A stretch of 64,000 nucleotides of DNA from a virus. Lineage: Duplodnaviria > Caudoviricetes. A program made the position numbers and the translations under genes. Positions 1 to 64,000 of this stretch are shown one piece after another. Positions within the stretch are counted from its first letter, which is position 1, and each line of letters starts with the position of its first letter. The stretch is from IMG/VR virus record IMGVR_UViG_3300037067_007801, positions 1-64,000 of that record; one strand, 5' to 3'. A model generated the notes under the pieces. That model was given only the letters and a program-made list of their open reading frames with translations. It searched no databases and had not been told where the DNA came from.

Positions 1-212
1 AAGGCCTCGTTCCCGAAGCTGAGCACGGTGGGCGGCTATCTCTATTGCAGCGGCGCGGACACGAAGTGCTCGTTCCCGAAGCTGAGCACGGTGGGCGGCT
101 ATCTCTATTGCAGCGGCGCGGACACGAAGGCCTCGTTCCCGAAGCTGAGCACGGTGGGCGGCGGGCTCTATTGCAGCGGCGCGGACACGAAGGCCTCGTT
201 CCCGAAGCTGAG
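1..212 (+). repeat. 63-bp tandem repeat, about 3.3 copies visible
   Basis: Units start at 1, 64, 127 and 190 (aaggcctcgttcccgaagctgag...). Confidence 0.95.
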
Positions 213-702
213 AAAGAAAGAATGCGGTGATGTCGGTGCCCGCACCAGAGTTGGCCGAGCGTTCCTCCGCAAAGGCTTCCTGTTTGCGGACAGCATTCTG
301 TCTGAGATCGTGAGCACTCGAGATCTGCGCGGTGTGGCGAAAGTCCACAGCATCCGAGTCGTCGGGAAGACGAAGGTCACATATTGCATCGAGTCCGACG
401 GCACGTACTCACACGGTGACACCATCAAGGAGGCGCGTGAGTCGCTGTTGTACAAGGTCAGCCAGCGCGACAAGAGCGTGTACGTCGGGTGGAAGCTGGA
501 CCGCAAGATCACGGGCAAGGAAGCCATCGCGAGTTATCGGGTGATAACCGGGGCGTGCGAGGCGGGTGTCCGAGCATTCGTGCAGGGACAGGGCGGCTTG
601 AAGTCGCGGTACACCGTGCAGGAAGTCATCAACCTCACGCGAGGGCAGTACGGGAACAAAGAATACGAGTCATTCTTTGCTGCGGGGCGGAAGGATGGGT
701 GA
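1..702 (+). CDS. Phage protein with 21-aa LRR-like tandem repeats (5' truncated by window)
   Basis: Frame open from base 1; repeats of GGYLYCSGADTKASFPKLSTV followed by a non-repetitive C-terminal domain. Confidence 0.75.
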   Translation, partial: KASFPKLSTVGGYLYCSGADTKCSFPKLSTVGGYLYCSGADTKASFPKLSTVGGGLYCSGADTKASFPKLRKKECGDVGARTRVGRAFLRKGFLFADSILSEIVSTRDLRGVAKVHSIRVVGKTKVTYCIESDGTYSHGDTIKEARESLLYKVSQRDKSVYVGWKLDRKITGKEAIASYRVITGACEAGVRAFVQGQGGLKSRYTVQEVINLTRGQYGNKEYESFFAAGRKDG

Positions 703-703
703 G

Positions 704-1837
704 ATGGACACGAAACAGTCACAGGCCAGCTTGTCCGATCAGTTGCAAGCGCTCGGACGTCTCGCCATCGGTGCCGGGTTGTACGATGCGGACGACTATC
801 TGATTTCGATCAAGCGCGAGATCGCAGCTCTCACCGCCTCGCTCGCGGCCGAAAGGGAGCGGGCGGAAGACTACCGGCTCCATGCGGACGAACTCTGCAC
901 CGAGCGAGACGCCGCCGTTGCGAGAGCGGAAAGCCTCGACGTGCAACTACAAGAGGTGCAGGCCGACTACGGGGAACTGGACGGAAAGCTGTTTGCCAAG
1001 GTGGAGCGCGCGGATATGGCGGAAAAGGATCTCAAAACCAATGACATCGTAGCTGCCATGTTCATCGTCGAACGTGACCGCGCCCTCGCCAAGCTCAAGT
1101 TGGCCGAGGAAAAGGCGAGCGACATCGAGTCCGACTACGACGACCTGCATGAAGTTGTCGAGACGTTGCGCGCGGACATCGATGAGCACCTGCCGACCTA
1201 CGTTCTCGACGACGGCACGGACGAAGAAGCCAACTATCGCGAGCGCATCGAGTTCGCCGGTGACGACATCAGGCGCTTAGAGCACGAGTTGCGCCTGTCG
1301 CACGAATTCGCCGAGAGATCGATTACACGCGCGAAGGAAAGCGAAGACGCCGCCCTCGCCTCGCTCGCGGCTGCGGAGGCGGAGCGGGATAGGGCCGTGG
1401 CGAAGGTGCGCGAAGCCGTTCGAATCGCTGGTGAGAAATTGCGCGGCAAGGACATCACCGAACAAGAGGTGAACTCTGTGGCCGACCTCATTATGCGCGA
1501 GGAGCACTGCATCGGATGGATGACGACAGATGAAATGGAGGCGGCACAAGCCGACGTTCAGATACGAGACGACCAGATAGAGGACCTGACGCGCAAGCTC
1601 GCCGCCGCTCGCGAGGATGCGGTCAAGGAACGCGGAGAGGATACGAAGCGTCTGGATTGGCTGTTGTCGTTCGCTATCGTTGAGGACGTTGGTGACGAAC
1701 AATGCGTTCCAGGTGTGAGATTCAGAATTGAAGACATGGAGGGCGAACTCTGCGGCCCATCCCTAGAGTGGACACCGCGACAATTCATCGATGCGGCGCT
1801 CGCACGTATTATCAAGGGAAGCAAGAACAATGGCTAA
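704..1837 (+). CDS. Acidic coiled-coil hypothetical protein
   Basis: Long ORF rich in E/A/L/R; start coupled to the upstream stop. Confidence 0.7.
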   Translation: MDTKQSQASLSDQLQALGRLAIGAGLYDADDYLISIKREIAALTASLAAERERAEDYRLHADELCTERDAAVARAESLDVQLQEVQADYGELDGKLFAKVERADMAEKDLKTNDIVAAMFIVERDRALAKLKLAEEKASDIESDYDDLHEVVETLRADIDEHLPTYVLDDGTDEEANYRERIEFAGDDIRRLEHELRLSHEFAERSITRAKESEDAALASLAAAEAERDRAVAKVREAVRIAGEKLRGKDITEQEVNSVADLIMREEHCIGWMTTDEMEAAQADVQIRDDQIEDLTRKLAAAREDAVKERGEDTKRLDWLLSFAIVEDVGDEQCVPGVRFRIEDMEGELCGPSLEWTPRQFIDAALARIIKGSKNNG

Positions 1838-2429
1838 ATGGAAGCGACCGACGATGGAACTAGAAGAGTTAGTTTCCATGTTCACCAATTTTGAGTCATC
1901 GGGGTTCACTCCTGGGAAGAACCCCTATCTGACCGTTGACGACATTGCGTATATTGGTTTGACCAAAGGGCATGTTTGCTCGATTTATATTATTGATTTT
2001 CCGATGGTGTGTGAATATCGATGGAGCATAAAGAAAGACAAAAATACTTTCTATGCCAGAACAAGCATACATAATCCGGACAAAACCTTATTTATGCATC
2101 AGCTAATATTGCCGAATACTCGGATAATAGACCACATCAACAGAAACGGGTTGGACAATAGGAGAAGTAATCTTCGGGTTGCAGATAACGTGATTAACGG
2201 ACTCAATGGCAACATCCGCAAAAACAACACATCTGGTTTCTCTGGAGTTTCGTTTCACATTGGAGATAACAACAAGAAAAATCCGTGGACTGCCAGACTG
2301 AAGATCCGCAGGAAAGATGAATATCTCGGATGCTACGCTACACCGGAAGAAGCTAGCGTGGTTGTCGAGAAGCGGCGCGCGGAAGTTATTGCCGAACGCC
2401 TGGCCTCGCGAAAGGAGCACGGCAAATGA
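1830..2429 (+). CDS. HNH endonuclease with AP2-like C-terminal domain
   Basis: DHINRNGLDNRRSNLR motif, then NNTSGFSGVS...YLGCY; visibly AT-richer than neighbours. Confidence 0.85.
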   Translation: MAKWKRPTMELEELVSMFTNFESSGFTPGKNPYLTVDDIAYIGLTKGHVCSIYIIDFPMVCEYRWSIKKDKNTFYARTSIHNPDKTLFMHQLILPNTRIIDHINRNGLDNRRSNLRVADNVINGLNGNIRKNNTSGFSGVSFHIGDNNKKNPWTARLKIRRKDEYLGCYATPEEASVVVEKRRAEVIAERLASRKEHGK

Positions 2430-2719
2430 AGTACGAGAAGCCCAAGGGAAGGCGTCTGAAGCGATACTTCATGTCGGTATGCCCGACAGAGGATTCTCCG
2501 GTGACATGGTGGGATCATGTCGAAAGAAGGTGGGTGAAAGACCTCCCGAAAGACCACGACGCATCGACGGATTGCACCTGTCGGACAGTGCGGGCATTTT
2601 GTGGTCATCTTCGCAGACATCCCGAGTTAGACAATCGGGCTGTGCTGATATCTCGATATGTGGGCTACGATGTCTATTCCGGCGGATATTTGGCGGCGAA
2701 GGAGCACCCCCATGACTGA
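2426..2719 (+). CDS. Hypothetical protein
   Basis: Overlapping start/stop with both neighbours. Confidence 0.6.
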   Translation: MKYEKPKGRRLKRYFMSVCPTEDSPVTWWDHVERRWVKDLPKDHDASTDCTCRTVRAFCGHLRRHPELDNRAVLISRYVGYDVYSGGYLAAKEHPHD

Positions 2720-2978
2720 CATCCGAGAGCCGACACCGGGCGAGAAAGCCAGAATAGCCGCGCATGAGTGGGAGGAGAAGAACAGCGCGGAACTCGGGGA
2801 AGACTACTTCATTTCGGATCTGGCATACAAGAAGGGCTACATGCAGGGCCACGCCGCCGGTGTGGCCGACGGAGCGAGGGCGTTCGGCGAGTGGTGCGAC
2901 CAGTTTGAGGCGCAGGATTGCCCATACGAGGCTATGGAGCAACTCGCCGCCTTCCTCGCTGATAAAGCCCAAAGGTAG
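2712..2978 (+). CDS. Hypothetical protein
   Basis: GGAG RBS, coupled start. Confidence 0.55.
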   Translation: MTDIREPTPGEKARIAAHEWEEKNSAELGEDYFISDLAYKKGYMQGHAAGVADGARAFGEWCDQFEAQDCPYEAMEQLAAFLADKAQR

Positions 2979-2984
2979 GAAACA

Positions 2985-3611
2985 ATGGTGCACGGAAATA
3001 GAAAAGGTCTGAGAACAAGGAAAATGTTGACGATGGGGGACGCCAAGTTTCGCGAGTTAATTCCCCTGTGTGACAATTATGGAGTCACCATTGGTAGAAA
3101 CCATTTTGCGATCAAAGGAACCATCGCCTACATCGGCCTAACACAAGGCAGAGTATGCCTTATAGATGCCGCGGATTTGGTACTGATAGAAGACAAAAGA
3201 TGGTATGCCCATAAGGATAAAAACACCTACTACGCGAATTCCAGAAACAACGGGGATACCTTGGTTATGCACAGACTTATTTGTCCGGACTATCGGATGA
3301 TTGATCATGGCAATCGAAATGGATTAGACAATCGACGAGAAAATCTCAGAAACACTAATCACTCGCTGAATGGTCTTAATCGGAAAATGCAGAAGAACAA
3401 TACCTCCGGGTATCAAGGTGTCGTTAAAAGTGGAAATGGTTGGAGAGCGCAGACAAGGGTGCTCGGGAAACACACCAACATTGGTTTTTATGAAACGGCC
3501 GAAGAAGCGCACGAGGCTTTCGTTCGATTCAATCTGTCCCGCCCCGCACCGGGCACGGGACTTGCGAAAGAGAACGATATGAAAGGGGACAACAATGGCA
3601 AGGTATCCTGA
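2985..3611 (+). CDS. HNH endonuclease with AP2-like domain (paralog of 1830-2429)
   Basis: DHGNRNGLDNRRENLR, NNTSGYQGV; shares IAYIGLT.G and KDKNT.YA with the first copy. Confidence 0.85.
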   Translation: MVHGNRKGLRTRKMLTMGDAKFRELIPLCDNYGVTIGRNHFAIKGTIAYIGLTQGRVCLIDAADLVLIEDKRWYAHKDKNTYYANSRNNGDTLVMHRLICPDYRMIDHGNRNGLDNRRENLRNTNHSLNGLNRKMQKNNTSGYQGVVKSGNGWRAQTRVLGKHTNIGFYETAEEAHEAFVRFNLSRPAPGTGLAKENDMKGDNNGKVS

Positions 3612-3939
3612 CGAATGGTACGAGGAGTTGGACCCGCTAATCCGCCCCCCGGTGCGATTGCTGCACGACCACAACATCGAGACGGTGCAGTGCTGTCAGG
3701 GTGGGCCGGGACATTCCTACGAGTATCCGACCATCGAACTGACGACCAGCGGGCTAGACGCCAACGGGTTCATAGCCCTGGCGATTCTTGAGGAGAACGG
3801 ATACCGGGTTAGCCGCGTATCGATCTGCTGGAATGTGCAACGCGGACTACCGACGGAACGCTTTTGGCAGGTAGAACTTTTACCTCTGGAAGGCACGACG
3901 CTTGCAGAGGCAGAGGGACAGAAAGAGGAGGGAGCATGA
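3595..3939 (+). CDS. Hypothetical protein
   Basis: Coupled ORF in operon. Confidence 0.6.
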   Translation: MARYPDEWYEELDPLIRPPVRLLHDHNIETVQCCQGGPGHSYEYPTIELTTSGLDANGFIALAILEENGYRVSRVSICWNVQRGLPTERFWQVELLPLEGTTLAEAEGQKEEGA

Positions 3940-4691
3940 TACGGTATTTCGATTACGATCATATGGACGGAATTTCATTCCACAAGACTGCGGACGAGGC
4001 CCGCTCCGAGGCTGAGGCGACGTTAGAGGAAGAGGCGGACAACGCCGCCGACGACGGGTGGAGCGAAAACGTCGATGACATCTGTTGGGGTGTCGTCCTT
4101 GGTAGCGCCGAGCGGACATCGTGCGAGAAGTCGGACGATGGGCGGTTCGATGAAATCGTTTCGTACGCCATCCGCGACGATGACGATCCTCGTGTTGCCC
4201 CCGCCCCGCCGCTGTCCGATGCGAGGGTCGAGCTGGGAGCAGCGGTTTTGCGACGGCATGGCAACCTCCCCGCTACTGACTTGGCCCGCGCCGTCCTCGC
4301 CGCCGCCGACGCGCCAACTACCAATCCCGCGCCGGTTAGTAGCTCGTTAGTAGTTCGAGACTTTCCAGATGGGCTCGTGCGCGAATCCGTCCGGTGGTTT
4401 GCCGAGCACATGGAGCGGAAGCTCCGCGAGCATGATGACCGGCCCGGCTGGATCGGTTGCGATGCCGACTGGCTCCTCGAACGAATGAAAGAGGAGCGCA
4501 AGGAACTGACAGCGGCGCTCAGACAACTCGCGGCGTCCGACGGCGATGCGAGAACCAACGTGCTCGTACTACGCGTCATCAACGAAGCCGCCGACGTCGC
4601 GAATTTCGCCATGATGATTGCGGACAACGCGCGGGAATGTTTGCCTCCGTTGCCGGTGCCCGCGAAGACGGGGGAGGAGGAGGGGAGATGA
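3936..4691 (+). CDS. Protein with C-terminal MazG-like NTP pyrophosphohydrolase domain
   Basis: KEERKEL...NEAADVANFAMMIAD acidic helical motif. Confidence 0.55.
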   Translation: MIRYFDYDHMDGISFHKTADEARSEAEATLEEEADNAADDGWSENVDDICWGVVLGSAERTSCEKSDDGRFDEIVSYAIRDDDDPRVAPAPPLSDARVELGAAVLRRHGNLPATDLARAVLAAADAPTTNPAPVSSSLVVRDFPDGLVRESVRWFAEHMERKLREHDDRPGWIGCDADWLLERMKEERKELTAALRQLAASDGDARTNVLVLRVINEAADVANFAMMIADNARECLPPLPVPAKTGEEEGR

Positions 4692-4888
4692 CGCGGAAAA
4701 TGAAGCCGCTGACAACGTGCGCGAACGGTTGCGGAGTGCCGCCGCACCCTCCGTCGCTGGTAATCTGCCGGGCGTGTCAGGACAAGATAACCGAAGCATT
4801 GGAACGGGCCGTCGCGCACCTAGACGCAAACGGGCGCTTCGCCCCGCTGGAAGTCGTTGTGAAGATGGAGAAAGGAAAAGCGCCATGA
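4688..4888 (+). CDS. Small Cys-containing hypothetical protein
   Basis: RBS, coupled; CxxxC and CxxC. Confidence 0.5.
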   Translation: MTRKMKPLTTCANGCGVPPHPPSLVICRACQDKITEALERAVAHLDANGRFAPLEVVVKMEKGKAP

Positions 4889-5172
4889 CCACCCAGAAGT
4901 TCGAGGAGTTGCTGGATGCGTTCGAGAATGCTGTCACGGACCTGGACAGCGAACCGTGTCTCAGCACGTCCTATCGAGGGTACGCCAAAACGAAACGCGC
5001 CGCCTATGACGCCCTCCTCGCCCACGTCGAAGCCCTACGCGCGCAGCGGGACGCGGCGATCGAATACCTCGAAGCATGGGAGCGAACTAACCCGGAACCA
5101 AATTGGAGACGTGGCGACTTGGTCGCAATACTGAGTGGTACACCGCAGAGAACAGGACAGCTGCATGACTAA
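4885..5172 (+). CDS. Hypothetical protein
   Basis: Coupled ORF. Confidence 0.55.
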   Translation: MTTQKFEELLDAFENAVTDLDSEPCLSTSYRGYAKTKRAAYDALLAHVEALRAQRDAAIEYLEAWERTNPEPNWRRGDLVAILSGTPQRTGQLHD

Positions 5173-5722
5173 TACGAAGATCGCGCCCCGCATCGTGGAC
5201 GGGGAGATATGGAAGCCGATTCTCGGTCGCGATGGCTACGATGTTAGTAACGCTGGCAGGGTGCGATCATGGTGGGGGAAAAACGGGGTTAAGAATCGCT
5301 CCCCGCGAATCAAGCATCTCTCAGAAGATCGTGATGGCTATCTGGTTGTATCCTTGTATCGACCACAACACAGAAGGTTCAGAGTCCACAGGTTGGTTGC
5401 GTCAATGTTCATCGGTCAGTCTAGTGAAATAGTGCATCACAAAGATGGAAACCGGAAAAACAATTGCGTGGACAATCTGGAATACACAACCAACAGGGTC
5501 AATGTAACTCGCGGCATTGGTGGTCGTGGTTCGTCATCCTTCATCGGAGTTTCGTGGTGTTCTCGAAGAAAAAAGTGGGGTTCTTCCATCCGAATTAACA
5601 ACCGAACAGTAATGCTTGGATACTACGACACAGAGGTGGACGCCGCAGAAGCATATAGGAAGAAACTGGAAGAAGTAGGAGAGAATAACATTCTCAGGAT
5701 AGACAGGAGACATGGTGTCTGA
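5165..5722 (+). CDS. NUMOD4-HNH-AP2 homing endonuclease
   Basis: EIWKPI...YDVSNAGRVRS (NUMOD4); RVHRLVA...VHHKDGNRKNNCVDNLE (HNH). Confidence 0.88.
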   Translation: MTNTKIAPRIVDGEIWKPILGRDGYDVSNAGRVRSWWGKNGVKNRSPRIKHLSEDRDGYLVVSLYRPQHRRFRVHRLVASMFIGQSSEIVHHKDGNRKNNCVDNLEYTTNRVNVTRGIGGRGSSSFIGVSWCSRRKKWGSSIRINNRTVMLGYYDTEVDAAEAYRKKLEEVGENNILRIDRRHGV

Positions 5723-6023
5723 AATTAAACCGAGAATAGTTGACAATGAGCCGGTGTGCTCGGTGAATGAATGCCCATCGTGCAAGTTTTACGGCGGGAC
5801 AGGGATGGGGGCATATTCGTGTTCGCATCCCGACGGCGCACCGTGGGAAGGCCATCCCTGCATCCCCGGCCTCCGCGCGCAGCGTGACGCGCTACAGGCA
5901 GAGCGGGACGCGGCAAGGCGGGAGTTGTGTGAGTGGTCGCAGTCCTTCCCGGTAGATGTCGACCAATCGGGATACGCCGCCTCTCGCGGCTGGTCGTATC
6001 TCTACGAGGAGAAGAAATCATGA
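5712..6023 (+). CDS. Hypothetical Cys-rich protein
   Basis: Coupled to the HNH stop; AT-rich first 13 codons then GC-rich. Confidence 0.6.
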   Translation: MVSEIKPRIVDNEPVCSVNECPSCKFYGGTGMGAYSCSHPDGAPWEGHPCIPGLRAQRDALQAERDAARRELCEWSQSFPVDVDQSGYAASRGWSYLYEEKKS

Positions 6024-6169
6024 CATGCATCGAACGCACCATCTTCGCCATCATCTGCGTCCTCATGGCCGCGCTCGTTGGCTATCACTTCCTCGGCTGC
6101 TCCCCGGTGGCCCGCAGCGTGCCGCCGATCACTTCGAAAGTGGTTGACAGTTACCTCAATATGATGTAG
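6020..6169 (+). pseudogene. Orphaned lipoprotein N-terminus (signal peptide plus FLGC lipobox-like motif)
   Basis: FLGCSPVARSVPPITS parallels TFGCSPRAHGVAPISS in the gene at 7313; stops soon after. Confidence 0.55.
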
Positions 6170-6172
6170 TAT
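6144..6172 (+). promoter_or_regulatory. sigma70 promoter, probably leaderless
   Basis: TTGACA(6144)-17 bp-TAGTAT(6167); ATG 6 nt downstream. Confidence 0.75.
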
Positions 6173-6178
6173 TACCGT

Positions 6179-6322
6179 ATGAAAAAAGACCACAGACTCC
6201 AGATTCAGTTCGATGCCGAGATGGCCGCGTGGCTCAAGCGCGAGGCGGAGCGAAGGCGGTGCAGCATCGCTCACGTCGTGCGGGACCTAGTGCTTGCAGC
6301 GATGGAGATTCCGCGTGGCTGA
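6179..6322 (+). CDS. Ribbon-helix-helix (CopG-like) protein, 47 aa, not in ORF track
   Basis: MKKDHRLQIQFDAEMAAWLKREAERRRCSIAHVVRDLVLAAMEIPRG: strand-helix-helix pattern. Confidence 0.65.
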   Translation: MKKDHRLQIQFDAEMAAWLKREAERRRCSIAHVVRDLVLAAMEIPRG

Positions 6323-7316
6323 GAGGGTGTACAAGACGAGCGAGGCGCAGCGCGAGTGCTGTCGAAGGTATCGCCAATCGCACAGAGAAGAAGTGCTAGA
6401 ACGTGAACGCAAGCGACGTTCTGACAATCCGGAGAAATATCGAGAGGCCGCGCGGAGGAGAAGAACTGATCATCCAGATGCGTGTCGCGCAGCCAAGAAA
6501 AAATATCGGTCCACCCACACCGAGAAGGTGCGAGACGCAGACCGCGAAAGTAACCGCAAGAGGCGCGCTGCAAATCCTGAAGCGGATCGGGAACGCTCCC
6601 GCAAATACCGGATCACTCATCATGAAGAGCGTCTCACTTACAACAGAAAGTATCACGTTGCGCACAAGGAAGAACTGCGCGAACGCGGTCGTGCGTACAA
6701 TGCCACACACAAGGAAGAGCGAAAGGCGTACCTTTCCGCGCATGCGGAAGAACGGCGCCAGCGTTGCCGAGAGTACAACGTCGAGCACAGGGAAGAGAAG
6801 CGCGAGAAGCGGAATGTGTACCGCTTTGCACACAGAGAAGAGGAAAGGGCGCGTGACCGGGCGTACGCCTCCGCGCACAGGGAAGAGCGACAAGCATACC
6901 GCGTTACACACGCTGAACAGGAGCGCAAGCGTAACCTGGCGTGGCGCGCCGCACACCCGGAAAAGCAGCGTGAATACTTACGCCGCCGCCGCGCGACAGA
7001 CCCAAATTTCAAAATGGCGCATATTCTTCGCGTGCGTATATGCTGTGCGCTCAGGGGTCGGGGCACGAAATCGGCACACACCATGAAGTTGATTGGTTGC
7101 TCTATCGCCGATCTTCGCACGCACCTCGAAGCGCAATTCCAACCGGGTATGACCTGGGAGAATCATGGTTGCAGGGGCTGGCACTTAGATCATCTGGTGC
7201 CCTGCGCCGCATGGGACCTTTCCAATCCCGCGCAGCAACGAGCCTGCTTTCACTACACCAATCTTCAACCGCTTTGGGCGGAAGAGAATCTGAAAAAAGG
7301 AAAGAGGCTCACATGA
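6315..7316 (+). CDS. HNH-like endonuclease with N-terminal R/E/H-rich helical repeats
   Basis: C-terminal GMTWENHG..WHLDHLVP...FHYTNLQPLWAEENLKKG; repeats resembling REY..AHREE. Confidence 0.8.
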   Translation: MAERVYKTSEAQRECCRRYRQSHREEVLERERKRRSDNPEKYREAARRRRTDHPDACRAAKKKYRSTHTEKVRDADRESNRKRRAANPEADRERSRKYRITHHEERLTYNRKYHVAHKEELRERGRAYNATHKEERKAYLSAHAEERRQRCREYNVEHREEKREKRNVYRFAHREEERARDRAYASAHREERQAYRVTHAEQERKRNLAWRAAHPEKQREYLRRRRATDPNFKMAHILRVRICCALRGRGTKSAHTMKLIGCSIADLRTHLEAQFQPGMTWENHGCRGWHLDHLVPCAAWDLSNPAQQRACFHYTNLQPLWAEENLKKGKRLT

Positions 7317-7885
7317 TGCGCACCATGAAACGCTACAACGAGGCCGCCTATTTCATCGTCATTTTCGGACCGTTCGCCGTCGCGATTCTCACGCTCATCG
7401 CGGTGGCCGTGCTCCTCACATTTGGTTGCTCCCCGAGAGCGCACGGTGTAGCACCTATTTCAAGCAGTCACTCCGCGCTCACAGCCAGTGATTATGATCT
7501 GGCCGAGACGGAGTTTTCGGGCGGGCTGGCCGCTTTACCGCCGGAACTACAAGAGGCCGCCGATCGGGACTGCCAGCGGCTCTTGAACAAGCGCAACACG
7601 GGCCGCGCCATCGTCTACGGACTCGGCGGTCTGACCGGAGTCGGAGGTATCACCACGCTCATCCCCAAGGACGTGACGGACGAGGAGAAGCGGCGATGGG
7701 ATCTTGGTCTCGGCATCGCCACGCTCGGAACGGCCACGGCGACAACGATCCTTGGCGCGCTCGTTCAGTCCTGGACGGACGAATACGAGCGCCAGTGCGT
7801 GACCGAGACGCCAAGCGTCGCAGATCACCCTGCCAGTGATGAGACGGAGACCGCGACGAACGACGTGGATGGAGGTGCTGAATGA
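7313..7885 (+). CDS. Putative membrane lipoprotein
   Basis: Hydrophobic N-terminus, TFGC lipobox-like motif, two further hydrophobic segments. Confidence 0.6.
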   Translation: MMRTMKRYNEAAYFIVIFGPFAVAILTLIAVAVLLTFGCSPRAHGVAPISSSHSALTASDYDLAETEFSGGLAALPPELQEAADRDCQRLLNKRNTGRAIVYGLGGLTGVGGITTLIPKDVTDEEKRRWDLGLGIATLGTATATTILGALVQSWTDEYERQCVTETPSVADHPASDETETATNDVDGGAE

Positions 7886-8553
7886 AGATCCTGGAGATCG
7901 TGACCGGCTACAACCGGACAGGCATCAATCCGAAGACCGGACGTCCGTGGCAGGATGCGACCGGCGCGTTCTTGCCCGAGGAGAAGGCTTTCAGAAAACT
8001 GCACGGCGGCGGGCGCCTGGAATTCGTCACGCCATCCACGCCCGTCAAGCGTCGTCTCGCAACCGAGGCAGCCATCCGCGGAGAGCCTGGGCTCGACGTA
8101 CTTGCGATTTTCGGCCATGGAACCGCGAGCAGTTTAATTGTGAGTGGCCATGGACTCGCCAACGTGCATGGTCTGGCCGAAGTGATCTGTGCAACGCAGG
8201 AAGCTCGGCTGCCGTACAGCGTGCCGGCCCTCACGGTCGTTCTCTACGCGTGTTCGACTGCCGCGGGCAAGGAAGGGTTCGCCGACAAGCTCGCCGACTT
8301 GGTGCCGTTTGCGAACGTCTGGGCGCATTCGAAAGCGGGGCACTCGACGTGGAATCCTAACACGGAGCTCGCTGGCGGTCCGAATAGAGGCGACCCGATC
8401 GCACGCCCTGGTGACCCGTTGTGGAGGAAATGGCGAGACAGGATGGCCGAGGATCAGTCCTATCGGCTGTCGTTCTGGCTTCCGGCCCATGGTCTGCGTC
8501 GTGCCGAGGCGCTCGAGGCTGTGAGGGCGTCGGTGTCTGGAGGTACGAAGTGA
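7882..8553 (+). CDS. Possible caspase/CHAT-like cysteine peptidase
   Basis: AIFGHG and VLYACSTA: His-Gly and Ala-Cys each after a hydrophobic strand. Confidence 0.4.
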   Translation: MKILEIVTGYNRTGINPKTGRPWQDATGAFLPEEKAFRKLHGGGRLEFVTPSTPVKRRLATEAAIRGEPGLDVLAIFGHGTASSLIVSGHGLANVHGLAEVICATQEARLPYSVPALTVVLYACSTAAGKEGFADKLADLVPFANVWAHSKAGHSTWNPNTELAGGPNRGDPIARPGDPLWRKWRDRMAEDQSYRLSFWLPAHGLRRAEALEAVRASVSGGTK

Positions 8554-9011
8554 AGCGACTTTCATTCAGTGACGACATGATGAGGGCCTTGGCCATGAAG
8601 CCGCCGCAGAAGTCCATGACGCGCCGTCCGATGAAAACGGTCAAGCCTCCGTTCAAGGTCGGTGAGCTCGTGGCGGCGACGTGCGCATTTCGTGCGGTCA
8701 GCGCTCACACGATCTACCGGTTCAATGCGAGTGTCGTGCCTGTGGACGACAAGTGGGCCACCTCCCGCGTCATGCCTGCCGCGCTGGCGCCGTTCGTCCT
8801 GCGGATCACCGACATGAAGTCTGAACCCCTGGGTGAGATTAGACCTAGTGATGCCGTGCGCGAGGGGATGGTCCACTTCAACCCGACAATCGCTGCCACC
8901 GAGGCGTTCGTCCAGATTTGGGAGAAGCTCTACGGGAAAGGATCCTGGGAGCGAGACTACTACAAGCGGATATGGGCGATCGGCTTCGAAATCGCCGAGA
9001 GGAGAATCTGA
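8550..9011 (+). CDS. ASCH/PUA-like domain protein
   Basis: KSMTRRP...PFKVGE...LRITDMKSEPLGEIRPSDAVREG...F..IWEKLYG pattern. Confidence 0.65.
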   Translation: MKRLSFSDDMMRALAMKPPQKSMTRRPMKTVKPPFKVGELVAATCAFRAVSAHTIYRFNASVVPVDDKWATSRVMPAALAPFVLRITDMKSEPLGEIRPSDAVREGMVHFNPTIAATEAFVQIWEKLYGKGSWERDYYKRIWAIGFEIAERRI

Positions 9012-9286
9012 TGTTGAACACATTGGCCCGGTACATCATGCTCGGTGCTGTCGTGTTCTCCTTGCTGCTCGGGCTGTTGAGCGAGGGCTGCCACGACGGA
9101 TGCGACCCGGAAGACACGCGGTGCAAGGGAGCCTCGGTTCAGGAGTGCGCGAGCGATGGCGACTGGTACGAGGTTGAGGATTGCGCCGCGGTCGGACCGG
9201 GCGCGTGGGAGTGCTGTGAGACGGCTCTGATTTGGGAAGGTGCTGAAACGGCGGGCTGCGTTCATGCTGAGGAGTGTGCGGAATGA
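9011..9286 (+). CDS. Small Cys-rich lipoprotein
   Basis: Hydrophobic leader, SEGC, six further Cys. Confidence 0.6.
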   Translation: MLNTLARYIMLGAVVFSLLLGLLSEGCHDGCDPEDTRCKGASVQECASDGDWYEVEDCAAVGPGAWECCETALIWEGAETAGCVHAEECAE

Positions 9287-9873
9287 CAACTCAACTGGTC
9301 AACGTAATCGGCAAGGTGAACAGCGGCCTGGCGACGAAGCGGGTGTGCTCGGCACTCGCCGACGACTACGGCGCGATGATCTCGTACGGGCCGACCTCTG
9401 GAACGGTGAAGGTGCTCGCCACAGCGCTCGACGCGATCGGCGTGCAGGACAAGGCCAAGTTTCTGGAGAACGTCTCGATCACTGTTGGCGACGTCATCTA
9501 CCTGCCATTCAAGGTGGGCGCAGCGGGCAAGTACCCGTGGCCGGCGCAAGTGGCCATCGTCGCGCACGAATGCGAGCACGTGGAGCAGGGACACGACGGC
9601 TGGATGGGATTCTGGCCTCGGTACTTTACCTCGAAAGCGCACAGGGCGGCCTACGAGGCGACTGCGCTGGCTGCCGAGCTCGAGGTCTACTACCGGCTCA
9701 CCGGGCGCATGCTGGACGTCGTAGGGCTCGCCAAGGGGCTAGAGTGGTACAAGGTCGGGAAGGCCGACATCGCGGTCACGGCGAAGCACCTGGCCATCGT
9801 GAAGAACACGCTCGAGCGTGGCGGCGAGGTGAGCGACCAGATGCGGGTGATCGTCAAGGCGCTGACAAACTGA
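9283..9873 (+). CDS. Zincin-like metallopeptidase
   Basis: VAHECEH (HExxH) with a downstream Glu (YEATA). Confidence 0.55.
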   Translation: MTTQLVNVIGKVNSGLATKRVCSALADDYGAMISYGPTSGTVKVLATALDAIGVQDKAKFLENVSITVGDVIYLPFKVGAAGKYPWPAQVAIVAHECEHVEQGHDGWMGFWPRYFTSKAHRAAYEATALAAELEVYYRLTGRMLDVVGLAKGLEWYKVGKADIAVTAKHLAIVKNTLERGGEVSDQMRVIVKALTN

Positions 9874-9963
9874 TTATGGAAATCGACTCGCGATACGAAA
9901 TCAGCACAACGTACGTATAGACGTTAGGCGACAACCGGACGACACGATGAACAGGAGAGCGAT

Positions 9964-10137
9964 ATGACCGAAGTGAAAGCAGATGACTGGCGAGTGGTCC
10001 TGGTGACCGTGGAGAACGCCAAGTGCCGGCTGTGCGGCGAGCTCGTGCCACGGGGCGAGCGGGCTTGGTACTTGAGCGGGCGCGGGCTCCAGTGCCTCGA
10101 GTGCCCGGGAGTGCCGACAGAGGAAGACCATGATTGA
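9964..10137 (+). CDS. Small zinc-finger protein, 57 aa, not in ORF track
   Basis: AGGAG RBS; CRLC...CLEC. Confidence 0.5.
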   Translation: MTEVKADDWRVVLVTVENAKCRLCGELVPRGERAWYLSGRGLQCLECPGVPTEEDHD

Positions 10138-10705
10138 GGTCAAGACGCTGTGCGCCGACCCTCCATGGAAGTTCGGGGACAAGTTGCCCGGCGATGCACG
10201 TGGAGCCGAGAAGAACTATGCCTGCATGGGCACGAGCGATCTCGAGGTGTACCTCGGGTCGTTGTTGGAGCCGATGACGTGCGAGGGTGGTCCGGCCGCG
10301 GCGCCGGACTGGACGCTCGCCACGGATTGTCGACTGTTCCTTTGGCGAGTCGCCTCGATGCAGGAAGAGGCGCTCCGGGTGATGCGCGCCTGGGGATTCG
10401 TGCCGAAGGCCGAGATCGTCTGGCTCAAGAAAACGACGACCGGCAAGCGGTGGTTCGGAATGGGTCGAACGGTTCGGATGGAGCACGAGGTCTGTCTAAT
10501 CGGCGTTCGCGGCCGGCCTGAAGTGCTGTCGAAATCGGTGCGCTCGACGTTCGAAGCAGGGTACACGCGGCATAGCGGCAAGCCCGACGAGTTCTTCAAG
10601 ATCGTGGAGTCGTTGAGTCCGGGGCCGTACTGCGAGTTGTTCAGCCGTGTGATTCGACCCGGATGGATCCAGGTCGGCAACGAGCTCGGGAAAGGTGAAG
10701 CATGA
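10130..10705 (+). CDS. MT-A70 family adenine methyltransferase
   Basis: ADPPW, LFLW, WGF...IVWLK, GMG..VR.EHE.CLIGVRG, HSGKP, ELFSR. Confidence 0.9.
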   Translation: MIEVKTLCADPPWKFGDKLPGDARGAEKNYACMGTSDLEVYLGSLLEPMTCEGGPAAAPDWTLATDCRLFLWRVASMQEEALRVMRAWGFVPKAEIVWLKKTTTGKRWFGMGRTVRMEHEVCLIGVRGRPEVLSKSVRSTFEAGYTRHSGKPDEFFKIVESLSPGPYCELFSRVIRPGWIQVGNELGKGEA

Positions 10706-10986
10706 CCTCGAAGATCGACTGGTGCGACGAGACGATCAACGTATTCACGGGCTGCCATGGAAACTGTTCGTGGTGCTATGCCCGGCGAATGGCCGCGAGA
10801 GTACCCAGCGTGATAGTATTCGACCATGACTCGAGAGGAAGACGAGACTCGGCCTGTCACGCTTCCACCTCGCCCTCGGTGCGCGAAGCCGAAGGAATCG
10901 GAGTGCGCATTCCGCGACGAGGAAGGCTTCTGTGGGAAGCGGATTACGACATGCCCTTGGATAGTGAGAGAGGAGCGAATCGATGA
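10702..10986 (+). pseudogene. Truncated DUF5131 (Gp37/Gp68-like) gene
   Basis: SKIDWCDETINVFTGC..NCSWCYARRMA N-terminus only; 94 aa. Confidence 0.6.
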
Positions 10987-11270
10987 CCATCGAGATTGAT
11001 GCCTTGATGTTCGCGTTCAACATGGCTTTGCTCGTCGTTGGCGTCGCAGCTGGCATTCTCCTCGGGTGGACCTTGTACGGACTACGCATCGAGAAGAAAG
11101 AGGCGCTGGAGAACCAGAAAGAAGACGAGCGCAGACGCGAGGCAGATGTTGTTGCGACAGATGCTTGGCTCTGGGCGTGCGAGAAGTTCCCGGAGAACAG
11201 GGACGCTCGGAGCGCAGCGTGTGAGGGATACAACGCCGGCGCTGAGAGGCGGAAGCCGAAGGAGGGTTGA
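10983..11270 (+). CDS. Small membrane protein
   Basis: N-terminal transmembrane segment then charged helix. Confidence 0.6.
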   Translation: MTIEIDALMFAFNMALLVVGVAAGILLGWTLYGLRIEKKEALENQKEDERRREADVVATDAWLWACEKFPENRDARSAACEGYNAGAERRKPKEG

Positions 11271-11271
11271 G

Positions 11272-11472
11272 ATGGACGGCATACGGTTCAACGACACCAG
11301 GTGTCTGCGGTCCACAGAAAAGGCGATTCAAGTCGAGTCGCACGAACTGGAGGAGTCGCCGACCTGGATCCCGCAATCCCAAGTCCATGAAGAGTCCGAG
11401 GTGTGGAAGGCTGGAGATGAAGGCGTTTTGATAGTGACGAGTTGGTACGCAGAGCAGAAGGGGTGGATATGA
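11272..11472 (+). CDS. Hypothetical protein
   Basis: GGAGG RBS; TEKAI...WIPQSQV. Confidence 0.6.
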   Translation: MDGIRFNDTRCLRSTEKAIQVESHELEESPTWIPQSQVHEESEVWKAGDEGVLIVTSWYAEQKGWI

Positions 11473-11945
11473 ACGACGATCTCAAGATTCTACCCGGTCA
11501 GGTGACGCAGTTGACGAATGAACTGTCTGGCAGTTGGACCAAGTGTTCTGTTTCAGGCGTTCGAACACGAGCGCTCATTCTACCTCCAACATCACCTGTT
11601 GTTCCCAGCGGGTCATGTCAGGTGTGTGGTGAACGTCCCGCGACAGAGGTTGTACACGGCTGCCCGGGCGCGATGACGTTTCAGTGTCGTCGCTGTATTC
11701 TGCGTTCCATGGTGTCGAGCGCACGCGAGGCCGCATCCAAGTTGCCCGATCTGGAAAGGGAACTTTCAGGACAAGACAATTCTTGCACCTGGAAGATTGA
11801 TGAGATGGGATTCGTTCTCGGTGAGTCCGGCTGCGGTGTACTAACTAGCGTGGGTGGTTCAGAATTCGGAACGCCTTTCAGATTCTGTCCCTACTGTGGG
11901 CGTCTCATTTTTCGCATACAACTCGCAGAGGAGGAAACCCGATGA
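11469..11945 (+). CDS. Zinc-finger hypothetical protein
   Basis: CQVC, CRRC, FCPYCG. Confidence 0.55.
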   Translation: MNDDLKILPGQVTQLTNELSGSWTKCSVSGVRTRALILPPTSPVVPSGSCQVCGERPATEVVHGCPGAMTFQCRRCILRSMVSSAREAASKLPDLERELSGQDNSCTWKIDEMGFVLGESGCGVLTSVGGSEFGTPFRFCPYCGRLIFRIQLAEEETR

Positions 11946-12313
11946 AACCGCGTCTCATCTACATCGCTGGGCCGTTCCGTTCTGACTCCAGGTGGCAAGA
12001 GGAGCAGAACATCCGAGCGGCTGAAGCGCTTGGATACGAGATCGCTCTTCTCGGTGCGTATCCAGTGATCCCGCACTCGAACACGCGCGGATATTTCTCG
12101 GACGCTCAACCGGGAGAGTTCTTCTTGGACGGCACTCTCGAGTTGATGCGCCGATGCGATGCAGTCATCTTCCTTCCGAACTGGCAAGACTCGACTGGCG
12201 CGATCGGTGAACACGATGAAGCGGAACGGCTTGGGCTGCCTGTGTTCGGTTGCGCCTCTGGAGATGGACTTCGAGGGCTTGCCATCTGGTTGCTGGCAAG
12301 AGGTGAAGCATGA
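11942..12313 (+). CDS. DUF4406 / nucleoside 2-deoxyribosyltransferase-like protein
   Basis: IYIAGPF...RRCDAVIFLPNWQDSTGAIGEHDEAERLGLPV. Confidence 0.75.
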   Translation: MKPRLIYIAGPFRSDSRWQEEQNIRAAEALGYEIALLGAYPVIPHSNTRGYFSDAQPGEFFLDGTLELMRRCDAVIFLPNWQDSTGAIGEHDEAERLGLPVFGCASGDGLRGLAIWLLARGEA

Positions 12314-12747
12314 AACTCTACGAAATCATCAACCCGTCCGACTGCGTGACCTTCCACGCTCCGAACGACGCGACCGCGGTTGCCGTTGTGCTGGCGATCG
12401 GCGAGGGCAGTTACGGAGCTCGTCGGTGTGAAGATGGCGCCGACGTTGGTGGACTTCTGCTGTTCGCGACTCACGACGTTGTCGAGTCGAGCCTGAAGTT
12501 CTGGATCGGATCCGACTTCGAGACTTGGGCCGACGCGCACAAGGCGGAGCTCGCCGAGGCGTTGCTCGACTGCGCCACGGTGAAGCCGGAAGCGCGGGAC
12601 GAGTACGAGAAGGCGTGCGCGCGGATTGACTCGCTTGAAGACCTGCTCGAGTACCGAGGACAGGTAGAGGACCGGAACCGTAGTAGCGCGAACGACATCG
12701 TTGGCCGGGCTTGGGTGCTCGGCAGGGCGCTGAGGAGGCAAGGATGA
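12310..12747 (+). CDS. Hypothetical protein
   Basis: Coupled ORF, GAGGTG RBS. Confidence 0.6.
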   Translation: MKLYEIINPSDCVTFHAPNDATAVAVVLAIGEGSYGARRCEDGADVGGLLLFATHDVVESSLKFWIGSDFETWADAHKAELAEALLDCATVKPEARDEYEKACARIDSLEDLLEYRGQVEDRNRSSANDIVGRAWVLGRALRRQG

Positions 12748-13091
12748 AGAAGAGAATGAATGCCGATGCTTGTTTGAAGAGACTCACAGACGAAGACAGA
12801 GAGATAACCGAAAAGTTCAGTTCCATCGTGCTGAAGGCACTCGATAAGTACGAGTTGGCGATGATCCGGGCTCGTGCACGGCTGTACACGAAGAACGACA
12901 TTTTCGGAGATATGCCATTCGGATTTCACCTCACAGACGATGGCAAACACATCGTTGCCGATAAGGGCGAACAGGAAGTTCTCGCCGTCGTTCGAAGGCT
13001 CATTGCTGACGGTCTTACAATTCGTCGCATTGTCGAGCGTCTCACCGCCGATGGGTTGACCATTCGTAGCAAGAAACGGAGTCAGGCGTGA
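12744..13091 (+). CDS. Stand-alone fragment resembling the serine recombinase C-terminal DNA-binding part
   Basis: MPFGFHL...EQEVLAVVRRL..DGLTIRRIVERLTADG; no catalytic Y.RVS motif. Confidence 0.5.
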   Translation: MKKRMNADACLKRLTDEDREITEKFSSIVLKALDKYELAMIRARARLYTKNDIFGDMPFGFHLTDDGKHIVADKGEQEVLAVVRRLIADGLTIRRIVERLTADGLTIRSKKRSQA

Positions 13092-13306
13092 GCGAACTCC
13101 GGAAGTTGATTCGACGTTTGCGCATGGAGGACCCGGAACGTTTCCGTCGAGCGCTTGGGTTTCTGAAGTCCGGCATGCTCAGCATCCTGAAGATGTCCGA
13201 ACTGGACGACACGGACAGGGAAACGATGGTGGCACTTCTGGAAGCAGAAAAGGCAGACCGACGAAATGCAGAAGAGAACGACAGCGTCCCGTGGAGGAAG
13301 GCATGA
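13088..13306 (+). CDS. Hypothetical protein
   Basis: Coupled ORF. Confidence 0.5.
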   Translation: MSELRKLIRRLRMEDPERFRRALGFLKSGMLSILKMSELDDTDRETMVALLEAEKADRRNAEENDSVPWRKA

Positions 13307-13551
13307 ACATCGCTCGCCGCTGTCCCTTCTGCAACGCGCCGATCACCGTGACCGACGTGACGGAGCCTGAACGCCGGGTCGCCGGCCTCGTCTACCTGAG
13401 AACCGACTGCCGACCGTGTGGAGCGAGGATAGAGGCCGCGGGGTTGGGTTTGGTTGGAGCCCTGAATCAACTGGACCACGCGATCGCCAAGCGGGTGGGG
13501 ACGGAGCCCGTGGAGTGGAAGATCGTGCCGAGAGGAGGGAGAGGAAGATGA
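13303..13551 (+). CDS. Zinc-ribbon hypothetical protein
   Basis: CPFC...CRPC. Confidence 0.5.
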   Translation: MNIARRCPFCNAPITVTDVTEPERRVAGLVYLRTDCRPCGARIEAAGLGLVGALNQLDHAIAKRVGTEPVEWKIVPRGGRGR

Positions 13552-13742
13552 CAACGGCGATAACCATGTTCAACACAGGGTTTAACTGTCCATGGTGTGG
13601 AGAGCATCAGGTGGTAAATATTCCGATACAGACACCAATAGATGTGACTCTCGGATGCGCTTGTGGCCACGTGTACAGGGTAACGGCGAAGCAAAACACG
13701 GTTGGCGTTGGGTGGACAGTAGAAGAGGTGGGGCAACCATGA
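13548..13742 (+). CDS. Zinc-ribbon hypothetical protein
   Basis: CPWC...CACG. Confidence 0.5.
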   Translation: MTTAITMFNTGFNCPWCGEHQVVNIPIQTPIDVTLGCACGHVYRVTAKQNTVGVGWTVEEVGQP

Positions 13743-14065
13743 AAGCGAACCCGAAGGGCCTAAACACGAGCCGACGTAGATTCCAGCGCGCGATGAACAC
13801 GCGGCGGGTCAGCCGTATCGTTGAGCGCGAGATCCGGTTTTTGGCCAACACCGAATTCAAGTCCGAGGATGACGCCATCCTGATGTTCTTCCGGCCGCGG
13901 TGGTGGCTCCGAGCGTTGGGGCTTGGCAGGTGGGCGGAACGCAGGGCGCGGGAGCGGGCGTTGCGCATCTTGGCCAGGAGCAAGGAAGGTTGTTCCTTTC
14001 AACGACTGGTTTCGAGACGGGCGCTCATCTCATGGCCGGACACGAGAACAGGAGAACGAACATGA
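13739..14065 (+). CDS. Basic hypothetical protein
   Basis: Coupled ORF. Confidence 0.4.
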   Translation: MKANPKGLNTSRRRFQRAMNTRRVSRIVEREIRFLANTEFKSEDDAILMFFRPRWWLRALGLGRWAERRARERALRILARSKEGCSFQRLVSRRALISWPDTRTGERT

Positions 14066-14595
14066 TGGACATTCAACTACAGCGATTCACGTGCCAGCGA
14101 TGCGGAGAGGTGTTTGACGCCGAGACGGTGATGGCTGCACCAATCGCCGTGATGCTCGCTTCACTTCAAGCCGTGACCTGTCCGAAGTGCCACGCGGGAT
14201 ACAAGGAGGTCGGGCTTGGAGGCGAGAAGTCCGGAGTCCCCGTGCTTGAAGTACCGATCGCAAAGCGAGCGGCTTGGTGGTGGGACCACGGGGAGCGCGG
14301 AACCAGCAGCGAGACGATCTTCTGTGCCTGTGCCGGCCGCGGTCTGCATCGGGCCGACTACCCGTACGACCCCGACGACTATCGAAGGTGCCATCGGCTG
14401 CTCGAGATCGTGCCTGAATGGAGGGGAGAGCTCGCCCGGGTGACGGAGCGTTGGCCGTGGTTCGCGCCGTTCGAGCGGAGGTGGCCGGAGTTCGAGAAGT
14501 TGTGGAATGAGGAGAGCAAGAATCCTGGTGGCAGGGCGCCGAAGCTGTACGAGGCGTTGCAGGAGGCACGGGTTGAGGCGGAGGCACTTCGATGA
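14062..14595 (+). CDS. Hypothetical protein with N-terminal zinc ribbon
   Basis: CQRC...CPKC; GTSSETI...YPYDPDDYRRCHRLL. Confidence 0.6.
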   Translation: MMDIQLQRFTCQRCGEVFDAETVMAAPIAVMLASLQAVTCPKCHAGYKEVGLGGEKSGVPVLEVPIAKRAAWWWDHGERGTSSETIFCACAGRGLHRADYPYDPDDYRRCHRLLEIVPEWRGELARVTERWPWFAPFERRWPEFEKLWNEESKNPGGRAPKLYEALQEARVEAEALR

Positions 14596-14936
14596 ACGAC
14601 AGTCACCCAGAAGGATCCGTTCTCGCCCAGGCTCAAGAGCACCACCGAACGCACGGCGGGTCCGGTTTGAAGATCCTCGGACCCTGCCCTGTCTGCGGCT
14701 CGAGCTTGAAGTACATGGCCCGGCATCCGGATTTCGGCTTCATCGTCTGGTGTGATCGGGTTGGGTGTCTGGTAGCGAGAGGACCGAGTGCTCCGGAGTT
14801 ACCGGACACGACGACCCGGGAAGGGTATGAGGCCGCGGTGCGCGCGGCCGGCGGGAGTCTCGTGGAGAATCCAGATGGCACCGTATCCGTGCACCAGCCA
14901 CGATTCGGGACGCTCGGAAACCAACTGCCGAAGTAG
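14592..14936 (+). CDS. Hypothetical protein (last of the left operon)
   Basis: Coupled ORF, CPVC. Confidence 0.5.
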   Translation: MNDSHPEGSVLAQAQEHHRTHGGSGLKILGPCPVCGSSLKYMARHPDFGFIVWCDRVGCLVARGPSAPELPDTTTREGYEAAVRAAGGSLVENPDGTVSVHQPRFGTLGNQLPK

Positions 14937-15007
14937 CCAGCCGATCACCTCACACTCAATGATTGCGGTACGTTGAGCCCTGACATTGAACGCCAGCCGA
15001 TCACCTC
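14936..15007. repeat. 16-bp direct repeat pair GCCAGCCGATCACCTC
   Basis: Exact copies at 14936-14951 and 14992-15007. Confidence 0.85.
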
Positions 15008-15339
15008 CTGACTAGACAGCTGGCGCTCGACCGCGCCTCGCCATCGAAGATCAGCCGCTCGAGCTCGGCCCGCGGCTCGTTTGGGTCCTGCTTGAAGACC
15101 ATCGTCCATGCTTCCCCCTCATGCTTGAGACTCCAGTACACCGTGTCGCCCGTCCGGAGGAGAACGCCGGTCCGCGGGCGCGGGCACCCGATCTCCTCTC
15201 CCGGGTGACGCTCCCGTTCCTCTCCAGCGGCCCGCGGGGAACGATGACGGACACCGAACACCGATCGCCTTGGCCCGCCTCGGGTTTCTTGGGCCGTCCT
15301 CGGCCCGCTTGAAGACCCGTATCTGAATCCCCTCCCCAT
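15001..15339 (-). CDS. Possible minus-strand hypothetical protein
   Basis: GGGAG before ATG at 15339; in frame with track ORF 15001-15669. Confidence 0.3.
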   Translation of the reverse strand: MGRGFRYGSSSGPRTAQETRGGPRRSVFGVRHRSPRAAGEERERHPGEEIGCPRPRTGVLLRTGDTVYWSLKHEGEAWTMVFKQDPNEPRAELERLIFDGEARSSASCLVRR

Positions 15340-15483
15340 CCTACTCCCTACCCTGCACCCAACCGAGACGTCGGGCGCTAGCCCGAGGGGCCGCGGGTGA
15401 ACCGTGGGCACCCGATCCCGAGACCTCATGACCCGTCTTCCACCTCCATCGAGAGCAGCCCAGAAACCCGCATGACCACTGAA

Positions 15484-15523
15484 TGGCACAACCATTTGGC
15501 ACAACCTGGCACAACTGGCACAA
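15484..15523. repeat. Four direct TGGCACAA repeats upstream of the recombinase
   Basis: Copies at 15484, 15497, 15507, 15516. Confidence 0.9.
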
Positions 15524-15678
15524 ATTCGGTCAGATATGACCCATGTTAGTGAGGGGCGGCCACACTTTTCAGGAGCTAAAGGGCGAGAGGGAAGGGCACC
15601 CCGTGCCTCGGCCGGCCTCGGGCATGTGAGCTCGGGCTCAGTTGTGGTCACTCGATTACTAATTCGCACCTATTGGTA

Positions 15679-15705
15679 TTGACACCGGACCTCGCCATGT
15701 ATAAT
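15679..15705 (+). promoter_or_regulatory. sigma70-like promoter with short spacer
   Basis: Perfect TTGACA and TATAAT separated by 15 bp. Confidence 0.55.
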
Positions 15706-15739
15706 CATTGGGTTAGTAGCGGAAACAGCGAGAGGAGAG

Positions 15740-16420
15740 ATGGCGATGAAAATCAGGATTCATGCCCTAGCCTACCTGCGTGTCAGCACGCCCGGGCAGG
15801 TTGATGGTGGCGGCCTACCGCGCCAGCGTGAGGCCATCGAGCGGTACGCGACCAGGGAGGGTTACGAGCTCGTCGGAGAGTACGTGGACGATGGGGTGAG
15901 CGGGACGCGGGAGTTCGACGATCGACCGGGGCTGGCCTCCCTCCTGGCCCACGTCGCGACGAACGGCGTGCGCGTTGTAATCGTTGAGAGTTCTGACCGA
16001 TTGGCCCGTGACATGATGGTGTCCGAACTCATCCTAGCCGAGTGCCGGCGGCTCGACGTGCGCGTGCTCGACTCGACTGGCAACGACCTCGCTGACGCAG
16101 CCGACCCTACCCGTGTGCTCATCCGCCAAGTGCTCTCAGCCGTTGCACAATTTGACAAGTCGACGATCTGCGCGAAGATGCGCGCCGGCATCAACCGGGT
16201 GCGACGCGAGACGGGCCGCTGCGAGGGACGCAAGCCCTACGGCCACTACCCGGGCGAGGCCGCCGTGCTGGCCCGAGCCCGTGCCCTCCTAGCCTCCCAC
16301 GTGGCCGGCAAGCGCCCTCACTACGCCACGGTGGCCAGGGAGCTCAACGCCGAGGGCTTGGCGACCAGGACGGGCGTGCCGTGGTCCGCGGCGATGGTGA
16401 GGCGCGTGCTGACCAGATAG
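15740..16420 (+). CDS. Serine recombinase (resolvase catalytic domain plus short C-terminal DNA-binding region)
   Basis: AYLRVST..Q, DRPGL, ESSDRLARD, GRKPYG, VARELNAEGLATRTG..W. Confidence 0.9.
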   Translation: MAMKIRIHALAYLRVSTPGQVDGGGLPRQREAIERYATREGYELVGEYVDDGVSGTREFDDRPGLASLLAHVATNGVRVVIVESSDRLARDMMVSELILAECRRLDVRVLDSTGNDLADAADPTRVLIRQVLSAVAQFDKSTICAKMRAGINRVRRETGRCEGRKPYGHYPGEAAVLARARALLASHVAGKRPHYATVARELNAEGLATRTGVPWSAAMVRRVLTR

Positions 16421-16814
16421 CGCGATCGAAGGCCACCCCCTGCGTGTGCGCTTCCACCTACTTTGTGTGCTCCGGTACCAACATCTTGCCGCGGGTGTTT
16501 CGGTCATAGCGGAGTCGCCGGTCGTCGAAAAAAAAAACAAAAAATGGGTGCATAGCCAGTTTTCGGCCCAATTCAGAAAAACAATATTCTGTTTAGTTGA
16601 TGGTCTCGAGCACTCAAGACAAACAATGTGGTGGGGCTTCTACATTTGACCGAACGGAGTGTCGAAAAACCTCGATCGAGTATTGAAGGAAGTTCGGTTT
16701 AGGTTTTACAATTATGGCTTGCTGTTTCAGATGACTTGTGGTAGACATCGGTGCGAGCCAGTACAAGGGTTTTGATAACCGACAGCCTATGAACAGCAGA
16801 AAGCGAGTGTTTTG

Positions 16815-17633
16815 ATGTCTGAGCAGATTAAACTGAACCGTTGTGGAGTCTCGCTCGACGAACTAGAGCGCGCGGCGGTGCTGTGCTTACAGACGTTCGC
16901 GCCGGAGAACGGTGTCCCGTACTACGGCTGTTTCAGCGGTGGCAAAGACTCGGTCGTCATCAAGGAAATCGCGCGGCGGTCGGGTGTCTCCGTGGACTGG
17001 CATTATAATGTCACCACGATAGACCAGCCGGAGTTGTGCAAGTTCATCAAGCGCGAGCATCCGGATGTTACGTGGGAGCACTCGAAGCACGGGAACTTTT
17101 TCAAGCGGATATTGACGAACGGATTTCCGACTCGTCGGCGACGGTGGTGCTGTGAAGAATACAAGGAAACGCAGACGCCGGTTGGGCGTCGGATGATATT
17201 TGGAATCCGCGCCGCAGAATCTCCGCGTCGTCGCAACGCCTGGAAGCAAGTCACGGCGCACAAGCGGACGGGCGAGTGGGTGATCAACCCGATCATTTCT
17301 TGGACCGACGACGACGTGTGGTCGTACATCCGAAGCCGCGAGATCCCATACTGTTCACTTTACGACGAAGGGTTCAAGCGCCTCGGGTGCGTTGGATGTC
17401 CGATGTCAACTCGACGCCGTGCCGACTTCGCGCGCTGGCCGCGGTTCGAACGACTATGGCGGAAAGCGTTCCGGCTTCTGTGGGAGAAGCGCACGGGGAA
17501 ACTTCAGCGAGGCGGGGTCGAGTGGTTCGGGGATGCGAAGTTCGACTCGTGGGAAGAGATGTTCGAATGGTGGATTTCAAACGACCCGTTGCCGACCGAC
17601 GACGACGAGTGCGATGGGCTGCCGCTGGTTTGA
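16815..17633 (+). CDS. PAPS reductase family (adenine nucleotide alpha hydrolase) protein
   Basis: FSGGKDS PP-loop, RWCCEEYK, GIRAAESPRR, NPIISW, RLGCVGCPM. Confidence 0.88.
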   Translation: MSEQIKLNRCGVSLDELERAAVLCLQTFAPENGVPYYGCFSGGKDSVVIKEIARRSGVSVDWHYNVTTIDQPELCKFIKREHPDVTWEHSKHGNFFKRILTNGFPTRRRRWCCEEYKETQTPVGRRMIFGIRAAESPRRRNAWKQVTAHKRTGEWVINPIISWTDDDVWSYIRSREIPYCSLYDEGFKRLGCVGCPMSTRRRADFARWPRFERLWRKAFRLLWEKRTGKLQRGGVEWFGDAKFDSWEEMFEWWISNDPLPTDDDECDGLPLV

Positions 17634-17662
17634 TGTACGTGTATTTCAACAGAGGAGAGAAA

Positions 17663-18187
17663 ATGGACAGTGGAGAAAAGAGCGAGCCAGAGGGACGGCC
17701 ATTGGAGTACTTGGTCGAGCGGGTGAAACAACTCACGGGGGAGTTGATGACGCTCCAAGAGAAGGCGATAGGGAAGGGGAAGCGGAGCAAGTCGAAGGCG
17801 CGGGCCCTGGCTCGGAAGGGAGAGGAGTGGGCGGTTCTCATTGCGATTCGTAGCAGGCTCGTAAGGGTCCACGAGCGGGGAGGGTTTGAAGGGAGCTGCC
17901 TCACGACGAACGACCTGCTCGAAATCCACCGAGAACAAGGTGGGTTGTGCCGGTACACGAATCTACCGTACGATTTCGGTTCCGGTGGGCCGCTCAATGT
18001 GTGCGTGGACCGGCTGGACCCGGGCCAAGGTTGGACCCGGGAGAACGTGGTGCTCTGCGCACTGTTCGCCGCGGTGGCGCGGAACGGGTGGCCGATGTTC
18101 CTGGTCGTGCCCTTGTGGCGGTTTCTGCCGACGCGGTGGGAGGACATTCCAAAACGGAACACAGTAAATGGAGGGACCGTTGAATGA
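17663..18187 (+). CDS. His-Me-finger/HNH-like endonuclease-related protein
   Basis: GLCRYTNLP...VDRLDPGQGWTRENVVLC. Confidence 0.55.
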   Translation: MDSGEKSEPEGRPLEYLVERVKQLTGELMTLQEKAIGKGKRSKSKARALARKGEEWAVLIAIRSRLVRVHERGGFEGSCLTTNDLLEIHREQGGLCRYTNLPYDFGSGGPLNVCVDRLDPGQGWTRENVVLCALFAAVARNGWPMFLVVPLWRFLPTRWEDIPKRNTVNGGTVE

Positions 18188-18914
18188 GTTGGCACTCTTT
18201 GCCGGAGCTGGCGGGGGAATTCTCGGAGGACTCCTCTCCGGCTGGCGCACCGTCGCCGCGGTCGAAATCGATCCCTACTGTCGGGAGGTGCTACTCCGAC
18301 GACAGCTCGATGGATGTCTACCGCGCTTCCCTATCTGGGACGACGTGCGAACCTTCGACGGGAAGCCCTGGCGCGGACTCGTTGACGTCGTCTCAGGCGG
18401 ATTCCCCTGCCAAGACATCTCATGCGCCGGCAAGGGTGCCGGACTCGACGGAGATCGGAGCGGCCTCTGGTCCGAGTTCGCTCGCATCATTCGCGAGGTA
18501 CGACCGCGATTCGTGTTCGTGGAAAACTCCCCAATGCTCACTTCTCGGGGGCTCGGAAGAGTTCTCGGAGACCTGGCCGAGATGGGGCTCGATGCTCGGT
18601 GGGGAGTGCTGGGAGCAGACGATGCCGGAGCTCCGCACCTGCGAAAGCGGATCTGGATCGTCGGATCGCGCGGTGCTCCCGACCCCCTCGGCGACGGAAT
18701 ACGGAACGAATCAGGGGGGGGGCTCGGGCGTGTCGGGCCAATTCGGGCGAGTCTCGGGACGATGGCGAGACGGAATGAATGGCCCGGAATCCCAACTCCA
18801 ACGGTCGGCGACTCCAGGGGGGGGGGCTCACGGAACACCGAGGCGAGTCGAGCACATCCGGGGATCTCTCTCACGGACTGGATACGAGGAGACGGCGGGA
18901 TGGGGAGACGATGA
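18180..18914 (+). CDS. dcm: C5-cytosine DNA methyltransferase, N-terminal (alpha) part
   Basis: LFAGAGG (I), GGFPCQDIS (IV), VENS (VI), HLRKRIWIVG (VIII); lacks motifs IX-X. Confidence 0.9.
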   Translation: MNELALFAGAGGGILGGLLSGWRTVAAVEIDPYCREVLLRRQLDGCLPRFPIWDDVRTFDGKPWRGLVDVVSGGFPCQDISCAGKGAGLDGDRSGLWSEFARIIREVRPRFVFVENSPMLTSRGLGRVLGDLAEMGLDARWGVLGADDAGAPHLRKRIWIVGSRGAPDPLGDGIRNESGGGLGRVGPIRASLGTMARRNEWPGIPTPTVGDSRGGGSRNTEASRAHPGISLTDWIRGDGGMGRR

Positions 18915-18918
18915 GTGA
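18184..18918 (+). CDS. Overlapping +1-frame ORF inside the methyltransferase
   Basis: 244 open codons; contains LPTPSATEYGTNQGG resembling the downstream xPTP repeats. Confidence 0.45.
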   Translation: MSWHSLPELAGEFSEDSSPAGAPSPRSKSIPTVGRCYSDDSSMDVYRASLSGTTCEPSTGSPGADSLTSSQADSPAKTSHAPARVPDSTEIGAASGPSSLASFARYDRDSCSWKTPQCSLLGGSEEFSETWPRWGSMLGGECWEQTMPELRTCESGSGSSDRAVLPTPSATEYGTNQGGGSGVSGQFGRVSGRWRDGMNGPESQLQRSATPGGGAHGTPRRVEHIRGSLSRTGYEETAGWGDDE

Positions 18919-19343
18919 TGAGAGAGAAATGGCCGACGCCGACCGGACAGGACGCGAAGAACAACGGGTCACCGTCGCAGATGTCGCGCAACTCGAAACC
19001 GCTGAACGCGGCGATGGGAGAGCAGATCTCGGGAGCGAACGGGGGGGGGCAACTTTCGCCCGATTGGGTCGAGTGGCTCATGGGGTGGCCCGTCGGCTGG
19101 ACCTCGCTCGAACCGCTGCCCCGCGAGGCGTTCGATGAATGGGAACGGCGCACCCGTGCGGGTGAATGGTTCGACGATGAACCCGAGGGCGTGCCGCGCG
19201 TGGCGGTCGGCATCCCGCAGCGCGTCAACCGGCTCAAGGCGATCGGGAACGGGCAGGTGCCCTCGTGCGCTGCGCTGGCGTGGAAAACGCTAAATGGAGC
19301 CTTCCCGGACCCTCAAGAAAAAGCGCACGGTGGACCAAAATAA
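18915..19343 (+). CDS. C5 methyltransferase C-terminal (beta) part
   Basis: WPTP repeat, LSPDWVEWLMGWPVGWT, RLKAIGNGQVP (motif X region). Confidence 0.85.
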   Translation: MMREKWPTPTGQDAKNNGSPSQMSRNSKPLNAAMGEQISGANGGGQLSPDWVEWLMGWPVGWTSLEPLPREAFDEWERRTRAGEWFDDEPEGVPRVAVGIPQRVNRLKAIGNGQVPSCAALAWKTLNGAFPDPQEKAHGGPK

Positions 19344-19346
19344 TGC

Positions 19347-19376
19347 TTGACTCTCTAAACCCAAGGGTTTATACAT
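19347..19376 (+). promoter_or_regulatory. sigma70 promoter with palindromic operator in the spacer
   Basis: TTGACT-ctc-TAAACC-caag-GGTTTA-TACAT. Confidence 0.75.
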
Positions 19377-19431
19377 AGGGTATGGACAGCGCCGCGGTGG
19401 CACGCGGGGCAGAACGCAGGAGGGAATCAAA

Positions 19432-19692
19432 ATGGGAATCACGAGAGGTCAGCGGGAGCGCGGAGAGAAGCCGATTCTGGACGACGAGGCCCTGTATCTC
19501 ACGGACAACGGCGCTTGCTACTGCGGGAAGCACTGCGGCAACATGGCTCGATACACGGGTCGGGACATCTCTGGTCAGAAGGTCAGCAAGTTGACCATCG
19601 CGGACGTTCGCGCGAGCATCGCGACGTACAAGTGGGAGCCCGAGTGCGAGACGTGCGGGCGCAAGTTGAACCTCATCGAAGTTGTGAAGTGA
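19432..19692 (+). CDS. Hypothetical protein
   Basis: GGAGGG RBS; Cys motifs. Confidence 0.6.
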   Translation: MGITRGQRERGEKPILDDEALYLTDNGACYCGKHCGNMARYTGRDISGQKVSKLTIADVRASIATYKWEPECETCGRKLNLIEVVK

Positions 19693-20057
19693 TGGAAGCG
19701 ACGGCGATCAAGATGACTTCGGAACCCGCATCCATCTTCTCCATCATGGCCGACGTCCGCGCGTACGCCCTTCGATACCAGGGCGGCGTGAACTGCATCG
19801 AAGTGTTCGGCGCGATGAACAGCATCTTCATCACGAGCGGTTGGGGCATGCGCGGCCGGGACGAAATCGTGAAAGCACGGAACGAGATCGGGCGCTACGC
19901 TCTGGAGAAGTTCGGCCGCAAGGTGCGGATCGTGCGGAACCGCGGGCACCGGCTTTGGTGGACGAACTTGAACGACCTGCGGTGCGGGTTCGAAATCGAA
20001 ATGACAGAAGAGGAACGGACCGGCACGCTCAATGGGGAGTGGTGCCGTGAAAACTGA
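19692..20057 (+). CDS. Hypothetical protein
   Basis: TGATG coupling. Confidence 0.55.
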   Translation: MEATAIKMTSEPASIFSIMADVRAYALRYQGGVNCIEVFGAMNSIFITSGWGMRGRDEIVKARNEIGRYALEKFGRKVRIVRNRGHRLWWTNLNDLRCGFEIEMTEEERTGTLNGEWCREN

Positions 20058-20074
20058 TAAGTGGATTGTGTTTT

Positions 20075-20397
20075 GGGCTCGTAACGGTTTCGACGTGAGG
20101 AGGATGTTCAATTCTGCGTGCCCCGGGTTGTCTGGTCACCGGGTTAAAACGGCTGGACGAACAACAACTGCCGAAGAGGAGTTGATGGCGGCCTGACCGC
20201 CTGTCTCGCCCGCGAGGAGTCTGAGTAACGGGCAGGCACAAGCACACGGACGCGGGTCCCGGCTCCTGAACCGGGTGGTGGAGGCGCTCAAGGCTTCGCT
20301 GAGTCGGCGCGGCGAAGACAGTTCGAGCCGAACACGCACGTGGATGAAGGATTGAACTGAGACTTTGCGGACCCGAGTTCGACTCTCGGCGAGTCCA
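20075..20397 (+). ncRNA. ssrA: tmRNA, tag (A)AEEELMAA
   Basis: 5' GGGCTCG pairs with 3' CGAGTCC-A with G3-U wobble; 5' GTAACGGTTTCGAC; T-arm CCGAG-TTCGACT-CTCGG; tag frame 20170-20196 after AACAACT, ending AA-stop. Confidence 0.92.
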
Positions 20398-20430
20398 CAA
20401 CTGAAGAACGAAGAGAGGAGTGAAAACGAA

Positions 20431-20703
20431 ATGACGCTCCGAGACGAATACACGGGATCCGAGTTCCCCGATGCTGGCGCGGCTGCTCTGTGGGCCGTCC
20501 GGTACGTGCTGCAACGGCAGATGAAGGACGTCGACACGCAGTACCAGATTGGGGTCGGCTCCGAGGTCCACCGTCGCTGCTGCTTGGCCGTGGCGCTCGC
20601 CGAAGGCAGGGAGCCGCGGGACGTGGAAGCCGAGAACACGATGCGGTCGCCGGCTAAGTCGACGATCGAACGGTTGCGCGAACAGTTAGAGGCGGTGCGG
20701 TAA
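20431..20703 (+). CDS. Hypothetical protein
   Basis: GAGGAG RBS. Confidence 0.55.
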   Translation: MTLRDEYTGSEFPDAGAAALWAVRYVLQRQMKDVDTQYQIGVGSEVHRRCCLAVALAEGREPRDVEAENTMRSPAKSTIERLREQLEAVR

Positions 20704-21089
20704 TGGGCGGTGTAGGCAGCGGGCTCCACGGAAAACAAGGCCGCAAAAAGGGCGGGCACAATTCGGCCGCATCGTGTGAGGCGATCCGGGCCGGCATGGT
20801 CGCGATGCACCTACATAGGCAGACGCGCCCGGACGCCTGTCAGGGGTGCGGAACCGTGACCGGCGATCTCGATTGGTGCGCCCTGCGGGACCGCGAGACG
20901 GATGAACCTGGACCGCGGCAATGGTACTGCGGAACGTGCCTCACCGGTCCGGTTGAGCCGCTCGATCTCGAAACGTTCGTACGCTCCGGCACGTCGAACC
21001 TCGGTGCTGCGCAGATTCACCACGGCATGATGTCGGACCACGGCCACGGGCCGGAGGGAGATAGGGCACTGAATAGGAGGGTGGGGTGA
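20703..21089 (+). CDS. Hypothetical protein with Cys pairs
   Basis: TAATG coupling; CQGC...CGTC. Confidence 0.5.
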   Translation: MGGVGSGLHGKQGRKKGGHNSAASCEAIRAGMVAMHLHRQTRPDACQGCGTVTGDLDWCALRDRETDEPGPRQWYCGTCLTGPVEPLDLETFVRSGTSNLGAAQIHHGMMSDHGHGPEGDRALNRRVG

Positions 21090-23428
21090 ACGAAGAGTAC
21101 AAGGCGTTTCTCGAGTCGAAACGCATTCGTGTTGAGGCATGCGGTATTGATGTCGACGTGAACGACATGAATCCGCAGTTGTTCGATTGGCAAAAGGCGA
21201 TCGTGCGGTGGGCTCTGCATCGCGGTCGCGCTGCACTGTTCGAGGATTGCGGACTCGGGAAAACGCCGCAGCAACTCGAATGGGCTCGTCACGTCTGCGA
21301 GTATACGAAGGGCAACGTTCTCATCCTGGCACCGCTCGCCGTGGCACAACAGACGCGCCGAGAGGGACAGAAGTTCGGGATCGGCGTCACTGTCTGCAAA
21401 ACAGGTGATGACGTTCGACCCGGCATCAACGTCACGAACTACGAGCGGCTGCACCACTTCACGGCGGACTCGTTCTCGGGGATTGTGCTCGATGAATCTT
21501 CGATCCTGAAGTCGTTTGATGGTGTCATTCGAAAGCAGATAACCGAGTTCGCCGTCAACATCACATTTCGCCTTTGTTGCACGGCGACTCCGGCACCCAA
21601 CGACCTCATTGAAATCACGAATCACTCCGAGTTCCTTGACATCATGGGAGGAAAGGAAATCATAGCGCTGTTTTTTAAGCAGGACGGCAACACAACCCAC
21701 GCATGGAGACTCAAGGGGCACGCCCGCGAGGCGTTCTGGAAGTGGATGGCGGAGTGGTCGATTGCAATCCGCAAGCCGTCCGACATCGGATACGAAGACG
21801 GGAAGTTCCTTCTTCCCGCTCTCCACATGCACCAAATCACGACGCGCGGGAAACCGTCGGAAGGTTGTCTGTTCGTCTTCGAGGCGCGAACACTCGAAGA
21901 ACGGCGCAACGCTCGGCGTTCGTCCATGCCGGACCGCGTCAAGATGTGTGCAGAACTCGTGAACGGGAGCAATGAGGAGTGGATCGTGTGGTGCGATCTG
22001 AACGCAGAGAGTGAGGCGTTGACGAAGGCGATACCGGGAGCCGTCGAAGTGCGCGGAAGCAACACGGCAGAATACAAAGAAGAAAAGCTCCTCGGATTTT
22101 CAACTGGAGACTTCCGCGTCCTCGTATCCAAGCCTTCGATCGCAGGTCACGGCATGAATTACCAGCACTGCCGAAACATAGTTTTCGTCGGGCTGTCGGA
22201 TTCCTACGAGGCGCTATATCAGGCCACGCGCCGTTGCTGGCGGTTTGGGCAGGAGCGCGAGGTCAACTGCTACATTGTGACGGGAGAGGCCGAGGGCGCG
22301 GTTGTCGCGAACATCGAACGCAAGGAACGACAGGCAATGGAGATGTTCGACTCCATCGTGAAGAACATGTCCGTGCATGAACTGAACCGAAAGGCGGAGA
22401 GGTCCGAAATGGAATACAAGCGCGACGTCGCGCGGGGAACGGATTGGGAATTGCACCTCGGAGATTCAGTCGAGGTCATCAAAGAGATCGAATCCGAATC
22501 CGTCGGACTGTCCGTGTTCTCTCCGCCTTTTCCCGGCATGTATGCGTACACGAATTCAAGCCGCGACATCGGGAACGTCGCGAGCATCTCCGAATTGATT
22601 GCGCACTTCAAGTTCCTCATGGGCGAGATTCTGAGAATCACAAAATCGGGCCGGTCGTGTTGCATCCATCTCACGCAGGAACCCGTGTTCAAGGGCAAGG
22701 ATGGGTACGTCGGTTTGAGGGATTTCAGAGGCAAAATCATCTCCGAGATGCAGGACTCCGGGTGGATTTACTACGGCGAAGTCACCATCGACAAGAATCC
22801 GCAGGTCAAGGCGAGCCGGACGAAAGAGTCGACGCTTCTGTTCAAGACTCTTTCCCAGGATTCCGCGAACGTACGCCCGGCCCTTGCGGACTATCTTCTG
22901 ATTTTCAAGAAGCACGGCGAGAACGAAATGCCGATTCAGGCAGGGAGCCACGAGCGTTGGAATAAGGGATCGGGGTGGGTGACTCCCGAGGAGTGGTGCG
23001 AATGGGCCGCTCCGGTCTGGTATCGCGCCATGCCAGATGATGGGAGATTCGACAACTACCCGTCGCGGCACATGACGACCGACGGAATCCGTGAGACGGA
23101 CGTCCTTTCTCCGCGCCCTGGTCGCGAGTCAGACGACGAGAAGCACCTATGTCCGTTGCAGCTCGGAGTCATTGAGCGCGCGGTTAAGTTGTGGTCCGCG
23201 CCGGGGGACGTCGTGTTCTCTCCGTTCGCCGGTATCGGGTCGGAGGGGTTTCAGGCGCTCCGGTTGTTCCGCAAGTTCGTTGGCATCGAACTCAAGGAGT
23301 CATACTGGAAAGTCGCGTGCGAGAATCTGAATCGCGGAGTCGATGAGCGCGAGGAGAAGCAGGTTTCGATGTTCGCGGACGTATCGAGCGGAGTCATTCC
23401 GACGGACGAATCGGGGTCCATGCAATGA
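21086..23428 (+). CDS. SNF2-like helicase fused to an amino (N4/N6) DNA methyltransferase
   Basis: GLGKT, VLDESS, TATPAPN, QATRRCWRFGQ; then FSPPF and SPFAGIGSEG. Confidence 0.88.
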   Translation: MNEEYKAFLESKRIRVEACGIDVDVNDMNPQLFDWQKAIVRWALHRGRAALFEDCGLGKTPQQLEWARHVCEYTKGNVLILAPLAVAQQTRREGQKFGIGVTVCKTGDDVRPGINVTNYERLHHFTADSFSGIVLDESSILKSFDGVIRKQITEFAVNITFRLCCTATPAPNDLIEITNHSEFLDIMGGKEIIALFFKQDGNTTHAWRLKGHAREAFWKWMAEWSIAIRKPSDIGYEDGKFLLPALHMHQITTRGKPSEGCLFVFEARTLEERRNARRSSMPDRVKMCAELVNGSNEEWIVWCDLNAESEALTKAIPGAVEVRGSNTAEYKEEKLLGFSTGDFRVLVSKPSIAGHGMNYQHCRNIVFVGLSDSYEALYQATRRCWRFGQEREVNCYIVTGEAEGAVVANIERKERQAMEMFDSIVKNMSVHELNRKAERSEMEYKRDVARGTDWELHLGDSVEVIKEIESESVGLSVFSPPFPGMYAYTNSSRDIGNVASISELIAHFKFLMGEILRITKSGRSCCIHLTQEPVFKGKDGYVGLRDFRGKIISEMQDSGWIYYGEVTIDKNPQVKASRTKESTLLFKTLSQDSANVRPALADYLLIFKKHGENEMPIQAGSHERWNKGSGWVTPEEWCEWAAPVWYRAMPDDGRFDNYPSRHMTTDGIRETDVLSPRPGRESDDEKHLCPLQLGVIERAVKLWSAPGDVVFSPFAGIGSEGFQALRLFRKFVGIELKESYWKVACENLNRGVDEREEKQVSMFADVSSGVIPTDESGSMQ

Positions 23429-23616
23429 GTCTCGTCGGCACCATGTACGACCGCAACGAACCGCTGGCTGAGAGCACGTGGAACTCAGTTGAGATCGTCC
23501 GAGCTGAACCGAATGGCCGCGTGGTCGTGAAGTCGCTGTTGTATCCGGACCTGACGCGGGACTGTTCGGTGAAGTTGTTGTTCGAGCACTACCGGCGTCG
23601 ATTGGGCGACGGGTGA
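23425..23616 (+). CDS. Hypothetical protein
   Basis: Coupled ORF. Confidence 0.45.
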   Translation: MSLVGTMYDRNEPLAESTWNSVEIVRAEPNGRVVVKSLLYPDLTRDCSVKLLFEHYRRRLGDG

Positions 23617-24029
23617 TGGAGGAAGGTATGAGCACACTATTCGAGAAGCGAGGCAGTCGCTACTACCCCGTGCGTGACACGATGGCATGTGACGGGCTCG
23701 GGCTCGGGTCGCACGTCGTGACGGTGATGAAGTCGGATGACGGGTGCACGCTGACCTCATACCGAGGGCCGATCATTCCGGCGTTCGCTTCCGTGCTCGC
23801 GACGATACCGTTCGCGCGAGAGGCGATGCTCCACGCGATGACAGAGCGAAACAAGGTCGAGCGGCCCGTGAACCGGCCGATGACTGCGAAGCAGAAGCGC
23901 GCGTGGGCCGCGTATCAGGCCGTGATGGCCGAAGACAAAGATGTACCGATGGCGTTCGAAGGTGTGTCCATGCACGACATTGTGGACGCGGGAATCAAGG
24001 CGCTTGAAGCGCAGATGGGAGTTAAGTGA
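23613..24029 (+). CDS. Hypothetical protein
   Basis: Coupled ORF; start may be 23628. Confidence 0.55.
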   Translation: MMEEGMSTLFEKRGSRYYPVRDTMACDGLGLGSHVVTVMKSDDGCTLTSYRGPIIPAFASVLATIPFAREAMLHAMTERNKVERPVNRPMTAKQKRAWAAYQAVMAEDKDVPMAFEGVSMHDIVDAGIKALEAQMGVK

Positions 24030-24296
24030 ATGCCGATCGATGTTAAGAAGCACTGCCATGGGTCACCGTTCTTCGAGCCCGACGCGCGGGTTCCTGCGAC
24101 GAGCGCGATCGAGGCGCCGACCGAAGATGGCAGCATCCAGTTCCGCGTGGTCTCCGACAAGCTGACGCCGGTGCTCGAGTTGAAGGCGAACGGCGACATC
24201 CTGGTCCGCGGGAAGCTCATCGAGAACGACAAGGAACTCGTGGACGGGCTGCGGGAGTGGTTCCGGCTCGCGAAGATCGAACGGGGCAAGGAATGA
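24030..24296 (+). CDS. Hypothetical protein
   Basis: Adjacent ORF. Confidence 0.5.
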   Translation: MPIDVKKHCHGSPFFEPDARVPATSAIEAPTEDGSIQFRVVSDKLTPVLELKANGDILVRGKLIENDKELVDGLREWFRLAKIERGKE

Positions 24297-24505
24297 ACAT
24301 GCTCGACGTCACGGCCGGCGGTCACCATTTCGAGTTGACGCTCGACCAAGCGCGAGCTCTGATTCGTGCATTGGCACAGGTGCTCGGCGAGCCCATGGTC
24401 TGCGGGATGCGCTCGACGTGTGCGCTGTACCCGAAGAACGCGGTGGCGTATCACGACGATGGGGCCGTGGACCCTACCGTGGTCGTGAGTGTGAGGGAAG
24501 ACTAG
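24293..24505 (+). CDS. Hypothetical protein
   Basis: Coupled ORF. Confidence 0.45.
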   Translation: MNMLDVTAGGHHFELTLDQARALIRALAQVLGEPMVCGMRSTCALYPKNAVAYHDDGAVDPTVVVSVRED

Positions 24506-24805
24506 ATGGACGATGAGATCCAAAAGGTTACGACTCCTCAACTGTCCCCATCGGGCGAAGCAATCATCGAGGCTCGCTTGGAGCGGCATCTCGTCGAGCA
24601 ACTGATTTCCGATACGGCCTGTAGTGACATCTTGGCGTTCGAGGACGACAATAGCGACCAGTTGAAATACCACGGCTACGTTGTGGTCATGGCTCGAACC
24701 GAGAAGGATTGGAAGCGACTCGCCAAGTTGATGCTGTTGGATAAGAAGCATCGAGCGGGACAGGTTGTGGACGCGGATTTCCTGATTGATCTGTTCGAGA
24801 AGTAG
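24506..24805 (+). CDS. Hypothetical protein
   Basis: Adjacent ORF. Confidence 0.5.
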   Translation: MDDEIQKVTTPQLSPSGEAIIEARLERHLVEQLISDTACSDILAFEDDNSDQLKYHGYVVVMARTEKDWKRLAKLMLLDKKHRAGQVVDADFLIDLFEK

Positions 24806-24850
24806 ACGTGATAACCCGGGCGCGAGTGCCCAGAAAAGTGAGAGAACACA

Positions 24851-25255
24851 ATGACGAAAAAGGACAAGACACCGAAGACACCGAAACCGGCACGCGACCC
24901 GAACGCACCCGCTGTGAAGCGCCCGCGCGCTGGATGTTGGACTCCGGTCACGCGCCAGATTCCTATTCCAGGTTCGCAGGACGCGGATGGGAAAGCACTC
25001 ACGCTGGATGCGGAAATGTACAGCGTCGAGTTCGCGGGCGAGACGATCGAAGTGCTCAAAAACCGCGACGGAGTCAAGCGAGCGAACGCTTGGATCAAGG
25101 GGATCAAGAATCGCGGCGAGGAGTCGTTGCACATTGACAAGATCAGCCGGCAACTCGAGGCCCTGTCCGAGTCCGCATCGAGCCAGGAGATGACGGCCCG
25201 GCTGTACAAGGCGGCCCAGGTGTTGAAGGGCGAGCGGGTCGAGGGAGGTGCCTGA
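24851..25255 (+). CDS. Hypothetical protein with basic N-terminus
   Basis: K/P-rich N-terminus, phage-like codon use. Confidence 0.6.
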   Translation: MTKKDKTPKTPKPARDPNAPAVKRPRAGCWTPVTRQIPIPGSQDADGKALTLDAEMYSVEFAGETIEVLKNRDGVKRANAWIKGIKNRGEESLHIDKISRQLEALSESASSQEMTARLYKAAQVLKGERVEGGA

Positions 25256-25265
25256 AAAAAAGGAC

Positions 25266-25295
25266 TTGACACGGTAAACCATAAGGTTTATACAT
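25266..25295 (+). promoter_or_regulatory. sigma70 promoter with palindromic operator in the spacer
   Basis: TTGACA-cgg-TAAACC-ataa-GGTTTA-TACAT. Confidence 0.8.
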
Positions 25296-25357
25296 AGAGA
25301 TACAGCGTCGTTCAGCGGTGGCTCGCTGGACATGAAGACGAACCACAGGAGGGACCG

Positions 25358-25639
25358 ATGACGACCAACGAATCCACCGAGCGCGCGTACGAGAAGACGA
25401 CTGTCGACCGCAGCGTCTACGGCAACTTCACGATTGCCGATCTTCACGCTGCGTTCAACCGGATCGCGCCGAAGAACTGGAAGGACCCGATCGCGTGCTC
25501 GGCGAATGGCGAGACGGTCAACCTCGTGTGTGCCGCCATCGCGTTCTTCACGGGCTCCATCCCGCGCGTTCAGGTGGACGTGCGGACGATGACTTACTAC
25601 ATCGAGGCGGACGGCTACTACGCGGCCTGCGGGTCGTAG
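25358..25639 (+). CDS. Hypothetical protein
   Basis: AGGAGGG RBS; first gene after promoter. Confidence 0.65.
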   Translation: MTTNESTERAYEKTTVDRSVYGNFTIADLHAAFNRIAPKNWKDPIACSANGETVNLVCAAIAFFTGSIPRVQVDVRTMTYYIEADGYYAACGS

Positions 25640-25648
25640 GGAAGTCAC

Positions 25649-25852
25649 GTGGAAACCGAAACCATCTACGTCGCGTGTTGCCGCTGTCATAGGCAGCGAG
25701 TGAACGGCATCTGGGTCGAGAACACGATCCCGGCTGGCGCGATGATCTCGCACGGCCTCTGTCCCGAAGATTTTGCAAAGCAGATGCGCGAGGCGGGTGT
25801 CACTGAGGAAGAAATCGCGGCCGATTTGGCGGAAATGAAAGAGGAGGGTTGA
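25649..25852 (+). CDS. Hypothetical protein
   Basis: CCRC...HGLCPEDF. Confidence 0.5.
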   Translation: METETIYVACCRCHRQRVNGIWVENTIPAGAMISHGLCPEDFAKQMREAGVTEEEIAADLAEMKEEG

Positions 25853-25853
25853 A

Positions 25854-26075
25854 GTGGAACGGAAAATCAAGATCGAGGAGTGCGGTGAGTTGATGATCGT
25901 CGCCGGTCCCGGTGCTGGCAAGCCGGCCCTGTGCTGCCAAGTTGCGCGCCTGTGCTACTCGCACTGCGCCGCGCTCGGAATCAGCAAGGGAAGTGCGGAA
26001 CTCAACATCGCTCCTTCATTGTGCTGCAACGTCTCCGAGGTCAGGATCGGATACCTCGAGACGGTGACGCCGTGA
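25854..26075 (+). CDS. Hypothetical protein
   Basis: GGAGG RBS. Confidence 0.45.
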   Translation: MERKIKIEECGELMIVAGPGAGKPALCCQVARLCYSHCAALGISKGSAELNIAPSLCCNVSEVRIGYLETVTP

Positions 26076-26854
26076 CCCGACGTGAGCGCATGGAGCGGCG
26101 ACTCGAGAAGCGCGAGACGTGGGCAGACTCCGCGAGCTCCAAGTCGGCGACGGAATTTCAGAAGGCGCGTGACGCGACGAGAGGCATCGAACTTGGGCAG
26201 CCGATCTTGGTTAATCATCACAGCGAGAATCACCATCGTCGAGCCGTCGAGAAGTCCGACTCGGCTATGCGCCGCGGTGTTGAAGCCTCCCACCGGGCAG
26301 CCGAGCACGCTGGCAAGGCGGCGAACCTCGCGAGACAACTGGACCGCACCGTGTTTTCGGACGACGAGGACGCAATCGAGAAGATCGAAGCGCGGATCGC
26401 GACGCACGAGCGCCTTGCCGACGAGATGAACAAAATCAACAAGGCGTGGAAGAAAGCCAAGGGCACGCCGGACGAACGGGCCGCGCAGCTCATAGCGGAC
26501 GGCGTGTGCAGCGAGAAGATCGCCACGAATGCCGCGCAGACCATGAGGCAGTTCGCCTGCCTCAAAGCGCCGCTCGACATGACGAACCTACGCGCCAGGA
26601 TTCGCACGGACAAGAAGCGGATCGAAGAGGTGCGAGAATACAGGGCGCGGAACGATCGCGCGGTAGCGGCCGGCGGTGTCGTCATCGAAGGTGGCGAGTG
26701 GGTGCAGGTCACGTTTGCCAAGAAGCCGGATAACGAAGTGCTCGATGCCTTGCGTGAGGCCGGGTTCAGGTGGTCCGGTGGCGGATGGATAGGGAAGAAA
26801 GAGAACGTGCCGAGATGCGTCGCCGAGATGGCAACCAAGGAGAATCATCCATGA
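26072..26854 (+). CDS. DUF3560 domain protein
   Basis: GQPILVNHHSE..HRR signature. Confidence 0.8.
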   Translation: MTRRERMERRLEKRETWADSASSKSATEFQKARDATRGIELGQPILVNHHSENHHRRAVEKSDSAMRRGVEASHRAAEHAGKAANLARQLDRTVFSDDEDAIEKIEARIATHERLADEMNKINKAWKKAKGTPDERAAQLIADGVCSEKIATNAAQTMRQFACLKAPLDMTNLRARIRTDKKRIEEVREYRARNDRAVAAGGVVIEGGEWVQVTFAKKPDNEVLDALREAGFRWSGGGWIGKKENVPRCVAEMATKENHP

Positions 26855-27006
26855 GCGCACCGTGGCCCGATGACCTGTGCTCTCACTGCCCGTATTCGGA
26901 CATGTGCGACTTGAACGACCCGGCGGAAGAACCCGGTGGTTGCCGCCGTGTCGACGAATGGAAGGAATCGCTGGAGAGCAGGTCGGAAAGAGACCGCGGA
27001 AAGTGA
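26851..27006 (+). CDS. Small Cys-rich hypothetical protein
   Basis: AGGAG RBS, coupled. Confidence 0.4.
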   Translation: MSAPWPDDLCSHCPYSDMCDLNDPAEEPGGCRRVDEWKESLESRSERDRGK

Positions 27007-27010
27007 GAAG

Positions 27011-27298
27011 ATGATGACGACCTACACGTTCAGAGGCTTTCACATTCCAGAGCACATGTTGTACGCGCTTCAGCAGTACGTTGCCACCCACCGGCCGGTT
27101 GGACATTTTCTGACGGCGATCATCTGCAACGATTTGAAAGAAGCGGTCGCGCGAGCTGATGACGAGAACCTGACGAATCTCCCGGCCTACGTGGGCTACC
27201 TGTACAACGAGTGCCCGTCCGCGTGCTGGGGCTCGAAGAAGAAGATGGACGACTGGCTGTACCCTCCGGAGAAAGAAGGAGAAGGAGAAGGGCGATGA
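27011..27298 (+). CDS. Conserved-looking phage hypothetical protein
   Basis: GHFLTAIICNDLKEAVARADDEN...CWGS. Confidence 0.65.
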   Translation: MMTTYTFRGFHIPEHMLYALQQYVATHRPVGHFLTAIICNDLKEAVARADDENLTNLPAYVGYLYNECPSACWGSKKKMDDWLYPPEKEGEGEGR

Positions 27299-27552
27299 AG
27301 ATCTACAACAACAACCCGGCGTTCGGCGACTGCGGCCCGTTCGACATCGATGCGCCGACGTTCCTCATGGCGTGTTCGCAACTCGCGAACGAGATGCAGC
27401 CGAACTTCAAGACGTGGGCGCAAGAGCAGGAGGACCGACACGCGGCAGACGTCATGTTCAACCCTGGCCTGCCCGAGTTCATGCCGCGTGAGAAACGGAT
27501 CGCCGAGATGCGGCGCGAGTTCCTGAAGGGGCTGACGGAGGTGCAAGAATGA
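27295..27552 (+). CDS. Hypothetical protein
   Basis: Coupled ORF. Confidence 0.55.
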   Translation: MKIYNNNPAFGDCGPFDIDAPTFLMACSQLANEMQPNFKTWAQEQEDRHAADVMFNPGLPEFMPREKRIAEMRREFLKGLTEVQE

Positions 27553-27941
27553 CACCGTGGACATGGGAGGAACTGCACCAGATCGAACGTGAGCGTGGGG
27601 ACAACTTCGTCATGTTTCTGGCGATCTACGGATTCATCGGAGCGCTCGCGTTAAAGTTGACCAGGACGATGAAGGATAAGATGCACGATCGGAACATTAG
27701 TTGCGAGGCAGAACCACTGTACCCAAACAGGTGTGATGGATGTCCGTTGCGACACAGCAATTGTGAACCGTTCGATCCATTTGCAAAAGAGGAAATGACG
27801 GATCTCTATGGGGAGTTGCTTTTGCACAGTCGTTTCCGACCAGAGGTACCGTACACACCAAAAGAGTCTGTCATGTTGCGTCAAGAAGCTATCAAACGGG
27901 TGATGGAGAAGGTGTGGCCGCAGAAGGCGCGAGGAAGGTGA
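27549..27941 (+). CDS. Hypothetical protein
   Basis: Coupled ORF. Confidence 0.5.
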   Translation: MTPWTWEELHQIERERGDNFVMFLAIYGFIGALALKLTRTMKDKMHDRNISCEAEPLYPNRCDGCPLRHSNCEPFDPFAKEEMTDLYGELLLHSRFRPEVPYTPKESVMLRQEAIKRVMEKVWPQKARGR

Positions 27942-28106
27942 ATCCGTGAACTCGAAGACGAAAGCGCAGAAGAAGTCCGACCGCCTCGCGCTCGATGAAC
28001 TGTCCGACGGTATCGAGCCGTTGGAGCCGGTGAAGAAGCGAGTTCCGACGTGGCTTCCGAAGCTCGGAGACGTGTGGAAACCGGTTTCCGACAAGGAGGT
28101 TGGCAA

Positions 28107-28355
28107 GTGAGCAAACTATATGTGATTCTCAACCGCGGCCCAGTCGTCGGCAACTGCGCATTGTTCTGGCGCGAAGGTGGCCACGGGTACACCTGCAACC
28201 TCGACGATGCGTGGAAGGTGGAAGCGGCGAAGGCGCAGGACATCTGCCACGACCGGCCGGATGAGGACTTCATTATCTCGTTGGACTTCGCCGCTGAGAA
28301 CAGCGAGCGACACTGTCACGCGGACGTGTTGCGCGACAATGTGGTGAAACCGTGA
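28107..28355 (+). CDS. Hypothetical protein
   Basis: AAGGAGGT RBS; LFWREGGHGYTCNLDDA. Confidence 0.6.
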   Translation: MSKLYVILNRGPVVGNCALFWREGGHGYTCNLDDAWKVEAAKAQDICHDRPDEDFIISLDFAAENSERHCHADVLRDNVVKP

Positions 28356-28837
28356 CCTGGTACCACGGCGGCATCGGCAAGATGAAGGTCGGCGATACGC
28401 TCGTCCCGTCGTCACCTCACGTTGAGGACGGCTGTCCGATCTGCGAGGCCCGTGCCGCTGGCAGGGTCGTGACCGTTGGAGAGTACCGCGCTTGGCTGAG
28501 ACAGCAAGGTCCTCGTGCGCTGCCGGTGTTGAAGATGCTGGCAGACGCACCCGACGACGCGCCGATTGATCCGCCGACAGGGAAACGAGCCATCTACTTC
28601 ACGACCGATTTGATGTACGCTCGGTGGTATGCCGCAAGGAGTCGAGGTGATCTGTACGAGGTGCGGCCGGTCGGTCCAGTCGAACGCTCGAAGGAAGATG
28701 CCTTCCCAACATGGACGGCAGGGGCTGCGATCGTGTCGAGAGTCGTCGAGCGCAAGGTCCGGCTGACCAGGGCCGACCGCCGAGAGATGACCCGTAGGTG
28801 GAAGAAGAAGGACAAGGAACGAGAGGCGAATCGATGA
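28352..28837 (+). CDS. Arr-like ADP-ribosyltransferase fold protein
   Basis: WYHG...KVGDTLVP...IYFTT...LYEVRPVGPVE parallels the rifampin ADP-ribosyltransferase layout. Confidence 0.5.
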   Translation: MTWYHGGIGKMKVGDTLVPSSPHVEDGCPICEARAAGRVVTVGEYRAWLRQQGPRALPVLKMLADAPDDAPIDPPTGKRAIYFTTDLMYARWYAARSRGDLYEVRPVGPVERSKEDAFPTWTAGAAIVSRVVERKVRLTRADRREMTRRWKKKDKEREANR

Positions 28838-28949
28838 AGTCCGTTCCAGCATCGCACCGGCTCGACGATCTGGCGCAGGCAGCCAACCTGCAACCCTCCC
28901 CAGATCGCCGGGCCGGTCAGGTGCTGGAGCGTTGAAAAGGAGCAAGCAG

Positions 28950-29279
28950 ATGAGCGACCATTGCCAGAATTGCACGGTACGTGGCGACCTAGAAGCGTGC
29001 CGAACCGTGTGTGAGCGCGCGACAAGCAATCCGTGCGATGTACCGACATCGTGGGGTGCTGCGTCTCGTATTGCCGAACTCGAAACCGATAACACTCGAC
29101 TTCGGGATGCACTGGAAATCGCGACGGTGTCGTTGACCGCCAAGTATCCCGAAGACTTCCGAGCTGTGTTCACCGACTCCGAAATATTGGCCATGATCGA
29201 TCGCCATAACAAGGGGGCTGATTTTAAAATCGAAGATGTCATTCGCGCCGCCCTTTTACCCAGGGAGACCGGGAAGTGA
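28950..29279 (+). CDS. Hypothetical protein
   Basis: AAGGAG RBS. Confidence 0.5.
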   Translation: MSDHCQNCTVRGDLEACRTVCERATSNPCDVPTSWGAASRIAELETDNTRLRDALEIATVSLTAKYPEDFRAVFTDSEILAMIDRHNKGADFKIEDVIRAALLPRETGK

Positions 29280-29620
29280 AACGGTCACGACTGCTCGACG
29301 GTGCTCAGAACTTCTGCGGTCCAGTCGGAGAGAAAATCCGAGCACGCATTCGCGCCTACCTCGCGGCGCCCACCGAGGACGGATGGTCGGATATTGCTGG
29401 TGTGATCATCACTCCGAGCACGTGTTGCGGTAGCCTCTTGGAGTGGGTTCAGTCGGTTGACCCGACGTTGCCGAAAATCGAACCTCACTACGATCCACTC
29501 TTGAACAAGTTGACCGGCTGGCCTCGTATCCCCGATCCTGTTCTGCTTGCGCGCGCCATACGAGCCGCGATAAGGTCGTTGGGCTCGACATCGACCGACT
29601 GCAAACTCGAACTGAGGTGA
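29276..29620 (+). CDS. Hypothetical protein
   Basis: Coupled ORF. Confidence 0.55.
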   Translation: MKRSRLLDGAQNFCGPVGEKIRARIRAYLAAPTEDGWSDIAGVIITPSTCCGSLLEWVQSVDPTLPKIEPHYDPLLNKLTGWPRIPDPVLLARAIRAAIRSLGSTSTDCKLELR

Positions 29621-29823
29621 ACATGCCGACGTCCAGGATTCCAACCTACGAATCGATCATCGCTGCGTGCAAGGTCGGTTGCTTTTGTTGCGGAGCTCTA
29701 CTCGACCCGTCCGAAGTCAAGCCGCAGAAAGGTACGACGAAGTTGAACGCGCGATACGTTGTGACCTGTCCGTCCTGTGGAGACCCTACGATGTTTGCCG
29801 TTCGATCTCCCGAGCGCCGTTGA
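29617..29823 (+). CDS. Zinc-ribbon hypothetical protein
   Basis: CFCCG...CPSCG. Confidence 0.5.
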   Translation: MNMPTSRIPTYESIIAACKVGCFCCGALLDPSEVKPQKGTTKLNARYVVTCPSCGDPTMFAVRSPERR

Positions 29824-29917
29824 ACCCTTCCAATCCGTCCGCTGAACAGAATTTCATGTAGTTGTTGCATGTCGTATTCGGAGGAGTTACAATACAGTTG
29901 TGGCAAGGGTTAATACA

Positions 29918-30106
29918 ATGCGGCGAGAACAGCACATCGACGTCGATGATTCGGCGTCTCGTCGAAATAGAGCGATGGTCAGCCTGCTTCGCTGCGACGA
30001 GTGTGACTACGAGTGGAGGGCCACCGGCCTCGTAGCGCTGCTCTGCCCTGTCTGCGGTTCGTTCGAGGTCGAAAAGAAGGTAGACCTCGGGCTCGACCTC
30101 ATCTGA
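29918..30106 (+). CDS. Small zinc-ribbon protein
   Basis: CDEC...CPVCGS; follows an AT-rich promoter-like gap. Confidence 0.5.
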   Translation: MRREQHIDVDDSASRRNRAMVSLLRCDECDYEWRATGLVALLCPVCGSFEVEKKVDLGLDLI

Positions 30107-30107
30107 G

Positions 30108-30515
30108 ATGAGACGCCGTTCATTCACTGCCGTACCTCTTGAACACGATGAACAGAAAGCCGTTGTCGATTGGTGCCGCGACTACGCCCGGTTACGTTGG
30201 CCGCATCTCTGTCTGCCGAATGGTGACTTCGCGATCTATGCTACGCCGAATGGGGGCGAGCGGAACATCATCGTCGCGACTCGACTCAAGCAGGAGGGAG
30301 TCAACACTGGAGTTCCCGATCTGCACGTGCCCGGGTTGCGTCTCTGGATCGAGATGAAGAGGCTCAAAGGAAGCAAGACGAGCGACAAACAAACCGACTG
30401 GCACGCCTATCTGCGGAGCATCGGAGACACCGTCGTTGTGGCCAAGGGAGCGACCGAAGCCATCGCTGCGATCACTGCCGCTGCGAAATTGGTCTTGAAG
30501 CCGACCGGCCTGTGA
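30108..30515 (+). CDS. VRR-NUC (PD-(D/E)xK) nuclease
   Basis: PNGGER...GVPDL...WIEMKR...Q..W. Confidence 0.85.
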   Translation: MRRRSFTAVPLEHDEQKAVVDWCRDYARLRWPHLCLPNGDFAIYATPNGGERNIIVATRLKQEGVNTGVPDLHVPGLRLWIEMKRLKGSKTSDKQTDWHAYLRSIGDTVVVAKGATEAIAAITAAAKLVLKPTGL

Positions 30516-30530
30516 GAGTATCGTAGGCGA

Positions 30531-30941
30531 ATGCTCGGCTACCACAGGTATCACCCAAGTCGCACGATCCCAATTAGAAAACCTTGTGCCGAACTCGCCA
30601 GCGTGTACGAGACGGACTTGCCGACGGACCACTGGAGACCGCGGTTCAGAAGTGAGTGCATCGATGCACCGCGCCCGTGTCCATATTCCTCCTGCCGTCA
30701 TCATCTTTTTCTCGACGTGAACTCGGCCGGTGGCATCGTACTGAACTTCCCAGACAAGACCATCGACGACCTGGAGGACACGTGCTCTCTTGACGTGGCC
30801 GATCGCGCGGGACATACGCTCGACGAAGTTGGTAAGTTCCTTGACCTCACTCGCGAACGAGTCAGGCAGATCGAGACTCAGGCGATGCGAAAGTTCCCGC
30901 CCGAGTTGTTGGAATACTTGAGGCGAAGCCACGATGACTGA
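30531..30941 (+). CDS. sigma70 region-4-like HTH DNA-binding protein
   Basis: RPCPYSSCRHHLFLDV...CSLDVADR..HTLDEVGKFLDLTRERVRQIE. Confidence 0.8.
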   Translation: MLGYHRYHPSRTIPIRKPCAELASVYETDLPTDHWRPRFRSECIDAPRPCPYSSCRHHLFLDVNSAGGIVLNFPDKTIDDLEDTCSLDVADRAGHTLDEVGKFLDLTRERVRQIETQAMRKFPPELLEYLRRSHDD

Positions 30942-32577
30942 ACCGTTCAGCAAAAACGACTTGAAGTTGTTGGCTCGCGCTGTCGCACGCCGGGAGAGGG
31001 AAGCTCGGCGCGACCCGGCCGAGTTCTTCGAGATGGTAGTTCGACATGAGACGACAAAGAAGCCGTTGCACGTGGCCGCGCATCAACGTGTGCTGTTCTC
31101 ATTCGCGCTCGCTCACCAGCAGTGTGTGATTCGATTGCCCATAGATCATGGAAAAAGCTTTACGATGGCCGCGCTTGGATTGTGGCTCACTGGAAACGAC
31201 GTCACACAGCGCGGAGCGATCGTCTCTCACTCCGTTGAGCAGTCGAAAAAAATCCTGCGCATGTTCAAGGACTACCTCGAAGACGAGGATTTAGGGTCAG
31301 CACTGCGCGATGTGTTTCCGCACCTGAGACGTTCGACCAGGGTAGGCGATCCTTGGACCCAAGATCAAGTATCCGTTGAACGTCCGGCAGGAATCCGAGA
31401 CGCGACAGTTAGGGCCATCGGCATTGGTGCGAAAATCAGTGGTTCGCGTCTCAGTTGGGTTCTGACAGACGACCTCGTGGACGACACGAACTCGACTTCA
31501 CCGGGAGAACGGAACGAACTCGAAAAGATTTTCACGAGTCGTATCCTGAGCCGTATGGATCCCGACCCGCTTCCCTCGCGAGTTGTCGTCACAAACACGC
31601 CATGGGACCGTGAAGATTTGACGTTCTATCTTGAGCGCGAGATGGGATTCGCCACCCTCACCATGGACATCGACGGCTACATCCGGTGGACGAACGCCGA
31701 TGGCAACTGGGTTCGTCACGCGCTCGACAACTACCTGCGCCCGAGCGTCACGCGGTGTAGTGGCAAGCACGATTGGTACAGGTTGCGCGCCCACGATCCG
31801 GACCCAGACGAGGTTGTCCCACTGTGGCCCGAGCGGCGTTCGCGGGAATCGATCGAAGTGCTCAGGCGCACCTGGCTGCCTCATGAGTTCGCCCGTCTAT
31901 GCATGTGCGAGCCGTTCGCCGACGACCAGATGCGGTGCCAGCGCGAGTGGATTGAACGGTGCAAGGCTCGCGGAGCCGGTACCAGCATGGTCAGTCGGTA
32001 CGACGGTGAACGACCTGTGTACACTGGCGTCGACATGGCGATCGGCAAGAAAAAGAAGAACGACCTGACCGTGTTGTTCACGATCGCCATCGAGGAAGAC
32101 CAGTCACGGCGTGTGCTCAACATCGAGTCCGGTCGGTGGACTGGCCCCGAGATCGTCGATCGCATCCTTGGAAACGCAGATGCCTACGGCGCCACGATCG
32201 CCGTCGAGTCGAACGCAGCGCAGGACTTCATTCGACAGTTCGCCATCGAGAAACGTAAAGACCTCCGCATCATTGCCCATTCTACGCAGGGCGGAAACAA
32301 GTCGAACCAGGAGTTTGGCGTTGAGGGAGTCTTCGCCGAGTTGCAGAATGGCGGCTGGATCATCCCGTGTTCGGAAGATGGCCGCTGCGATCCCGAGGTT
32401 CAGTCTTGGATCGACGAGTGTCTGTACTACCAGCCGCAGGCGCACAGTGGTGACAGGCTCATGGCCGGCTGGATCGCCTGCGAGGCTTCCCGCAGAAATC
32501 GCCGTGGCAACACCGGTAGGAGTACGTGGGTCGGCAACGGTGCGTCTCGTGAAGGATTGAAGATGGGAAGTTACTAG
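30934..32577 (+). CDS. terL: Terminase large subunit
   Basis: LPIDHGKS (Walker A), WVLTDDL (Walker B), TGVDMA and DRLMA nuclease motifs; directly before portal. Confidence 0.85.
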   Translation: MTEPFSKNDLKLLARAVARREREARRDPAEFFEMVVRHETTKKPLHVAAHQRVLFSFALAHQQCVIRLPIDHGKSFTMAALGLWLTGNDVTQRGAIVSHSVEQSKKILRMFKDYLEDEDLGSALRDVFPHLRRSTRVGDPWTQDQVSVERPAGIRDATVRAIGIGAKISGSRLSWVLTDDLVDDTNSTSPGERNELEKIFTSRILSRMDPDPLPSRVVVTNTPWDREDLTFYLEREMGFATLTMDIDGYIRWTNADGNWVRHALDNYLRPSVTRCSGKHDWYRLRAHDPDPDEVVPLWPERRSRESIEVLRRTWLPHEFARLCMCEPFADDQMRCQREWIERCKARGAGTSMVSRYDGERPVYTGVDMAIGKKKKNDLTVLFTIAIEEDQSRRVLNIESGRWTGPEIVDRILGNADAYGATIAVESNAAQDFIRQFAIEKRKDLRIIAHSTQGGNKSNQEFGVEGVFAELQNGGWIIPCSEDGRCDPEVQSWIDECLYYQPQAHSGDRLMAGWIACEASRRNRRGNTGRSTWVGNGASREGLKMGSY

Positions 32578-32587
32578 AGGAGAACGA

Positions 32588-32965
32588 ATGAACGACCAAC
32601 GTACTGACGTCGTTAACGTAAAGCTCGAAGGTGCCGATCTTGAACTGCTACGAGCTGGACAAGCGCAAGGCGAGTCGGCCGGAATCAAACAGGCCGTCGA
32701 TTCCATCAGAGAAGCGTTGCAGGCTTGGAAGGTTGAGGCCGACAAGTTGGCTCCGGATCGTTCGACTGAGATCGGTGCGTTCGTGTCTTCGTTCGACCCA
32801 CTCCTTGGCTCACTGTCATCGAAAGCGGAGGCGCGATCGGTGGACGGTCGTTCGTCGTTGGCTCGAGCCGTTGCGACTGGTGCAGGTAAGCCGCGGGCGG
32901 TTGGTTTGCGGAAGCGGGCGAGCGCGGTTATGATGAGGGCGGCTCGTAAGCTCGAAGGGAGCTAA
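32588..32965 (+). CDS. Hypothetical protein
   Basis: GAGGAG RBS; between terL and portal. Confidence 0.6.
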   Translation: MNDQRTDVVNVKLEGADLELLRAGQAQGESAGIKQAVDSIREALQAWKVEADKLAPDRSTEIGAFVSSFDPLLGSLSSKAEARSVDGRSSLARAVATGAGKPRAVGLRKRASAVMMRAARKLEGS

Positions 32966-32968
32966 CCG

Positions 32969-35860
32969 ATGGCGCGACGCATCATCTCGGCGGAACAATC
33001 TGGGCCGCTCGCCCTGCGCAACTACGCGCCTGTCAAGGCCGCGCCGCCCATCCCGGTCGCAGCGTTGCAGAAGATCAATCTTGCGAGCCCCGACGCTTCG
33101 CAGATGCAGCGCACGCGGTTCGGCCGTTCGATCTCCGCGGACATGATCGAGATCGTGTTGAAGCGTGCGGCACTTGGCCAGATGCGCGACCTGACCGACT
33201 TGATTCGCGAGAGCATCTTCTACGACCCCCACTACGCTGGCGTGCTCCGCAAGCGTCTCGGAACCGTTGCTGCTCTCCCGTGGGAGGTTCGATCAGCCGA
33301 GGGTCCTGACGTCGACAAGGACTTGGCTCGAGACTACGCAGCGATCGTCCGTGCTCAGATCTGCAACATGGTGAACTTCCGCGACTTCCTTCAGGACCTC
33401 GCGTGGGGTGTTGTCGATGGCCGCGCCGCGAGTGAGCTTGACTGGATGCCGATCCAGCCGATGACTGTTGGCAAGAGCACGGCGTCCATGGCCATTGCGC
33501 GCATCCTGTACATCCACCCGAGGCGTCTGAACTTCGGTCCGACTCGGTATCTCGTCGTGACCGACGACTCGAAGTCTGGGTCTGGAGCTCGCTTCTCGAC
33601 TGAAGGTTACTCACTGGATCCGGTCGAGTTGAAGAAGCAGAAATTGTACCGCAAGTACGTCCAGTGGATGCCGCGTCAGTTCGGCGACTACCAGGAGATG
33701 GAGGGAATCGGCTGCCGGTCTCTCATCTGGGCGTTCTTCAAGCGGTTCGCACAACGCGACCGCATGCAGCTTCTCGAACTGTTCGGTAAGCCGTGGCGTG
33801 TCGGAGTTCCAGGAGATGACAGCGACACGAGTCAGGAAGATCTGATCGCCGCCAAGGCTGCGATCGATGGTCTCGGTTCCACCTATAGCGCCCTGCTTCC
33901 GCGTGGCGTCGACATCAAAGTTCTGGCCCCTGGAGACACGGCCGGGAACGTTCACAAGGACGTGATCGCTGAGTGCGACCGGCAGATCTCGAAGCTCGTT
34001 CTCGGACAGACTGGCACGACGGACAACATGGCCGGTGGTCTCAATACATCACAGGCCAGCGTCATGCAGGACGAACAGTTCGCCATTCTGACGAACGACG
34101 CACTGACAATGGCACAGGTCATCGAAGACCAAGTGACTGATGCGATCATCGAGGTCAACTTCGGTGCCGACCAGTTGCCGAACGCTCCGCACTTCGTGTT
34201 GCGCAGCGATCTGCCTCCGAATCGAAACGCGGAGTTGGATCGTCTCGACAAGGCGTTGAAGGCTGGGCTCGAGGTAGAGGTTGACGAAGCGTACGAGGTG
34301 TCCGGATTCCGACGTCCGGAGGAAGACGCCACGGTCATCAAGATGGACCAGCCTCCGAGTTCGCCCATGTCGCCGGTTCCACCTGCACCGCGGCCTGTCA
34401 TCGTGTACCCGCCTGGAGCCTCGCCGGCCGTTGGAGAACAGCAACCGATCGCCGAGACCGCGGACGTGGGAGAGGGGAGTCGAACGTCTCCAGCTGGGCA
34501 GGCTGGAGTTTCCGATGTCGCGAGCATCGTCACTGTGAACGAAGCTCGTGCAGGTCAGGGCTTGCCGCCGTTGACGACGCCAGATGGTGCTGAAGATCCG
34601 GACGGCAACCTGACGATCGCCGAGTTCAACAAGAGACGAGCACCGCAAGAACCAGTTGTCCCTCCTGTCGAACCGGATGCCGAACCAGAGGTTGAGGAGG
34701 ACGAGGACGAGGACGAAGACGACAAAGACGTGTCAGAGATTGCCGCGTCTTCATTCTCGTCTCGCCGCTTCCCGGAACTGGACAGCGAGGAGTCTGTACT
34801 GAACGTTGTGCGCGCAGAAATGGAACTGGACGACGCCGCAGAGATCGTGCGCGTTGATCGTCGTATTCTCCTTGCGAACGAGCATGGCGAACCCGAGACC
34901 GTTTTCGGTTCACCCGACGAGATCGTGAAGCGTGGCGAGCGCGAACTGTACGGCGCGACGAACGCATGGGCCGACCACTTCGAAGCGGCTGTACGTGACC
35001 AGTCCACGGCTGTTGGAATCTACAACGCCATGGTGCGTGCGTCCGAGAAGTTGGACCTCAATCTCTATGCGCGCCCGCTCGAGAGACGGATGCGACAGGG
35101 TGCGGCACTCGGCTGCCTGGACAACGCGCTCGAGGTCGGGCAGATCGACGCGGATGGTGACGAGAAGACCGGTTGGAATCTGAGCGCATCGCCGGACATC
35201 ATGGTCGTCGAGCGTCTGTCACTAGCGATGAAGACGCCGTTCGCCAAGATGCCGTTCAAGGACGCGATGAACTGGTTCAGGGCGCGCAAGGTACTGCCGC
35301 GAGCCAAGTTCGAGGCCATGACGGCAGACGTGCGGCGCCGTTCATTCACCGTCGCTGGCGTCCAGTCCACTGAGATGTTGACCGTGTTGCAGGCCGAACT
35401 TGCACGTCAAGTTGGTGAAGGTGGCGACCTGCGCGAGTTCTCGAAGTTCATGAAGAAGCGGCTCGTGTCGGCTGGAATGGTCGCGAGCAAGCTGCCCGAG
35501 TCCGGAGCGTTGAGCGCGAGTCACATTGAGAACGTGTTCCGCACAAACATGGCGAACTCGTATCAGGCAGGTCGGTACACGCATGCTACACAGCCCGAGG
35601 TGATGCGCGCACGGCCGATCTGGCAGTGGCGCTCGTTGCAAGATTTCCCTCGCGCTCGAGCAACACACGCTGCGGCGAATGGAAAGATGCTCTACGCATC
35701 CGACCCGTTCTGGCTGACGTGCTATCCGCCGGCCGGCTTCCAATGTCGTTGCCGTGTCATCACGCGCGACAAGAGTTACGCGAACCAAGTTGGTTCTCGA
35801 TCCGACTTCGCTGGACTTCCTGATTCCGGATTCACGTCCGGTGTTTCTTCTCTGCTGTAG
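32969..35860 (+). CDS. Mu gp29-like portal (DUF935) fused to Mu gpF-like head morphogenesis domain
   Basis: FFKRFA...ELFGKPWR, QISKLVLGQT; acidic/Pro linker; FRTNMANSYQAGR...YPPAGFQCRC. Confidence 0.85.
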   Translation: MARRIISAEQSGPLALRNYAPVKAAPPIPVAALQKINLASPDASQMQRTRFGRSISADMIEIVLKRAALGQMRDLTDLIRESIFYDPHYAGVLRKRLGTVAALPWEVRSAEGPDVDKDLARDYAAIVRAQICNMVNFRDFLQDLAWGVVDGRAASELDWMPIQPMTVGKSTASMAIARILYIHPRRLNFGPTRYLVVTDDSKSGSGARFSTEGYSLDPVELKKQKLYRKYVQWMPRQFGDYQEMEGIGCRSLIWAFFKRFAQRDRMQLLELFGKPWRVGVPGDDSDTSQEDLIAAKAAIDGLGSTYSALLPRGVDIKVLAPGDTAGNVHKDVIAECDRQISKLVLGQTGTTDNMAGGLNTSQASVMQDEQFAILTNDALTMAQVIEDQVTDAIIEVNFGADQLPNAPHFVLRSDLPPNRNAELDRLDKALKAGLEVEVDEAYEVSGFRRPEEDATVIKMDQPPSSPMSPVPPAPRPVIVYPPGASPAVGEQQPIAETADVGEGSRTSPAGQAGVSDVASIVTVNEARAGQGLPPLTTPDGAEDPDGNLTIAEFNKRRAPQEPVVPPVEPDAEPEVEEDEDEDEDDKDVSEIAASSFSSRRFPELDSEESVLNVVRAEMELDDAAEIVRVDRRILLANEHGEPETVFGSPDEIVKRGERELYGATNAWADHFEAAVRDQSTAVGIYNAMVRASEKLDLNLYARPLERRMRQGAALGCLDNALEVGQIDADGDEKTGWNLSASPDIMVVERLSLAMKTPFAKMPFKDAMNWFRARKVLPRAKFEAMTADVRRRSFTVAGVQSTEMLTVLQAELARQVGEGGDLREFSKFMKKRLVSAGMVASKLPESGALSASHIENVFRTNMANSYQAGRYTHATQPEVMRARPIWQWRSLQDFPRARATHAAANGKMLYASDPFWLTCYPPAGFQCRCRVITRDKSYANQVGSRSDFAGLPDSGFTSGVSSLL

Positions 35861-35870
35861 TTCACAGTCC

Positions 35871-35905
35871 AAGATTTCGACATCAAACTGACGTTGCCGC
35901 ATAGT
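35871..35905 (+). promoter_or_regulatory. Putative late promoter
   Basis: AAGATT-TCGACA-17 bp-CATAGT; near-identical copy at 38235. Confidence 0.65.
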
Positions 35906-35970
35906 GGTGTCGAACATGGCCCCACCTCCGCGACATTGTGTCGCGTGGGCAACCAGCCAGGGAGGACCCA

Positions 35971-38181
35971 ATGACGACACCCGGACTCGGAAGGCATCGA
36001 GCACTGAAGCGTCTCACCGACGCCCACATCGCGAACGTCAGCAACCCGCACAGCGTGACCGCTGCGCAACTCGGGCTCACTGGTCCGATGGACTACAAAG
36101 GAAACGTCGCGGCTGCGGCGAACTTCCCGACTCCCGCCACCGTTTTGAACGGTGATACCTACAGGTGCTCGTCCCCGTGCACCGACAACGATCCGACGAA
36201 GACCAATACCGGGCAGACATTCGTGTACGGCGAATTGCTCACCTGGAACGGCACCGGGTGGGATGTCTTCGAAGGTGATCTGACTCCGGCGGCTCAGACG
36301 GCTGGTGCTGGCGCGGTCGGTGTCGCGATTCCGATCACGGCTGGTGCTGGTTCTGCGGCTGCGGCTGCGGTTGCTGGTGCGCTCGGTGGCGCTCTCACGA
36401 TGGCTGGTGGCGCTGGTGGTGCCTCGGATGGTACCGATCTCGCTGCGGCCGGTGGGACCGCCTCTCTCACGGGTGGTGCTGGTGGTGCCGCGCACACGGC
36501 GGTTGCCGGTGCGAATGGCGCAACTGCCACGCTCGCTGGCGGTGTCGGTGGTCTCGGTTCTGCTGGTGCCGCGGCTGGCAACGGTGGAAACGCCGTCATG
36601 AACGCAGGTCACGGAGGGGCCACTGGTGGTGGTGGTGCCGGTACCGATGGCGTAGTTCAGATCGGTTCTGCCAACACCTCGGCTGTCCAGATCGGAAACA
36701 CGACCGACAACCCGGCAACTACGTTCCTCGGAACTGGTACCGTCACGATCCCGACCTTCCTTGCCAATGGTCGCGCGAATCAGGCGATTACTCCGGCCGC
36801 ACAGGTTGCTGGCGCTGGCACGGTCGGCGCGAATGTCACGGCAACGGCTGGCGCCGGTTCTGCGGCGGTCGGTGCTGCGGCTGCCGCAGTCGGTGGTGCA
36901 CTTGCTGCAACTGGCGGTGTCGGTGGTGCGTCTGATGGTACGGGCGCTGCGGCGAATGGCGGGACAGCTGCACTTCGCGGTGGTGCCGGTGGCGCTGCGC
37001 ATACCGCCATCGTCGGTGGGATCGGTGCGACGGCAACGGTAGCCGGTGGTGCCGGTGGTGCTGGGTCTGCTGGCGCAGCCGGTGGCGCTGGCGGAAACGC
37101 TCTGCTCAACGCCGGTCCTGGTGGTGTGACTGGTGGTGCTGGTGCTGGCGCGGATGGGAACGTTCAGATCGGCTCGGCTGATACCGCCGTGATTCAGATC
37201 GGGAACGTCACGGATAACCCGGCTACCACGTTCCTCGGCACGGGCATCGTTACGATTCCGACGCTGCTGGTCAACGGACTGGCGAATCAGGCCATTACGC
37301 CCGCTGCGCAGACCGTTGCCGGGACCGTCGGTGCGAATGTCACCGCGACTGCCGGTGCCGGTTGCATCGCTGGCGGTGTCGCTGGTGCGATGGGCGGTGC
37401 GTTCGCGGCGGCTGGCGGTGTCGGCGGCGCTTCGGACGGTGCTGCTGCTGCTGGTGATGGTGGAACGGCAGCCATGACGGGTGGCGCGGGTGGCGCGGCT
37501 CACACGGCCATCGTTGGCGGTGTTGGCGCAACAGCGACGGTCACTGGTGGCGCGGGCGGCGCTGGTTCGGCTGGCGCGGCTGGCGGGGCCGGTGGCAATG
37601 CCGTCTTCAACGCGGGCGCTGGTGGCGTGACGGGCGGCGGTGGTGCTGGTGCGAACGGCAACGTGCTCGTCGGGTCGGCGAACACCGCGGCGATCATCCT
37701 CGGCAACGTCACGACAAACCCGGGTGTCCAGCTTCTCGGCACCGGGAACATCAACCTACTCGGCGGTGGCGCGATTCTGCACCCCGACCTCGTTCGCGTG
37801 ACGATCGTCGCGACTGGTGGCGTCGGTGGCGCGACGGCCGGGACGATCAGCGTCCAGGTCAGCGACCTCGCCGGGACCGCGATCGGCCGGGCCGTCAAGC
37901 TCCGGCTCGACTCGAGTCTGACGCAGTTCGGTGGTGGTGTCGGCGCGACTGGCACCGCGTTCTTCGGTGCTGCTACGACTGGCGTGATCAACCACGGGAC
38001 GGGCACCCTGTATGCCATCGTCACGACCGACGCTACCGGGCTCTACGAGGGTGCGCTCGCGGACAACGCCGATGAGACCGCGTGGTTCAGCGCGACGCAC
38101 GCCTGTGGCGGGTTCGCGAACGCCGCCGAGGGCTGCATCGTTGTCGAGTGCGTACCGAACGACGCGACCTGGGCTGCGTAG
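35971..38181 (+). CDS. Gly/Ala-rich virion fibre-like protein with three 169-aa repeats
   Basis: TPAAQ-starting units at 36283, 36790, 37297 (507-bp period). Confidence 0.7.
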   Translation: MTTPGLGRHRALKRLTDAHIANVSNPHSVTAAQLGLTGPMDYKGNVAAAANFPTPATVLNGDTYRCSSPCTDNDPTKTNTGQTFVYGELLTWNGTGWDVFEGDLTPAAQTAGAGAVGVAIPITAGAGSAAAAAVAGALGGALTMAGGAGGASDGTDLAAAGGTASLTGGAGGAAHTAVAGANGATATLAGGVGGLGSAGAAAGNGGNAVMNAGHGGATGGGGAGTDGVVQIGSANTSAVQIGNTTDNPATTFLGTGTVTIPTFLANGRANQAITPAAQVAGAGTVGANVTATAGAGSAAVGAAAAAVGGALAATGGVGGASDGTGAAANGGTAALRGGAGGAAHTAIVGGIGATATVAGGAGGAGSAGAAGGAGGNALLNAGPGGVTGGAGAGADGNVQIGSADTAVIQIGNVTDNPATTFLGTGIVTIPTLLVNGLANQAITPAAQTVAGTVGANVTATAGAGCIAGGVAGAMGGAFAAAGGVGGASDGAAAAGDGGTAAMTGGAGGAAHTAIVGGVGATATVTGGAGGAGSAGAAGGAGGNAVFNAGAGGVTGGGGAGANGNVLVGSANTAAIILGNVTTNPGVQLLGTGNINLLGGGAILHPDLVRVTIVATGGVGGATAGTISVQVSDLAGTAIGRAVKLRLDSSLTQFGGGVGATGTAFFGAATTGVINHGTGTLYAIVTTDATGLYEGALADNADETAWFSATHACGGFANAAEGCIVVECVPNDATWAA

Positions 38182-38234
38182 TAGTTCTCCGTCTCACTCC
38201 AAAATAAACAAGTCGTGTTGACGCTCGCTCAACG

Positions 38235-38269
38235 AAGATTTCGACAGCGATTCGACGTTGCTGCATAGT
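38235..38269 (+). promoter_or_regulatory. Putative late promoter
   Basis: AAGATT-TCGACA-17 bp-CATAGT. Confidence 0.65.
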
Positions 38270-38306
38270 GGTCTCGAAAGACGCTACGAACTGGAGCGCA
38301 TAACCA

Positions 38307-39896
38307 ATGACCGAAGCCACGCGCAAGTTGTTCCGAGTTCCCGCCGTGCAGTTGGACGGGATGTCGGAACCGAACGATCGTCCGAAGTGGCAGCATGTCG
38401 CGACATCTGGCACGTACGCTGGGTACGTCAAGGCAGGCGGTCAACTGTCGTTCGAGTTCACGCGCAAGACGTTTGAGGAGATGGTCGCGAACCTTCGCGC
38501 GATGCCAGAGTACCACAAGGGTGCGGACGGCTTCGGTGACAAGGATACGATCCCGTGGGACTTCGAGCACGCGACCGACGCATTCGCGTCTGAAGTTGCG
38601 GTGACCGGAGCACCGGCACAGGGATGGGTGCTCGATCTCGACATCCGAACTGGTACGGACGGCACAGTACAACTCTGGGCTCTAACCCGGTGGCTTCCGA
38701 CTGCGGAACAGTACGTGCGCGACGGCGCTTACAAGTGGGCATCGGTGTCATGTCTCTTCAATGCGGTCGATCCGAAAAGCGGACAGCGCGTTGGCGCGAA
38801 GGTCTACGCCATCGCGATCACGAACACGCCGTTCATTCAGGGCTTGCAGCAACTCGCCGCGTCTCGTCTGAACGGTTGGTTCGAAGCTGTGTCGACTCCG
38901 TTACAGGCCGTTGCCGCACTCAAGGAAATGCTCGGGCTGAAAGAGACGGACGACGTTGGCGCGGTCATGGCCGAAGTCGCTCGCATGCGGCAATGGCTCG
39001 AATTAAACGCGGTCCCGCTCGGTGTCGACATGGAAGGGATTATCGGCGCGATCCGCAAGGTGCTCGTGCTGCCGGCCCTGACGCCGGCCGCGTCTGTGTT
39101 GGATGAAGTGTCAAGAATCGCGAGCGCGTTGCTTGCCGAACAGGCTGCCACGACTCGACAGCAAACCGGGCCGACGATGGCCTCGACAGAAGGAGACATG
39201 GAAATGCTGAAGACTCTCTCGAAGGAACTGGGCGTTCGCGAGGGGGAAACCGAGGTCGTCGCGGCCGTGAAGGACTCGGTGTCCCTGCGCGCACAGGTGA
39301 AGGCGGCGATCGGCGCCACGAAGGACACCACTGAGGCGCTCTGTGCCGAGGTGGTCGAGCTGACCGCGGACCGCAAGGGGCTCGTGTCCCTGCGCAAGGC
39401 GCTCGGCGCTTCGACGCACGAGGACGCCGTGTCCCGCGTGGCGGTGCTGCTCGAGGCCGAGAAGAAACTCGGCGAGCTCGAGCCGAAGCACAAGGCGCTC
39501 GAGGCCAAGATCGCGGAGCAGGACAAGGCGAAGGCCGAGACCGAGGTCCGCGAGGTTCTGGCCGCGCGGCGTCTGTCCGACGACATGTTCGACGCGCTGC
39601 TCGAGCTGCGACTGAACAAGCCGGAGAAGTTCGTCGAGCGGTTCCCGAAGCTCGGCGACAAGGCCGTGTTGACGCAGCCGGGTGTCGCGGGCAAGCCGGT
39701 CATCACGGCTCCTGCCGCTGGTGCCACGGATGACGCCACGGTCATCGATCTGACGGCGACGAAGGGTCGCAACCTGACGAACCGCCTCATGACCTGGGTG
39801 CGGAGCAACGAGACGAACATGGCGACTGCCGATCACGACAAGGTGTGGCGGCGGGCCTGCGAACTGAAACGAACCGGAAAGGTAGTCGGTCAGTGA
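38307..39896 (+). CDS. Mu gp32-like prohead protease/scaffold
   Basis: PWDFEH, WASVS, AITNTPFIQGLQQLAAS; coiled-coil C-terminal half. Confidence 0.8.
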   Translation: MTEATRKLFRVPAVQLDGMSEPNDRPKWQHVATSGTYAGYVKAGGQLSFEFTRKTFEEMVANLRAMPEYHKGADGFGDKDTIPWDFEHATDAFASEVAVTGAPAQGWVLDLDIRTGTDGTVQLWALTRWLPTAEQYVRDGAYKWASVSCLFNAVDPKSGQRVGAKVYAIAITNTPFIQGLQQLAASRLNGWFEAVSTPLQAVAALKEMLGLKETDDVGAVMAEVARMRQWLELNAVPLGVDMEGIIGAIRKVLVLPALTPAASVLDEVSRIASALLAEQAATTRQQTGPTMASTEGDMEMLKTLSKELGVREGETEVVAAVKDSVSLRAQVKAAIGATKDTTEALCAEVVELTADRKGLVSLRKALGASTHEDAVSRVAVLLEAEKKLGELEPKHKALEAKIAEQDKAKAETEVREVLAARRLSDDMFDALLELRLNKPEKFVERFPKLGDKAVLTQPGVAGKPVITAPAAGATDDATVIDLTATKGRNLTNRLMTWVRSNETNMATADHDKVWRRACELKRTGKVVGQ

Positions 39897-39910
39897 ACGG
39901 AGGAAGGAAA

Positions 39911-41228
39911 TTGACATCCACCGTCCGCTATTGAAGCGGGCGACTTCCTGGTGAAACGTGAGAAGCACGAGACAGAGCAGGTTGGTTCGCAGTTCGACGA
40001 CCGATGCGCGACTTGGCGAGGGCCTTGCCACGTCTTCTACGGTCTCCCTGCGCGTTTACCCTGTCGGAGTGTCCCTCCGCCAGAATGTTCTGTGCTGCGT
40101 TCTCGTCACGGTCGTGTACTGCCCCGCACTCTGGGCAAGCCCACTCACGGACGGAGAGCGGCAAGCGTTCGACGATGTGCCCGCAGTCGTGGCACCGTTT
40201 GCTGGATGGGAAGAAGCGATCCACCTTGGCGAGCGTCTTCCCGTAGCGGTCGCACTTGTACTCCAGGAGTCGCGCGAACTGGCCCATCGAAGCGTCACTG
40301 AGAGCGCGGGCGAGACAGTGGTTTTGGACCATACCGCACACGTTCAAGTCTTCGATGCAGATCGTGTCGAACCGGCGAACGATGTCGGTGGTGACCTTGT
40401 GCATGTGGTCGAGACGCGAGTCGGAGATCTGCGACTGAATGCGGGCGACCTTGATACGTTGGCGATCTCGTCGGTGACTTCCTTTCTTGCGTCGCGCGAG
40501 CACGCGCTGTGCCTTGGCGAGTTTACGGGCCTTTTTCTGGGACAGACGCGGGTTGACGACGTGTTCGCCGTTGGACAGGGTGGCGAGCCGGTTGATACCG
40601 AGATCGATGCCGATGGACTCGCCGGTCTTCGGCAAGGGGGCAACTGGTTCATCGAGAACCAACGTGATGAAGTACCGTCCATCGCTGCGCTTGGTTATCG
40701 TCGCAGTAGTGGGAGTACTCGTGAAGGTTCTCGACCAGTGGACATCGAGGAGACCGAGTTTGGCGATAGTCAGGTTGCGGTTGGCAGCGTCATACTTGAA
40801 GGCGCTCAACGTGTACTCTGCGGCCTGTGGACCGTGCTTTTTCTTGAAGGACGGGTAGCCGGTGCGCTTGCCGAAGAAGTTCCGGAACGCGGTTTGAAGA
40901 TGCCGAAGCGCCTGTTGCGTCGGGACGCAGGAGATCTCGTTGAGCCATGCAGTTCGCTTCTGCTTCTTCAACTGCGTGAGGGCGGAAGACGAGGCGTTGT
41001 AGTTTACGTTCTCTCCGACGTGGTGAGCATCGGTGCGAGCGCGGAGTGCCCAGTTGTAGACGAAACGACAGGCTCCGAAGGTCCGCGCCAGCACGCGCTC
41101 TTGCGGCGGAGTTGGGTAGAACCGGAATCTGTAACGGATTTTCACAATATCAACCGTACTCGTGTGAAAGACGCGAGTCAAGAAAGGATTGACGCTTCCC
41201 CTGTCGTTTGAAAACGACAGCATCTGCG
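39911..41228 (-). mobile_element. IS200/IS605-family element, tnpB only (no tnpA)
   Basis: Minus-strand right end hairpin CCGCT-TCAAT-AGCGG...GGATGTCAA ending at 39911; perfect 9-bp hairpin at 41201-41220 at the other end; left boundary approximate. Confidence 0.75.
39928..41145 (-). CDS. tnpB: TnpB RNA-guided endonuclease
   Basis: RFRFYPT, GIDLG, IEDL, CHDCG...CPECG, DRDENAAQNI; promoter TTGACT-17-TACGGT 7 nt before GTG. Confidence 0.95.
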   Translation of the reverse strand: MKIRYRFRFYPTPPQERVLARTFGACRFVYNWALRARTDAHHVGENVNYNASSSALTQLKKQKRTAWLNEISCVPTQQALRHLQTAFRNFFGKRTGYPSFKKKHGPQAAEYTLSAFKYDAANRNLTIAKLGLLDVHWSRTFTSTPTTATITKRSDGRYFITLVLDEPVAPLPKTGESIGIDLGINRLATLSNGEHVVNPRLSQKKARKLAKAQRVLARRKKGSHRRDRQRIKVARIQSQISDSRLDHMHKVTTDIVRRFDTICIEDLNVCGMVQNHCLARALSDASMGQFARLLEYKCDRYGKTLAKVDRFFPSSKRCHDCGHIVERLPLSVREWACPECGAVHDRDENAAQNILAEGHSDRVNAQGDRRRRGKALAKSRIGRRTANQPALSRASHVSPGSRPLQ

Positions 41229-41242
41229 TCAAGGAGGAATCG

Positions 41243-41641
41243 ATGACCGAACTTACCAGAGTGGTTCCGGACAAGGGCATCCGCCAGGTGTACAACGGCA
41301 CCGGCGGCACGCTGTTGCAGGGCAGCTTCGTCAAACTGAAGGCGGCCCCCACGTACAAGAACCAGATCGAGGCCGCGGACGGCAACACCGATGCGTATTA
41401 CGGTGTGCTGACGGCAGACCTCGCCGACCTCTCCTACGGCGACTGCCAGATCGAGGGTGTTGCTCTCGTGCTCGGTGGCGAGGCCGTCGCTGTCGGTGCC
41501 AGGGTGATGCCTGGTCTTACCGGCACGGGGTTCACTTGCACGGCGGGAAACAGCGTTGTCGGCATCGCCGTCACGCTCGGGGCTGCTGCAACTCTGTTCG
41601 AGGTCGAACTGGCCAAGGGCAGCGCCAGGATGCCTGGCTAG
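41243..41641 (+). CDS. Head decoration/cement-like protein (DUF2190-like)
   Basis: Small Gly/Ala/Val-rich protein between protease and capsid. Confidence 0.6.
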   Translation: MTELTRVVPDKGIRQVYNGTGGTLLQGSFVKLKAAPTYKNQIEAADGNTDAYYGVLTADLADLSYGDCQIEGVALVLGGEAVAVGARVMPGLTGTGFTCTAGNSVVGIAVTLGAAATLFEVELAKGSARMPG

Positions 41642-41660
41642 GCCAGGAAGGAGCAATCAG

Positions 41661-42710
41661 ATGAATTCCAACAGCATGTTCAAGCTCTCTGGCATCAACG
41701 CCGGTTTCAACGGCGGCTCGGTGCAGGCGATCGACGTCCAGACGGGGCAGCGCGTGTCGCTGTCTCTGGCGCCGTCGGACGTTCACGACGCGAGCGAGGT
41801 TCCGGAGCTTCTCCAGAGCTACAAGTCCATGAAGTTCCGGGCGGATGAGATCTGCCCGGTGATTCCGGTGGATCAGCTCTCGGACAAGTACCGGATCTTC
41901 TCGAGCGACAACGCGTTCCAGCCCGTGGTCGTGAAGACCTCCGGCGAGGCGGCGGTTGCCGAGGTGGATCCCGAGTCGGCTCTGTCCACCTACACCTGCG
42001 TGCTCCGCGCGATCGGTTGCTTCATTTCGGCCCAGACCGAGATGAGCGCCGAGTTCGACGTGAAGGCGCGTGCGGCGAAGCGGTGTGCGGACGCCATCTA
42101 CCGTGACATCGAGATCGACGTCATGACGATGCTCGGCACGAACACCAACTGGAACGCCGCGGTTCGCACGGCGGCCGGCACGGCGTGGGATCAGGCTGGC
42201 TCGACGCCGATCGTCGATCTCCAGACCGCGATCCGCAAGTCGTACCAGGAGGTCAAGGCGATCGCCATCAACCTCCAGACGGCTTTCGCGCTGATCAACC
42301 ATGACGACACGAAGGACCTGATGCGGCAGTTCAAGGGCGACCTGCCCGTGAGCGACGCGCTGAACCAGATCGCGAAGGCGCCGATGTCCTCGATCGACTT
42401 CACGATCCCGACGCTGCCGCCGTTCAAGGTGGTCGGGTCGCAGTACGTGAACGGCGCCGGCACGAAGGTCGACACGCTCGGCAAGGTTGCCGTGCTCATC
42501 TGCGGGCCGGACATCCCGATGCCGGATGAGATCATGTCGGCGGCGTCGTTCCGCTGGCGCGGGCCGTCGGGCACCGGCTGGAGCTCCCGCGAGTTCACGG
42601 TCGATGCGCGCGGTCCTTGGGGCGGCACCATGATGGTCGTGAGCGAGGCGTCGGCTCAGGTGATGGTTGCCAACATCGCTGGCGGCATCATCACGAACAC
42701 CGCGACGTAG
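41661..42710 (+). CDS. Major capsid protein
   Basis: 349 aa, highly biased codons, position after protease/decoration genes. Confidence 0.8.
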   Translation: MNSNSMFKLSGINAGFNGGSVQAIDVQTGQRVSLSLAPSDVHDASEVPELLQSYKSMKFRADEICPVIPVDQLSDKYRIFSSDNAFQPVVVKTSGEAAVAEVDPESALSTYTCVLRAIGCFISAQTEMSAEFDVKARAAKRCADAIYRDIEIDVMTMLGTNTNWNAAVRTAAGTAWDQAGSTPIVDLQTAIRKSYQEVKAIAINLQTAFALINHDDTKDLMRQFKGDLPVSDALNQIAKAPMSSIDFTIPTLPPFKVVGSQYVNGAGTKVDTLGKVAVLICGPDIPMPDEIMSAASFRWRGPSGTGWSSREFTVDARGPWGGTMMVVSEASAQVMVANIAGGIITNTAT

Positions 42711-42717
42711 TAGCAGT

Positions 42718-42783
42718 CGCGGGAATGGCCGGGAGTTAGGGTCCCGGGCAACCCGCCCGCCTATCCTCCCGGTCGCACCCGCG
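42718..42783 (+). terminator. Long GC-rich stem-loop after capsid gene (terminator or stability element)
   Basis: CGCGGG/CCCGCG, GGCCGGGAG/CTCCCGGTC, TAGG/CCTA pairings; no U-tract. Confidence 0.4.
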
Positions 42784-42797
42784 GCATGGAGGACAAA

Positions 42798-43562
42798 ATG
42801 CGATCTCTCGATTTTCTTCTGGATGTCGCCAATGGTGGCGTTCCCGGTCTCGAGCACGTCCACGTGTTTGGGCAGAACCCCGACGTGGATACCGGCACGG
42901 ACCCCGAAGACGTGTGGGATGGAGAAGGCCTGTACAACTACACGGCTGCCGGTGGAGCTCCGTACTTCATCTCGTCGAGCAACAACGGTGACGTCATCGC
43001 CGTCACGTTGACGCTGCTGACTGAGGACTCCTTGGGTGCCTGGAATGAGGAGACGTTCAACGTCACGCTGGTCGGGCAGACCAAGACGGCGATCGTTACT
43101 CCGAGTGGCGACGACCCGGTGCGGTTGCAGTCCATCGTCAACGCCACGGGCACGGCACTGGCCGGCGACGTCTACGTGTACGAGGACTCCGTGGTAGCGG
43201 CTGGTGTTCCGGCTGACCCCACGAAGATCCGCGGCAAGGTGCTGATCGGAAACGAGCGCACGCTCATGGCTCTGTACACGGTTCCGTCCGGCAAGACGGC
43301 GTACCTGTACGGGCGTGAGGTCGGTATCACCAGCGTTGCGGCAACCACGATGGACGCACGGTTCTACAAGCGGCTCGTCGGCGGGTTGTTCACGCTCGAG
43401 CAACGGGCGTTCGTGAGCAACTCCATCCTGGCCCGCTATGAGGACAGGCCGCCCATGCCTCGGTCGTATGCTGCGAAGACAGACCTGCGAGCCACGGCGT
43501 TCGCCGTGACCGTCGACAACACCGCTGTCGTCGCCGAGTTCGACCTCCTCCTGCTCGGGTAG
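42798..43562 (+). CDS. Putative virion protein
   Basis: GGAGG RBS; beta-rich composition. Confidence 0.6.
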   Translation: MRSLDFLLDVANGGVPGLEHVHVFGQNPDVDTGTDPEDVWDGEGLYNYTAAGGAPYFISSSNNGDVIAVTLTLLTEDSLGAWNEETFNVTLVGQTKTAIVTPSGDDPVRLQSIVNATGTALAGDVYVYEDSVVAAGVPADPTKIRGKVLIGNERTLMALYTVPSGKTAYLYGREVGITSVAATTMDARFYKRLVGGLFTLEQRAFVSNSILARYEDRPPMPRSYAAKTDLRATAFAVTVDNTAVVAEFDLLLLG

Positions 43563-43565
43563 TGG

Positions 43566-43594
43566 TTGCACTCCCGACACGTTGCTGGTATCTT
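43566..43594 (+). promoter_or_regulatory. sigma70 promoter of second tnpB, probably leaderless
   Basis: TTGCAC-17 bp-TATCTT; ATG 7 nt downstream. Confidence 0.6.
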
Positions 43595-43601
43595 CAGGAT
43601 A

Positions 43602-44786
43602 ATGATCCGCACATGCAAAGTGAAGTTGGGTCGAGCACAGAAGCAGGAAGAAAAACTGCAACGGGTACTTGGGCTTTGCTGCGCTCTATACAATGCGGCC
43701 TTACAGCAGCGACGCGAGTCGTGGCAGCGTCAGAGCATTTCGCTTTCATTCTACGATCAGTGCAAAGAGTTGACGCAGTTACGGGCTGACGATGAAGATT
43801 ACAAAAATCTTCCAACTCAGATGACACGGGCGACTTCGTTGCACCGTTTGGATGGGGCGTTTCAGGCGTTCTTCCGACGAGTGAAGAGTGGAGAGAAACC
43901 AGGATTCCCGCGTTACCGTAGTCACAATCGGTTTAATACGTTGACCTTCACGGCACATGACTGGTACATCGACAGGAAGAAACTCGTCCTGAAAATTGGG
44001 AAAGAACCTATCACGTTTCAGATGCGAAACGCAATTCACAGAGAAGGTGAGATCAAGGGTCTGCGGATCGTAAAGAGTGCGGCGCGTTGGTGGGCTCACT
44101 TTCTGGTGGACATCGGTCCGACACCGATGGTGAAGGAATCACGGAACGGCGTCGGCATCGACGTCGGACTGCGAACGTTCGCAACTCTGTCGGATGGAAC
44201 GCAGGTTGAACATCCACGCTTCCTGCAAAAGAGTCTTGATAAACTACGCGAGGACGGTCAGTCGGTCAGTCGAAAGAAGAAGGGTTCTCAGAACAGGGGT
44301 AAGGCAAAATTGGTGCTTGCCCGCTCGCACGAGAAGATTGCGAATCGACGCCGCAACTTCATCCATCAGACGGTAGCGACGCTGGTCAAACAGTACGACG
44401 GTTTCGCGGTAGAGAAACTCGACGTGCGTGAGATGTCGAACACGGAGAGCGAGCCGGATGGGATGACGAAGAAGGGAGCCCGCGGCTTACGACGCGGGAT
44501 TATGGATTCGGGCTGGACGATGTTCGGGACGCACCTCGCAGCCAAAGCGGAAGAAGCTGGGCTGCCGTTCGTGCGCGTGAATCCGAGAGGGACCAGTCAA
44601 CGGTGTTCAGGATGCGGGAGCACGGTACGAAAGACGCTGCGTGACAGGACTCACTGCTGCGTTGCATGCGGCTTGGTGCTAGACCGTGATGAAAACGCTG
44701 CGAGGAATATCAAACAACTTGCGAACGACCTGGGATGCAGGTCGGCGACCAGAGACGTGAGAGTCAAAGGCGCGGAGGTCTCCTAA
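43602..44786 (+). CDS. tnpB: TnpB RNA-guided endonuclease (second copy)
   Basis: GIDVG, VEKL, CSGCG...CVACG, DRDENAARNI; all three RuvC acidic residues present. Confidence 0.93.
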   Translation: MIRTCKVKLGRAQKQEEKLQRVLGLCCALYNAALQQRRESWQRQSISLSFYDQCKELTQLRADDEDYKNLPTQMTRATSLHRLDGAFQAFFRRVKSGEKPGFPRYRSHNRFNTLTFTAHDWYIDRKKLVLKIGKEPITFQMRNAIHREGEIKGLRIVKSAARWWAHFLVDIGPTPMVKESRNGVGIDVGLRTFATLSDGTQVEHPRFLQKSLDKLREDGQSVSRKKKGSQNRGKAKLVLARSHEKIANRRRNFIHQTVATLVKQYDGFAVEKLDVREMSNTESEPDGMTKKGARGLRRGIMDSGWTMFGTHLAAKAEEAGLPFVRVNPRGTSQRCSGCGSTVRKTLRDRTHCCVACGLVLDRDENAARNIKQLANDLGCRSATRDVRVKGAEVS

Positions 44787-44787
44787 A

Positions 44788-45537
44788 ATGGGATCACAAC
44801 CAAAGGCACAACTCATCGAGCGCGCGAAAGCGCTCGGTCTGAAAGTCGGCGACGACTGGACGCATCGTCAAATCAGAGATGCGATCATCATTGCCGAAAC
44901 CGAAGCAGAGATCGAGCGGGAGGACACGGACGAACGTCTCGGCGACTTCACCGCGTCATCCGATCCGATGATCCCTGAACCTCCAGTGTCTGATACGGCT
45001 TCGCTCCCGGTGGCGTCGGAGCCTGCCCCCATCGTGGCTCCGGCGCCGCCCTCAATTCCAGTGGACGCGCCGAAGGTCGAGACGCCGGAGCAGTTCACCA
45101 AAGAAGACATGACACTCGCGGCGCGGGCTTTCGCGAGGAAGTCTCTCGCCGATGCGTCTTCGTATGACCCGAATCGTCCTCGCATCGGAGCCGGTCGCTA
45201 CCACGTCCTGTGGACCGTGACGCTGTCAGGTAAGGCGGTGGACAATGGCATCGTGGATTTGAACGACGCCCAGGCCCGCTCGCTGGTTGCGCAGGGCGCG
45301 GTCGTTCACGTGGACGACTACGAGGCGTACCTCCGGCACAACGCCAGCACGAAGGCAGTGGCGAAGCCGCAGACGCATCCCACGAAGATCCCATCCGTTG
45401 CCGGACGCTACCGCACCATCGGTGGCGTGATGAAGAACGGCAAAGAGATCCCGCACGGGACCGTGGCCGAGTTCACCGCGACTGAAGTGGCCTCTCTTAC
45501 CAAGCCCGGGATGATCGCCATCGAGTTCGCCGACTAG
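44788..45537 (+). CDS. Hypothetical protein with short N-terminal helical domain and Pro-rich linker
   Basis: KAQLIERAKALGLKV...IRDAII. Confidence 0.6.
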   Translation: MGSQPKAQLIERAKALGLKVGDDWTHRQIRDAIIIAETEAEIEREDTDERLGDFTASSDPMIPEPPVSDTASLPVASEPAPIVAPAPPSIPVDAPKVETPEQFTKEDMTLAARAFARKSLADASSYDPNRPRIGAGRYHVLWTVTLSGKAVDNGIVDLNDAQARSLVAQGAVVHVDDYEAYLRHNASTKAVAKPQTHPTKIPSVAGRYRTIGGVMKNGKEIPHGTVAEFTATEVASLTKPGMIAIEFAD

Positions 45538-45581
45538 CCCTGCGCTCGGTTCTCTGCTACTCTGACTTTCGGAGGTAGCAC

Positions 45582-45866
45582 ATGGCCAAGAAATCCATCT
45601 GCGTGAACTGCGTCAACTTTCAGAAGCAAGCTGGCATCGGAGTCGTTGGTTCGGACGGCGAGCGCCGTGACACTGGGTACTACCACTGCTGTCAGGTGGC
45701 GATCGATACGGTGAAGAAACCGGACTACGTGCTCGGTGACTACTCCGTGGTAGAGGCCGATCTCCCGTCCGTGTTCTGCAAGGCGTGCAACGTGGCTGGC
45801 GAGTGCAAAGACTACGACGAGATCAAGGGTAAGACCCCGGTGTCGTTCGCGGAGAACGCTGGTTAA
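45582..45866 (+). CDS. Cys-rich hypothetical protein
   Basis: GGAGGT RBS; CVNC, HCC, CKAC. Confidence 0.6.
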   Translation: MAKKSICVNCVNFQKQAGIGVVGSDGERRDTGYYHCCQVAIDTVKKPDYVLGDYSVVEADLPSVFCKACNVAGECKDYDEIKGKTPVSFAENAG

Positions 45867-45884
45867 GACGTAGAGAGGTGGCCC

Positions 45885-46475
45885 ATGGCAGCCCCGGATT
45901 TCCTCGTACTAGACGATCTGTACACACGAGTCGGCACGCGCAGAGTCATCGAACTTTTCGACGACGATAACGATGGCGACATCACCGGAACCTCCGAGGT
46001 CGCGGCGTATGAAGCCGTCATGTGCGAGGCCGAGTCCATCCTGTACTCTCGACTGCTGCGGTCGTACGCCGATAAGGCATCGATCGTGCTACTGGCCCAG
46101 AACGACGCGATCCTTCGAGGGCACTGCGCATGGGTCGCCATGGAGATCGCCAGCGAGCGTCGGTCGTTTGCTGCTGGTCGAGATGGCCGTGGTGCTTTCG
46201 TCTTCCAGTACGAGCGTGCGTTGCAAGAGTTCGACCTGTTGAGCCGTGGCCGGTCCAGGTCCAAGGGTGAGGCAGTGGCCGGTGTGTCCGGGAACGTCGG
46301 TGGTGTGGTGCAACCAACCCTTGCAACCGGTGAGAGTCGGTTCACGTTTGCAGACGAGATCGGGACGGACGGAACGAAACTCAGTCACGGTGGATACGCT
46401 ATCCTTCCACCCATTCTGCTACTCGGACTTGGACAGGACATCGTGGATCTGGCCATGAGGCTTTTGAATGGCTGA
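45885..46475 (+). CDS. Mu gp36-like head-tail adaptor (DUF1320-like)
   Basis: Position and pattern (ELFDDDNDG...EAESILYSRL...YERALQEF). Confidence 0.65.
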   Translation: MAAPDFLVLDDLYTRVGTRRVIELFDDDNDGDITGTSEVAAYEAVMCEAESILYSRLLRSYADKASIVLLAQNDAILRGHCAWVAMEIASERRSFAAGRDGRGAFVFQYERALQEFDLLSRGRSRSKGEAVAGVSGNVGGVVQPTLATGESRFTFADEIGTDGTKLSHGGYAILPPILLLGLGQDIVDLAMRLLNG

Positions 46476-46914
46476 GATTGTCACCGTCAACGTCGACATG
46501 CGGAAGTTGCAGAAGGCGCTTCGCGACTTCGATCAACGTGCCGACGCGGTGAACGTGGAAGGCATCGTGGCTGAAACGGTGCTCACCGCCATGGACGATT
46601 TGATGGAGTCGAACGGAAACGGTCAGTGGCCACCGTTCTCCGAGGTCACGTTGAGAATTCACCCGCGCCGTGTCGGTGGGGAGTTGCTTCGCGACACAGG
46701 CTTGCTCGCCGCGTTTCAGCCGAGTTCCGGTCCAGGGTGGGCAGAGGTTCGGAGCCCGGCACCGTACGCCGAGTACCACCAGAAGGGAACGAAGAAGACG
46801 CGCGGGCTGGTCTACAGCGATGACGGCATACCGAAGCGCGACTTCACCGGCATCGATATGAAGGCCACGCTCGACGAGGCTTGCACTGCCATCGCGGAGG
46901 CGATCGTAAGATGA
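46468..46914 (+). CDS. Mu gpG-like virion morphogenesis protein
   Basis: WPPFS..T...LLRDTGLL...YAEYHQKG...IPKRDFTG. Confidence 0.8.
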   Translation: MAEIVTVNVDMRKLQKALRDFDQRADAVNVEGIVAETVLTAMDDLMESNGNGQWPPFSEVTLRIHPRRVGGELLRDTGLLAAFQPSSGPGWAEVRSPAPYAEYHQKGTKKTRGLVYSDDGIPKRDFTGIDMKATLDEACTAIAEAIVR

Positions 46915-48098
46915 GTTCAATCGTCACAGCGGCTCGAGACTTGCTGGCGATCATCTCTCCCATGACCGGCACGCGGGCGACCGGCGTTGTCCATGTTCAC
47001 GCGACAGCAGCGAAGTCCGGCACGTACACGTGGGTTGCGAACGTCGTGACGGTCACTTGCGCTGCGCATGGGCACTCGGTTGACGACATCGTCACATTGG
47101 ACTTCACGAGTGGTGACGGCACGCCGGATGGAAACTACACGGTCGTGACCGTACCCGGAACCGGGTCGTTCACGGTTGCGTTGACCGGTGCTGGTGCTGG
47201 CGGAAACGTCACGATAGGCCAGAACGTAAGGGTCTACGAGGGCGAGTATGCCATCCCTGTTCTCGGTAGCTCGTACCGAGATGACCTCGTCATCAAGGTT
47301 GGTGCTGGCCCGAACACTGCAACCGACGGCCGAACATATTGGCTGGTGGCAAGTGCCGGAACCGACGTGACGTTTAAGTCCAACCTTGGTGGCGTGCGGC
47401 ACAACACGATCGTGCTGCCGACAACCGGGGACACGGTCATCGCGTTCGACCCACCTCTGGACAACATCGTGTCAGCCGTTCTCAAGACGAACTTCACCGG
47501 AGGTCTGGACGCCAGTGGCCTCGGCTGGTTGCGCGATGCCTTCATGTACGAGCAGTTCGAGGGCGACCCGACAGATCTTGGCCGAAGCAACCTCAACCAG
47601 TTGCCCGGCGTGCTCATCGTGTGGAAGGGCAGCGATGCTGCGGACGGGTCCAGCGTCTCACAGGTCTCACGCATGAGGATGAGTTCAACGCAGACCATGA
47701 TGAAGGAAACGTTCGACCTGATGATCTTCGTCGAGCGTGCCGAGAGCGACCACCTTCGTCGGTTGCAAGGGCTCTACCTGTCAGATCTCGCCGCTGGTTT
47801 CTTGACCGACCGCGTCATGATCGACGGCAACGTGGTCAGTTCCCCGTCCGGTGTGCAGGTGCAGCGCCGGTTTAAGCTGGGCATCCGAAATCCAGAGGGC
47901 TACATCAACACCTACGCCTATGGGATGACACTCTCGGTTATGCGGCCGTACGTGATGACAGACATGAGGACGTTCACGGATCTCAACACATTCGTTCTCG
48001 ACATGGTGAAGCCGTTCACCGTGGCCGAGGGTGGCGACATCCCGGTGGTCGGTGACGGACTGCCTGGGGATCCCGGCCTCAAGTTCAGCAACACGTAA
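46911..48098 (+). CDS. Putative tail completion protein with an inserted beta-rich domain
   Basis: Before the sheath; contains VTVTCAAHGHSVDDIVTL...GNYTV segment. Confidence 0.55.
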   Translation: MSSIVTAARDLLAIISPMTGTRATGVVHVHATAAKSGTYTWVANVVTVTCAAHGHSVDDIVTLDFTSGDGTPDGNYTVVTVPGTGSFTVALTGAGAGGNVTIGQNVRVYEGEYAIPVLGSSYRDDLVIKVGAGPNTATDGRTYWLVASAGTDVTFKSNLGGVRHNTIVLPTTGDTVIAFDPPLDNIVSAVLKTNFTGGLDASGLGWLRDAFMYEQFEGDPTDLGRSNLNQLPGVLIVWKGSDAADGSSVSQVSRMRMSSTQTMMKETFDLMIFVERAESDHLRRLQGLYLSDLAAGFLTDRVMIDGNVVSSPSGVQVQRRFKLGIRNPEGYINTYAYGMTLSVMRPYVMTDMRTFTDLNTFVLDMVKPFTVAEGGDIPVVGDGLPGDPGLKFSNT

Positions 48099-48101
48099 AC
48101 C

Positions 48102-48136
48102 AAGATTTCGACAGTCACACCGCGATGGGTTAGATT
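48102..48136 (+). promoter_or_regulatory. Putative late promoter
   Basis: AAGATT-TCGACA-17 bp-TAGATT. Confidence 0.6.
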
Positions 48137-48158
48137 GGCCGTGAAGGAGCACACTTCA

Positions 48159-48473
48159 ATGGCCGAAATCACGTTCCGCTACTTCCGATCGGTCGAAGGC
48201 AAGGTGGTCCCGCGCTACGGCACGGCCACCTTCATCGGCGTCAAGCGCGACAAGGTTCAGGGCTGGGTTTGGAACACCGATCTCGTGGTGCGCATTCCCG
48301 AGTCCGAGACGACGCGCTACCTGCGGGAGTACAGGCGGGCGCTGGAAGATGACTCCATGACCGAATGTGCGCGCGTGGACTACGAGGCGCAGAACACAGA
48401 AGTGCGTACCGAAGTGCGCGAGGAACCCACCGAGGTCGTACGCCGTCGCCGCCAAAAGGGCGAGGAGGATTAG
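48159..48473 (+). CDS. Small tail-associated protein
   Basis: AAGGAG RBS; directly before sheath. Confidence 0.55.
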   Translation: MAEITFRYFRSVEGKVVPRYGTATFIGVKRDKVQGWVWNTDLVVRIPESETTRYLREYRRALEDDSMTECARVDYEAQNTEVRTEVREEPTEVVRRRRQKGEED

Positions 48474-48476
48474 CCA

Positions 48477-50009
48477 ATGCCCGTTACGCCAGTTGTCGCC
48501 CCGTCGGTTGTCACACCGGGTCTGTATTTGTCCGTCAACCTCCTCGCCGGTTCTCAGAGCACCGGGTCCGGAAGTCGGCGCATCGCCATCCTGGCGAGCA
48601 AGAGTGCCAGCGGGAACCTGACGCACGACACCGAGCGCCGCACGATCACCAGTTCGGACGATGCTTCCACGGCGTTCGGTCCCGGAACGTTGGGCCATCT
48701 TGCTGCGAAGATCATCTTCGCCAAGTGGCCGGCCGCTCCGGTGGACGTCGTTTCCCCGACTCCTGGTGCGACTCTGGCGACGCTGGCGGTTACCGCTGCC
48801 GGTGCTCCGACGGCCGCGAGCGTTGCGGACGTCGACATCTGCGGGCGCACGACCCAGATCACCTGGGAAGTTGGCGAGTCGCCGACCGAGTTCGCCGCCA
48901 AGATCATCGACTGGATCCTCGGTGAGAACGACGACCTTCCGGTCACCGCCGCGGCTGGCGCTGCCGGTGTCCTGAACATCAACTCGAAGGTCACCGGGAA
49001 CATCGGCAACGACGTGATCGTGGAGTGCAAGCTCCGCTTGCAGACCGGTACGGAGACCCTGACCGGTGCGGCTACGCCGACGCATCTTGCCGGTGGCACC
49101 ACGGACGGCGCTCTGACTACGGCGCTGACCGCGCTCGTCGGGCGCACGTACCGCTACATCATCCCGTGCATCAGCAACGCGGATGCTGCTGCCACTGGTG
49201 CGGCGAACGGAATCAACAAGGTGCGCACGCACATCAACCTCTACAACACCGGCCTGGACGCTCGACTCCAGCAGCAGGTTGTCGGGTTGACGACTACCGC
49301 GGCTGCGGCCATCGCCACGACACCGCACACCAACAGCGGTGGGAACGACGGCACGGGCGAGATGATTCTGTGCATCGGTGGGCGGTCCATGCCCGCGGAG
49401 TTTGCGGCTCGTGAGTGCGTCGGTCGCGCCTACGCCACATCGCTGGATCCGGCCGCCAACCGCATCGGCGAACTGATGGACATGGTCTACGGATCGCACG
49501 ACATCGTGGCCGACAAGCCGACGTCTGCCGAGGCCGAGCAGGTTATCGGCGGCGGGTGTTCGTTGGTGTCCTACAATGCGCAGGACGCCATGTTCCTGAT
49601 GCGCGCCGTGACCATGCACTCGCAGACGACGACCGGTGGCGCCGACCGGCGCCTGCTCGACACGCAGAACGTGGACGCGGTCTACGACATCGCGGAAGAC
49701 CTGCAATCGGCTCTGCCGCAGGAGTTCCCGAACTCCAAGATCACGGCCGACAGCGACAGCCCGACCGACCCGCTTCCTCCGCGGACGATCACGCCTCGGG
49801 ACATCAAGGCGTTCATCGTGTCGCGCATGTTCACCTGGGCGAAGCTCGGGGTCGTGGATCGAACGAAGCTCCAGACGGCGGTCGATGCCGGCGACTTCAT
49901 CGTGGAGATCAACAGCACGGACGCGAGTCAGGTGGACATCGTAGTTCCGGCGTCCATTCTGCCGCCGCTCGCGAAGATGGGCGTTCAGGTCAACCGCGTG
50001 CCGGCCTAG
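48477..50009 (+). CDS. Contractile tail sheath (Mu gpL-like)
   Basis: 510 aa; PGLYL N-terminus, MRAVT, SQVDIVVP..I C-terminus; followed by tube. Confidence 0.85.
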   Translation: MPVTPVVAPSVVTPGLYLSVNLLAGSQSTGSGSRRIAILASKSASGNLTHDTERRTITSSDDASTAFGPGTLGHLAAKIIFAKWPAAPVDVVSPTPGATLATLAVTAAGAPTAASVADVDICGRTTQITWEVGESPTEFAAKIIDWILGENDDLPVTAAAGAAGVLNINSKVTGNIGNDVIVECKLRLQTGTETLTGAATPTHLAGGTTDGALTTALTALVGRTYRYIIPCISNADAAATGAANGINKVRTHINLYNTGLDARLQQQVVGLTTTAAAAIATTPHTNSGGNDGTGEMILCIGGRSMPAEFAARECVGRAYATSLDPAANRIGELMDMVYGSHDIVADKPTSAEAEQVIGGGCSLVSYNAQDAMFLMRAVTMHSQTTTGGADRRLLDTQNVDAVYDIAEDLQSALPQEFPNSKITADSDSPTDPLPPRTITPRDIKAFIVSRMFTWAKLGVVDRTKLQTAVDAGDFIVEINSTDASQVDIVVPASILPPLAKMGVQVNRVPA

Positions 50010-50030
50010 ACCGGACGTTAGGAGAAACGC

Positions 50031-50405
50031 ATGTCGATACCTACTCCCGAAATCTTCCCGAAGGGGCAAGTCGCAATCGGAAACGGCCAGTGGCAGCACT
50101 GCACCGGCTGCAAGTTCAGCTACGAGAACGGCGCGGAAGTCGTCGACACGTTCGGCGGCTCCGGGTTCACGACTGGACCGCGGAAGGGCAGCGCGTCGTT
50201 CGAGACCGCGATCGGCGTCAACGGGCAGGACCTCGACACGCTCAAGAAGATCAAGAACGGCGAGCCCGTGCAGGTCCGTTTTCACTTCCCGGCCGGGCGC
50301 ACCGTCACGATGACCGGCGTGTTCGACAAGACCGACTTCGACTTCTCGATGGACAAGCCGATCACCGAGAGCCTCTCGATGAAGGGCGTCGTGGAGTTCA
50401 TCTAG
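50031..50405 (+). CDS. Tail tube protein
   Basis: 124 aa after sheath. Confidence 0.75.
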   Translation: MSIPTPEIFPKGQVAIGNGQWQHCTGCKFSYENGAEVVDTFGGSGFTTGPRKGSASFETAIGVNGQDLDTLKKIKNGEPVQVRFHFPAGRTVTMTGVFDKTDFDFSMDKPITESLSMKGVVEFI

Positions 50406-50408
50406 TCC

Positions 50409-50999
50409 ATGCCACTGACAGAAGACACGCATCCGCACGTGATCGAGCAACTGCTCGGCCGAGACTGGAAAGGTCTCGAGGTGCTGGAGAGCGACGGTCG
50501 GCTGCTGTTTCCCGACAAGATCTACAAGCGCACAGTCGACGGCTCGTTCATTGGACAAGACGTGTTGCTCCAAGTTCCGCGCGAGCCCGATCTTCGATGG
50601 GCGCGTCTCGAGGCACGACGAATCGCAGCGGCGAGTGACCCGCCGTTGAACCCGGAGCTCGACCGCGACCTCATCGAAAACCTCGAAGCCATGTGTCTGG
50701 TATCTCGGTGTATGCGCGATCCCAAAGTGCCGACGCGAGAGTTCGACCCTGACCCAGAACACCTGGAAGCGGCGTGGGACAAGGGTGCACTGACTCAGAT
50801 CTATGAAAAGCTCGATCGACTCGCACAGGTCGTGGACCCACGACCGGAATCGCTCGGCGAAGATGAAATGTTCGCCGTCGTTGCTGCCATCGTCAAGGCG
50901 CGCAACATCCTCCCTTTAGCCGTATACGGGCCGGCTGCGCAGAATATCTGCGTAGTTACTATGGCCGACCGGCTTGTGACCTTACTGGCGTCGAAGTGA
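50409..50999 (+). CDS. Tail assembly chaperone (G-like)
   Basis: Between tube and tape measure; slippery C-CCT-TTA at 50912-50918. Confidence 0.7.
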   Translation: MPLTEDTHPHVIEQLLGRDWKGLEVLESDGRLLFPDKIYKRTVDGSFIGQDVLLQVPREPDLRWARLEARRIAAASDPPLNPELDRDLIENLEAMCLVSRCMRDPKVPTREFDPDPEHLEAAWDKGALTQIYEKLDRLAQVVDPRPESLGEDEMFAVVAAIVKARNILPLAVYGPAAQNICVVTMADRLVTLLASK

Positions 51000-51256
51000 T
51001 CATGGGCCTCGTTCGAGGCCTCGATTCCGGAGCGATACCACTTGCGCGTCCCAGCGACCTTGCGATGGCCGCATGGGGCGGTGAGTACGAACTCATGGGC
51101 CACGTGAAGGATCTGCTGTTCGGCGCCGACCTATCGATTCTGGAAGGCATCTGGAGTAAGATGCAGGAGCGTGGCGAGCGCACTGACGATCGGCGCGAGA
51201 CAGCACGGCAGTGGCATGACGAATTGGCCAAGCTCGGGCAGCACTTGAAACCGTAG
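50915..51256 (+). CDS. Tail assembly chaperone -1 frameshift extension (GT-like)
   Basis: -1 frame is stop-free from 50915 to 51256. Confidence 0.65.
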   Translation, partial: FSRIRAGCAEYLRSYYGRPACDLTGVEVIMGLVRGLDSGAIPLARPSDLAMAAWGGEYELMGHVKDLLFGADLSILEGIWSKMQERGERTDDRRETARQWHDELAKLGQHLKP

Positions 51257-51263
51257 GTGAGAC

Positions 51264-53318
51264 ATGGCGACCGAAGAAGCGAAAATCGTCGTCAACATAG
51301 AACGCGGTGCGTTCAAGACGGCGCTGAAGGGCATGGAGGGCGAGGTCGCATCCAGCGGCAGGCGCATGAAGTCGTCCCTCTCGGGCGCGTTCAGCGCTGG
51401 TCTGGGCAACGTCAAGAATACGATCAAGGGCATGTTCTCCGGTATCGGTGGCCACATGAAGACGATCGCGACATTCGGTGGTGCCATCGGCGCAGGAGTG
51501 CTGATCAAGGACGCTCTGCATCTGCAAACGCTCTACCGCAACATCGCGTACAACATGAGCAAGATTCCTGGCCAGGCGATGCGGTGGCAGGATGTGCAAG
51601 CTGTCGTCAATAAGACGGTTGAGAAAACAGGTGCGAAGGCCGAAGACTTGGCGACCACATTCGGGAACCTGTCTCAAGAGATGGATCTCGAATCTGCGAA
51701 GAAAACTCTTGAAGCCATCGCGACCATGTCCACGGCGACCGGGAAATCGATGGAGAGTTTCACGGACGTCGCCATTCGTGGTGTTGAGAAGTTCAAGATC
51801 TCTACGAATGATTTGCCCGAGGCCCTTGCGCAGTTCGAATCTCTCACTGACATTGGTGGTCCAAAACTCGAAGAACTCGGACGCAAGTTTGGGTTATTGG
51901 CGGGAGCCGCATCGGATGCTGGTTTCGTCGGTGCCGAGGGTATGAAGTCGCTTATGAACATGATGATTCAAGCCGATGATGTCATCGGTGAGAATTCAGA
52001 GAGAGCTTTTAAGAACATATTCTCGGTACTGAGAGAGGGCGGATCTGGATTGGCCGGTATCGAAAAGAAGATGGGTGGAAAGTTTGCGAAGGGCACCGGG
52101 GGCAAGGAGAAGATGGAGGCCATTCTGGCCAAGGGCGGTGGTGCTCGCGGTGAATTTGAAAAGAAACTCAGCGCGGAAGGATTACTCGCGTTCAAGCAGT
52201 TGGTTCCTATTTTCGACGACACGATGAAGGAAGCACTCGCGGCGGGCAAGTCTAGACAGGAGGCCACGACTCTTGCTGTCAAGGCTTTCGATGATAGCAT
52301 CACAGGAGCCAACAAGAAGACGCGGACCTACGCGCAAAATTTGGAAGCCGCCACGAAGCGATTGAAGGAAGATCCTGCTCTGCAACTTCAGAAGGCCATG
52401 AACAAGTTGCAGGAAGTCATGACGTCTCCGAAGGCGCTGGCCTCGATCAAGAAGTTGATGGACATCCTTCCTCCGTTGGCCGAGAAGATTGCGGCCTTGC
52501 TCGGCGTTGTCATGGATCATCCGTTGCTGTCTGGCGCCGGCGCTGTCGGTGGAAAGCTCGGAGCGTCACTTGTCGGTGGCATGGTTTCCAGAACGCTTGG
52601 TGGTGGATTCGGTGGCGGTCCTGGTGCTGCTGGATCTCCTGGCATGGCACCTTCGGCTGCTGGACTTTCGGCTTCGCAGATGGGCATGACTCCCGCGAAG
52701 ATGACGATGACCGGTGGCGGGAAGATGATCGTCACGCCTGGAACCGGCTGGCCTATGGTTCCACCTGACTCTACCAAGATGGGGTTGACTGGACAGCAGA
52801 TCGGTACTGGCTTCGCTGGAGCTGTCGCTGCGCTCGGAGTCGGTGTGGCGATCGGAACTGCGATCTCCGGTGTGCTGCAAAGCGCTGCCGATGACCTCAT
52901 CAATCGAGAGAACAAGTCGAGAAAAGCTTACGACAAGATTCGTGCAGATGCAGCCAATCTTGGCGATATCAATACGCCACAGAAAATGACAGGCGCGAGA
53001 AAAATAATTGAGAGGACCGTGGATACGACAGCCTATGAAGCTGAAAAGCTCATGGGTGTCGAGGGCACAATCAAATCACTGGTTGGGACTCTCAGTGCTC
53101 TGTTTACTGGTGGCGACGATCCGTTCACGGTCTTCAAAAATAATGTGGCACGCCAGACGATGGTCTTCGATGAACTCAATAAGAGCGTAAAAGCTCCGAA
53201 GACTTCACTTGAAGACTTCTCGAAGACCCTTGATAAAATCAACAATGGTGGAACGTCGCGCGGCCCCGTGACCAAACCTCCGCCGACACCCGGTGCTGCA
53301 CCGACTCCAGGAAAGTAG
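51264..53318 (+). CDS. Tape measure protein
   Basis: Ala/Gly/Lys-rich helical ORF after chaperones. Confidence 0.75.
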   Translation: MATEEAKIVVNIERGAFKTALKGMEGEVASSGRRMKSSLSGAFSAGLGNVKNTIKGMFSGIGGHMKTIATFGGAIGAGVLIKDALHLQTLYRNIAYNMSKIPGQAMRWQDVQAVVNKTVEKTGAKAEDLATTFGNLSQEMDLESAKKTLEAIATMSTATGKSMESFTDVAIRGVEKFKISTNDLPEALAQFESLTDIGGPKLEELGRKFGLLAGAASDAGFVGAEGMKSLMNMMIQADDVIGENSERAFKNIFSVLREGGSGLAGIEKKMGGKFAKGTGGKEKMEAILAKGGGARGEFEKKLSAEGLLAFKQLVPIFDDTMKEALAAGKSRQEATTLAVKAFDDSITGANKKTRTYAQNLEAATKRLKEDPALQLQKAMNKLQEVMTSPKALASIKKLMDILPPLAEKIAALLGVVMDHPLLSGAGAVGGKLGASLVGGMVSRTLGGGFGGGPGAAGSPGMAPSAAGLSASQMGMTPAKMTMTGGGKMIVTPGTGWPMVPPDSTKMGLTGQQIGTGFAGAVAALGVGVAIGTAISGVLQSAADDLINRENKSRKAYDKIRADAANLGDINTPQKMTGARKIIERTVDTTAYEAEKLMGVEGTIKSLVGTLSALFTGGDDPFTVFKNNVARQTMVFDELNKSVKAPKTSLEDFSKTLDKINNGGTSRGPVTKPPPTPGAAPTPGK

Positions 53319-53327
53319 GAGGACGAC

Positions 53328-54320
53328 GTGGCAAAGACGTTCCCCAATGACAGCAGCGACTACACGTTCGTCGACTACTTCAAAGAGTACGGTCCGGCGA
53401 CATGGACCGTCGGTGGCACGACGATCGGCTTCCCGGTGATCAGCATCTCAGAGGACGGTGGTAACCGTATCGTTCGTCACGAGCGACCGCGGCGCGATGG
53501 CGCCAAACTCGACGACATGGCCAGTAAGCCGCGGATCTTCTCGTTCGAGGCCATGTTCGACAACGGGTTGCTGGCGTTCCCCGATGCCGAGCTCGTCCTG
53601 AACGACGTCAACGGAGGGATGTCACTTTATCCCGACGTCCTGAACGCGCTCTTGGATTCGTTCAACGTACACGAGACCGGGGATCTGTTCGTTCCGACGA
53701 GAGGCAAGGTGCGTGCGCGTGCCGAGTCGTATAGCCGAAACGAGAACGCCAACGTGCGCAACAACGCGCGAGTTCACCTGACGTTCGTTGTGGACAACGA
53801 GGACAGCCTGGACGCAGCCGGGTTCCAACCTCCGGCAGTATCGGCGTCGGCTATCGCAGTGGCGACCGTTGCCGAGGAGGAAGCCGAGAAGACCGGCGCG
53901 TGGGATGGTTCGATCTCCGACCTCATGGAGATGGCGAACAACATCGAGGGACTCGCGAACGCTCCAGGCGATTTCCTGAGCGATGTAGAGGAACAAGCCG
54001 GTGCGCTCAAGGCGGCCGTCGACAAGGTCGTGAAGGCACACTCGGACGCGACGACAGAGGGGCGCGACCTGATGTTGGACCCCGAGAGTTCGACCCTTGG
54101 AAAGCACCTCGCGTCCATGAAAGAAATGGCAGGTCAAGCCATCGAGAAAAGCCGACGCGGCGTTCCTGGTTTTCAGACGTTCACCTACGCCACGCGCATG
54201 TCGATCTTCGATATCGCCGCTGCGGTCGGTGTGGATGCTTCGACGTTGATGCAGATCAACTCCCAGATTGAGGACCAGTTGGACATCCCGGCCGGGACCG
54301 GTGTCAGGGTTCCGGTGTAA
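53328..54320 (+). CDS. Mu gpN-like DNA circularisation/tail protein with LysM-like end
   Basis: GNRIVRHERPRRDGAKLDDM; IAAAVG...LMQINSQI.D.LDIPAG. Confidence 0.75.
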   Translation: MAKTFPNDSSDYTFVDYFKEYGPATWTVGGTTIGFPVISISEDGGNRIVRHERPRRDGAKLDDMASKPRIFSFEAMFDNGLLAFPDAELVLNDVNGGMSLYPDVLNALLDSFNVHETGDLFVPTRGKVRARAESYSRNENANVRNNARVHLTFVVDNEDSLDAAGFQPPAVSASAIAVATVAEEEAEKTGAWDGSISDLMEMANNIEGLANAPGDFLSDVEEQAGALKAAVDKVVKAHSDATTEGRDLMLDPESSTLGKHLASMKEMAGQAIEKSRRGVPGFQTFTYATRMSIFDIAAAVGVDASTLMQINSQIEDQLDIPAGTGVRVPV

Positions 54321-54323
54321 CCC

Positions 54324-55436
54324 ATGGCAGGCGTCGTCGACAAGGTGCACATTGAGGCTGTCGGAACTGGGATCATCGACAACCTCACGTCGTTGCAGGT
54401 GACGAACGACCTCAATGCTCCGAGCGAGGGCGCCTTCGAGATGGGGAACGAGGGCACGTGGCCAGCGATCGTCGACCAGGTGAAGCACGGAACCGAGTAC
54501 AAAGTGTTCGTCAACGACCTGTTGCGGCTGAGTGGTCGCATCGAATTTACTGACCAGCCTACCGACGCACAGGCTGGTTCGACCGTGAGACTCACCGTGC
54601 GTACGAAACTTGCCGACGCGCAGTACGCATCGGCGCCTCCGAACGTGAAGGTCAAGGACACTTCGATCAAGGAGTTCCTGCTCAAGTTGTACGCGCCGCT
54701 GGGATACACCGAGGCCGACTTCGAGTGGTCACAGGCTACAGGGCGTGATCTCCTAACTGGAGAGGGGAGCAAGGGCGCTGGCGACACCGTCGACCTTGAG
54801 CCGATGACGGCACAGGACGCCAAGGTCAATCCTCCCGAGACGGTTTTCGATGCTGCCGATCGGCATCTTCGACGGCACGGTCTGATGCACTGGGATTCGC
54901 CTGATGGCAAGATCATCGTTGGGTCGCCGGCCGCGGACGGTTCCGCTCTGTACCGGCTCATCATGAACGTGGATGGCCGAGGCAACAACATCCTTGCGTG
55001 TACGGCATCGCAGGACTGGTCCGGAGTTCCGAGCAGCGTCACCGTGGTCGGGTCGCAGAAGAAGAGTGGAACCTCACGCAAGAGGGTCACGGCGATCGAG
55101 ATCGACAGCGACGTCAGCGCCGCCGGGTTCTATCGGCCCGTCGTGATTCCTGCCGAGGGCATCGGATCTGTGGACAAGGCGAAGCGGGCCGCGGCTCGAG
55201 AGATGTCCGCACGTCGCAGGAACATGGACGCCTGGGACATCGAAGTCGATGGCTTGTCCTGGTGGGATGGGGACCACGGTGTGAACTGGGCCACGGACAC
55301 TTTCGTCGAGATTGAGAGCGATCTCATCGGACGGCCGACCGGCCTGTACTACATCCACCGGGTGATGTACCGGCGCGACATCAGTGGCGACAAGACGAAC
55401 CTGAGCGTGATTCGTAAAGGGCTGTGGGTGCTGTGA
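54324..55436 (+). CDS. Baseplate hub (Mu gpP/gp44-like)
   Basis: Size, position, HWDSPDGKIIVG. Confidence 0.7.
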   Translation: MAGVVDKVHIEAVGTGIIDNLTSLQVTNDLNAPSEGAFEMGNEGTWPAIVDQVKHGTEYKVFVNDLLRLSGRIEFTDQPTDAQAGSTVRLTVRTKLADAQYASAPPNVKVKDTSIKEFLLKLYAPLGYTEADFEWSQATGRDLLTGEGSKGAGDTVDLEPMTAQDAKVNPPETVFDAADRHLRRHGLMHWDSPDGKIIVGSPAADGSALYRLIMNVDGRGNNILACTASQDWSGVPSSVTVVGSQKKSGTSRKRVTAIEIDSDVSAAGFYRPVVIPAEGIGSVDKAKRAAAREMSARRRNMDAWDIEVDGLSWWDGDHGVNWATDTFVEIESDLIGRPTGLYYIHRVMYRRDISGDKTNLSVIRKGLWVL

Positions 55437-56251
55437 TGAACTTGGTAGGACTAGGCTCACAGGTACTTGCCGACATGGTGCTCCAGTTCGCGAAGGTCGT
55501 CGGGAGCTCGATAGCCGAGGGCTCGAGTGGAACGAAGCGGCCGGTGCAGTATCGCATCGTCGGCATGCCCGGGTGGGACCTGGACAGCGACGAGATCGCC
55601 ATCGACGAGAACGAGAACAACAGCGAGTCGACGGACGACGCCGACGTGTACGGGTCTCTCGGAATCACCGGGCGTCCTTTGCCACCCGACAACGCGGCCG
55701 GTATTGAGGAACACGCCGAGGTCGTTTGCGTTCGCACTGCTGATGGCCTGGTGCCGATCGCTGTCCGCGACGTCCGTCTGCGGATGGGTGGAAACGCGCC
55801 GAACGAGGGCACGGTGGCGTTCGTCGGATACGGTGGTGGCTATCATTCGATCTCACCGGTTGACAACACCGACATGAAGAAGGGCGCGATCCAGGTGATC
55901 TACTGCGGGTACGACTTCGATTCGTCTGGAGTCGCTGGGAAGGCGCACACGATCATCATTGACCCGACTTCTGGGAACGAGTCTATCAGCATCATTCACG
56001 CCGAAGGTCAGGCCGTGTTTCTCCAAAAGGACGGCTCGATTCAGATTCAGACGGATGGCGTACCGGCCGGGACCGGCTCGACGGTTCAGCAGTCGTTCAT
56101 TAAACTCGAGCCTGGGAAGATCACGTTGCAAGGTGACCAGGTCGTGTTCAATGGAAGCGTCTACATCGGCTCGCCGTTGACCGGAGTTCCGCTACTTCCA
56201 GGCGTCGCATCTGGCCCCTGTCCTCGGCTGTTCATTTCGCCGACACCGTAG
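55436..56251 (+). CDS. Baseplate spike (Mu gp45-like)
   Basis: GITGRPLP...EVV...RDVR...GTVAF, C-terminal beta repeats. Confidence 0.65.
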   Translation: MNLVGLGSQVLADMVLQFAKVVGSSIAEGSSGTKRPVQYRIVGMPGWDLDSDEIAIDENENNSESTDDADVYGSLGITGRPLPPDNAAGIEEHAEVVCVRTADGLVPIAVRDVRLRMGGNAPNEGTVAFVGYGGGYHSISPVDNTDMKKGAIQVIYCGYDFDSSGVAGKAHTIIIDPTSGNESISIIHAEGQAVFLQKDGSIQIQTDGVPAGTGSTVQQSFIKLEPGKITLQGDQVVFNGSVYIGSPLTGVPLLPGVASGPCPRLFISPTP

Positions 56252-56261
56252 GAGGTTCGCG

Positions 56262-56585
56262 ATGGCGATGGTACCAGGCAGCATCACGATCGACCCGGGA
56301 ACGGGTGCCGACAGCGGGACTGGTTGCTCCTACGAGTTGTTTCAAGACTTCAACGCGAAGGTCGATTACGGAACAGCGACCGGTACGACGTTGGCCATTG
56401 CCAAGCAGCAGGTCGCCGACCTGTGCGAGAGCATCGGACAAGTCATTGTCACGCACATCGGTGTCAACGCCAAGGCCAAGGTCACGGCGACCGACGCCGG
56501 TCTCCAGTTGCTACCCGCGGCACCGATGGCTGAGGATGACGAGTGCAAGGCGCCGGCCGCTACCAAGTACCTGGGCATCGAGTGA
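56262..56585 (+). CDS. Hypothetical baseplate-region protein
   Basis: GGAGG RBS. Confidence 0.55.
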   Translation: MAMVPGSITIDPGTGADSGTGCSYELFQDFNAKVDYGTATGTTLAIAKQQVADLCESIGQVIVTHIGVNAKAKVTATDAGLQLLPAAPMAEDDECKAPAATKYLGIE

Positions 56586-56588
56586 GCC

Positions 56589-56894
56589 ATGACGTACTGT
56601 GCCTTCCCACCGATACCGATCCCTGCGTTCGCGCTCCCTGCGATTCCGCTTCCCGCACTTCCGAGCTTCGTCATCCCGACGTTGCCAAATCTGCCAGGGC
56701 TCCCGATGATAGCGATCCCGGCGTTCACTTTGCCAGCGATACCGATCCCGGGGCTGCCGAGTTTTTCCATCCCATCATGGTCAAGCCTGCCGGGTTTGCC
56801 GATGATTCCGATCCCGGCGTTCGCTCTGCCTGCCATCCCCTTCCCGGCACTCCCTAGTTTTACGATCCCGTCTCTGTTTTGCGTTCTGGACTAG
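56589..56894 (+). CDS. Pro/hydrophobic repeat protein (three 32-aa repeats)
   Basis: IPAF.LPAIP.P.LPSF units at 56619, 56715, 56811; synonymous divergence supports coding. Confidence 0.6.
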   Translation: MTYCAFPPIPIPAFALPAIPLPALPSFVIPTLPNLPGLPMIAIPAFTLPAIPIPGLPSFSIPSWSSLPGLPMIPIPAFALPAIPFPALPSFTIPSLFCVLD

Positions 56895-56951
56895 AAACGA
56901 TACAGAAAAAACAGGTCAGTTTCCCCACCTACAAACCCTAAACTTTATCAC

Positions 56952-56980
56952 TTGACACCATCAACCAAAGGGTTTATATA
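56952..56980 (+). promoter_or_regulatory. sigma70 promoter with operator-like spacer driving the RAMP-array cassette
   Basis: TTGACA-cca-TCAACC-aaag-GGTTTA-TATA; degenerate second site CAAACC-ctaa-ACTTTA at 56932-56947. Confidence 0.75.
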
Positions 56981-57012
56981 CCTCTCATGGTCATCTAACA
57001 GGAGGGTACGAA

Positions 57013-57678
57013 GTGGCACACAGAACGAAGAGGGTAACACTCACCGGGTTGACTCCGCTCATCATGCACAAGGACGGGATGGACTTCGAGGGTCGCATCA
57101 AGTCGTGGCGCATGAACCCGGCGAACAAAGACTTGCAGGTCAAGGGCGACGACCGTTCCCCCGCGTGGACGTGGATTGGCAGCGTCTACCACGACGGGAA
57201 GATGGTCGGCATCCCGAGCGACAACATCATGACGGTGTTGCGAGAGGGCGGAACGAAGGTCCCGACCGGCAAGCGACAGGGGACGTTCAAGCGCCAGTCG
57301 CAGACGGGAATCATCGTCATGGAACCGCTATGGCTGTTGACGACGGCGGAAGGAAACCAAGTCGAAATCGCCGACATCAACGTCATGCTCGACGAGACCG
57401 ATTTCGACAAGCAGGTGGAGGCGGCGCGCAAACTCAACATCTCCCTGTTCGTCAAGCGCGCAAAGTTGGCGACCTCGAAGAACGTTCGCGTGCGTCCCAT
57501 GTTCGCAGCCGGGTGGAATATCAGCGGGACGGTCAGCATCACGGACAACAGCATCACGGACAGCGTGTTCTCGGACATCCTCATGATGGCCGGGGACCTG
57601 AGCGGCCTGTGCGACTGGCGTCCGAGTTCTCCGAAATCGCCGGGACCTTACGGAAGGTTCACGGCGGAGGTGAAGTAG
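57013..57678 (+). CDS. Solitary RAMP/Cas7-like protein
   Basis: VTLTGLTPLIMH, GIPSDNIMTVLREG, RVRPMF..W, Gly-rich AGDLSGLCDWRP...GPYGRF C-terminus; AGGAGG RBS. Confidence 0.7.
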   Translation: MAHRTKRVTLTGLTPLIMHKDGMDFEGRIKSWRMNPANKDLQVKGDDRSPAWTWIGSVYHDGKMVGIPSDNIMTVLREGGTKVPTGKRQGTFKRQSQTGIIVMEPLWLLTTAEGNQVEIADINVMLDETDFDKQVEAARKLNISLFVKRAKLATSKNVRVRPMFAAGWNISGTVSITDNSITDSVFSDILMMAGDLSGLCDWRPSSPKSPGPYGRFTAEVK

Positions 57679-57684
57679 ACACGC

Positions 57685-58369
57685 GGTTCTCGGCGCGGCC
57701 AGGCACGGCGAGCCGGGGTGTGGCACGGTCCGGCAAGGCAAGGAGCGTGGTCCGGATGGGCATGGCACGGCGAGTCGAGGCACGGCGAGGCACGGTTCCT
57801 GGCAAGGCAGGGCGAGGCCGGGCGCGGTCCGGCAAGGTGAGGATCATGGACGGCAGGGCATGGCGGGTCCAGGTGCGGCGAAGCAGGGCCGGGCGTGGCA
57901 AGGATCGTGACACGGCGCGGTGCGGTGAGGTTGTGCGTGGCAAGGCGAGGTTCCAGGTAGGTCTGGGCCAGGTGCGGCGTGGCTGTGCTAGGCGAGGGTT
58001 AAGGCATGGCAGTGCGCGGCAGGGTCGGGCATGACACGGTGTGGCAAGATTTGGATAGGTTGGGAATGGCAAGGTTGGGTAGGGCGAGGCAAGGAACTGG
58101 GTGTGGCGCGGTGTGGCATGGTCGGGTCCGGTACGGAGCGGCCTGGCAAGGCGAGGATCGTGGCGTGTCAGGGTTAGGTAGGGCACGGTGTGGTGAGGCG
58201 AGGAACGCGGTGCGGCGGGATCAGGTTAGGCATGGTGTGGCCTGGCGCGGCGAGGAACGGGGTGAGGCATGGTTCGGTGCGGCACGGCAGGGCGGGGAAA
58301 GGCGAGGATCCCGGCAAGGTGGGGTGAGGCGTGGTCAGGCAAGGCAAGGTGTGGCGCGGCAAGGAACAT
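57685..58369 (+). ncRNA. GGY-NN pentamer array in 12 units; candidate guide-RNA array
   Basis: Strict 5-nt phase, about 100 of about 119 pentamers begin GGC/GGT; 13 heptamer linkers mostly GGWWC-NN; starts 6 nt after the RAMP-like stop. RNA status is inferred, the repeat itself is certain. Confidence 0.75.
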
Positions 58370-58393
58370 GGTACAATTTCTAAGGAGGAAAAC

Positions 58394-58849
58394 GTGAGCA
58401 AGTCGAAAATGTACTTCGGTGGTGTTCCGACGGAGCCGGATGTTCGGCGACTGTTGGACAGATATGGGCGTCCGCAGCAAGGCCAGGTGATGGCCTACGA
58501 CGAGGTGGCAACCGTCGTCGGGATTCGGCGCGAAGACTCTCGGTTCAAGACCGTGACAAATGCTTGGCGCAAGGCCATCTATTCGAGCTACAACATCGTC
58601 ATCGGCACGCGACCGGGGGTTGGATTCGTCGCCCTACAGGAACCGGAGAGACTGGACTACGGCTCGCGGAAGTTTCGGTGTGGAATTCGCCAGATCAAGA
58701 GATCGCACGGCGTGATCTCCGGGTGTGACGAAATGAAACTCACTCCGGAACAACGCGGCCACAAGCAGCACGACGAGATGGTTTCGGCTCACTTGATATT
58801 GGCCGGGCGTCTGGAAGCCAGACGCTTGCAGTCATCGAGTGGAAAGTAG
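58394..58849 (+). CDS. Unknown protein closing the RAMP-array cassette
   Basis: TAAGGAGG RBS, GTG start 24 nt after the array; basic 151 aa. Confidence 0.7.
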   Translation: MSKSKMYFGGVPTEPDVRRLLDRYGRPQQGQVMAYDEVATVVGIRREDSRFKTVTNAWRKAIYSSYNIVIGTRPGVGFVALQEPERLDYGSRKFRCGIRQIKRSHGVISGCDEMKLTPEQRGHKQHDEMVSAHLILAGRLEARRLQSSSGK

Positions 58850-58858
58850 AGGGACCCA

Positions 58859-59722
58859 ATGGACTGGTTCAAACTCCCGATTCTCATCCTCATCCTAGGC
58901 CTCCCCACGTGCTCCCCAATCGATTTCCAGGCCGGACCCCTCCCACCCATACAAGACGGTGGTTCAGACGACTCCACGGACTCCCAAACCGACACCATTG
59001 AGGATTCCGGGACCGACGGTGACAGCGATTCGGACACGGACGTGGACAGCGACACGGACACGGGGCCGGATACTGGCACCGAGACTGACACCGAGAGTGA
59101 AACTGGAAGCGACACGGACACCGACGTCGACACAGACACAGACACAGACACAGACACGGACTCGGATACCGATACCGATACCGATACCGAGATCCCGGAC
59201 CCGTGCACTGGTCCAGGCACATGGCTCGACGATGGTTGGTGGTTCGACTTCCTCCCGGACTATCCGGGCGGCGATATGACGTACCTTGGCACCCGTTGTT
59301 GGCAGGACCCGCCGGCTCCGGAACTCATGGAGTGGACCGCGGCCGTGGACTACTGCGCTGACCTCGTGCTCGCCGGGTACGACGACTGGATCCTGCCCGA
59401 CGTCAACCAGCTCCGTTGGCTCGGGCGGCCGACCACATGGGAGTGTGCCGACTGCGGGCTGATTGCTCCTGACCATCTGGCCGAGTCGGACATCGAAGAC
59501 TGCGAGGCGTGCCTGCCGTTGTTCGGTGGGGCTGGTGCTGGAGGATGTTACTGGGATCCTGCACTGGGCGGAACATGCTCCTACTACTGGAGTTCTTCGG
59601 AGCAGTCCGGGTATCCACTTAACCGAGTATGGGGCTGGTCGTTCGCCGGAAATGACCCCGGACTCGTCGCGTCCAACAAGACCGGATCGCTTGGCTACAC
59701 TCGCTGCGTGAGGTCGCTGTGA
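58859..59722 (+). CDS. Lipoprotein with Asp-Thr repeat linker and DUF1566-like domain
   Basis: Hydrophobic leader plus Cys; DTDTDT tract about 58980-59210; WQDPP...MEWTAAVDYC...GYDDWILPDVNQL...YWSSS. Confidence 0.75.
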   Translation: MDWFKLPILILILGLPTCSPIDFQAGPLPPIQDGGSDDSTDSQTDTIEDSGTDGDSDSDTDVDSDTDTGPDTGTETDTESETGSDTDTDVDTDTDTDTDTDSDTDTDTDTEIPDPCTGPGTWLDDGWWFDFLPDYPGGDMTYLGTRCWQDPPAPELMEWTAAVDYCADLVLAGYDDWILPDVNQLRWLGRPTTWECADCGLIAPDHLAESDIEDCEACLPLFGGAGAGGCYWDPALGGTCSYYWSSSEQSGYPLNRVWGWSFAGNDPGLVASNKTGSLGYTRCVRSL

Positions 59723-59898
59723 AGCCCGCTCCTTCTCTCGTTGCCGCAGCCCTCGCCGACGTCGCATCCTGGCCTTCTGACCTGCGAGAAGACTTCGAGG
59801 AGCGATCCGCAATCATGGAACATGACGGCGGTCTGCCACGCGACGAAGCTGAGGTTTCAGCGTGGCGTTTGCTCCGAACTCGACTCGCTCCGCGCTGA
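59719..59898 (+). CDS. Small protein, 59 aa, not in ORF track
   Basis: FEERSAIMEHDGGLPRDEAE; coupled GTG start. Confidence 0.55.
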   Translation: MKPAPSLVAAALADVASWPSDLREDFEERSAIMEHDGGLPRDEAEVSAWRLLRTRLAPR

Positions 59899-59937
59899 AC
59901 TCCGAGAATCGCCAAGCCTCTGAACATCTGCTAGAGT

Positions 59938-60390
59938 GTGGCCGAGATGCCTGTCTTTGTCGCACTTCCGTCAACAGTCGGCCCGATTGGGTCGTCTGTC
60001 GCTGTGACTCTTCCGGTTGGGACGTTCTCCCCAATCACGGCAGACTTCATCGATCCGGCCACTGGTAACTACTCCAGCATGGTATCCGGGATCGATCCCA
60101 TCGATGCGCAGGTCGTCATCGCCATGAACACGGTTCGCGGTTCTGGCGCTTGCGTGACCGAAGATGGTTGCAACCTGGAGAACATCCGCAAGATTCGAGA
60201 GACCGTACAGCGCGAAATAGAGAGCGAGATACGTGTCGCGTTGAAGCGCCTCATCGACAATGGAGACATCCGGCTCCGCTCGTTCGCATTCGACGTGCAG
60301 AAAGAAAATCAGTACGTCGGCGTGGTCGTGGAGTACAAGAATGTGCGGGCGAGCGGGTGGCGGTCTGTAACGTTGGTGATCACGAACTGA
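59938..60390 (+). CDS. Baseplate wedge (gp46/gpW-like)
   Basis: Position before baseplate J; E.EIRVALKRLID.GDI. Confidence 0.65.
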   Translation: MAEMPVFVALPSTVGPIGSSVAVTLPVGTFSPITADFIDPATGNYSSMVSGIDPIDAQVVIAMNTVRGSGACVTEDGCNLENIRKIRETVQREIESEIRVALKRLIDNGDIRLRSFAFDVQKENQYVGVVVEYKNVRASGWRSVTLVITN

Positions 60391-60401
60391 ACGAGGTAAG
60401 C

Positions 60402-62006
60402 ATGGCGACCTCTGACGAACGCATGTTCCCGATCTTCCGCCGCGGTCAAGTGCGCGACGAGGCACTGTTGCGGGCGTTCCGTAACCATCTCCGCGATCTC
60501 ATCGACCCGGATACGGGAGCGTTGTTCACCGAAGACAAGATCAAGACGATCACGCAGCGCGGCTCACGGTTCTACCTGGAAGCCGACGCCATCGACTTCG
60601 TTGGCCTTGCGCTCCAAAAGCGTGCGCGCTGGATGGCGAACCAGACTCGTCCGAAGTGGGCGAACACGGAGTACCTCGAGCAGGTGCATGGGCCGCTATG
60701 GATCCCTACTGGTCGACTTCCGGCTACCGGAGGAAGTGGACTCGCGACCGCAACCGCGGCTGCCGGCGCCGTGTTTCCAGGGTCGACCGTGCTTGGAGCA
60801 CCTGCCGCGGCCGTTGCCGTGTCCGAGGACGGGTCTCAATTCCAGGTGCTCGTCACCGAGACGGTGCCGGTTGGAGCGACGACGGTCGTGCTGACCCTCC
60901 AGTGCATCGACACCGGCATCAACACCAACCCGGAGGCCGGTGCGACGCTGACATGGGATAAGAACTTCCCCGTCTCTGCGGAGTTGACCTTCCCCGTGTT
61001 GAGCGACTTCACTGGTGGGTACGACGAGGAGACCGACGCTGAGTTCGCCGACCGCATCGAAGAGGTGATGAGCCATCGCCCGGCATGTGGCAACGGTGCT
61101 CACTTCCTCGCGTGGGCGCGTGAGTGTTCGACCGCCATTGAGACGGCCTTTATCTATTCCTGTGCTTGGCACGCCGGTTCGGTGCTCGTGTGCATCACGC
61201 AGAAGCGCGGAGACACTGAGGGACCGAACGCGCGAACGGACGTAGCCCCGGGTACGCTCATCGCTGCTCGGAACTACCTCGTTCCTCCGGCGAGTCCAGT
61301 GGTTGCCGAGCGTGCGCACGTTGTTGTGGTAGCTCCGAACGAGCAGCCGGCCGACCTCGCGTTGCAGGTCAGTCTCGGATACGGAACCGTCGGCGGCTGG
61401 AGCGATGTTGATCCGTGGCCGACCTACACCGTCGGATACCCGGCCGGAGTGATCGTCACGAGTATCATCAGTGCAACAAAATTCACGGTCGCTACAAATT
61501 CACCTCTTCCTGGGGTTGGCGCTGGGGTGTTGACCGGAGCCGACGCGCCGCAACTCATGATCTGGGATGAGGCTCACAGCGCGTTCATCGAACTCGATGT
61601 GAAGTCCGTTGACACGACTGTTGCACTGGTTGCGACCATCGAACTGAACACCGCGCCGACTGGATACACCACGGCGACTGGCGATCTCATCTCTCCGCAC
61701 ACGGATAGGCTCGACATCCTGGCTGGTTCGCTGACAGCCTACTTCGATGGGCTCGGGCCTGGTGAAGTGGTCGACCTGGACGTGGACCCGCGTGGCGGCC
61801 GTGCATACCGCTATCCGACACCGGCACAGCAGTATCCGATGCGTGCTGGCGAGGCTGTCATCACGCGCGTGCTCGAGGCACTCGGTGGCGTGGCCCCTGA
61901 TGCCTCGTTGCCGTACATCTCAATCAATGAACCGACTCTGCCAGGTGACGTGGTGGATGGTCCGAACATCGTGACGCTCGGTGAAGTGGGCGTCTATCCG
62001 CTGTAG
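60402..62006 (+). CDS. Baseplate J-like protein (Mu gp47-like)
   Basis: GGYDEETDAEFADRI...GNGAHF..WARE. Confidence 0.8.
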   Translation: MATSDERMFPIFRRGQVRDEALLRAFRNHLRDLIDPDTGALFTEDKIKTITQRGSRFYLEADAIDFVGLALQKRARWMANQTRPKWANTEYLEQVHGPLWIPTGRLPATGGSGLATATAAAGAVFPGSTVLGAPAAAVAVSEDGSQFQVLVTETVPVGATTVVLTLQCIDTGINTNPEAGATLTWDKNFPVSAELTFPVLSDFTGGYDEETDAEFADRIEEVMSHRPACGNGAHFLAWARECSTAIETAFIYSCAWHAGSVLVCITQKRGDTEGPNARTDVAPGTLIAARNYLVPPASPVVAERAHVVVVAPNEQPADLALQVSLGYGTVGGWSDVDPWPTYTVGYPAGVIVTSIISATKFTVATNSPLPGVGAGVLTGADAPQLMIWDEAHSAFIELDVKSVDTTVALVATIELNTAPTGYTTATGDLISPHTDRLDILAGSLTAYFDGLGPGEVVDLDVDPRGGRAYRYPTPAQQYPMRAGEAVITRVLEALGGVAPDASLPYISINEPTLPGDVVDGPNIVTLGEVGVYPL

Positions 62007-62015
62007 GAGGTTCCG

Positions 62016-62726
62016 ATGGCAGGCTTCCCGACACGAGCGAACCGCGTTGCTTTCGGGCCGACGCGACAGGACTACAAACCCGTCACCGACCCGGTGCGAC
62101 AGAACTCGGCCGCTGACTTCAACCTCGCGTACTGGCAACTCGCTGGCATCGGTCGAGTCGCTCCGCGTGCAGTGCTTCGTTGCACAGTAGCCGGTGGCGT
62201 CGTCACGACGGCTGAGCAACTCATCGCGTGGGACTCCAACGGCGCGTTGGGCCCGTTGACCTGGACCTATCGCGGTGTCGGCTTCTACGAGTTCGCGTTC
62301 GCTTCGCAGTATCCGAACGAACTCGGAAGCAACACCAGCCTCGTGCTGATGTCTGGTCTCGCGTCGCTGAATCCGATCAAGTCGACGACGAGGACCGGAG
62401 CCCATGACGGTGCGAACAACCAGCCGCAGTTGGACGACAGCACGAAGGCGTGGGTCGTCAATAGCTTGGTTGGCCTCATGGTGATGAACATCACCGACGG
62501 GTCGCACGGGATCATCACTGCGAACACCGCGGTGCAGTGCTCCGTTGGCGCTGGCATGAGCGGTGGCGTCGACAACGATTTCGATACCGGCGACCTGTAC
62601 ATCATATCGGACGTGCCGCGGTTGTTCCGAGTTCAGTTGACCTCGGACATCGCCGGCTACGTCATCTGTTCGGATGAGACTGGTGGCAAAGCGGACCCGG
62701 AAGGGTTCCTGTTGGAGCTCTGGTAG
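62016..62726 (+). CDS. Baseplate/tail-associated hypothetical protein
   Basis: GGAGG RBS; position. Confidence 0.6.
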   Translation: MAGFPTRANRVAFGPTRQDYKPVTDPVRQNSAADFNLAYWQLAGIGRVAPRAVLRCTVAGGVVTTAEQLIAWDSNGALGPLTWTYRGVGFYEFAFASQYPNELGSNTSLVLMSGLASLNPIKSTTRTGAHDGANNQPQLDDSTKAWVVNSLVGLMVMNITDGSHGIITANTAVQCSVGAGMSGGVDNDFDTGDLYIISDVPRLFRVQLTSDIAGYVICSDETGGKADPEGFLLELW

Positions 62727-62730
62727 AACG

Positions 62731-63456
62731 ATGATCGGTGGCAGCAATCCCATACCGGAAGACATCGGCGGTGGCCGATCGCTTCCTGAACGCATCTACT
62801 GGGCGCTGCGGTCCTCAGTCGGCGAGCACAACTACGCTCGCGAGGACGTGCCAGGAACTACGGTAGAGGGCGCGTGGCGTTGGTGCCGTGCCATCGCTCT
62901 GTCGGCCATGCAGGGAGACGAGAGGGCCACGACGGACACGTTCTTCTCTCGATGCACCGACACGCTGCCAGTGTTCGAGAACCTTCTCGGTATCACGGCC
63001 CTTGCCGCGGCGAGCGACGAGGAGCGGCGACAGGCGATCATCGATCTGGTCGTGCGTGGTGCCACGGCGATTCACGAGACGCTCGAAGACGAATTGCAGA
63101 GCATCGATCCTCTGTTCACGATCGTCTACGCGCCGCGCGATTGTGCCGACATCACAGAGAATGGGCGGGCCTTCGAGGATTACCTTCCTGCTGACCCTGC
63201 TCATTGTGGACCTGCATTCGGTGGTGGTCGCTCGTCTACGGGTTGGCCGAACTACTCGTCGGACTACATCTGCCTCGTTCAGTACGGCGTGGCCATCGGC
63301 GCGATCTCGGCAGAGCAGAAGAGACGGATCGAAGATGTGAAGGCTGTGCTGAACCGCGCGCTTCCGAGTTGGGTTGACTACATGATCGTCGCCGACCCGA
63401 CTGGTGGATTTATCCTGGATCTCAGCATCCTGGACCTAGGGAGTTTTGGACCATGA
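62731..63456 (+). CDS. Baseplate protein (Mu gp48/DUF2313-like)
   Basis: LPVFENLLGI...EERRQAI...LNRALPSW. Confidence 0.65.
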   Translation: MIGGSNPIPEDIGGGRSLPERIYWALRSSVGEHNYAREDVPGTTVEGAWRWCRAIALSAMQGDERATTDTFFSRCTDTLPVFENLLGITALAAASDEERRQAIIDLVVRGATAIHETLEDELQSIDPLFTIVYAPRDCADITENGRAFEDYLPADPAHCGPAFGGGRSSTGWPNYSSDYICLVQYGVAIGAISAEQKRRIEDVKAVLNRALPSWVDYMIVADPTGGFILDLSILDLGSFGP

Positions 63457-63803
63457 CAATCAACTATGCGACAAGCACGGTGGCGATGTCCATCTACAAC
63501 TGGATCGCCGTCAACGGTCGGCTGGTTCATGCCGCGGACTGTTATCTCGAACTGGCTCGCGGTCAACTTCCAGGACTGGAGCGGGAATCATTCGACAAGG
63601 CTCTCGATGAACTCGTACATCGCAAACTTCTAGTTGGCGACATCCTCGACGTGATTGATGAACGCCGCCTGATCTTCATCGCTCGCGATCGGTCAGATGC
63701 CGAAGTCGACGAGGAGACCGGCGAGATCACAGGCGGATGGAACGGGTGGGTTCCCTATGACAGAATATTGGGAGCCTGCGTGCTCCGGGAGGCGCGGCCA
63801 TGA
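63453..63803 (+). CDS. Hypothetical protein
   Basis: Coupled at both ends. Confidence 0.55.
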   Translation: MTINYATSTVAMSIYNWIAVNGRLVHAADCYLELARGQLPGLERESFDKALDELVHRKLLVGDILDVIDERRLIFIARDRSDAEVDEETGEITGGWNGWVPYDRILGACVLREARP

Positions 63804-64000
63804 CTTTCGTGCGATCAAATATTTTGGGTTGGGCTATGTTCGAGGTCTTGACGAGTTTGCAGCAAAACGCGCTTGATTTGGACCACAGCAGGGCCTTGGA
63901 TGCGTACGCAGGCGGCACGTACAACCCCAGTGCGTTCATCCAAATCAATCAAGAGTTCGTGATCGATACCACGACCGTGGTTGCTGCGAATGCCACCGGC
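63800..64000 (+). CDS. Probable tail fibre N-terminus (3' truncated by window)
   Basis: Coupled ATG, open to window end, position after baseplate genes. Confidence 0.5.
   Translation, partial: MTFVRSNILGWAMFEVLTSLQQNALDLDHSRALDAYAGGTYNPSAFIQINQEFVIDTTTVVAANATG

What the first reader, a model, noticed from the sequence alone, without database searches (positions are those of the whole stretch)
57013..57678. Solitary RAMP/Cas7-like gene with no cas operon and no CRISPR array
Seen: 221 aa with an N-terminal strand VTLTGLTPLIMH, a GIPSDNIMTVLREG strand-helix, RVRPMF..W, and a terminal Gly-rich loop GLCDWRP...GPYGRF. Established: this order mirrors RAMP proteins (Cas7/Csm3/Cmr4: L...TPLHIG, IPGSSLKG.LR, G-rich loop), which polymerise along guide RNA with fixed periodicity. 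Inference: one subunit per pentamer forms a filament on the adjacent array RNA. No nuclease or cas gene is adjacent, so binding-based silencing of competing phages or host defence genes is more likely than cutting.
Basis: partly seen in the sequence, partly recalled or inferred. Interest (0 to 1): 0.9.

Follow-up and report, generated by a model that had tools for sequence, protein, structure and literature searches.

The report
Phage VIPR system: Vipr plus guide array
The lone Cas7-like gene is the Vipr protein of a VIPR system, a phage-borne, CRISPR-related RNA-guided DNA silencer first described in 2026, here complete with 12 five-base-repeat guide RNAs and an accessory gene; it is real but belongs to a published kind.

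Summary

Directly after its stop codon lie 130 YNNGG pentamers in 12 head-to-tail units (57679-58364). A 151-aa winged-helix-like accessory gene (vap, 58394-58849) follows.

In 95 of 100 homolog loci the same pentamer arrays flank the gene. They are always on its strand and never on the other strand across 746 kb. The accessory gene is present in 77 of the 100 loci. Phages whose Vipr is 94% identical carry unrelated NN letters.

This is therefore a VIPR system (bioRxiv 10.64898/2026.04.26.720920, .720927, 2026.10.15.759431).

It is not new. This scan has already noted VIPR on other DNA (187 findings in at least 153 genomes).

Local particulars:
- The array is compact and has no tails. Units are joined by a conserved CRAGG-AA junction that shifts the phase by 2 nt.
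- The cassette sits inside the baseplate operon of a myovirus.

I found no natural target.

The parts
56952..56980 (+). Promoter-like site TTGACA-17 nt-TATATA, 32 nt upstream of the vipr start codon
   Evidence: Read directly from the sequence. It does not pass the strict rule of the consensus scan, which needs T at position 6 of the -10 hexamer. It is an inference only.
57013..57678 (+). vipr: 221-aa RAMP (Cas7-like) guide-RNA-binding protein
   Evidence: ORF. phrog_4652. 1,270 homologs. AF2 model with pLDDT 92.6. Cas7/Csm3 fold. Profile match to SUSP1 Vipr (PDB 36pp_D), E 5.9e-18. hhalign to a Felixounavirus Vipr at 99.3% probability, E 7.8e-21.
57679..58364 (+). vrRNA array: 130 YNNGG pentamers in 12 head-to-tail units. 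Unit coordinates: u1 57679-57743, u2 57746-57795, u3 57798-57842, u4 57844-57903, u5 57911-57950, u6 57953-57997, u7 58000-58094, u8 58097-58156, u9 58164-58203, u10 58211-58260, u11 58263-58307, u12 58310-58364
   Evidence: Autocorrelation peaks at lags 5, 10 and 15 (0.50, 0.48, 0.45, against about 0.27 elsewhere). Phase map and Viterbi parse. Position 1 is a pyrimidine in 94% of pentamers, position 4 is G in 95% and position 5 is G in 93%; all 16 NN dinucleotides occur. It is the only such array on either strand of the 87.6-kb contig.
58383..58389 (+). Ribosome-binding site AAGGAGG for the accessory gene, directly after the last guide unit
   Evidence: Read from the sequence.
58394..58849 (+). 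vap: 151-aa Vipr accessory protein, a winged helix plus a long helical hairpin, predicted to bind DNA
   Evidence: Homologs lie next to vipr on the same strand in 77 of 100 loci. AF2 model with pLDDT 92.9. Only weak Foldseek matches, nearly all to winged-helix DNA-binding proteins (best E 8e-3). hhalign to the vap1-position gene of a Felixounavirus gives 75% probability, E 2.6e-5. No Pfam or PHROG match.

Best explanation
The cassette vipr (57013-57678), vrRNA array (57679-58364) and vap (58394-58849) is a complete VIPR (Viral Interference Programmable Repeat) system. It is carried as a moron inside the baseplate operon of a myovirus.

Shown here:
- The protein is a sequence and fold homolog of the experimentally characterised SUSP1 Vipr.
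- It keeps the residues reported to hold the two guanines of each repeat.
- It is followed on the same strand by canonical YNNGG repeats in units of 8-19.
- This protein-array-vap linkage holds across the family.
- The NN letters turn over between near-identical phages.

Inferred from the published homolog:
- The array is transcribed with vipr and cut into about 12 guide RNAs.
- Vipr protomers coat each guide, one per pentamer, hiding GGY and presenting the NN pairs.
- The filament binds double-stranded DNA that matches NN-x-NN-x (the 1-nt skip rule) and blocks transcription of the target.
- Vap, a small winged-helix protein, enhances the effect.
- The likely targets are genes of competing mobile elements or of the host. 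The composition of the NN letters fits codon positions 1-2 of coding sense strands.

The actual targets remain unknown.
For: Homology:
- The family profile matches PDB 36pp_D 'SUSP1 Vipr protein' at E 5.9e-18 over profile positions 6-203.
- hhalign to a Felixounavirus Vipr gives 99.3% probability.

Functional residues:
- In those alignments SUSP1 H17, R138, D177, W178 and R179 fall on H19, R161, D201, W202 and R203. These residues are described as G1/G2 contacts in 10.64898/2026.04.26.720927.
- All five are invariant or at least 90% conserved in this family.

Fold:

Array:
- 130 YNNGG pentamers in 12 units.
- Arrays are present in 95 of 100 homolog loci, all on the vipr strand and within 1.35 kb of the gene. 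None is on the opposite strand in 746 kb.

Vap:
- Present in 77 of 100 loci.

NN turnover:
- Phages with 94% identical Vipr at the same baseplate site carry 6-7 units with unrelated NN but the same unit ends.

NN composition:
- It fits codon positions 1-2 of the sense strand best among the six phases tested: -3.98 against -4.09 to -4.46 bits per dinucleotide.

Phage context:
- Sheath, tape measure, two baseplate hub proteins and a wedge subunit flank the cassette.
- The record is a virus record.
Against: No natural target was found.
- On the phage's own contig, the guides score no better under the 1-nt skip rule than order-shuffled guides (the same NN pairs in random order), and no better than under skip rules 0, 2 or 3.
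- They also score no better under the 1-nt skip rule than under skips 0, 2 or 3 on 822 kb of related loci.
- Eight exact scans of six full or nearly full guides, six of IMG/VR and two of JGI metagenomes, gave nothing.

The array also lacks the structured 3' tail of the characterised type II vrRNAs, and no ribozyme is detected. How the units are separated is therefore unknown.

Expression, processing and RNP formation are untested. Homology of vap to vap1 is only probable (75%).
Confidence: 0.9

Rival explanations
1. It is the same VIPR machinery, but aimed at host genes (for example anti-phage defence or restriction genes) and not at rival phages or satellites. On this reading it works as an RNA-guided counter-defence.
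For: No phage target was found in IMG/VR by exact scans. Earlier notes of this scan report guides in other VIPR loci that spell motifs of host defence genes (unchecked leads). The NN composition fits coding sense strands in general and says nothing about whose genes they are.
Against: Published natural targets are satellites, prophages and other VIPR systems (10.64898/2026.10.15.759431 abstract). The host of this phage is unknown, so I could not search host genomes. The exact-match scans were insensitive to targets with mismatches.
Confidence: 0.25
2. It is an orphan or decayed CRISPR-Cas Cas7 gene, left over from a type III or type VII effector operon, with no working guide.
For: The closest solved folds, other than Vipr itself, are Cas7 of type VII and Csm3 of type III.
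Against: There is no cas gene or CRISPR array in the window. The family is far closer in sequence to SUSP1 Vipr (E 6e-18) than to any Cas7 chain; no Cas7 chain reached E 10. The family is highly conserved, with 25 invariant columns. It travels with pentamer arrays in 95 of 100 loci.
Confidence: 0.02
3. The 5-nt periodic tract is not a guide array. It could be a protein-coding low-complexity region, or a G-quadruplex-forming or other structural DNA element that merely lies next to the gene.
For: Long spurious ORFs cover the tract in several frames on both strands. GG every 5 nt could in principle form two-tetrad quadruplexes (my inference).
Against: A 5-nt period with +2 phase slips is incompatible with a reading frame. 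The tract is strand-locked to vipr in 95 of 100 loci. GGY is fixed while NN is free, and NN is replaced wholesale between 94%-identical phages. That is the published vrRNA signature.
Confidence: 0.02

Closest known systems
Type II VIPR of Escherichia phage SUSP1 and other Felixounaviruses (Vipr, vap1, vrRNAs; PDB 36pp; bioRxiv 10.64898/2026.04.26.720920 and .720927)
   Same: The Vipr proteins are homologous (E 5.9e-18; 99.3% probability), and the G1/G2-binding residues are conserved. The repeats are YNNGG/GGY-NN, on the same strand as vipr, in units of about 9-16. A small accessory gene of about 150 aa lies next to vipr, with probable remote homology. Both are phage-borne and have no cas genes.
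   Different: Vipr identity is only about 22%. This clade has a 13-residue insertion around residues 125-140, a 7-residue insertion in the G-loop (SSPKSPG), and an invariant GDDRSPAW motif that SUSP1 lacks.

In the Felixounavirus locus examined here, a SUSP1 relative (phage tootiki, L101), the vrRNA repeat runs are separate and each is followed by non-repeat sequence, the published structured 3' tail. Here 12 units abut head to tail with 2-nt or 7-nt junctions and no tail. The gene order is vipr-array-vap, against vipr-vap-array in Felixounavirus.
VIPR 'staggered' vrRNA arrays (fig. S18 legend of 10.64898/2026.04.26.720920)
   Same: [quoted passage not shown] This matches the abutting units here.
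   Different: The legend speaks of 1-nt overlapping positions. Here the units are set apart by a conserved CRAGG pentamer plus a 2-nt (mostly AA) phase slip. The figure itself and the type assignment are not held, so identity of the two architectures could not be checked.
CRISPR-Cas Cas7-family RAMPs (type VII Cas7, Csm3, Cmr4, Cas7-11)
   Different: There is no cas operon, no CRISPR array and no second RRM. The period is 5 nt, against 6 nt for Cas7. The guide information sits inside the repeats and not in spacers. The published target is double-stranded DNA, bound without cleavage.

Membership tests
VIPR system | Vipr protein with a RAMP fold (RRM core, thumb, G-loop) | tested here: met
VIPR system | Sequence homology to an experimentally characterised Vipr | tested here: met
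   The family profile matches PDB 36pp_D, SUSP1 Vipr, at E 5.9e-18. hhalign to a Felixounavirus Vipr gives 99.3% probability, E 7.8e-21.
VIPR system | Residues that hold G1 and G2 of each GGY (SUSP1 H17, R138, D177, W178, R179) | tested here: met
   They align to H19, R161, D201, W202 and R203, which are invariant or at least 90% conserved in 55 family members. Their roles are taken from 10.64898/2026.04.26.720927.
VIPR system | Adjacent same-strand YNNGG tandem repeats (at least 4; typically 9-16 per vrRNA) | tested here: met
   12 units of 8-19 pentamers, 130 in all. Y 94%, G 95% and G 93% at the fixed positions. Family-wide linkage in 95 of 100 loci.
VIPR system | GGY conserved while NN is hypervariable among close relatives | tested here: met
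   Loci with 94% identical Vipr (L102-L109) carry 6-7 units with unrelated NN and the same CRAGG unit ends.
VIPR system | Minimal locus: vipr plus one accessory gene (vap), with no cas genes and no CRISPR array | tested here: met
   The 151-aa gene is linked to vipr in 77 of 100 loci, always on the same strand. No cas-like Pfam match. No CRISPR-like repeat.
VIPR system | DNA targets that match the guides under the 1-nt skip rule | tested here: inconclusive
   Nothing above control level on the phage's own contig or in 822 kb of loci. No exact match in IMG/VR or JGI metagenomes. The exact scans cannot see targets with mismatches, and the host is unknown.
VIPR system | vrRNAs expressed, processed and bound by Vipr; transcriptional silencing | not testable with these tools
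   Needs small-RNA sequencing, pull-down and a reporter assay.
VIPR type II (SUSP1 / P. fulva clade) | Each vrRNA ends in a conserved structured 3' tail (pseudoknot in the SUSP1 clade) | tested here: not met
   Units abut with 2-nt or 7-nt junctions. In the Felixounavirus locus each repeat run is followed by non-repeat sequence of about 30-100 nt, where the published tail lies. No Rfam structure in the tract.
CRISPR-Cas class 1 effector (Cas7 subunit) | Encoded in a cas operon next to a CRISPR repeat-spacer array | tested here: not met
   The neighbours are baseplate genes, vap and a lipoprotein. No repeat-spacer array in the window.

The most novel reading that the evidence does not exclude
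The compact array may represent a way of delimiting guides that has not been described for VIPR. In this clade the units carry no tail and no ribozyme. They end in a conserved CRAGG pentamer followed by a 2-nt (mostly AA) slip of the pentamer phase.

The slip itself could stop one Vipr filament and start the next, or mark a cleavage site. If so, a single 690-nt transcript would yield 12 guides, or one multi-guide filament, without any structured handle.

This may simply be the published 'staggered array', whose figure I could not see.
Probability: 0.2. Interest if true: 0.5.

Novelty: new member of a known kind. Interest (0 to 1): 0.28.

Why it matters
VIPR is a recently described RNA-guided system in which the guide information is stored inside 5-nt repeats, and it is proposed to predate CRISPR. 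This locus adds a well-defined, canonical GGY/NN member from a high-GC environmental myovirus. It has one of the larger arrays in its clade (about 690 nt, against a median of about 300 nt) and a clear tail-less unit architecture. Close relatives show wholesale guide turnover at a fixed genomic site. It is useful as a comparative data point and as a candidate for mapping how tail-less arrays are processed. It does not change what is known about the system.

Tried and rejected
Target searches under the published 1-nt skip rule, all negative:
- The 12 guides against the phage's own 87.6-kb contig. Best scores equal those of order-shuffled guides and are no better than under skips 0, 2 or 3.
- 495 guides parsed from 103 related loci against this contig.
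- The window's guides against 822 kb of fetched loci.
- Exact scans of units 1, 3, 4, 8, 10 and 12 in IMG/VR, and of units 8 and 12 in JGI metagenomes. Zero hits.
- A 16-base seed of unit 8 gave 13 IMG/VR hits. Their flanks extend at chance level; the best is 21 of 24, which is not significant after 13 tries.

Other attempts:
- Rfam found no family, hammerhead included, in 56800-59000.
- The strict promoter and terminator scan found nothing convincing for the cassette.
- Relatives of the genome could not be drawn, because the record is a virus record. Host genomes were therefore not searched.
- The VIPR type (I-VII) could not be assigned. The paper's tree, figures and data tables are not held.
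- Foldseek gave no match with E of 0.001 or better for Vap.

Full report
**Observation**

The ORF at 57013-57678 (+ strand, GTG start, 221 aa) is listed and has an AGGAGG ribosome-binding site just upstream. They fall on invariant or nearly invariant columns of a 55-member family alignment.

Pfam finds nothing. PHROGs gives a full-length match to phrog_4652, of unknown function (E 9e-15). A search of about 5.8 billion proteins returns 1,270 homologs, nearly all unnamed metagenomic proteins of 217-230 aa, many on phage-sized contigs.

**Fold**

An AlphaFold2 model built on the alignment is confident (mean pLDDT 92.6, pTM 0.88). Foldseek against the PDB gives 66 matches at E of 0.001 or better. 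The top ones are type VII Cas7, Csm3/Csm5, Cmr4 and Cas7-11 (best E 2.2e-6).

**What it is**

A first-stage note on the same stretch used the word 'VIPR-like', which led me to the literature. Two April 2026 preprints describe Viral Interference Programmable Repeat systems.

- A small phage-encoded RAMP, Vipr, coats guide RNAs (vrRNAs) made of 9-16 YNNGG repeats.
- One protomer binds one repeat, hiding GGY and presenting the NN dinucleotides.
- The complex binds double-stranded DNA that matches NN-x-NN-x, the 1-nt skip rule, and silences transcription.
- Loci are minimal: vipr plus one accessory gene, vap. They have no CRISPR array and are mostly viral.

Two October 2026 preprints extend this.

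**Membership tested here**

- *Sequence.* A profile of the family matches PDB 36pp_D, 'SUSP1 Vipr protein', at E 5.9e-18 over positions 6-203. The next PDB match has E 1. hhalign against the Vipr of a Felixounavirus gives 99.3% probability, E 7.8e-21.
- *Residues.* In these alignments the SUSP1 residues reported to hold the two guanines (H17, R138, D177, W178, R179) fall on H19, R161, D201, W202 and R203. All are invariant or at least 90% conserved in this family. E71 and M72, of the pyrimidine pocket, align with D70 and N71.
- *Clade-specific differences.* This clade has an insertion around residues 125-140, a 7-residue insertion in the G-loop, and an invariant GDDRSPAW motif that SUSP1 lacks.

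**The array**

From the base after the stop codon to 58364 the + strand has a strict 5-nt period. Autocorrelation is 0.50, 0.48 and 0.45 at lags 5, 10 and 15, against about 0.27 elsewhere.

A phase map and a Viterbi parse resolve 12 head-to-tail units of 8-19 pentamers, 130 in all. Position 1 is a pyrimidine in 94%, positions 4 and 5 are G in 95% and 93%, and all 16 NN dinucleotides occur. This is the only such tract on either strand of the 87.6-kb contig.

Units end in CAAGG or CGAGG and are followed by a 2-nt slip (AA, AT or TT), or by 7 nt, before the next unit. There is no structured tail and no Rfam family, ribozymes included. In the Felixounavirus locus, by contrast, the repeat runs are separate and each is followed by non-repeat sequence, the published structured 3' tail.

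**Family-wide linkage**

I fetched 80 viral and 20 genomic loci that encode homologs.

- 95 of the 100 have GG-pentamer arrays. Of the 79 with adequate flanks, 77 do.
- All arrays are on the vipr strand, within 1.35 kb of the gene (median distance 103 nt).
- None is on the opposite strand in 746 kb.
- Parsing gave 495 units in 103 loci, mostly 8-14 pentamers. 58% end in CAAGG or CGAGG. The commonest junction is a 2-nt gap (97 cases), then a 7-nt gap (48 cases).

The tail-less, phase-slip architecture is therefore a trait of the clade. It may correspond to the 'staggered arrays' named in the paper's fig. S18 legend, but the figure is not held.

**The accessory gene**

The 151-aa ORF at 58394-58849 starts 4 nt after an AAGGAGG site that directly follows the last unit. 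Its homologs lie next to vipr, on the same strand, in 77 of 100 loci.

Its model (pLDDT 92.9) is a winged helix followed by two long helices. Foldseek gives only weak matches, nearly all to winged-helix DNA-binding proteins. hhalign to the gene in the vap1 position of a Felixounavirus gives 75% probability, E 2.6e-5, colinear over 104 columns.

I read it as the vap of this clade, of the DNA-binding kind and not the nuclease kind. This fits silencing rather than cutting.

**Context and turnover**

The flanking genes are tail sheath, tape measure, two baseplate hub proteins and, downstream, a baseplate wedge subunit. The cassette therefore interrupts the baseplate operon of a myovirus. The record is a virus record.

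Eight metagenomic contigs encode a Vipr that is 94% identical, at the same site. Their arrays have only 6-7 units, with unrelated NN letters but the same unit ends. Guide content is replaced while protein and scaffold are kept, as published for vrRNAs.

**Targets**

- On the phage's own contig, no guide scores above order-shuffled controls, or above skip rules 0, 2 and 3. This agrees with the published absence of self-targeting.
- Relatives' guides do not hit this phage.
- The window's guides do not hit 822 kb of fetched loci.
- Exact scans of six guides in IMG/VR and two in JGI metagenomes found nothing.
- A 16-base seed gave only chance-like hits.
- The NN composition fits codon positions 1-2 of sense strands better than the five other phases: -3.98 against -4.09 or worse, in bits per dinucleotide. 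This weakly supports coding-sequence targets with the wobble base skipped.

The targets remain unknown. The exact scans were insensitive to mismatches, and the host could not be named.

**Verdict**

The system is a member of a kind published in 2026, and this scan has already noted it on other DNA (187 findings in at least 153 genomes).

The only locally new points are descriptive: the tail-less array with its 2-nt phase slip, the size of the array, the baseplate insertion site, and guide turnover among near-identical phages.

Noticed in passing
window 56589-56894 (+): A 101-aa ORF built from 2.7 copies of a 96-nt (32-aa) repeat rich in PIPAFALPAIP-like motifs, just upstream of vipr. It has no Pfam or PHROG match. 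Among 100 homolog loci it is found only in L075. No gene is called at the corresponding place in the 94%-identical relatives, which have an uncalled stretch of about 420 nt there on the vipr strand.
   Followed up: partly
window 58859-59722 (+): A 287-aa protein with a signal or lipoprotein-like N-terminus, a long D/T/S-rich low-complexity linker (6-nt and 18-nt DNA repeats) and a C-terminal Lcl_C domain (PF07603, E 6e-9). It lies between vap and the wedge genes. It looks like a second moron, travels with the cassette only in close relatives, and is not a general VIPR component.
   Followed up: partly
window 1-212: A near-perfect 63-nt tandem repeat, 3.4 copies at 95% match, at the very start of the contig. 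It is not a CRISPR-type repeat-spacer array. Its nature is unknown.
   Followed up: no
window 57145-57174 (Vipr residues 45-54): The motif GDDRSPAW(T)W is invariant across this Vipr clade (G45, D46, D47, P50, W54). It has no counterpart in the characterised SUSP1 Vipr, where the aligned segment is unrelated. Its role is unexplained.
   Followed up: partly
L102 7035-7538 (and L103-L107, L109): Gene callers gave the vap of the close relatives a 167-aa product whose first 16 or so codons run into the vrRNA array. This is probably an annotation artefact caused by the stop-poor G-rich repeats. The same effect produces long spurious ORFs over the array in the window (56952-58034, 58006-58383, and three on the minus strand).
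   Followed up: partly

What the first reader, a model, noticed from the sequence alone, without database searches (positions are those of the whole stretch)
57685..58369. GGY-NN pentamer array in 12 units: candidate non-contiguous guide-RNA code
Seen: from 6 nt after the RAMP-like stop the sequence runs in strict 5-nt phase. Positions 1-3 are constant (GGC/GGT in about 100 of about 119 pentamers, manual parse) and positions 4-5 are free, with all 16 dinucleotides used. The phase is reset by 7-nt linkers at 57685, 57742, 57794, 57841, 57902, 57949, 57996, 58093, 58155, 58202, 58254, 58306 and 58363 (mostly GGWWC-NN, usually preceded by GGCAA/GGCGA). This gives 12 units of 8-11 pentamers (one double-length unit of 18; one unit has a 1-nt deletion). 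No two units share an NN string, e.g. 58100-58154 GT GC GT AT CG CC AC GC CT AA GA; 58261-58305 GA AT TC GC AC AG GG AA GA; 58313-58362 AA GG GA GT CA AA AA GT GC AA. Satellite decay would not hold three positions fixed while randomising two. Inference: each unit is a processed RNA in which GGY is a protein-bound scaffold and the NNs (16-22 nt per unit, guide-sized information) specify a target. If one target base is skipped per pentamer, the guide could ignore codon wobble positions. I recall a recently reported phage system (VIPR) with a RAMP-related protein and GGY/NN RNAs; I cannot verify that here. I could not find a target by eye.
Basis: partly seen in the sequence, partly recalled or inferred. 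Interest (0 to 1): 0.97.

Follow-up and report, generated by a model that had tools for sequence, protein, structure and literature searches.

The report
VIPR guide-RNA array in a phage
The GGY-NN pentamer tract is a real VIPR guide-RNA array of about 12 guides, sitting next to its Vipr (Cas7-like) protein and an accessory gene inside a phage tail operon; this system was described in 2026 preprints, so this is a new, unusually long member of a known kind, not a new kind.

Summary
Window 57685-58369 has strict 5-nt periodicity, 92 of 108 in-frame pentamers are GGY-NN, and all 13 reported 7-nt junctions are present. No such run occurs anywhere else in the 87.6-kb viral contig.

The upstream 221-aa ORF is a true homologue of the characterised SUSP1 Vipr protein (hhalign 99.2%; profile hit to PDB 36pp, E 1.6e-17). 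It has a Cas7/Csm3-like fold and keeps the GGY-contacting residues. The downstream 151-aa gene is a conserved partner (vap-like, winged-helix-like).

Most of the 78 related loci fetched carry same-strand GGY-NN arrays next to vipr. GGY positions hold 1.5-2 bits and NN positions 0-0.2 bits. A sister phage (Vipr 94% identical) shares no guide with this array.

It differs from the characterised type II loci. It has no structured 3' tails. Units abut through a conserved GGC-RA/GG-WW-C/RN junction that shifts the register by 2 nt. The gene order is vipr-array-vap.

No target was found for the window's guides: seven exact scans of IMG/VR and one of metagenomes gave chance-level hits. One sister-phage guide matches a window gene at 20 of 22 bases with the skipped base at wobble; this is suggestive only.

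The parts
56952..56980 (+). Sigma-70-like promoter candidate (TTGACA, 17 nt, TATATA), 61 nt upstream of the vipr start
   Evidence: My own scan finds it at the same offset (-61) in the window and in the sister phage L001, although the flanks are only about 77% identical. The stricter tool scan did not list it because the -10 hexamer ends in A. It is not general across the clade (9 of 47 loci have any such site).
57013..57678 (+). vipr: 221-aa Vipr protein, a minimal RAMP related to Cas7
   Evidence: phrog_4652, E 9e-15; the SUSP1 Vipr falls in the same PHROG, E 1.4e-96. The A1 profile hits PDB 36pp_D 'SUSP1 Vipr protein', E 1.6e-17. hhalign against SUSP1 Vipr gives probability 99.2%, E 7.7e-20, over 184 columns. 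The AF2 model has pLDDT 90.8. VIA-align gives Z 9.7 to Csm3 and Foldseek E 3e-6 to type VII Cas7. H19, R161, D201, W202 and R203 are invariant or nearly so and align to the SUSP1 GGY-contact residues H17, R138, D177, W178 and R179.
57685..58369 (+). vrRNA array: 12 units (13 if the double unit is split), each 8-11 GGY-NN pentamers, bounded by 13 seven-nt junctions (GGWWC-NN)
   Evidence: The same grammar is found in related loci.
58394..58849 (+). vap-like accessory gene (151 aa), with the ribosome-binding site TAAGGAGG directly after the last junction
   Evidence: tblastn finds a homologue beside vipr, on the same strand, in 59 of the 78 loci then held. The AF2 model has pLDDT 91.4, with an N-terminal helix-strand-helix-helix-strand-strand domain plus a long helical hairpin. 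It gives weak winged-helix matches: PurR N-terminal domain Z 7.8, and OmpR/PhoB-type domains with Foldseek probability 0.8-1.0 at E 0.02-0.1. hhalign against SUSP1 vap1 gives probability 62%, E 7e-5, over 103 columns. There is no Pfam or PHROG hit.

Best explanation
This is a VIPR (Viral Interference Programmable Repeat) cassette carried as an insert in the baseplate operon of a tailed phage, in the order promoter, vipr, vrRNA array, vap.

Inferred from the characterised SUSP1 and P. fulva systems: the array is transcribed with vipr. One Vipr protomer binds per pentamer. G1 and G2 are held by one protomer and Y3 by the next, which leaves N4 and N5 exposed. Each filament reads double-stranded DNA as NN-x-NN-x, skipping one target base per pentamer. 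Binding forms an R-loop triplex that blocks transcription of a competing phage, satellite or prophage. The winged-helix-like Vap assists.

Specific to this locus, and my inference: the units have no structured 3' tail. They are delimited by the junction GGC-RA / GG-WW-C / RN. This junction reads as a normal GG|C-NN pentamer with two extra A/T bases inserted exactly where two protomers share a GGY. It shifts the register by 2 nt, so a filament cannot run across it. It also leaves a short unprotected linker where the transcript is presumably cut into 47-62-nt guides.
For: - Shown here: Vipr homology and fold and conservation of the GGY-contact residues (against the residues listed in the paper read).
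- The array is exclusive to this site and strand.
- Most of the 78 related loci have same-strand arrays beside vipr, with only 2 weak minus-strand calls.
- Information content is 1.5-2 bits at GGY and 0-0.2 bits at NN, over 123 unit ends from 28 loci.
- Gaps between in-phase runs are 7 nt in 160 of 198 short junctions.
- Guide content is completely different in a sister phage with 94% identical Vipr and about 92% identical Vap.
- A conserved vap partner is present.
- The context is viral: tape measure, baseplate hub and baseplate J genes, and the record is a virus record.
- NN usage over 2641 dinucleotides correlates with codon positions 1-2 (r 0.58; the other five frame and orientation comparisons run from -0.37 to 0.06), and TA is depleted 0.64-fold.
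- A sister-phage guide matches window gene 56262-56585 at 20 of 22 bases under the 1-nt skip rule only, wobble-aligned.
- The mechanism itself comes from the papers.
Against: - There are no expression or processing data for this locus.
- No target was found for any window guide. Exact 1-nt-skip scans of seven guides in IMG/VR gave one chance-like hit. One guide in the metagenomes gave 18 hits, about the number I estimated from chance alone, and none extends.
- Nothing was found in the phage's own contig, in 579 kb of related loci, or in about 30 kb of the sister phage.
- 31 of 136 pentamers have a degenerate scaffold, so some units may be decaying.
- The junction-as-filament-stop idea is untested. 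Two of the 13 junctions have a pyrimidine at position 3 (GGTTC), so the stop cannot rest on purine exclusion alone.
Confidence: 0.9

Rival explanations
1. The array is a decaying or non-functional relic, or a decoy that titrates another phage's Vipr, and not a working set of guides for this phage.
For: 23% of pentamers have imperfect GGY. One unit has a 1-nt deletion, and unit 7 looks like two units fused by loss of the 2-nt shift. No target was found. Decoy vrRNAs are described for satellites in the paper read.
Against: An intact vipr with all GGY-contact residues sits 6 nt upstream. Several units (3, 8, 12) are perfect or nearly so. The discovery paper says internal degeneracy is frequent in vrRNAs. 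Missing targets are expected for a poorly sampled host.
Confidence: 0.06
2. The tract is translated as part of a glycine-, alanine- or arginine-rich repeat protein. Open frames exist at 58006-58383 (+), 56952-58034 (+) and 57659-58186 (-).
For: Long open frames cross the tract.
Against: The periodicity is 5, not 3. Unit lengths of 5n+7 change the reading frame from unit to unit. The sister phage has an array of different length and content between flanking genes that are 92-94% identical at protein level. The two open frames tested, 58006-58383 (+) and 57659-58186 (-), have no Pfam hit. A G-rich tract with 31% A+T is expected to lack stop codons by chance.
Confidence: 0.01
3. The tract acts as a DNA element, for example a G-quadruplex-prone tract or a recombination or replication signal, or is a plain satellite unrelated to Vipr.
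For: GG runs at 5-nt spacing and GC skew of +0.45 could form two-tetrad quadruplexes.
Against: A satellite would not keep three positions at 1.5-2 bits and two at about 0 bits across 63 loci from many phyla. The arrays are always co-oriented with, and adjacent to, a protein whose homologue is shown by cryo-EM to read GGY in RNA.
Confidence: 0.02

Closest known systems
Type II VIPR of Escherichia phage SUSP1 (and the P. fulva prophage); bioRxiv 10.64898/2026.04.26.720920 and 10.64898/2026.04.26.720927
   Same: The Vipr protein is homologous (hhalign 99.2%, same PHROG 4652), with the same GGY-contact residues. The pentamer code is GGY-NN on the vipr strand. A small partner gene of 146-151 aa is present, with weak similarity to vap1. 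The system is carried by a phage.
   Different: In SUSP1 each vrRNA has its own leader and a roughly 60-nt structured tail, reported as a pseudoknot, and the order is vrRNA1-vipr-vap1-vrRNA2-4. Here 12 units abut through 7-nt junctions with no tail, there is no Rfam match, and the array lies between vipr and vap. Vipr identity is only about 22%.
'Staggered' vrRNA arrays (fig. S18 of 10.64898/2026.04.26.720920)
   Same: The legend describes arrays in which the end of one processed vrRNA marks the start of the next, with a 1-nt overlap. That is contiguous guides without spacers, which fits the junction grammar here.
   Different: Only the legend is available to me. I could not check whether the published staggered arrays use the GGC-RA/GGAAC/RN junction, or which VIPR type they belong to.
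Class 1 CRISPR backbone (Cas7/Csm3 filaments on crRNA)
   Same: The protein has the RAMP fold (Z 9.7 to Csm3). One protomer binds per fixed RNA step, and a thumb displaces bases at regular intervals.
   Different: The step is 5 nt with three bases sequestered, against 6 nt with one base flipped. There are no CRISPR repeats, no cas operon and no adaptation genes. Guides are unchanged across 10 contigs from 10 different samples or sequencing runs in the sister phage lineage.

Membership tests
VIPR system | Vipr protein homologous to the characterised Vipr family | tested here: met
   Profile A1 against PDB 36pp_D 'SUSP1 Vipr protein', E 1.6e-17. hhalign probability 99.2%, E 7.7e-20. Both proteins fall in phrog_4652.
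VIPR system | Minimal RAMP fold: single RRM core, thumb hairpin, glycine-rich loop | tested here: met
   AF2 pLDDT 90.8. Top structural matches are Csm3, Cmr4 and Cas7 (Z 9.7-7.8; Foldseek E 3e-6). There is a beta hairpin at 144-164 carrying R159 and R161. The C-terminal loop has invariant G194, G198, G211 and G214.
VIPR system | Residues that read G1, G2 and Y3 of the repeat (SUSP1 H17, R138, D177, W178, R179) | tested here: met
   They align to H19, R161, D201, W202 and R203. R161, D201, W202 and R203 are invariant and H19 is at least 90% conserved in 36 homologues.
VIPR system | At least 4 tandem YNNGG/GGYNN units next to vipr, on the same strand | tested here: met
   136 pentamers, 105 perfect, starting 6 nt after the vipr stop. 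None occurs elsewhere in the contig.
VIPR system | GGY conserved and NN hypervariable among related arrays | tested here: met
   1.5-2 bits against 0-0.2 bits. No guide is shared with the sister phage.
VIPR system | Accessory vap gene in the cassette | tested here: met
   A homologue lies beside vipr in 59 of 78 loci. The fold is winged-helix-like. Similarity to SUSP1 vap1 is only weak (probability 62%).
VIPR system | Array transcribed and processed into vrRNAs that co-purify with Vipr | not testable with these tools
   No RNA data. There is only a conserved promoter-like site at 56952-56980 and no terminator between vipr and vap.
VIPR system | Natural targets that match under the 1-nt skip rule | tested here: inconclusive
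   No target for the window's guides. Indirect support comes from NN usage resembling codon positions 1-2, and from a sister-phage guide matching the window at 20 of 22 bases under skip 1 only (0 of 1500 pairwise shuffles reach this, but one 20 of 22 appears in the all-against-all shuffles).
VIPR type II (SUSP1-like) | Each vrRNA capped by a conserved structured 3' tail (pseudoknot) | tested here: not met
   Units are separated by 7 nt only. There is no Rfam match. SUSP1 tails of about 60 nt are visible in L080. The locus should therefore not be filed as type II on array architecture. The type could not be assigned, because the paper's classification tables are not held.

The most novel reading that the evidence does not exclude
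The 7-nt junction (GGC-RA / GG-WW-C / RN) may be a self-contained punctuation mark. Two extra A/T bases are inserted at the point where two Vipr protomers share one GGY. This would end one filament, start the next in a new register, and expose a cleavage site. It would allow long multi-guide arrays without tails, ribozymes or a dedicated processing nuclease. If the published 'staggered arrays' are not this, or their punctuation has not been worked out, this would be a new processing grammar. It is used by about half of the 78 related loci fetched here.
Probability: 0.3. Interest if true: 0.55.

Novelty: new member of a known kind. Interest (0 to 1): 0.35.

Why it matters
VIPR is a very recent discovery: an RNA-guided DNA-silencing system with a gapped code, proposed to predate CRISPR. 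This locus adds nothing categorically new.

It is, however, a clean natural example of a long, tail-less array of 12-13 guides, with a simple and conserved punctuation that generalises to dozens of environmental phages. That punctuation is of practical interest for multiplexed programmable repression, since many guides could come from one short transcript. It also bears on how filament length is set.

The locus also shows that ordinary repeat finders miss such arrays, and that sister phages swap their entire guide content while keeping the proteins.

Tried and rejected
- Self-targeting: searches with skip 0-3 on both strands, against shuffled NN order, gave nothing above control in the phage's own 87.6-kb contig, in 579 kb of related loci, or in about 30 kb of the sister phage.
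- IMG/VR: exact scans with 1-nt-skip patterns for units 8, 12, 1, 4, 11, 10 and 7a gave one hit in total (L079). It does not extend, and its skipped base falls at codon position 1.
- Metagenomes: a scan for unit 12 gave 18 hits, roughly the number I estimated for 18 specified bases. None extends 5', and 3 extend 3', which is near the roughly one expected by chance.
- All-against-all: about 300 clade guide chains against all loci showed only a slight excess for skip 1. There were 45 seed hits with at least 17 of 22 matches, against 30-35 for the other skip rules and 23 for the shuffled skip-1 control.
- Host inference from the neighbouring DUF1566 protein gave no usable taxon. Relatives cannot be drawn for a virus record, so host prophages could not be scanned.
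- Rfam: no hit, including no hammerhead ribozyme.
- Pfam: no hit for vipr, vap, or the two open frames tested across the array.
- VIPR type: could not be assigned, because the paper's supplementary tables are not held.

Full report
**1. Observation**

Reading 56800-58700 shows that the tract begins 6 nt after the stop of ORF 57013-57678 and is built of GGY-NN pentamers. The same-base match rate at lag 5 is 0.51 and stays high at multiples of 5. The flanking CDS gives 0.22 at lag 5 and shows the usual period 3. A dynamic-programming parse recovers 136 pentamers, 105 of them perfect.

Junction spacings are 5n+7, except for one unit with a 1-nt deletion and one double-length unit. In the 11 in-frame units 92 of 108 pentamers are GGY, and all 16 NN dinucleotides occur. 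Runs of at least 4 in-phase GGY exist nowhere else in the 87.6-kb contig, on either strand. Tandem Repeats Finder does not report the array.

**2. What it is**

VIPR consists of a Vipr protein plus vrRNAs of alternating GGY/NN. It reads double-stranded DNA with one skipped base per pentamer and silences competing mobile elements. The structural basis is one protomer per repeat. G1 and G2 are read by H17, D177, R138 and W178 of one protomer, and Y3 by the next protomer.

The 221-aa protein of the window has the following properties:
- It hits phrog_4652, the PHROG that also contains SUSP1 Vipr.
- A profile of 36 homologues hits PDB 36pp 'SUSP1 Vipr protein' at E 1.6e-17.
- hhalign against the SUSP1 gene product gives 99.2% probability over 184 columns.
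- The AF2 model (pLDDT 90.8) matches Csm3, Cmr4 and Cas7 backbones best (Z up to 9.7).
- H19, R161, D201, W202 and R203 align to the SUSP1 GGY-reading residues and are invariant or nearly so.

The family is large: 1270 hits in the 90%-clustered collection and 507 representatives at 50% identity.

**3. Context**

The cassette lies between baseplate-hub genes and a baseplate-J gene, downstream of the tape measure gene, and the record is a virus record.

A TTGACA-17-TATATA site lies at 56952-56980. It is kept at the same offset in the sister phage.

The 151-aa gene that follows the array (58394-58849) has a homologue beside vipr in 59 of 78 related loci. It folds confidently into a winged-helix-like domain plus a helical hairpin. 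It is weakly similar to SUSP1 vap1. I read it as the vap of this system.

**4. Comparative evidence**

I first fetched 78 related loci. Most of them carry GGY-NN arrays on the vipr strand, directly upstream or downstream of vipr or of vap. Only two weak calls fall on the opposite strand.

Over 123 unit ends from 28 non-redundant loci, GGY positions carry 1.5-2 bits and NN positions 0-0.2 bits. Only the last NN before the junction is semi-conserved (RA), and the first base after GGAAC is a purine in 89% of cases. Short gaps between in-phase runs are 7 nt in 160 of 198 cases. Most of the rest are 12 or 2 nt, which is the same junction plus or minus one pentamer call.

About half of the loci use this junction grammar. 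Others in the same protein family separate their guides by 24-70 nt, as SUSP1 does with its tails.

The sister phage (Vipr 94% and Vap about 92% identical) has a shorter array with no guide in common with the window. Its own array is identical in 10 contigs from 10 different samples or sequencing runs. Guides are therefore stable within a lineage and wholly different between lineages.

**5. Mechanism**

The general mechanism is taken from the SUSP1 and P. fulva work and is inferred for this locus: filament on GGY, NN-x-NN-x reading of DNA, R-loop triplex, transcriptional block.

The part specific to this locus is my inference. The junction GG-WW-C-NN reads as a GG|C-NN pentamer with two A/T bases inserted at the seam where two protomers share a GGY. 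The upstream register reads it as GGA-AC, with a purine where the SUSP1 pocket excludes purines. The downstream register reads it as AAC-NN. The two registers overlap by three bases.

This would end one filament and start the next, and it would leave a short unprotected linker for cleavage. It fits the published description of 'staggered' arrays, whose vrRNA ends coincide. The array also starts with such a junction at 57685.

Unit 7 has an in-phase GATTT where a junction would be expected. It looks like two units fused by loss of the 2-nt shift.

**6. Targets**

None of the window's guides has a convincing target. All local and collection searches, listed under Tried and rejected, gave chance-level results.

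Two indirect observations favour coding-sequence targets read with the skipped base at wobble:
- NN usage over 2641 dinucleotides from 63 loci correlates with codon positions 1-2 of the sense strand (r 0.58). The other five frame and orientation comparisons give r from -0.37 to 0.06. TA is depleted 0.64-fold.
- A guide of the sister phage (L001:6967-7021) matches window 56346-56377, inside gene 56262-56585, at 20 of 22 NN bases under skip 1. Other skip rules give 17-18. The skipped bases fall at wobble, and the sister phage's own allele matches at only 11 of 22 by my hand count on the alignment.

For the second observation, none of 1500 NN-order shuffles of that array reaches 20 against this contig. 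However, an all-against-all shuffle produced one 20 of 22 match. I therefore treat it as a lead, not a finding.

**7. Rivals**

Translation is excluded by the 5-nt period, the frame-changing unit lengths and the unit-level differences between sister phages. A DNA-level or satellite role does not explain the strand-locked association with a GGY-reading protein or the asymmetry in conservation. A decaying or decoy array cannot be excluded for individual units, since 23% of scaffolds are degenerate.

**8. Verdict**

The system has been public since April 2026 (four preprints), so the finding is a new member of a known kind.

Its points of interest are:
- the length of the array;
- the tail-less 7-nt punctuation shared by many environmental phages;
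- the vipr-array-vap gene order;
- its position as an insert in a baseplate operon;
- the possible cross-targeting between sister phages.

Noticed in passing
window 56346-56377 (+), in gene 56262-56585; guide at L001:6967-7021: [quoted passage not shown] The sister phage's own allele matches at only 11 of 22. None of 1500 pairwise shuffles reaches 20, but the match is not significant after all-against-all correction.
   Followed up: partly
related loci L001-L078 (e.g. L011:5137-5834, L015:3850-4348 against L044:4685-5038, L041:3341-3982): The same Vipr family uses two array architectures. In one, contiguous units are joined by GGC-RA/GGAAC/RN 7-nt junctions (about half of the loci). In the other, units are separated by 24-70-nt spacers or tails.
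   Followed up: partly
63 related loci, 2641 NN dinucleotides: NN usage resembles codon positions 1-2 of the sense strand (r 0.58; the other five frame and orientation comparisons give r from -0.37 to 0.06). TA is depleted, and C is rare at the first N (14%). This may reflect coding targets or an RNA constraint.
   Followed up: partly
window 57400-58700: Tandem Repeats Finder reports only two 10-nt fragments of the 685-nt array. With 40% of positions free, the array falls below the detection threshold of ordinary repeat finders.
   Followed up: yes
window 56589-56894 (+) and L001:5583-5885: Just upstream of the cassette lies a C-rich, proline- and leucine-rich repetitive ORF of about 100 aa, with GC skew about -0.24. 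It has no Pfam or PHROG hit. It is present but divergent in the sister phage.
   Followed up: no
window 58859-59722 (+): A DUF1566/Lcl C-terminal domain protein (Pfam E 6e-9) directly follows vap. Its homologues are mostly in uncultured Proteobacteria MAGs. It seems to be a second inserted gene in the baseplate operon.
   Followed up: partly
L099-L107, L003: The sister phage's 420-nt array region is identical, base for base, in 10 contigs from 10 different samples or sequencing runs. There is no sign of ongoing guide acquisition within a lineage.
   Followed up: yes
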